From Thermoproteota archaeon (GTDB taxonomy: Archaea; Korarchaeota; Korarchaeia; Korarchaeales; Korarchaeaceae): DNA of 21,785 nt. The notes below the pieces were generated by a model. That model ran no database searches, had not been told where the DNA came from, and worked only from the letters and a program-made list of their open reading frames with translations. Positions 1 to 21,785 of the stretch are shown in pieces (position 1 is the first letter of the stretch; every line of letters starts with the position of its first letter). The translations under genes were made by a program, and so were the position numbers. The stretch covers positions 1 through 21,785 of the forward strand of contig JAOZGP010000037.1 of assembly GCA_027491735.1 (NCBI GenBank). The letters are read 5' to 3'.

Positions 1-114
1 TCAAGCCCAGTGGGGCTTGAGACCCACACGCCGGGGGTCGCACCACTGACCACACCTCAGGGCATGTGAAAAAAGCTGCATTGCTCGAAGGCGCTTGAAC
101 TTCACGCCTTTGAC

Positions 115-531
115 CTATCCGTGGGATTGTCCCACGGTCTTTCTCTCGAGGACTATCGATAGAACGGTGTTGTTCAGATGAACCTCACTCTTTGAGGAGT
201 TGACGTAGGTCCGCAGATCCACCTCCTTACTCCATGTAGGGGTAATAATCCTAAGCCTACGATCATTGATGAGCTCTAGCTGGATGTCCTCCGCTTTCAA
301 ACCGCGCGCATCTATGAGAATGGATATCTTGTCACCTTCCTGCAGTACATCAATAAGCGGCTCCTCTTCCTTGGATCTTGATGATAAAACCTCAGGATTA
401 TCAATTGATAGCCCTTCAGCTGTTTTTAGGCCGATTTCATCGAAAAACTTGTTTAACTCCTTTTCTATCTGCTTGAAGATCCTTATCATATCGTCCAGGG
501 AGTCGTCGGAGGAATCACCTCTCATGATCAA
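115..531 (-). CDS. Small heat-shock protein (Hsp20/alpha-crystallin family)
   Basis: 138 aa with an acidic helical N-terminus, then 'EEEPLIDV...KISILIDARGLKAEDIQLEL...VHLNNTVLSIVLERK', the archaeal alpha-crystallin domain pattern. The start may be TTG 531 or ATG 525. Confidence 0.8.
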   Translation of the reverse strand: MIMRGDSSDDSLDDMIRIFKQIEKELNKFFDEIGLKTAEGLSIDNPEVLSSRSKEEEPLIDVLQEGDKISILIDARGLKAEDIQLELINDRRLRIITPTWSKEVDLRTYVNSSKSEVHLNNTVLSIVLERKTVGQSHG

Positions 532-559
532 GCCTTCCTTCCCTTCGATGAGAGAGGAG

Positions 560-584
560 AATAAAAAATTCTTCCGGCAGGAAG
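560..584 (-). promoter_or_regulatory. Probable hsp20 promoter (purine-rich BRE-like + T-rich TATA)
   Basis: Minus strand reads CCGGAAGAATTTTTTATT about 30-40 nt upstream of the hsp20 start. A small inverted repeat CTTCC-GGCA-GGAAG lies at 571-584. Confidence 0.45.
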
Positions 585-3302
585 CTAACTTCTTATTTCA
601 GTTATGTTGTCCCTCTTGATTAGCTCTATTATCTCGTCAGCTACACTTTTGAAGGCTTCCGAGTGCGTGACAACGATCACCTGAGGAATGCTTATCGATC
701 TTAAAGCGCTAAGCAGAGCCATTTTCCGATCTTCATCGAGGTGAACTGTGGGTTCGTCCATCAAGATGAGCTCTACTGATCTTCCGAGTTTAGCCATAGC
801 TATACCTAACCTGAGGGATAAAGCCGCCGCTATCTTCTCTCCACCGCTGATCTGATCTGAGGAGAACTCTTTTCCATCGTATAGGAGGAGGAGTTCATAA
901 TCGGGAGTTATCCTGATCCTGTCGAAAGGTAGACCAAATTCTTGAAAGATTTTATTAGTATGATATTCTATCACAGGTCTGGCCCTGTCCCTCAGCGCCC
1001 TCTGAAGACCGTCCTTGCTGAAGGCCGATCGTATGCTTTCCAAAGCAGATATCGCTGCATTTAATCGCTCTAGTTTCCTTCTCTCCTTGTTATACTCATT
1101 CAATTTTGCTTTGTATTCCTCAATTCTGGAGAGAAGTTCCGAGCGAACTCCAAAGAGCTTGGATCTCTCCTCCCTGAGGCAGCCCAGCTCCTTTGTTATT
1201 TGCTCAATTCTGCTGATGACCTCCAAAAACTTATCCTCGTCAAAGCCGAGCTCATCCATGTCCCTGCGCACTCTCTCGATCTCCTCGGCAAGTCGAACTT
1301 TCTGTGCGTGCAGATCGGCCAGGAGTTGTTGCAGCGATTCTCTCTTGTTCAGAAATTCTAAGTACTTCAGATAATTTTCCTTTGATGCTTTACACTTTTC
1401 CAAAGAAGGTATCGTCCCCAGCTCCTCTATGAGCGCTTTCTCGATGAATTTCCTCTTCTCCCTTAATTTCTCAAGCCTCCTCCTTAATTCCTCAATCCTA
1501 TCCGCCCTCTCTTCTCTCTTCAAGAGAAGATCATCTAATATTGCTTTTTTCTTTATAATTTCATCTCTCTCTTTCTTTTTTGCATTCAAACTCTTGTTTA
1601 ACTCATCCAGTCGGGATTCCAAGCTTCTTCTTAGGGAAATCATGTCCTGAAGGGAGGAGACCGAAGGTTTGAGGTCCCTGAGCTCATATAAAGCTGTCAT
1701 CAGATCTTCTACCAGTTTTTTGATGATGGGAAGTCTTCCTTCAGCTGTTCTTATTATGGAGGAAAGGGCTTCCATCATCCCCTCCAGATTGCAGCTTATC
1801 AGCTCCCTTTCATGTATTGACCTGCCAAGTCTGGTCATCTCCAGGGATTTTTCCCTGATGATCTCCCTGGTCCTATCAGCTGTAAGGCTCGATCCACAGA
1901 CCGGACACCTTGCCTCTACCTGAGAGAGCATTTCCAACAGTTTTGAGAGCTCATCATATCTCTGCTTGTCCTTGGCTATCTCGCCATCGACCTCCTTCTT
2001 CAAGTCAACGAGTTGATCAAGCTGGAGAGAGAACTTCCTCGTCAAGTCCTCCAGGTCTCCCACGTTCAAGGCGCTAATAACATCCCCTACACCTTTTTGA
2101 AGGTGCGTCCCACCTATCAAAGGAGCTAAATCTTTGATTAAGGAGCTGAGTTCCTCCTCCATGTGCCTTACGTTTTCTTCAAGCTTTGTGGACCTCTCCC
2201 TAGCTATTCGAGCTTTTTCCATGTCCTTCTCCAGTGAATCAATCCTTTTCCTGATCTGATCTATTTTCTGTTCCAGGATCCTCACCTCGTTGTCCACAAT
2301 GGACAACCTACTTATCTCACGTCGTAAGTTGTTTGCTCTCCTCTCATCGCTTTCTAACTTCGCAATATCATCTTCCTTGGATTTCACCTCCTCTGATAGA
2401 TAATTAAGCTCTAGAATTTTTTCATAAGCATTGGAGAGCCTTCTCTCCAGATCTACGTCTATGTCTTTCATAATTTTGTTTATTCTATCGATCTCTGATC
2501 TTATCTCCAGTTCTCTGCTTGAAATCTCTTTGATTTTTTTGTTTTTCTCCTCAGCTTTTGAGGAGAGCTTTATGTATTTATCTCTCACATCTAAAAGGAC
2601 CTTCTTTCTGTCCTCATCGGTCTTGAGCTCCTCCTCAAGATACTTTATTCTTTCCTCCACGGAGCCTATTCTGGAGCTCACCTCACCTAGTTTTGCTTCA
2701 AGGCTCCTCAGAACTTCGGCTGGGTTATCAGCTGAGAGATATCCGGCTATTTTATCTCTCTCCTCCTTGAGGACTGTCAGCGGCTCGAGGAGGGTCTTGT
2801 ATATATCCTCAAGGTCGTCAACTCCGATCAGCTTGCCCACCAGCTCCTTTCTTCTATGAGGCTGTAGATCGATCAGGGAGGAAATCTCTCCCTGTTTTAT
2901 GTAGACTGCTCCTGTGAAGACGTCCTTGGAGATGCCAATTATGTCCCCAACGCTCTTTGTGACGTCCCTCTGTCCGGTCTGTATCACCCTCCAACGGGTC
3001 CCATCAAGGACGAGAAGTCTTGCCCTTGGAGAGTCGCCTCTGGAGACCTCCCGGATCACTTTATACAATTTTCCCTCAGATTCGAACTCAAGCTCGACTC
3101 GCATCGTGTTGGATCCAGATCTTATCAGCTCATCCCTCTTGAGATGGCTTGTATCCGGAAATAGAGCGAAGCAGATCGCTTCGAGAAGGGAGGTCTTACC
3201 TGATCCGTTGGGACCTATTATGGCCACTAAACCATCCGAAAATCTCAGATCTGTGGATCTATGTGATCTGAAGTTGACGAGTTTAACGGACCTTATCCTC
3301 AT
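585..3302 (-). CDS. rad50: DNA double-strand break repair ATPase Rad50
   Basis: Walker A GPNGSGKT, Q-loop YIKQGEI, long coiled coils with a central zinc hook CPVCG, signature ISGGE, Walker B/D-loop LILMDEPTVHLD and H-loop VVTH. Overlaps the mre11 stop. Confidence 0.96.
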   Translation of the reverse strand: MRIRSVKLVNFRSHRSTDLRFSDGLVAIIGPNGSGKTSLLEAICFALFPDTSHLKRDELIRSGSNTMRVELEFESEGKLYKVIREVSRGDSPRARLLVLDGTRWRVIQTGQRDVTKSVGDIIGISKDVFTGAVYIKQGEISSLIDLQPHRRKELVGKLIGVDDLEDIYKTLLEPLTVLKEERDKIAGYLSADNPAEVLRSLEAKLGEVSSRIGSVEERIKYLEEELKTDEDRKKVLLDVRDKYIKLSSKAEEKNKKIKEISSRELEIRSEIDRINKIMKDIDVDLERRLSNAYEKILELNYLSEEVKSKEDDIAKLESDERRANNLRREISRLSIVDNEVRILEQKIDQIRKRIDSLEKDMEKARIARERSTKLEENVRHMEEELSSLIKDLAPLIGGTHLQKGVGDVISALNVGDLEDLTRKFSLQLDQLVDLKKEVDGEIAKDKQRYDELSKLLEMLSQVEARCPVCGSSLTADRTREIIREKSLEMTRLGRSIHERELISCNLEGMMEALSSIIRTAEGRLPIIKKLVEDLMTALYELRDLKPSVSSLQDMISLRRSLESRLDELNKSLNAKKKERDEIIKKKAILDDLLLKREERADRIEELRRRLEKLREKRKFIEKALIEELGTIPSLEKCKASKENYLKYLEFLNKRESLQQLLADLHAQKVRLAEEIERVRRDMDELGFDEDKFLEVISRIEQITKELGCLREERSKLFGVRSELLSRIEEYKAKLNEYNKERRKLERLNAAISALESIRSAFSKDGLQRALRDRARPVIEYHTNKIFQEFGLPFDRIRITPDYELLLLYDGKEFSSDQISGGEKIAAALSLRLGIAMAKLGRSVELILMDEPTVHLDEDRKMALLSALRSISIPQVIVVTHSEAFKSVADEIIELIKRDNITEIRS

Positions 3303-4485
3303 CCATCCACCCCTTGATCAAGGAGAGGACCTCTTTGCTCAGATCCCCTCCCCTTTTTCCCTCCAGGTATTTGTGATAGATCTCAAGAGCCAAGGCCAGC
3401 TCGGTGGGCCTGTCATGAAATATATGCGCCATTAGCTCCTCCATGTTCAGAGAGATCTGCCCGTCCAAGGTCGCAAGATGACTCTCTACGACGGGAGATA
3501 CCTCTATCAAGATCTTCAATGATCTATCTCCGAACTCGTGGTGAACGTCCTCTCTGAACTCATCGATCATGTGGAGAAGTTCCTGTCTCACCAACAACTT
3601 GATCCTCACCATCGGCTTCTTTCTCAAATCGATCTCCTTAAACCTCCTTGAGAGGCTATCCAGAACTAGTTGTAGATCAGATGAACGCCGAACTTCTCTT
3701 TTTATCAGAAAATAGGGCCTTGGGGAGTTTATCTCAACGAATCTCGCGTTGATGTTGCCCTCCTCCAGATCAACAACGAAAAATCCCTTGGGCACATTTT
3801 GTCTAACTTCCCTCTCCTCGAGGTTCTCAAGGGAGCCAGGATAAGCGAATACCTTGCCTGTCACGCCATCCCTCTTGTGGAACCTCACGTGATAGTGGCC
3901 GAGAGCGATATAGTCGAAACAGGTCCTGTCAAGAAAGGCCTTGTTTATCTCCGTCTTGAAGTCCCTCAGAAAGGGCTTAACCCCTTGATGAAGCATCAGG
4001 ATCCTCCACCTAGCTCTACATCTCCTGGCTGCTCCATCACACCTCTCAATGATTGCTTTCTTCAGGTTCTCTCCCTCCTGGTTGGGGAAGTACTGGAGTC
4101 CGCAGAGCACCAGATCGCCAGTATTGAACATAGGGTTGTTCTGGTTCAGATGAATGAAGTCATCTCCGAATATCTCCACCAGGAGGCTTAAGGGCGTTTC
4201 CTTGCCGCCACCAAACCTCGGGCCTATGTCGTGATTTCCCGCTATGGCCACCACGGGGATGCCAGCATCAATTATCCTCCGCAGGGAGACTATAGCCTTC
4301 CTCAGTGTGTAGGAGGTGGGACGATAGGTGTCAAACAAATCACCACTGTGGATCATGAGATCTGGTCTCAGCTTCCTGGCCTTCTCACAAGCCTCATCGA
4401 AAGCCTCATAAACGTCCTCTTCTCTCTCTCTTATCCCTTTTTCCCTCCTTCCCAGGTGAGTATCGGATATGTGCACTATCCTCAT
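3283..4485 (-). CDS. mre11: DNA double-strand break repair nuclease Mre11
   Basis: Phosphoesterase motifs SDTHLG, HSGDLFD, GNHD, LHQG, ALGHYH and YPGSLE. Start moved to ATG 4485 (MRIVHISDTH), which forms an ATGA overlap with the herA stop. Confidence 0.95.
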   Translation of the reverse strand: MRIVHISDTHLGRREKGIREREEDVYEAFDEACEKARKLRPDLMIHSGDLFDTYRPTSYTLRKAIVSLRRIIDAGIPVVAIAGNHDIGPRFGGGKETPLSLLVEIFGDDFIHLNQNNPMFNTGDLVLCGLQYFPNQEGENLKKAIIERCDGAARRCRARWRILMLHQGVKPFLRDFKTEINKAFLDRTCFDYIALGHYHVRFHKRDGVTGKVFAYPGSLENLEEREVRQNVPKGFFVVDLEEGNINARFVEINSPRPYFLIKREVRRSSDLQLVLDSLSRRFKEIDLRKKPMVRIKLLVRQELLHMIDEFREDVHHEFGDRSLKILIEVSPVVESHLATLDGQISLNMEELMAHIFHDRPTELALALEIYHKYLEGKRGGDLSKEVLSLIKGWMDEDKVR

Positions 4486-6155
4486 TGAAGCATACCCCCA
4501 TACCCATTGTCCAGATCTATCCGCTCCATGGAGGTCGATTTCGATCTCCACCTGCCCACTGCGTCTATGTCCGATCCACCGATCTTGCCCTCGGCTTTGT
4601 CGAACTTTATTATAGCTGGAACCTGTACCATGGGTCCCACCAAGATCGCCTCTCCTACGTTCAGGGATGGGAGGTACTCCATGAGGTCCTCGCTAAGGAA
4701 CTCAGACGACCTGCGGACGTAGGCCTGATCCTCGGGCTCTATTACACGCAGCACTATCTTGTTCACCATCTGGGAAAGGACATCCGGATCCAGCCTTTTA
4801 GGTCTCTGGCTAACCAGCGCTAATCCCACTCCAAACTTTCTACCTTCTCTAGCTATTCTGGAGGCTATCTCCTTTGTGTAGGTCTTCAGATCCACTGGTA
4901 TGAGGAGATGTGCCTCTTCTATTATTGCTAGAACCGGATAGGAAACTCCCTCCCTTGATAGACCAAGAACCGCTCCCTTGGCCCTGTGAAGCAAAGTTGA
5001 GAGTGCATGTCCGACCACCAGATCCGCCATCTCCGTGTCAATGGATCCAAGCCTGACTATCACAAGCCTGGAGAAATCTATGTAATCTATTATCTCTCCA
5101 TTGTTGGGCTTCAACAGGGAACCGTACCGATCTCTCACCATCTGAAGCCTTGACTTTAGGCTGTAGAGACTGTCCCTATCCCTCTTGTTCAACAACACCT
5201 TTTCCCCTAGAGATGATAAGACGCCTCTTCCGCCGTTTTCCGCTGAGAACGTGATCATGTTGCCATCCTGGTGTTTCCCTCCCTCCACCAGCTGTATCAT
5301 CTTGGATATGATGGCGGATATGCTGTCCAGATAATTGGGCTCCTCGGGAGGACGTTCACCGCATTCCTGCATGAGAGCTCCAAGGAGATCTCTTGTGTGA
5401 GCTTTATGAACAACCTTCCAGGCGAATCTGAGGTAGATGTACTGTTTGGCTGCCTTGTCCCAGGAGATGCCGAGAAGCTTTGAGGTCTCCTCCAAGCTGA
5501 GTGCATTAGGATCGACGAAGGGCTCGACCTCGACTACCTCCCCCCTGTCAAGGTTCAGTCCGGTGTACTCCGAGTGCATATCGAACAGAATGAGGGGAGC
5601 TCCGAGCTTCAGGGCCTCCTTCACTATCACAGCTATGGCGTTTGACTTACCGGCCCCGGTGACCGCCAGCACTGCCAGATGTCTGGAGATAATCCTGTTC
5701 ATGTCAGCATAGACCTTCACCTCCTCCCTCGTCAAGAGGTGTCCTAGTCTCACATGTCCGGTGTTAGGACCGAAGATCATGTCCAATATGCCTTTAGGAG
5801 CTCTCCTAACAATGCTGCACGTTGGAGGAGGACTTCTCGGCATTGAGAGCTTCACGTGATCTTCCTCCAGGTTGATGACACCTAGCAACTTTATTTTAGC
5901 CCTGGACCAGTGACTGGGCTCCCTGAGTATCTTCAGAATTTTTTCCATGTTCTCGGCGAAGTTTATGTCTCTCCCGGATATCTCGACTGACCCCCTCTCG
6001 ACCCATGTCACAAGGCCGAGGAGTCGAGCTTCTGAGGATTCGATTATCACGTAATCTCCGATCTGAGGAATCGAGCCCGTGAAGGCGACCATATCGACGG
6101 AGAGGGGAGTTGTTACCTCAGCAACTCTCCCCAGAATATCAGAATTTCTCTCCAA
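4482..6155 (-). CDS. herA: Bipolar DNA helicase/translocase HerA
   Basis: N-terminal HAS-barrel-like region, RHLAVLAVTGAGKS (Walker A), FDMHSEY, IIEEAH (Walker B), AREGRKFG and SQRP. Operon context agrees. Confidence 0.94.
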   Translation of the reverse strand: MERNSDILGRVAEVTTPLSVDMVAFTGSIPQIGDYVIIESSEARLLGLVTWVERGSVEISGRDINFAENMEKILKILREPSHWSRAKIKLLGVINLEEDHVKLSMPRSPPPTCSIVRRAPKGILDMIFGPNTGHVRLGHLLTREEVKVYADMNRIISRHLAVLAVTGAGKSNAIAVIVKEALKLGAPLILFDMHSEYTGLNLDRGEVVEVEPFVDPNALSLEETSKLLGISWDKAAKQYIYLRFAWKVVHKAHTRDLLGALMQECGERPPEEPNYLDSISAIISKMIQLVEGGKHQDGNMITFSAENGGRGVLSSLGEKVLLNKRDRDSLYSLKSRLQMVRDRYGSLLKPNNGEIIDYIDFSRLVIVRLGSIDTEMADLVVGHALSTLLHRAKGAVLGLSREGVSYPVLAIIEEAHLLIPVDLKTYTKEIASRIAREGRKFGVGLALVSQRPKRLDPDVLSQMVNKIVLRVIEPEDQAYVRRSSEFLSEDLMEYLPSLNVGEAILVGPMVQVPAIIKFDKAEGKIGGSDIDAVGRWRSKSTSMERIDLDNGYGGMLQ

Positions 6156-7305
6156 GCATCTCCCTCCCAGAAAGAAGACACATTCTCCAAAAATCTGAGC
6201 CTAACACATCTCGAACAGCTCTGAGGTGACCCTTGGTTATCTTCGCCACCTCGTGACTCATCCTGAGGTGGTATGGATAACCGTTCACGGATATTGCAGA
6301 TAGGAAATCGAGTACCTCGCCAACGGATCTTCGATCGAGCTCTCCAAGCACCTCAATCCTCAAGGGGTTTGCCTTTTCATGAAGCCTTGCGTAGAAAACG
6401 GTTATCTTTCTGCAGATCCGGCTCTGGAAGTATTTTGGGAGCTTCACCTCTCCAACCATAGGCGAGGTAAACCCCGTCTCCCTTGTGTAAGCGCCTATCA
6501 GGGAGATGTCGGGCGCAAACCTTCTGAACAGCTCCCTGCTCGAAGACCTCTTGGAGATAGCTACTACTAAAACATTCTTGGGCAGAGAAAGAAGTCTGGA
6601 AAGCACCATGAAGTGCTCTACCCTCTCCATGAGGGACATTATGAGCCACTCCAGCCTGGAAATCTCTAAAGAGCTTTCTCCAAGATCCTCCGCTATCCTA
6701 ATGGCAGCGCTCCATCGATCCATGTACGTGCTCATGTCCGCCGTGTAAACCCTATCGCTCTCCCTCAGGAACTTCTCCAGAGGCAGCTCGTTCTTTATTC
6801 TGCCAACTATCTCCGCTCTCTCGCTTTCATCCAACAGGTAAAGTCGCCCCTCCCTTCTCCTCATCAGACCCACAAACATCGGCTCCTTAGTTAACGAGAT
6901 CAGCGATCCATCGAGAAGGACAACCTCGGGGTTCGTTCTTTCCGCATATCTCACCGTTAATTTCAACTCCAAAGTGCTCCTAAGTATGCGCACCCTGTCC
7001 TCCGGCTTGAACCTATCTAATAGACCTACCTGGTACCTCCTCAGCTTAACCGGGCTCTGATCCAACATCCCGAAGACTGCGGCTGATATGACGAAGACCA
7101 CATTTCCGGGACCAGCTGGAAGAGAGCCGCTGCTTCCGTCTGATGATAATATTCTGTCGTGGGGTTTTGACTTCTCGTCAGGGGACCAGCTGATCCATTT
7201 GGCCCTCACATCCCCGAAAGAAGCAGTCGAGTTCATGAACCTCTCGAGGATCTCCTTTGTCTCCAGAGTGCTCTCAACTATGTCCTCCAGTTCCTCGTAC
7301 ATCAT
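6139..7305 (-). CDS. nurA: 5'-3' nuclease NurA
   Basis: SDGS, LLDGSL, AISKRS and GYPYHLRMSHEVAKI motifs typical of NurA. First gene of the operon; overlaps the herA start. Confidence 0.9.
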   Translation of the reverse strand: MMYEELEDIVESTLETKEILERFMNSTASFGDVRAKWISWSPDEKSKPHDRILSSDGSSGSLPAGPGNVVFVISAAVFGMLDQSPVKLRRYQVGLLDRFKPEDRVRILRSTLELKLTVRYAERTNPEVVLLDGSLISLTKEPMFVGLMRRREGRLYLLDESERAEIVGRIKNELPLEKFLRESDRVYTADMSTYMDRWSAAIRIAEDLGESSLEISRLEWLIMSLMERVEHFMVLSRLLSLPKNVLVVAISKRSSSRELFRRFAPDISLIGAYTRETGFTSPMVGEVKLPKYFQSRICRKITVFYARLHEKANPLRIEVLGELDRRSVGEVLDFLSAISVNGYPYHLRMSHEVAKITKGHLRAVRDVLGSDFWRMCLLSGREMLGEKF

Positions 7306-7370
7306 TCCAGAATGATCCTCCCCAGATTTATCAGGTTTTCCGATGTAATTTTAAGTCTGGAGGTGATCGC

Positions 7371-8768
7371 TTGGATAGCAGGCTTCTGGCAGCCTTTGAC
7401 CCCAGATCCGTAGCAATCATAGGAGCCTCAAGGCATGAGGAGAAGATCGGTTTTGTGATCCTGAGGCAGCTCATCAGGGCTGGTTACGAGGGGAGGATAT
7501 ATCCAGTAAATCCCTCTGCAAAGGAGATCTTGGGGTTGAGATGCTACAAGAGCGTCGCTGACGTTCCTGATGAGATAGATCTAGCGGTTATCGCTGTCCC
7601 AGCAAAAGTCGTTCCGAGTGTGATGAGGAACTGCGGAGCCAAGGGCGTTAAGGTTGCCGTCGTGATAAGCTCAGGGTTCTCTGAGATCGGAAATAAGGAG
7701 CTTGAGGAGAAGGTCATCAGGATAGCTAAAGAACACGGTGTGCGTGTGATAGGACCGAACTGCATGGGAGTATTCAACCCAGAGAAGGGACTTGACATGC
7801 TCTTCGTCAAGGATGAGCTTCTGCCCAGATGTAGGCCGGGAAGTGTGGCCCTTCTATCACAGAGCGGAAGTGTTGGAACGAACATGATGAGCGCTCTTAG
7901 GAAGATGAATATGGGATTAAGCAAGTTCGTGAGTTACGGAAACAAGGCGGATGTCGATGAGGCAGATCTCCTGGAGATACTTCGCGAGGATCCGACAACT
8001 AAAGTCGTGTCCATATATCTTGAGGGAGTTCGTGACGGAAGACGCCTTATGGATGCCATAAAGAGGACTGTTCCTGTGAAACCTGTTGTTGTAATAAAGG
8101 TGGGGAGGTCTCAGGTGGGAGAGAGAGCCGTGGCCAGCCATACAGGATCGCTGGCTGGATCCAGCGACATCTACCTCGCGGCTCTCAGACAAGCGGGGGC
8201 TATCCTGGTGGAGACCTTCGAACAGCTATTGGATGTGTCCAAGGGATTAAGCATGCAACCTCCCTCTGGAGGGAGGAGGGTCTTCGTTATAACGAATGGA
8301 GGAGGATATGGAATCATGGCCGTCGACGAGCTGGAGAGAAGGGGAATAGTTCTGCCAAGGATTCCGGAACCCATTAAAAGAGCTCTGAGGGAGGAGTTTC
8401 CCCCATACTACTCGATAGACAATCCCATGGATCTGACAGCTGACTCCACGTCAGACCAGTACAGAAGAGCCATGGAACTCCTGGGATCTTCTGACGAGTG
8501 TGACTCCCTCCTAGTGATCCCCCTGCTTGGAATACCGGGCTTCGATCCGATGGAAGTGGCTGAAGTCATGGTGGACTTTAGAAAGCGGTTTAAAAAACCG
8601 ATCGTTGTTTCCTTTATTTCACACACCAAGGAAACAGATAGAGCAAAGGAGTTCATGGAGAAGAACGACGTACCAGTCTACGAGTCCCCTGAAAGAGCTG
8701 CCTTGGTCATACAGAAGCTTGTTGAATATGGAGAAATTCTCAGGAGGATTAAATCATCGCGGAGGTGA
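7371..8768 (+). CDS. acdA: Acetate/acyl-CoA ligase (ADP-forming), alpha subunit
   Basis: PRSVAIIGAS, GPNCMG, SQSG, YGNKADV, phospho-His motif SHTGSLAG, TNGGGYG and NPMDLT. Start moved to TTG 7371 after SD GGAGGTGA (7359-7366). No beta subunit in the window. Confidence 0.9.
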   Translation: MDSRLLAAFDPRSVAIIGASRHEEKIGFVILRQLIRAGYEGRIYPVNPSAKEILGLRCYKSVADVPDEIDLAVIAVPAKVVPSVMRNCGAKGVKVAVVISSGFSEIGNKELEEKVIRIAKEHGVRVIGPNCMGVFNPEKGLDMLFVKDELLPRCRPGSVALLSQSGSVGTNMMSALRKMNMGLSKFVSYGNKADVDEADLLEILREDPTTKVVSIYLEGVRDGRRLMDAIKRTVPVKPVVVIKVGRSQVGERAVASHTGSLAGSSDIYLAALRQAGAILVETFEQLLDVSKGLSMQPPSGGRRVFVITNGGGYGIMAVDELERRGIVLPRIPEPIKRALREEFPPYYSIDNPMDLTADSTSDQYRRAMELLGSSDECDSLLVIPLLGIPGFDPMEVAEVMVDFRKRFKKPIVVSFISHTKETDRAKEFMEKNDVPVYESPERAALVIQKLVEYGEILRRIKSSRR

Positions 8769-10110
8769 AGCCAACATCCTTTACGGCTATCAGAGGAGCC
8801 TCCACTGGAACACCGTACTCCATCCACCAGTGATATATCTGCCGCGTATTCCTCCCGAGGCCAATCACGCTCGACATCATTCTCAGGATGTTATCGCTGA
8901 GCCGTAGACCTCTAACGGCGCCAACGACCTCTTCATTCTCAACGAAGAGGAGACCATCCCTCACGATCGCTGAGAAGTCTCCCGAAACGTAATCTTGGAA
9001 TCTTAGATAGGTAGCATTCCTGACTATGAGTCCCTTGCCTATTTCCGATAGTAGATCTTCCTCCGACTCATCTCCTGGAAGGAGAATCGGATTCCATGGC
9101 GTTGGATTAATCCATCCAGCGTTTGAGGTGGTCTCCGTCTCCATGGCCTTCGCTGTCAGCCTGTTGTGGAGATATGTCCTAAGTATTCCCCTGTCCACTA
9201 TGAAGTTCCTTCTCGTCGGAAAGCCCTCCTCGTCAAACGACCGCGAGCCATATCCACCGGGCTTTAGGGGATCATCCACTAAGGTGAAGAACTCAGGAGC
9301 TAACCTCTCGTTAAGCTTTCCTCCATAAGGAGACATCTTGGATAGAACTGATAGCGCGCTCGCCAGAGAGCCCATCACTCCGACTATGTTTCCAACAGCG
9401 CTGTACCAAAGCAGGGCGTTGTACCTTCCGGGTCCGAGTTTAATGTGCTTTTCTGAGATCTTGGCATCAAGTCCAGCCTCCTCTCCTGCCTTGCTGGGGT
9501 TGAGACCGGACAGCCTCCTAGAACAGCTGAAGGAGTGACCGGTAGCCTCCGAATTCCTGATGGCCCTCACATCCAGGTGAACGTTGGATCTTCTCTCACA
9601 AACCTTAACGCCGGAGGTCGTGGCCAAGCATTCAGTGAAGGCTTTGCTCCTTACGGATCCAGCAGCTCTTCTGGCGCCCTCGGCCAAGGCTGCGTCTATG
9701 GCCACGTGAGCCAGATCGACGAGTTTCTCAGAGGGATCCTCCAGGGAACTGTCGTAGAGATCCGGAATGATGGGATAGTCCATGGGTCCTTCCGGCAATG
9801 GCGAATAGACTTCTCTTTCCGGAAGACTTCTCAGAGCTTTCATCGTTCTACCTAGCTGCTTTCTTATGGATCTCAGGTCCTTAGTGCTCATGAAGATTGT
9901 CTGTATTCTCCTGTTCCAGATCACCTGGATCCTGAGGCTCACATCGATCCACGTCTTCACCACGTCCACTCTATTATTGGAGAACCTCACCTGACTTCCA
10001 GGTCCTTCGGAGAGGAGAACAGCTACCTCATCAGCTCCTAAGCATAGAGCTTCGCTGATCACATCTTCAACAAAACCCAAAGCTTCCTCATATCCCGCCA
10101 AGCCCGACAC
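8749..10110 (-). CDS. pmbA: TldD/PmbA family protein, PmbA/TldE-like (non-catalytic) subunit
   Basis: VRFSNN at the N-terminus, 'DDPLKPGGYGSRSFDEEGFPT' and 'YLHN...TTSNAG'. Lacks HExxGH; overlaps the tldD stop. Confidence 0.85.
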   Translation of the reverse strand: MSGLAGYEEALGFVEDVISEALCLGADEVAVLLSEGPGSQVRFSNNRVDVVKTWIDVSLRIQVIWNRRIQTIFMSTKDLRSIRKQLGRTMKALRSLPEREVYSPLPEGPMDYPIIPDLYDSSLEDPSEKLVDLAHVAIDAALAEGARRAAGSVRSKAFTECLATTSGVKVCERRSNVHLDVRAIRNSEATGHSFSCSRRLSGLNPSKAGEEAGLDAKISEKHIKLGPGRYNALLWYSAVGNIVGVMGSLASALSVLSKMSPYGGKLNERLAPEFFTLVDDPLKPGGYGSRSFDEEGFPTRRNFIVDRGILRTYLHNRLTAKAMETETTSNAGWINPTPWNPILLPGDESEEDLLSEIGKGLIVRNATYLRFQDYVSGDFSAIVRDGLLFVENEEVVGAVRGLRLSDNILRMMSSVIGLGRNTRQIYHWWMEYGVPVEAPLIAVKDVGFTSAMI

Positions 10111-11488
10111 CTCTGAGCCTCAGGGTAGGTCCACCCGTCCAGACGGGGACCCCCTGCATTGGATCTCCCTTACCACAGGTGGCCGCTTGGAACTCCAAAT
10201 CCCTGCCCACTGCGTCCACACTCGAGTAAAACCTGGGTGTTGTGATTTCCAATACAGGCCTAAGAATCATTGAGTCTATCCTTCCTCCCCTTATCAGGTA
10301 GGCCTCGGACCCCACGTATCTCTGATTGTACCTGCGATCGTCTATGTTCCACTCCATGAACCGCTTCATGTAGATCCCCTCGGAGACGCCCTCTATGATC
10401 TCACCGGGATCCATGTCACCGGGCGCTATGAATGTGTTCGCCATCCTCACTATCGGTTCACGATTGTAGGCGGAGGCCCTGGCAGAACCATTGCTCACTG
10501 TGGAAAATTCTGAGGCAGTTTCTCTGTTGTGAAGAAATTCGTTTATCACTCCATTTTTCATTAAAACCCTCCTTCTAGTTTTAACCCCTTCAAAATCGTA
10601 GAGATAGAACCCATAACTCCCCTCAATGGTCGGGTCATCCACGACGCTTATGAGCCCCGTGCCCATGTTGGACCCCAGCATGTCAGGGGTCACAAAGGAT
10701 TCACCTGCCTGTGCAGCCTCCCTACCGAGTATTCTGTCCGCCTCATAGGGATGACCCACCGACTCGTGTGCAACCAGACCGGAGACATACGGTCCTATGA
10801 CCACGTCCATCTTGCCCCTCGGGGCAGAAACTCCCTTTTCCAGCCGTTCCTTCATGTTTTTAGATAAGGATCTGACGAGCTCCGGGAGGTTCCACTCGTC
10901 TATCAGCTCCAATCCCCCACTGCCTCCCCTGGACTCCATCTCCTGTGTAGAGGAGGAACCGGAGACATGAGTCAAGAACACCTCAAGCTTGACTCTAGTG
11001 ACCTCTCCAGACGTCTCGGCTCCGTCAGTATTGAGAATCAGGACTTTCTCTCTCGATAGTTTTAAAAATATGTTTCTCGAGGAGATGTCCTCATCGGCCG
11101 CTGAGGAGTCTACTTGCCGCAGAACCTCCATCTTTTCCCGAAAGGACGTCGAGAAGGGATCTTTCAATACCCTGGAACTGTAGCTTGCCTTCTCAAAACA
11201 CTCTTGAGACAAGCAGACATTTTTATCCGACGCTCTCGAGTTCTTAAGAGCTAACTCAACGGCTCTGTCTATTTTAGATGGATCTGCTGTCGAGGCGAAT
11301 CCCATTCCTGTTGTTAGGATTCTGATGGCGGTTCCTTTAGACTCAGATGACGAGAAAGTCTCCAGTACCCCGTCCCTCATCCAGATGAACTCCTCCTCCG
11401 TGAGATGAACCCTCAACTCTCCGTAGTCCACATTAGGCATCTTCTGAAGAGTTCTATGAGCGGAACTCACGAGATCGCTCCAGGACAA
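10088..11488 (-). CDS. tldD: TldD metalloprotease (catalytic subunit)
   Basis: HESVGHPYEADR zinc motif, DDPT...YDFEG, RMANT and the C-terminal CGKGDPMQ. Start probably TTG 11488 after an AAGGTGG SD-like site. Confidence 0.9.
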   Translation of the reverse strand: MSWSDLVSSAHRTLQKMPNVDYGELRVHLTEEEFIWMRDGVLETFSSSESKGTAIRILTTGMGFASTADPSKIDRAVELALKNSRASDKNVCLSQECFEKASYSSRVLKDPFSTSFREKMEVLRQVDSSAADEDISSRNIFLKLSREKVLILNTDGAETSGEVTRVKLEVFLTHVSGSSSTQEMESRGGSGGLELIDEWNLPELVRSLSKNMKERLEKGVSAPRGKMDVVIGPYVSGLVAHESVGHPYEADRILGREAAQAGESFVTPDMLGSNMGTGLISVVDDPTIEGSYGFYLYDFEGVKTRRRVLMKNGVINEFLHNRETASEFSTVSNGSARASAYNREPIVRMANTFIAPGDMDPGEIIEGVSEGIYMKRFMEWNIDDRRYNQRYVGSEAYLIRGGRIDSMILRPVLEITTPRFYSSVDAVGRDLEFQAATCGKGDPMQGVPVWTGGPTLRLRGVGLGGI

Positions 11489-11514
11489 AAGACCACCTTT
11501 CTCCACCGTTTGAA

Positions 11515-11730
11515 GGATTAATAAAACGCTTTCCAATGAGGTTCTGTTAACCTATCGTTGGTGAAATAAAAAATATTGAACTCACATCCCGTTTATTGGA
11601 TACAAACCTTGTTAGCTTAGTTTGGTAAAACTGTATTTGGAAACCCCAAAAAATCCTCGTGGATTTCACATACCCGCTTACGTCAACAATAAGTTAACGA
11701 AACTTCCAATAACAAAATTTTTTATTGTGT
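11515..11730. promoter_or_regulatory. Divergent tldD/pspA promoter region with two mirrored operator-like sites
   Basis: AT-rich intergenic region. TATA-like TTTTATTAA (minus, ~11518-11526) and TTTTTTATT (plus, 11718-11726). Imperfect AAC-N5-GTT palindromes at 11546-11562 and 11681-11699, and a perfect AAATCC-N4-GGATTT at 11651-11666. Confidence 0.6.
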
Positions 11731-11754
11731 GAATGGAGGGAGTTTTGATGAACC

Positions 11755-12462
11755 ATGACAGGGCTTTTTGATCGAGTCAAGGCCATAGTCTCAGCGAAGG
11801 TAAACAAGTTGTTGGATAAGTATGAGGACCCGAGGGAGCAGCTGGATTACGCCTATGACAAGCTCAATCAGCAGCTCCACAATGTAGATATGGCTCTAGC
11901 CAGAGCTATAGCCTCAAGGAAGAAACTTGAGTTCACTAAAAAACGCCTGCAGGAGAGGGTGAAGGATCTTGAGGATAGCGCTAAGAAAGCGATGCAGCTC
12001 GGCAGGGAGGATCTAGCCAGAAAGGCTTTAGAGAGGAAGATCGTGTTGGAGAGAGAGCTTGAAAGCATAGACAAGAGGATAGAGGAGATGAAATCCGAGG
12101 AGGAAGGTCTTAAGGATGTCAGGGAGAAGCTGAGGTCTCAGGTGGATTTGTTTAGAGCTAAGAAGGAGCAACTCAAGGCGGAATATGAGGCCAGCAAGGC
12201 CCAGGTGGAGGTTAAGGAGATGATCTCCGGGCTTGGCGATAGTGTTGCCTCGATTTCAGAGACAATAGAGCGCGCTGAGAGGAAGATAGATGATCTCAAA
12301 GCTAGATCCGCAGCCCTTGATGAAGTAGTCGCCGTGGGAGGGGATCTAGACCTCCTCCAGGATGAGGAGAGGGATGAGATAGAGAAGGAGCTCGATAAGA
12401 TCTCTTTATCTCAGCAAGTTGAGGAGGAGTTTGCCAAGCTCAAGCAAACAGTGAAAGGCTGA
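11755..12462 (+). CDS. pspA: PspA/IM30 (Vipp1) family protein, ESCRT-III superfamily
   Basis: Amphipathic helix 0 'MTGLFDRVKAIVSAKVNKLLDKYEDP', coiled-coil hairpin with 'AKKAMQLGREDLARKAL', 'ERAERKIDDLKARSAALDE' and terminal 'VEEEFAKLK'. Confidence 0.93.
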   Translation: MTGLFDRVKAIVSAKVNKLLDKYEDPREQLDYAYDKLNQQLHNVDMALARAIASRKKLEFTKKRLQERVKDLEDSAKKAMQLGREDLARKALERKIVLERELESIDKRIEEMKSEEEGLKDVREKLRSQVDLFRAKKEQLKAEYEASKAQVEVKEMISGLGDSVASISETIERAERKIDDLKARSAALDEVVAVGGDLDLLQDEERDEIEKELDKISLSQQVEEEFAKLKQTVKG

Positions 12463-12498
12463 AGGAATTCATTTCTTTTCTCGAGGGAGGAACGACCC

Positions 12499-12894
12499 GT
12501 GAGAGCATCGCAGGTATTGCTTTACATAGCATCTGCCATAGCCATTTTTCTGGGCCTTATGTTCTTGATAGCCTCGGTCTATGCTGCTTCAAGAATAGTT
12601 GTAGGCCTTGCCTTGCTGCTCGGAGGAGGTCTATGCATTCTCTGGGCTAACAACATAGGAAGAAGCGCTGTCAGGAGAGGAAAGCTTGAGTCCGCTGTCC
12701 TAAGTCTGGCAAAGGACAGAGGAGGAAAGCTCACTGCGGCAGAGGTATCGGCTGAGTTGGGGGTTCCAGTGGATGTAGCCAAGCAGGTGTTGGCCTCTTT
12801 GGAGAGAGAGGGTCTAGCCTACCTGGACTTCGAGGAGATAGACAAGGAAGGCGTTGAGGTGTACAGGTTTCCGGGAGTGATCAAGGAGAACTGA
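12499..12894 (+). CDS. Membrane protein: two N-terminal TM helices + C-terminal winged-helix domain (ESCRT-II Vps22/EAP30-like by eye)
   Basis: GTG start after SD GGGAGG (12485-12490). Hydrophobic segments at about aa 6-29 and 33-50, then 'VLSLAKDRGGKLTAAEVSAELGVPVDVAKQVLASLEREGLAYLD...GVEVYRFP', a wHTH with wing. Lies 36 bp after pspA. Confidence 0.8.
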   Translation: MRASQVLLYIASAIAIFLGLMFLIASVYAASRIVVGLALLLGGGLCILWANNIGRSAVRRGKLESAVLSLAKDRGGKLTAAEVSAELGVPVDVAKQVLASLEREGLAYLDFEEIDKEGVEVYRFPGVIKEN

Positions 12895-12914
12895 GGTCTC
12901 CCTTTGAAGGGGAC

Positions 12915-13241
12915 TTAGGTGATCCTACTTCCTGGAGGGACTTCCCGATCAACCGTGAGGAGAGCAGGTTTTCCATCCACAACAGCTGCTAGAAGCATCC
13001 CCTGAGACCATTCCCCCTTTATCTTCTTGGGTTTCAAGTTGGCCACCACAACTATCTGCTTGCCTATGAGATCCTCTGGGCTGTAGACCTCAGCTATACC
13101 TGCTATAAGCTGCCTTCTCTCTGAACCCAGGTCAACCACAAGCCTGAGCAGCTTCTGAGTGCCCTCAACGCGCTCCGCTTTCTTGATCCTGGCAACACGA
13201 AGGTCGATCTTTTTAAAGACTTCAAGATCTACGTAGTCCAT
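12915..13241 (-). CDS. Stand-alone tRNA-binding OB-fold protein (Trbp111/CsaA/MetRS C-terminal family)
   Basis: 'FKKIDLRVARIKKAERVEGTQKLLRLVVDLG..RQLIAGI...VVANLKPKKIKGEWSQGMLLAA...VPPGSRI'. Confidence 0.92.
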   Translation of the reverse strand: MDYVDLEVFKKIDLRVARIKKAERVEGTQKLLRLVVDLGSERRQLIAGIAEVYSPEDLIGKQIVVVANLKPKKIKGEWSQGMLLAAVVDGKPALLTVDREVPPGSRIT

Positions 13242-13297
13242 GGGAGGACCTCCCGCGGTAAGTTAATAAACAGCAGTGGGAGGAGCTATAAAAAGTA

Positions 13298-13325
13298 ACT
13301 TCCCGGCGGGGCCCCTCCGGGAAGT
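13298..13325. promoter_or_regulatory. 28-bp near-perfect GC-rich palindrome in the divergent intergenic region
   Basis: ACTTCCCGG-C-GGGGCCCC-T-CCGGGAAGT has one mismatched pair and sits next to the TATA-like TATAAAAA (13287-13294). Confidence 0.55.
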
Positions 13326-13344
13326 CTCCATAGGTGTTCTGAAC

Positions 13345-14610
13345 ATGTCGAAGATCTCTATAAGGGTCCTGGGGGCCAACACCGAGGTTGGCAGGAGCGC
13401 TATAATGATACAAGCGGGAGACAGGAGAATACTCATGGACTACGGGCTCAAGCTCGTGCCAAAGAAAGAGCCCCTCTATCCAGAGGAAGTTGATGACGTG
13501 GACGCTGTTATTCTAAGCCATGCTCATGTCGATCATTCAGGCGCTATCCCCACGCTCTTCAGGAAAAGAGACGATGTACCGATATATGGGGTGGACATAA
13601 CCGGGGATCTGATGGAGCTCCTCCTTTACGACTCGATAAAGGTGGCGAAGAGAAGGGGGTACCATCTCAGATACGGTCCGAAGGAGGTAAGGAAGGCCCT
13701 CGAGAATTACAGATCTATAGAATATAGAGTCCCCTTCAGGATCGGGAACGTGAGGGTCACCGCCTACAATGCAGGCCACATACCTGGTAGCGCTATGTTC
13801 AGGCTGGAGTTTGACGGGTTCTCCATCCTTTACACAGGCGACTTTAATCTACGTCGATCGCGCCTGGTGCCACCTGCGGACGTAAACATGCCGAAGGTCG
13901 ACCTCCTGATAACCGAATCCACTTACGCCTTCCGTGAACACCCTCCAAGGGAGGGCCAAGAGAGGCTTCTTAAGAGGATCGTCCTCGAGACCATGAAGAG
14001 GGGGGGTCTCTCTGTCATAGCTGGGTTTGCCATCGGCAGGCTCGCCGAGATATCTCTCGTGCTAAGCGATCTGAACATGAAGTTCTTCCTGGATGGAATG
14101 GCCAAGAAGAGTGCCAGGATAACCGAGGAGTATAGAGATAGGGTCCGAAACTTCAGGGAATTCAGGAGGGCCATGGAAGCTACGGTCTTCGTCAAGAACT
14201 GGAAGGTGAGGAGAAAGATAGTAAACAAACCCTCAGTCGTTCTAACAACGTCGGGCATGCTGGAGGGTGGCCCCGTCCACTTCTACTTGAAGGAAAAGCA
14301 TGAGGATGAGAGAAGCTCCATAACGCTTACGGGATATCAGATCGAGGGGACTGAGGGCCGCAAGCTTCTGGAGACCGGAGAGATGACTATAGATGAGGAG
14401 AACGTGGAGGTAAACATGAGGGTCAGCCAGCTCAACTTCTCAGCTCACGCGAGTAGGTCCAACCTGCTGGAGCTTATCAAGCTTGTGTCCCCCGACATGG
14501 TCGTCCCAGTACACGGAGAGGAGACTGAGAGATTCGCCAAGGAGATCAAAGAGACCTTCGATATAGCTTCTGTATCGTTGGAGGATCCCTACGAGGAGAT
14601 CAGAATATAG
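13345..14610 (+). CDS. MBL-fold beta-CASP ribonuclease (CPSF-like, no KH domains; aCPSF2-type)
   Basis: LGANTEVGRS, MDYG, SHAHVDHSG, AGHIPGS, YTGDF, TESTY, FSAHA and VHGE motifs. Start moved to ATG 13345 after AGGTG. Confidence 0.9.
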   Translation: MSKISIRVLGANTEVGRSAIMIQAGDRRILMDYGLKLVPKKEPLYPEEVDDVDAVILSHAHVDHSGAIPTLFRKRDDVPIYGVDITGDLMELLLYDSIKVAKRRGYHLRYGPKEVRKALENYRSIEYRVPFRIGNVRVTAYNAGHIPGSAMFRLEFDGFSILYTGDFNLRRSRLVPPADVNMPKVDLLITESTYAFREHPPREGQERLLKRIVLETMKRGGLSVIAGFAIGRLAEISLVLSDLNMKFFLDGMAKKSARITEEYRDRVRNFREFRRAMEATVFVKNWKVRRKIVNKPSVVLTTSGMLEGGPVHFYLKEKHEDERSSITLTGYQIEGTEGRKLLETGEMTIDEENVEVNMRVSQLNFSAHASRSNLLELIKLVSPDMVVPVHGEETERFAKEIKETFDIASVSLEDPYEEIRI

Positions 14611-14642
14611 GGCCAGCTCCGGGAGATTCATTCAGCAAGTTC

Positions 14643-15767
14643 TTATGAGCTTTGTTGCTTCCTGGCCTTTACCTCGAAGTCCTTTTTAAGAGAACGTAGA
14701 AGAAAGGAGCAGGGATATCTGGCAACTTCTATCCTCCTTCCGGGAAGAGGAGCATATTCCACACCGAAGCACTCCAGATCGTTGAGATCCACGAGATCCT
14801 CCTCCACGAGTTTTTTAAATGTATTCAGAGGCATCATTACCTTCTCCCCACTGACAGCGAAGTCCTCTCCATGGAGAGCATGAGTAATTCTCCTCAGGAG
14901 GAGCTTGCTACCGCTCAGCTCCACACGAAATACGGTGCCATCCTCGGTCACGTCCTCGTACGACTCAGCCGCCCTCTTAGCCCTTCTCCTCCATCTGGTC
15001 CACATCTGGTAGTCCTTCTGGGCCGCTGGGCAGAAGTATCCGTCTATGCCGGTGTTTCTTTCCACGAAGCTCAGCACGTCCTTCGCAGCATCCCTGCTTC
15101 CGGAGACAGCCACCTCACTCTCCGGTGAGGGTTTAAGTCCCATATGCAGGAGCTCCTTTCTGTTCATCTCGCTGAACTCGAGTTCGTTTAGATTTAGGAA
15201 CCTTCCTCCTCCTCTGTCTAGATGAAGAGCCAAATCCTTGAGCCTCCTGATGTAGGGGGACAGGGGTATCGCGGGCATCTCAAAGCCCACACAGAGACCG
15301 CTGTCCTGAGCTGCCTCCACAAGGTTCCACACATCATCATCCCAAGAATGGAACCTTATCTCATCCAGGCCCACGTCGGCAAGTTTGCTGAGCTTTTCTT
15401 CGTCCATGAGAACCCCGTTAGTGTACATGTGGATGTGGAGCTTTGCTCCGAGCTCCCCCCTGACGATCTTTATGTACCTCAGAACCCTATCGAGTACCAG
15501 AGCAGGCTCTCCTCCAGTCACGCTCATCCCCTCAGCATCGATGGCCCTCAGCTCCGCTATCACATCACTCACGTCCTTGACCTCGATCTCGTCAACGAAC
15601 TGAACGTCCCTGCCTCTCCTCCAAGAAGATATGGTACAGTAGAAGCACGAGCTGTACAGATTGCAGAGCCCTGTGATGAAGACCACAGCTTTCGATCCTC
15701 GCCAACAGAGCTCACATCCTCTGCTCCATCCCCTGACACGTAAAGCTCCGAGCTTGAGTTCCTCCAA
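14643..15767 (-). CDS. Radical SAM protein (archaeal uncharacterised, COG2108-like)
   Basis: GCELC N-terminal pair, 'VFITGLCNLYSSCFYC', TGGEP, HMYTNG, DEIRFH, FLNLNELEFSE and FCPAAQKD. Confidence 0.85.
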   Translation of the reverse strand: MEELKLGALRVRGWSRGCELCWRGSKAVVFITGLCNLYSSCFYCTISSWRRGRDVQFVDEIEVKDVSDVIAELRAIDAEGMSVTGGEPALVLDRVLRYIKIVRGELGAKLHIHMYTNGVLMDEEKLSKLADVGLDEIRFHSWDDDVWNLVEAAQDSGLCVGFEMPAIPLSPYIRRLKDLALHLDRGGGRFLNLNELEFSEMNRKELLHMGLKPSPESEVAVSGSRDAAKDVLSFVERNTGIDGYFCPAAQKDYQMWTRWRRRAKRAAESYEDVTEDGTVFRVELSGSKLLLRRITHALHGEDFAVSGEKVMMPLNTFKKLVEEDLVDLNDLECFGVEYAPLPGRRIEVARYPCSFLLRSLKKDFEVKARKQQSS

Positions 15768-15773
15768 GTTCCC

Positions 15774-17927
15774 TCAGCCCACCCCGAACCTACGCCTAAC
15801 ACCCTTGATACGCGTCCTGAACGGGAGTCCCCTGGTCGTGGCTATCACGAAGAGCACAACCAGGAAGATCCACAGGGCCAGCAGCGCTGCCGAGAAGAGC
15901 CTCATTTCTATCGGGGTCATGACAGATATCATGTATTTCAGTTTGCTTGTGTTCAGCGAATACCCCTGGTTCGTTCCCTCCTGAGTGTACGTTATCTTCA
16001 TGACCTCCACAGAGGAGTTGCCCGGTTTGTCGGCTTTGAGAACCAACCTCAGCTCAACGTTGCCCGTCGGATCTATCCTGCTGCATGACAGCTTCACATA
16101 GGAGACGTTGCCGTGAGGTGTCCAAGAGGGTGGAGAACACTGAGCCTTCACCGTGGTCGTGAGCGAGGGAGGGAGCATGAGCCTCAGAGAGGAGGATAGC
16201 TTGAGGTCCATCTCAAGGTTGTAGGCCGTTCCAGTTCCGGAGTTTGAGACAGAGAAGGACACCGGAAACACAGATCCCACCACGGTGCTGCTTGGAGGTT
16301 TCTCATGAAGGATGATGCTCACCGACGGTTTCACTATGGAGATGGTGAGAGGAGTTCCGGAGGACGTTACCACCTTCGTCAGACCTTGAGGATCCTTGTA
16401 CGTCACTCTAGCTATGCCGAAGCTTGTCATCCCCACTCTAGTGGCCCTTAACTTGTAGGTCAATGAGGCTGAATCCCCAGGGTTCAGTCTGGGCACTGTG
16501 GTCGTGGTCTTACCGCTTACAAGCTGAAAGTAGTCCTCTGGGTATGCGTCAGCTATCTGTACCGAGAGCGCCGGTGCAGTTCCGTTGTTCTTAACGGTCA
16601 CCACCACATCCAAGGTCTGCTGTACCCCAACTATGTTTGCACTAAGGGTCTTCGTGACCACAAGACACGGATAGCCTGGTTTCCTCACTTCTATCGTGTA
16701 GGTCCTCGAGGTGTTGTAGACGTTCCCCCTTATGTCCATGTAATCGATCTCCAAGGACACCTGGTATATGGTTCCAGCCGAGCCCTTGGGTACACCCAGA
16801 GTGAATTCTATCGTTTGAGTTCTGGCCAGCTTAGGGATCTCAGGTAGGTTTATCGGAAAGCTCTTCCCCGCTATGGTGCTCGGTTGTGTTATCAAGGGAA
16901 AGGGTCCTTTAGATGTTTGAGGCTGAACTTTAACGTACAGAGTTCCGTTGAGGGCGGAGTCCTCACCTAGGTTCTTTATGTAGAATCTGAACGTCAGGAC
17001 GTCCCCGGGGTTCACCAGAAGCCTGGTGGAGGAAGGAGCATAGGTGTATATCCTCAGGTTCGGCGCTCCAAGGTGCTCCTTGTACTTCTCTCCGATGGTT
17101 ATTGTGAAGCTCTTCGTCTCAGATACCGTCTTATTGGGAGTGTACTTGTAGGTTAGGATTCCAGAGGCATTTCTCACCAGCGTGTAATCTGCCTTGTAGG
17201 TCAGGGTCAGAAAGACACCATACTTACCGTAGTACTTACCGCCGGGATCCGCCTTGAAAAAGAACTTCAGGGATTGACTCTCCCCAGAACCCATCGTTCC
17301 CAGATCGATGAGGAGAGGGTTCCTTCTTTTTTCGACCGCTGGCGCCACCGAGAGGAGAGATATGTTCCCTCTGCCGTCGAGTCTATTCCAGGAGATGGAC
17401 ACCTTGATGCCTGAGACGTCACCATCACATACGTTCGTCACGTTCACTGGTATCGTGAAAGTGGAGGCAAGTTCGTAGCTCTTGTTCGCTGGGAAGGTGG
17501 AACTCACCTTCAAAGCTTGCACTGGCCTTATGATGCAGTCCAGTACATCGAGGTATATATAGGCTTCCCCTTGAGCAGTTTTGTTGAGCCTTATCTTGAA
17601 GATGAGCTGAGCACCAGGGGATGAATATCTCGAACAACCGCTGAATATGCTAAGAGTATCTCCTGGATCACGAAGGATTCCGGATATCACGTGCCCATTA
17701 GGACATGTGATGTAGAGGCTGACGTATGGGGTGGTGCCTGCTGGGGCGAAGTTTATCGCCCTTATCTTATAGGAACCGAAGGTGAAGACAGTATTGTTAG
17801 ATATAACAATGCCCTCTATGTTGTATTTCACATCTGCTTGGCCACCAGCGGATATACCCTGCAAGTTTAGCGGAACAAAGATCATCAATGAGAGAAGTAA
17901 GAGTAAGATAATACGCAGGGTTCTCAT
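15774..17927 (-). CDS. Membrane-anchored cell-surface glycoprotein with tandem Ig-like (DUF11/COG1361 S-layer-associated) domains
   Basis: Signal peptide, beta-rich repeats of the V-x-N-x-G type (VTNVCD, IKNLGE, VKNNGTAPA, VSNSGTGTA), many N-x-S/T sequons, C-terminal TM helix and basic tail. Confidence 0.75.
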   Translation of the reverse strand: MRTLRIILLLLLSLMIFVPLNLQGISAGGQADVKYNIEGIVISNNTVFTFGSYKIRAINFAPAGTTPYVSLYITCPNGHVISGILRDPGDTLSIFSGCSRYSSPGAQLIFKIRLNKTAQGEAYIYLDVLDCIIRPVQALKVSSTFPANKSYELASTFTIPVNVTNVCDGDVSGIKVSISWNRLDGRGNISLLSVAPAVEKRRNPLLIDLGTMGSGESQSLKFFFKADPGGKYYGKYGVFLTLTYKADYTLVRNASGILTYKYTPNKTVSETKSFTITIGEKYKEHLGAPNLRIYTYAPSSTRLLVNPGDVLTFRFYIKNLGEDSALNGTLYVKVQPQTSKGPFPLITQPSTIAGKSFPINLPEIPKLARTQTIEFTLGVPKGSAGTIYQVSLEIDYMDIRGNVYNTSRTYTIEVRKPGYPCLVVTKTLSANIVGVQQTLDVVVTVKNNGTAPALSVQIADAYPEDYFQLVSGKTTTTVPRLNPGDSASLTYKLRATRVGMTSFGIARVTYKDPQGLTKVVTSSGTPLTISIVKPSVSIILHEKPPSSTVVGSVFPVSFSVSNSGTGTAYNLEMDLKLSSSLRLMLPPSLTTTVKAQCSPPSWTPHGNVSYVKLSCSRIDPTGNVELRLVLKADKPGNSSVEVMKITYTQEGTNQGYSLNTSKLKYMISVMTPIEMRLFSAALLALWIFLVVLFVIATTRGLPFRTRIKGVRRRFGVG

Positions 17928-17967
17928 GAATGATCTCCTCTTTTGTACATGTCGACGAAGAAGGAGG

Positions 17968-17983
17968 AGAGAACCTTTAAATT
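17968..17983 (+). promoter_or_regulatory. tRNA promoter (BRE + TATA)
   Basis: AGAGAACC-TTTAAAT; TATA at 17976-17982, ending 26 nt before the tRNA. Confidence 0.6.
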
Positions 17984-18007
17984 AGCTTCTAGTCTATAGT
18001 CGAACAC

Positions 18008-18083
18008 GGGCCCGTAGCTCAGCATGGACCAGAGCGACGGCCTTCTAAGCCGTAGGTCGCGGGTTCAAGTCCCGCCGGGCCCG
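18008..18083 (+). tRNA. tRNA-Arg(TCT), intronless, CCA not encoded
   Basis: Acceptor GGGCCCG/CGGGCCC plus discriminator G; D-arm GCTC/GAGC; anticodon stem ACGGC/GCCGT with loop CT-TCT-AA; T-arm GCGGG-TTCAAGT-CCCGC. Confidence 0.97.
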
Positions 18084-18108
18084 TTGTACTCCCCCGAAAG
18101 GAACTTAC

Positions 18109-18356
18109 AAAACGTCGTCAAGAAAGCCTATAGTTTTAACGAGAGGATGAATCAGGGCAGGGGGTTGGTAGGAGGTAGTTGACTTTTATACTCTTAGACT
18201 CAGACTTCGATAGAATATCAACGAGACCATAACTATACACTGTGGTCAGGGGATGCTGTGATCCAGCCCGAAGGGGGGAGCAGATTGCGCTGCACACGCT
18301 CCCCAACCTCTGTAAGGCTTCATGGTGGAAGCCCCCGTCTAAAGACAGGGGGTCAC
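18109..18356 (+). mobile_element. Non-autonomous IS200/IS605-family mini-element (MITE/PATE-like), no tnpA or tnpB
   Basis: Left: target TTAC (18105-18108), guide AAAG (18123-18126), then a decayed hairpin CCTATAGTTTTAACGAGAGG. Right: guide GAAG (18328-18331), hairpin CCCCCGTC-TAAA-GAC(A)GGGGG, end TCAC (18353-18356). Both guide/cleavage pairs follow the IS608 rule (AAAG:TTAC; GAAG:TCAC). Confidence 0.8.
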
Positions 18357-18376
18357 CAGCCCACCCCAACCCCGGA
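18245..18376 (+). ncRNA. Putative TnpB omega/reRNA (sotRNA-like) scaffold plus ~20-nt guide
   Basis: Stem around CTGTGATC; hairpins GGGGAGC/GCTCCCC (18275-18304) and GGCTTC/GAAGCC (18316-18333); terminal right-end hairpin. Possible pseudoknot GTGATCC (18258-18264) with GGGTCAC (18350-18356). TATA-like TTTTATA at 18184-18190. The 5' boundary is uncertain. Confidence 0.6.
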
Positions 18377-18997
18377 GATCATCTCGATCAAATCCTTCTG
18401 TGAGAGCTTTCCTCCTGGATAGGTCACAGGCACTCCTTTCACCTGCTCGAGACTCAGACCTCCCACCCAGACTATGCCCACCCTGTTACCCCTGACCGGA
18501 TGGACCAGAACCAGATATTCTCTCTTGGAGTCTGTCCCAAGCACGAGGTCGCCAGCCAGCTCCACCAACAGGCGATCAGATACAGCAGCAAGTCCTCTGG
18601 AGGAGTTGTATTCAAGTATCACGGTTTTGTTTTTGAAAAAGACTATTACCCTGTTTTCCACCCCCTTCGTGAAGACTATGAAGGAGTCGCCATCCCACTG
18701 CCAGCTTAGAGAGGAGGAGATGTTCTCAGGCGTTGCCACCCGAATCATACTGCTGGAGACTTTCCCTCCGGTCAGAAAGGAGAGCTCACCAACTATGCCC
18801 TCCACCGACTGGACTAGGGTGTTCCTGTAGTTCGCGCTCAGATTCCCTGAAGGAGGCACTATCACGATCCTGTGACCAGCGGCTGCCTCTGTCCCATGGT
18901 CGTTTTGGGCGCTCATATACCTAAAAGTATAAACTAAAGCTAGAGCCAGAGTCAGAAAGACTGCCAGGAGGACCAGATCTCTTCTCCTCAAGGCCAA
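18353..18997 (-). CDS. Hypothetical N-terminally membrane-anchored/exported protein
   Basis: Basic N-terminus plus one hydrophobic helix, several sequons (NLS, NIS, NKT, NSS). Start overlaps the upstream gene's stop; the TGA stop lies inside the element's TCAC end. Confidence 0.75.
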   Translation of the reverse strand: MALRRRDLVLLAVFLTLALALVYTFRYMSAQNDHGTEAAAGHRIVIVPPSGNLSANYRNTLVQSVEGIVGELSFLTGGKVSSSMIRVATPENISSSLSWQWDGDSFIVFTKGVENRVIVFFKNKTVILEYNSSRGLAAVSDRLLVELAGDLVLGTDSKREYLVLVHPVRGNRVGIVWVGGLSLEQVKGVPVTYPGGKLSQKDLIEMISGVGVGW

Positions 18998-21402
18998 CCT
19001 TTTCTCCTCCCTCCGAAGGCTTTTTTCTTCCTAACAAATGGAGATGTCCTCTTGACGGTGCGAGAGCGAATCCTGAGCCTGAGGATCACCAGACCAGCGG
19101 CGATCGCCGTGCTAAGGACCATCAGAATTACGGCAAACGTGGATATTACGACCTTTATGTTCACCATGTGTGTGACCTCATATCCCTTCAGGAAGCGTCC
19201 CAGATTGTCCTTGTAAGTCATATCTGCACTTATATAGCTTGGAGTGCTCACTGATGGGTAGAAGTCGCTTGCCTTTACCTTGAGAACCACCTCCTTCGAC
19301 TCCATCTGCTTCAGGTCTCCTATAACGACATGGACCGAGCCGTCAGGCTCCACCGTATATGGATAGCCCTCAACGGATTTTATTGAAAGAGCCTCACCTG
19401 GGGAGAATTTGACGGATATGTTCTTAGCCGGTGCGTTGCCTGTGTTTCTTACCTCCCACTTGAGGTTGTACGTGGAGCCCCACTCGAGCTGGAGGCTGCT
19501 TGAGCCCATCGAGGTCAGGGATAGCAGAGGCCTGTACACCGTGGCACAAACCACTGCCCTAGTACTCCTCACTCTGCCCAGAGCATCTGTATATGTCAGT
19601 ATTGTCGTTGAAACGTTGTTCTTTCCTGGCGGTGAGCTCACCGCCCTCACCTCGTAGACGTAGGTCAGCCTCCTTCCTGGCCCAAGTGCTGGGATGTAGA
19701 ACGCTCCCTTCTCTTTGGTCTCGAGGATCAAAGCAGTTCCGTTTAGAGAGGTTTCTGGGACAAGTTCAAATGTTGGATCGAGCTTCTCTACGATCTTTAT
19801 TCCAGTAGCAGGAACGTCCCCTACGTTCTCTATGGAGAGGGTCACTGTTGTGGAGGAGTCCAGGTTCAGGGTCTTATCCTTGATCTCGACTGTCACTATC
19901 CTCACGTTTGAGTTCCTAACCACCTCGAACGACACGTACTTGGAGTAGAGGAAGGTCTTGCTGTAAGGATCCTTCACAGTCAGCAGGACGTAGGCTGGAT
20001 GAGGAGCCAGCAGTTTGAGAGGTGTGCTGTAGACCAGATGTATCTGCTTTCCTCCGGCGGGTCCTATGTCGAGAGTAGCTTTGTTCGACTTGTTGAGGGG
20101 GGACAGAACCTCAGAACATGTGCTCATCAGCTCCAGCTCTATTGGTTTTGTGTTGAGGTTGTTTTTCACGAGCACACTCAGGACCACCGTGGAGTTCTCG
20201 ACAGTGACGTTCGTGTATCCCGGAAGCAGACCCCTCTCGAAGGAGACGGATAAGCTAACGGAGGAGGCCCTAAGCCACCACTCGAGGAATGTGAGGGCTG
20301 TGCACGTCTCTTGACACCTCATTCCAAGGAAGGGCATTACTCCGTAGAGTGGGAGTCCGTCGCTGTTCCTGCTCCTGGCTATGGTCTCGGCCAGGGGGGA
20401 CCAGCTCGATAAGATGTCGTAGGTGTCTGTAACTCCGAGAGCGGACAGCTTGATCAACGCCGTTAGGAGAAGGGCTTTCCCGATTAGGGTACTTTCGTAC
20501 CCCTCCTCCAGTGCCTCCTTGAAGAACTCCGCAGAGCCCTTCAGGACCCTCCCATTGACAGAGTATCCCTGCATTGCTGCCTGAGCCAGAGCTGAGGCTA
20601 CCTCGGAGTCCTTCATTGGAGAGCCCGACCAGTAGGTCTCGTTCCCGGAGGTCACCGCTGAATTCTGTAGGTACTCAACAGCCCTCCTTATGGAGGAATC
20701 CATGCCCGATACATAGTATCCAACCCTCTTCGCCAAGAGGAGGGAGTTGAGCACCCGAGCGGTGTGCAGAGGATTAGGGTTTATTCTGCTGGGGATCGGG
20801 GAGTCAGGCTGAGATGCCCATCCTCCACTTCTGTCTTGGAGAGAGATCATCTCTGAGAGAGCCTTCATTATGACATCATCCACATCCTCCTCAAGAACAC
20901 CAGCTATCCTCCCGTAGACCAGCATCTTTATTGCACTTGAGCTGTAGGTCGTGTCAACACATCTTCCCGAAACGTCGGATGCCCATAAACCGTTCGGAAG
21001 CCTCTCCGATATGAGCCATTTCGATATCGACTTCACGCGGAGGGAGAGGTTGCTCCTCTCGCTTGAGGAGAACTTGACGAAGTTCTGATCAGAAAGAGCT
21101 TGAGACATTATCAGAGCAGCGTAGAGGTTAGCTTGTTCGTCTGGGACCGCTGTAAAGGCGAATTGTTGATATACATAAATTATCCCTCCCACCCATCCGA
21201 AGCTGACCCCACCCCTCTTATAGGGGTAGATATCACCTATGTTCTTGAAGACTGGTACATGAAGAAAGTATAGGGCAGCATCCCTTATCCCTGATGAGAA
21301 AGGATCCTCTTGAGCTCCTGATACCCCTTGAACCTCTCCGCAGAGGGAGAGAAGCATTATGATCACCAACAGAACGGCAATTGATGAACCTCCTGATCTC
21401 AT
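18988..21402 (-). CDS. Surface protein: alpha/alpha-toroid (prenyltransferase/alpha-2-macroglobulin TED-like) domain + Ig-like DUF11 domains + C-terminal TM anchor
   Basis: Signal peptide; helical repeats ending RLPNGLW, QDRSGGW, GNETYW and RNSDG; then VKNN, IENVGDVPA and VRNTGNAPA Ig-like modules; TM helix and K/R tail. SD AGGGTGAT upstream. Confidence 0.75.
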   Translation of the reverse strand: MRSGGSSIAVLLVIIMLLSLCGEVQGVSGAQEDPFSSGIRDAALYFLHVPVFKNIGDIYPYKRGGVSFGWVGGIIYVYQQFAFTAVPDEQANLYAALIMSQALSDQNFVKFSSSERSNLSLRVKSISKWLISERLPNGLWASDVSGRCVDTTYSSSAIKMLVYGRIAGVLEEDVDDVIMKALSEMISLQDRSGGWASQPDSPIPSRINPNPLHTARVLNSLLLAKRVGYYVSGMDSSIRRAVEYLQNSAVTSGNETYWSGSPMKDSEVASALAQAAMQGYSVNGRVLKGSAEFFKEALEEGYESTLIGKALLLTALIKLSALGVTDTYDILSSWSPLAETIARSRNSDGLPLYGVMPFLGMRCQETCTALTFLEWWLRASSVSLSVSFERGLLPGYTNVTVENSTVVLSVLVKNNLNTKPIELELMSTCSEVLSPLNKSNKATLDIGPAGGKQIHLVYSTPLKLLAPHPAYVLLTVKDPYSKTFLYSKYVSFEVVRNSNVRIVTVEIKDKTLNLDSSTTVTLSIENVGDVPATGIKIVEKLDPTFELVPETSLNGTALILETKEKGAFYIPALGPGRRLTYVYEVRAVSSPPGKNNVSTTILTYTDALGRVRSTRAVVCATVYRPLLSLTSMGSSSLQLEWGSTYNLKWEVRNTGNAPAKNISVKFSPGEALSIKSVEGYPYTVEPDGSVHVVIGDLKQMESKEVVLKVKASDFYPSVSTPSYISADMTYKDNLGRFLKGYEVTHMVNIKVVISTFAVILMVLSTAIAAGLVILRLRIRSRTVKRTSPFVRKKKAFGGRRKGWP

Positions 21403-21621
21403 CAGATCACCCTAAAGCGATCACGAACCTCCGTCATGACCAGAGGAGAGAACTCAGGTGATCATGAGAGGAGAGGATCTACGATAAATATAAAGATCTC
21501 GCGGCACAGGGTCGTTCCCCACGAGCTCTGGTGACGAAGAACCTGATTAAAATGGAGAAAGTTTTGCCACCAGCGGGCTGAGTGGTTTGGAGTGCTAGCT
21601 AGAAATCGAAGGATCCCTCTG

Positions 21622-21670
21622 AGGAAAACAAGGAAATAAAAGGAAAATAAAATAAAGGAAAAAAGGAGGA
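21622..21670 (-). terminator. Long oligo-T/pyrimidine archaeal terminator
   Basis: Minus strand reads TCCTCCTTTTTTCCTTTATTTTATTTTCCTTTTATTTCCTTGTTTTCCT just after the TGA at 21676-21678. Confidence 0.7.
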
Positions 21671-21675
21671 GGGGT

Positions 21676-21785
21676 TCAGCTGCCCGCCGCTGAGGGCGGT
21701 ATGGCCACTATGACCGGCGTGAGCGTTGGGACTACCTTGGCCTTGGCCGGCATGGTCGTTGGCATTATGCCGAGCAGTATCACGG
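21676..21785 (-). CDS. 3' end of a gene running off the window (...VILLGIMPTTMPAKAKVVPTLTPVIVAIPPSAAGS*)
   Basis: Open frame to the window edge, mostly C/G-ending codons, followed by a strong terminator. Product not identifiable. Confidence 0.65.
   Translation of the reverse strand, partial: VILLGIMPTTMPAKAKVVPTLTPVIVAIPPSAAGS

Follow-up and report, generated by a model that had tools for sequence, protein, structure and literature searches.

A membrane-anchored winged-helix protein encoded directly after pspA in Korarchaeota, a candidate adaptor for an ESCRT-III-type protein

Introduction

Within the ESCRT-III superfamily, the PspA/Vipp1 proteins form the branch of bacteria and archaea. Small membrane proteins tether or control the effectors of this family, LiaI in the case of LiaH, PspB and PspC in that of PspA. 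To our knowledge, a winged-helix (wH) partner has been experimentally proven so far only for VIPP1, and this partner is VIA1. According to the accessible text of PMC13505992, VIA1 combines transmembrane (TM) helices with WH domains and binds VIPP1 via a loop of the WH. Its authors call it ESCRT-II-like, and Snf8 is among their structure matches (bioRxiv 10.1101/2023.10.10.561251; PMC13505992, accessible parts of both). Within ESCRT-II itself, as the same portions of these two sources have it, ESCRT-III is contacted through Vps25 rather than Vps22; for Vps25–Vps20, PMC13505992 cites PDB 3HTU. At another ESCRT-III-type protein, CHMP7, it is the WH of LEM2 which binds and activates (bioRxiv 10.1101/577460, accessible part). 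Comparative papers, in the portions at hand, state that wH genes are often found beside PspA genes, and they do so in general terms only.

A gene for a protein with two TM helices and a wH (2TM-wH), placed after an archaeal pspA, is not described in the accessible portions of PMC10936438, PMC11237479, PMC7619361, PMC9239133, PMC13505992, bioRxiv 10.1101/2023.10.10.561251 and 10.1101/577460; the supplementary neighbourhood or arCOG tables of Ravi, Popp, Makarova et al. may contain one. Here we describe such a gene, TM-wH, from a genome of the Korarchaeota. A first-pass annotation, made from the DNA alone, had proposed that its product recruits or nucleates PspA polymers at the membrane, as the partner in a minimal ESCRT-II/III-like module. 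The general idea of a membrane-anchored wH partner for a PspA-family protein has an experimental precedent in VIA1–VIPP1 (PMC13505992, accessible text).

Two genes on one strand

The window, i.e. the whole stretch of 21,785 nucleotides that was analysed, carries the locus in the following arrangement:

11718..11726, + strand: TATA-like box TTTTTTATT, read from the sequence, 29-37 nt ahead of the pspA ATG
11735..11741, + strand: Shine-Dalgarno-like GGAGGGA ahead of pspA, read from the sequence
11755-12462, + strand: pspA, ATG start, 235 aa, PspA/IM30 family (ESCRT-III superfamily)
12485..12490, + strand: Shine-Dalgarno GGGAGG of the TM-wH gene, within the 36-nt spacer, 8 nt ahead of its GTG
12499-12894, + strand: ORF of the TM-wH gene, GTG start, 131 aa, two TM helices followed by a winged helix
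12505..12657, + strand: two-helix transmembrane hairpin of TM-wH, about aa 3-25 and 32-53, helices of the AlphaFold2 model
12670..12879, + strand: winged-helix domain of TM-wH, aa 58-127 of the AlphaFold2 model, acidic, predicted to be cytoplasmic

The first-pass annotation had read a second ORF on the same strand, 36 bp after pspA and with its own Shine-Dalgarno sequence, and this reading stands; so does its description of a 131-aa product with two TM helices and one wH, in agreement with the AlphaFold2 model. Across 29 related loci the spacer between the two genes ranges from -11 to +55 nt, and in most of them it does not exceed 10 nt or the genes overlap, an arrangement that fits co-transcription. 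A TTTTTA(T/A)-type box is present at a comparable distance 5' of pspA in most of 18 related loci. As far as sequence goes, the TATA-like box is the likely promoter of what would be a two-gene operon.

The product of pspA matches the Pfam family PspA_IM30 (PF04012) with an E-value of 6.7e-29 and 101.5 bits, above the cut-off of 33.9, over profile positions 1-214 of 220. It is the sole PF04012 match in its own genome, which is 88% complete. GG.LD.LEPEE is a conserved motif at its C-terminus. Compared with a same-genus genome, dN/dS is 0.057 for pspA and 0.13 for the TM-wH gene. Of the classical partners said to be missing, three were looked for: PspB (PF06667) and PspC (PF04024) have no match in this 88% complete genome, and neither is listed for TM-wH, while PspAA (PF22743) is found in none of 43 genomes of the phylum, its control being positive in Methanosarcina acetivorans. 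For Snf7 and Vps4_C, again in the 88% complete genome, nothing came over cut-off.

Conservation of the pair

Among the 43 genomes of the host phylum, Korarchaeota, the TM-wH profile matches 36 and PspA_IM30 matches the same 36; by their coordinates, the two genes are adjacent and on one strand in every one of them (36/36). The remaining seven (G003, G004, G022, G032, G034, G036, G042), two of them with completeness values of 95% and 98%, lack both genes. Counted by genus, eight of the ten that the phylum spans have both genes, and there are two in which no genome has either. Because these genomes are kin, the pairing does not represent 36 independent events. It withstands changes in its surroundings: the pair is intact in loci with a rearrangement of the neighbouring tRNA-binding and beta-CASP genes (L025, L028, L031, L032) and in loci that lack these neighbours (L009, L010, L088, L091). 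In a sample of 401 Thermoproteota genomes a full-length TM-wH occurs in two, both times directly after pspA (L125, L126), and all three metagenome loci found have pspA and then TM-wH. A survey of gene neighbourhoods had been suggested as a check on the first reading, and at 36/36, 2/2 and 3/3 it bears out a conserved pairing.

Elsewhere the gene downstream of a related archaeal pspA encodes PspAA (PF22743), as in L111, L122, L123 and L124; the PspA of L111 and that of the window are 38% identical. Among 301 sampled genomes of Thermoplasmatota, PspA is over cut-off in two, followed by PspAA in one and without a nameable partner in the other. PspAA and TM-wH occur together in none of the loci examined, and TM-wH occupies the operon slot which the soluble PspAA holds beside related PspA genes. 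That TM-wH might be a PspAA in disguise was considered and rejected: it has no PF22743 match at E<=1, and comparison of its wH family with a true PspAA by hhalign gives a probability of 0.8%.

A winged helix at the membrane

The AlphaFold2 model of TM-wH (mean pLDDT 92.2) begins with helices 3-25 and 32-73, which comprise the two hydrophobic TM helices, the second running unbroken into helix 1 of the wH. A strand (77-79), two helices (80-87 and 91-103), a wing that holds a short helix (111-117) and a final strand (121-123) complete the domain. Basic residues flank the hairpin (MR.. at the N end, RSAVRRGK after TM2), and by the positive-inside rule both ends of the protein would be cytoplasmic. 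With both ends inside and TM2 running into the wH, the protein would sit in the cytoplasmic membrane as a hairpin, its acidic wH at the inner face as a straight extension of TM2. Within the family the TM hairpin is conserved as much as the wH: invariant columns are G19, F22, A25 and R32 in the former, D110, F111, G118, V121 and Y122 in the latter, where the conserved wing motif reads LDF..I...GVEVYR.

A winged helix readily evokes transcription, and TM-wH could be a membrane-tethered regulator, with a wH that binds DNA at the pspA promoter and that membrane stress, or PspA itself, would release or occlude, in the manner of PspF, ClgR or ToxR-type proteins. Psp operons often encode their own regulator (PMC11237479, accessible text), and in the window an inverted repeat (I5) overlaps the TATA-like box of pspA, which lies in the intergenic stretch 11537-11754. 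The families met below threshold in Pfam are of the appropriate kind: TrmB for 13, Rrf2 for 10 and MarR_2 for seven of 21 wH-only members, next to EAP30 for 12 (for 39 family members the figures are nine for TrmB and four for EAP30). By structure, there are ties with many DNA-binding wH domains (Z 9-10). Yet TM-wH itself reaches the Pfam cut-off of no DNA-binding family, whether TrmB (18.2 bits, cut-off 25.6), Rrf2 (18.6, cut-off 30), MarR_2 (17.3, cut-off 27) or HTH_IclR (15.5, cut-off 22).

Electrostatics and geometry also speak against a regulator. The wH has a net charge of -4 and a pI of 4.7, with -5 on the wing and 0 on helix 3, as opposed to net charges of 0 to +10 for the six TrmB-type wH segments that the same genome encodes, charge being a proxy only for DNA binding; the mean is -2.1 for 18 relatives and -2.4 for 39 family members. 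The basic recognition helix and wing of the TrmB, MarR, Rrf2 and IclR regulators are not seen in the charges of TM-wH, whose acidity sets it apart from the DNA-binding TrmB-type domains of its own genome. Since helix 1 directly continues TM2, no linker separates the wH from the bilayer and the domain is tied to it; nor does the protein have an extracellular sensor, the outer loop of the hairpin being six residues long. Finally, in 18 loci inspected by eye, no conserved palindrome was seen upstream of pspA beyond the TATA-like box. Acidic and fixed to TM2 by one continuous helix, this wH does not look like a DNA binder, and we deem a tethered regulator very unlikely.

Likeness to Vps22

What does this wH resemble, then? 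When TM-wH is run by phmmer against all PDB sequences, human SNF8 (Vps22) comes top (2zme_A, E 1.3e-3; 3cuq_A, 1.9e-3), residues 65-112 aligning with SNF8 181-227. The alignment to SNF8 that the first-pass annotation had given is real, with 20 identities in 47 aligned pairs, including QVL..L..EGLA.LD. The E-value of SNF8 drops to 3.2e-6 with a profile of five sequences, to 4.8e-8 with 39 and to 1.4e-8 with 21 wH-only sequences, and since the score climbs with profile depth the match goes beyond chance. In the wH-only search of the PDB, SNF8 WH2 (E 1.4e-8, 37.4 bits) is followed by a match 17 bits lower (3.3e-3). A fold search through 48,161 chains placed human Vps22 at rank 1 and yeast Vps22 at rank 3 (Z 10.4), the WH2 of each aligning with all 69 residues through the C-terminus; human SNF8 WH2 gave Z 11.0, an rmsd of 2.0 over these 69 residues and 33% identity.

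A likeness is not yet a lineage. It is probable, in our judgement, that the resemblance reflects convergence on a common wH sequence pattern, with no special kinship to ESCRT-II, whatever role TM-wH plays with PspA. The EAP30 family (PF04157), to which Vps22 belongs, scores 19.5 bits with the whole protein and 20.4 with the wH alone, below its cut-off of 26.8, and the match is limited to profile positions 169-218 of 219. Proteins of this family consist of an N-terminal helical region and two tandem wH domains, WH1-WH2, against two TM helices and a single wH here. The EAP30 model is also promiscuous: it finds matches at E<=1, never over cut-off, in 13 of 14 control genomes, and in the genome of the locus it yields sub-threshold wH matches only, with an eS25-like ribosomal wH (19 bits) ahead of TM-wH (16.8 bits). 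eS25 is again the second match when the 39-sequence profile is run against the PDB (1.1e-5). By sequence, human SNF8 alone is matched among ESCRT-II proteins, yeast Vps22, Vps36 and Vps25 being absent from all 55 PDB matches of the wH-only profile at E<=10. By fold, Vps22 ties within one Z unit with Z-alpha domains, at Z 10.8-11.0, and with TFIIIC and many wH domains from transcription factors, at Z 9-10, and Foldseek hardly separates SNF8 (E 4.8e-3) from Z-alpha (5.5e-3). Two observations run counter to convergence, namely the growth of the SNF8 score with profile depth, up to its 17-bit lead, and the presence of human and yeast WH2 together in the top three of an unbiased fold search.

The label 'Vps22-like' survives in that Vps22 WH2 comes first among solved structures by sequence and in the top three of 48,161 chains by fold; membership of EAP30 is not supported, with a score under the cut-off, a tie with TrmB and a single WH. 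The comparison with DNA-binding wH domains that had been called for has a similarly mixed outcome, Vps22 coming out on top and tying with DNA- and RNA-binding domains. That TM-wH is genuinely related to the Vps22-type wH of ESCRT-II and nucleates PspA polymers on the membrane seems to us distinctly unlikely, and a link of the Psp and ESCRT branches by descent is offered as a hypothesis.

Relatives away from PspA

The TM-wH family is a broad one: at E<=1e-3 it has 685 representatives, mostly away from PspA, and NCBIfam has no family for the protein. Some members occur as fusions, with TMEM43, with double zinc ribbons or with tandem wH domains; a search with the 39-sequence alignment retrieved no fused or longer form among 8000 candidates, which counts as weak evidence. 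An Atlas look-up of one homologue (P0003) returned unnamed bacterial clusters (0.92), MarR-bearing ones (0.87-0.88) and one of Thorarchaeota (0.86), all to be taken as leads only.

The closest bacterial relatives are 2TM-wH-zinc-ribbon proteins of Anaerolineae. PspA lies within 5 kb of their genes in 0 of 27 loci; one of these genomes (G046) has no PspA_IM30 match at all, and in five others PspA is encoded elsewhere, with no member of the TM-wH family beside it. Upstream, 23 of 27 Chloroflexota and four of five Thermoproteota-type loci have a PqqD/radical SAM/SPASM ortholog (37% identity, E 9e-84). The order of the Chloroflexota cassette is radical SAM/SPASM, then X (about 390 aa, unannotated), then 2TM-wH, with X in the place of PspA. 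Compared with PspA by hhalign, this helical protein of Anaerolineae (alignment A7) gives a probability of 3.4%; it has no Pfam or NCBIfam family, its PDB profile search returns coiled-coil noise only, and its best Atlas score, 0.83, goes to no named family. Two other candidates were discarded: P0081, a 2TM-wH protein with a long C-terminal helical part, as a relative of PspA (probability 0.6%), and the radical SAM gene of the window, at 14643-15767, as the cassette enzyme (E 0.003).

One may accordingly picture TM-wH as a general membrane-proximal adaptor or sensor with other partners, for example the radical SAM/SPASM product or its machinery, functionally tied to PspA without binding it, PspA being merely in the same stress regulon. 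The breadth of the family, the recurrent cassette, the fusions and a hairpin as conserved as the wH all agree with this picture. The archaeal clades do not: they never show TM-wH without pspA directly upstream, the two genes are lost together, and in the host phylum the radical SAM ortholog is unlinked to them (in the genome of the locus it is on contig C30). A weakly positive complex prediction also goes against it. PspA with wH 52-131 scored 0.46 (runs 0.44, 0.46 and 0.47), the best of three controls 0.00; the runs share at least 25% of contacts, with a partner pLDDT of at least 83. Among solved complexes 58 of 80 reach the mark passed by this pair, and among mismatched pairs two of 110; passes at or below 0.60 comprise only seven of the solved complexes and both mismatches. 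These counts hold roughly only, because own alignments were used in the prediction. The model hints weakly at binding of PspA by the wH, and we hold an adaptor that does not bind PspA to be unlikely.

The claim that TM-wH recruits or nucleates PspA, rather than binding DNA, comes out of this partly strengthened, by the acidic wH, the conserved pairing and the weak complex score; on the other side, Vps25, not Vps22, contacts ESCRT-III, and the nearest bacterial relatives are not beside PspA.

A dedicated partner for PspA and its known counterparts

On balance we lean towards a role of TM-wH as a membrane anchor or adaptor dedicated to PspA, comparable to the partners in VIA1–VIPP1, LEM2–CHMP7 and LiaI–LiaH. 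Its wH would bind PspA by protein–protein contact and thereby recruit, nucleate or restrain the PspA polymer at the membrane, while the sequence-conserved hairpin may serve as a sensor of the bilayer's state. Its functional counterparts would be LiaI and PspB/C in bacteria, VIA1 in cyanobacteria and chloroplasts, and, for CHMP7, LEM2.

The locus is a compact archaeal two-gene system (235 aa + 131 aa), with a partner that is anchored in the membrane, strictly inherited together with pspA and closest in likeness to Vps22 WH2. It bears on the membrane targeting of PspA/Vipp1 and on the origin of ESCRT-II, and it allows two questions to be put to a direct test in vitro: does a single membrane-borne wH suffice for the recruitment or nucleation of a PspA polymer, and is the wH/ESCRT-III interface ancient or repeatedly invented? 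If kinship with Vps22 and nucleation were both true, Korarchaeota would run a two-gene ESCRT-II/III-like module, the wH/ESCRT-III partnership, taken with VIA1–VIPP1, would be older than the archaeal ESCRT system, and the ~390-aa protein of the Chloroflexota cassette would become a candidate for a new membrane-remodelling polymer. Should TM-wH prove a regulator, or else an adaptor of an unrelated kind, what is left would be a lineage-specific Psp partner.

Among known systems, LiaI–LiaH and PspB/PspC–PspA share with TM-wH the encoding of small membrane proteins together with a PspA-family effector (PMC11237479, accessible text), though LiaI, PspB and PspC have no winged helix and no sequence relation to TM-wH. 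The PspA–PspAA dyad (PF22743; Ravi et al. 2024, PMC11237479, accessible text) has a small gene on the same strand and in the same slot after archaeal pspA, the product of which is soluble and, by the hhalign comparison above, unrelated to TM-wH in sequence. Vps22/SNF8 WH2, which resembles the wH of TM-wH in sequence and fold, is a protein-binding, not a DNA-binding, wH; the N-terminal helical region and WH1 which precede it in Vps22 are absent from TM-wH, which has TM helices instead. LEM2, of the Heh1/MAN1 family, is, as described in the accessible text, a two-pass protein with a C-terminal wH that acts on an ESCRT-III-type polymer at a membrane; it differs in residing at the eukaryotic inner nuclear membrane and in having LEM and low-complexity domains, and CHMP7 itself has Vps25-like WH domains. 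VIA1–VIPP1 of cyanobacteria, algae and plants likewise sets a membrane-anchored wH protein beside a PspA-family partner. Compared by architecture only, VIA1, for which PMC13505992 names the UniProt entries P72990, Q8GW20 and A0A2K3DKE5, differs in its three TM helices and in having a WH domain at each end, N and C, where TM-wH has two TM helices and one WH; and no description of VIA1 places its gene in an operon with vipp1, whereas TM-wH is, in archaea, strictly operon-linked to pspA.

A gene pair inherited together

Two adjacent genes are at stake here. The first codes for PspA. The second, which the first-pass annotation had placed 36 bp further along the same strand with a Shine-Dalgarno sequence of its own, codes for a protein made of two transmembrane (TM) helices and a winged helix (wH), hence TM-wH. 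The reading frames bear this out, as does the GGGAGG Shine-Dalgarno sequence carried by the 36-nt spacer. The window is one contig of a Korarchaeota genome (1.36 Mb, 88% complete), and homologues of the second gene are listed at NCBI as Candidatus Korarchaeota or Thermoproteota archaeon. The main features of the window are:

585-7305, reverse strand: complete Rad50 (zinc hook), Mre11-like phosphoesterase, HerA and NurA set
8749-11536, reverse strand: PmbA/TldD metallopeptidase pair, divergent from pspA
11755-12462, forward strand: pspA, 235 aa, PspA_IM30 match at 6.7e-29
12499-12894, forward strand: TM-wH gene, 131-aa open reading frame, GTG start

The set at 585-7305 is an archaeal double-strand-break resection operon. 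Other genes encode a CoA ligase, a tRNA-binding protein, a beta-CASP nuclease, a radical SAM protein and surface proteins. In the 218-nt spacer separating PmbA/TldD from pspA, two TATA-like AT-rich boxes mirror each other (inverted repeat I2). The TATA-like TTTTTTATT lies 29-37 nt 5' of pspA, and most of 18 related loci have a comparable box ahead of that gene. The distance between the two genes ranges in relatives from -11 to +55 nt, and in most it is 10 nt or less. Both are under purifying selection in a same-genus comparison (dN/dS 0.057 for pspA, 0.13 for the TM-wH gene).

The pairing is conserved. Among 43 Korarchaeota genomes a family profile detects the TM-wH gene in 36, which are also the ones where PspA_IM30 detects pspA; coordinates place the two side by side on one strand in 36/36, a count that overstates independence since the genomes are kin. 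The other seven, two of them reported 95% and 98% complete, have neither gene. By genus, both are present in 8/10 genera, and neither in any genome of the other two. pspA is directly upstream in all 30 fetched loci, and the pair is kept where flanking genes are rearranged or different. Because of this co-inheritance, it seems very unlikely that the two genes have no functional link.

Support independent of the phylum comes from Thermoproteota, where PspA occurs in five of 401 sampled genomes, at seven loci. In two (L125, L126) pspA precedes a 132-aa TM-wH; in three (L122-L124) it precedes PspAA, a known soluble partner; the last two (L120, L121) hold a second PspA paralogue, with a DNA primase large-subunit gene some 170 nt downstream. 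These paralogues belong to G457 and G433, the two genomes that have the pair. Full-length TM-wH is present, among the 401, only in the two genomes where pspA precedes it. In three metagenome loci, too, pspA is followed by TM-wH. A Thermoplasmatota PspA, 38% identical to that of the window, also has PspAA downstream. The usual partners had been declared missing, which for PspAA holds in 43/43 Korarchaeota genomes. PspAA and TM-wH are thus two different small partners that use the same slot downstream of related pspA genes in archaea. TM-wH is not itself a PspAA, the two domains being unrelated.

Anatomy of the TM-wH protein

An AlphaFold2 model (39-sequence alignment, mean pLDDT 92.2) agrees with the predicted plan of two TM helices and a winged helix:

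aa 3-25: hydrophobic helix (TM1)
six-residue loop
aa 32-73: helix, first two-thirds hydrophobic (TM2), the rest being wH helix 1
aa 77-79: strand
aa 80-87 and 91-103: helices
aa 111-117: short helix within the wing
aa 121-123: strand

Basic residues stand beside the N end and after TM2 (RSAVRRGK), so that both ends and the winged helix are probably cytoplasmic. As wH helix 1 directly continues TM2 in the model, the domain would sit on the membrane surface. The hairpin itself is conserved in sequence (invariant G19, F22, A25 and R32), which suggests that it does more than anchor passively.

The domain is acidic (net charge -4, pI 4.7; wing -5, helix 3 zero), as are, on average, those of 18 relatives (mean -2.1) and of 39 family members (mean -2.4). 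This bears on the idea of a membrane-tethered regulator, which we deem quite improbable: six TrmB-type winged helices of the same genome, by contrast, carry 0 to +10.

Likeness to Vps22

An alignment with human SNF8 (Vps22, a subunit of ESCRT-II) had been put forward, and it proves correct: with the single protein as query, SNF8 is the best PDB sequence match (E 1.3e-3; aa 65-112 against SNF8 181-227). The signal strengthens with deeper profiles.

Best PDB sequence matches by profile
5 sequences: SNF8 3.2e-6; next best 0.042
39 sequences, including bacterial members: SNF8 4.8e-8; next eS25 1.1e-5; transcription factors from 0.007
21 wH-only archaeal sequences: SNF8 1.4e-8 (37.4 bits); next 3.3e-3 (20.3 bits)

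Structure comparison is less clear-cut. Foldseek, as proposed, does put SNF8 first, in a near-tie with a Z-alpha domain (4.8e-3 vs 5.5e-3). In a VIA-align comparison run exhaustively against 48,161 chains, human SNF8 comes out on top (Z 11.0; 69 residues aligned at rmsd 2.0, with 33% identity), a Z-alpha domain second (Z 10.8) and yeast Vps22 third (Z 10.4; 69 residues at rmsd 2.2, with 19% identity), followed by numerous DNA-binding winged helices at Z 9-10. We conclude that this is a protein-type winged helix whose nearest solved look-alike is the second winged helix (WH2) of Vps22.

The claim of a Vps22-like protein stands to that extent and goes no further. Membership in the EAP30 family is not supported (19.5 to 20.4 bits, under the Pfam cut-off of 26.8), and TM-wH has a single winged helix where EAP30 proteins have a tandem pair. 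No yeast ESCRT-II chain is among the 55 PDB sequence matches of the wH-only profile. The EAP30 model gives matches at E<=1 in 13/14 control genomes, and in the window's own genome it scores an eS25-like protein (19 bits) above TM-wH (16.8 bits), so that its last winged helix is unspecific. That eS25-like ribosomal wH protein has 90 aa (G000:C21:31162-31314; locus L002, reading frame 1459-1731, reverse strand). Whatever the protein's function, which is a separate matter, convergence rather than descent probably accounts for the likeness: besides the sub-threshold EAP30 score, TrmB (13) and Rrf2 (10) match the 21 wH-only members about as often as EAP30 (12), although the rise of the SNF8 score with profile depth speaks for descent. 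A full ESCRT-II/III module, as first proposed, is unlikely in our estimate.

Several Korarchaeota genomes, that of the window excepted, encode a second wH protein type related to this domain: reading frames of about 300-320 aa, each with one winged helix matching positions 46-124 of the family profile at E about 1e-7 (for example G029:C2:361244-361480, G012:C142:3137-3364 and G030:C54:1537-1794).

Predicted contact with PspA

Modelling PspA with aa 52-131 (18-row alignments) gave a complex score of 0.46 (runs 0.44, 0.46, 0.47; contact agreement at least 25%, partner pLDDT at least 83), against 0.00 for the best of three controls. That mark is reached by 58/80 solved complexes and 2/110 mismatched pairs, counts that apply only roughly here, as alignments were supplied; at 0.60 or below one finds only seven of those 80 complexes, together with both passing mismatches. 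The multimer check lends weak support to the prediction that PspA binds the winged helix. In the phylum, the C-terminal part of PspA (residues 191-215) has an acidic motif that hardly varies, GG.LD.LEPEE[RK]D.IE[RK]EL, with G196, D199, L201, E204, E205, D207, I209, E210 and L213 invariant, which may be an interaction site.

The wider family and a radical SAM cassette

Searched against 1.84 billion representatives, the TM-wH profile retrieves 685 proteins at E<=1e-3 (43 at E<=1e-10), most of 130-180 aa and of the same plan. In many Anaerolineae members a zinc ribbon is appended at the C-terminus. Variants have two tandem winged helices after the hairpin, or TMEM43 or double zinc ribbons in front; there is also a form with a long helical C-terminal extension, and several zinc-ribbon forms end in Y[GR]MD (variants: P0048, P0051, P0052, P0057, P0075, P0081, P0038, P0069).

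In Chloroflexota the neighbour changes. None of 27 TM-wH loci has PspA nearby; one genome lacks any PspA match and five have PspA elsewhere. What 26/27 loci do encode, mostly directly upstream of TM-wH, is a protein of some 390-420 aa that belongs to no known family; a PqqD/radical SAM/SPASM gene precedes it in 23/27. The same enzyme (37% identity, E 9e-84) lies upstream of pspA in Thermoproteota-type loci. A cassette, PqqD/radical SAM/SPASM - X - 2TM-wH, is thus shared across domains (Chloroflexota L036-L062; Thermoproteota-type L125, L100-L102), X being PspA in archaea and the helical 390-420-aa protein in Chloroflexota. No homology is detectable between the two (hhalign 3.4%), and no NCBIfam equivalog suits the enzyme. 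Downstream of TM-wH, L125, L100 and L101 share a conserved 72-aa reading frame. In the window's genome the enzyme's ortholog (G000:C30:27367-28599, locus L127, 47% identity) is unlinked to pspA; one in-frame TGA lies within the match.

These loci would suit an adaptor or sensor that does not bind PspA, which is unlikely, if a little less so than the membrane-tethered regulator, given co-inheritance with pspA, adjacent in 36/36 genomes. Our best reading, held with modest confidence, is that TM-wH serves PspA specifically, as its anchor or adaptor at the membrane. The observation behind the first-pass annotation is confirmed, and its interpretation partly upheld.

Comparison with known systems

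In the texts drawn on here, an archaeal partner with two TM helices and a single winged helix, strictly co-inherited with pspA and replacing PspAA (defined by Ravi et al., 2024; PMC11237479), is undescribed. Frequent adjacency of PspA and wH genes in bacteria and archaea is stated by Makarova et al. (2024; PMC10936438), who see in it a link between future ESCRT components; the main text of their source, Popp et al. (2022), mentions neither winged helices, nor Korarchaeota, nor Crenarchaeota. A 2025 review takes cyanobacterial ESCRT-II-related components to suggest that more await discovery (PMC7619361). The general notion of a wH partner for a PspA-family protein is already in print, and is proven for VIPP1. 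VIA1, which resides in the thylakoid membrane and combines TM helices with two WH domains, binds VIPP1 via a WH loop and is termed ESCRT-II-like (PMC13505992; bioRxiv 10.1101/2023.10.10.561251). LEM2 uses its C-terminal WH to bind and activate CHMP7 (bioRxiv 10.1101/577460).
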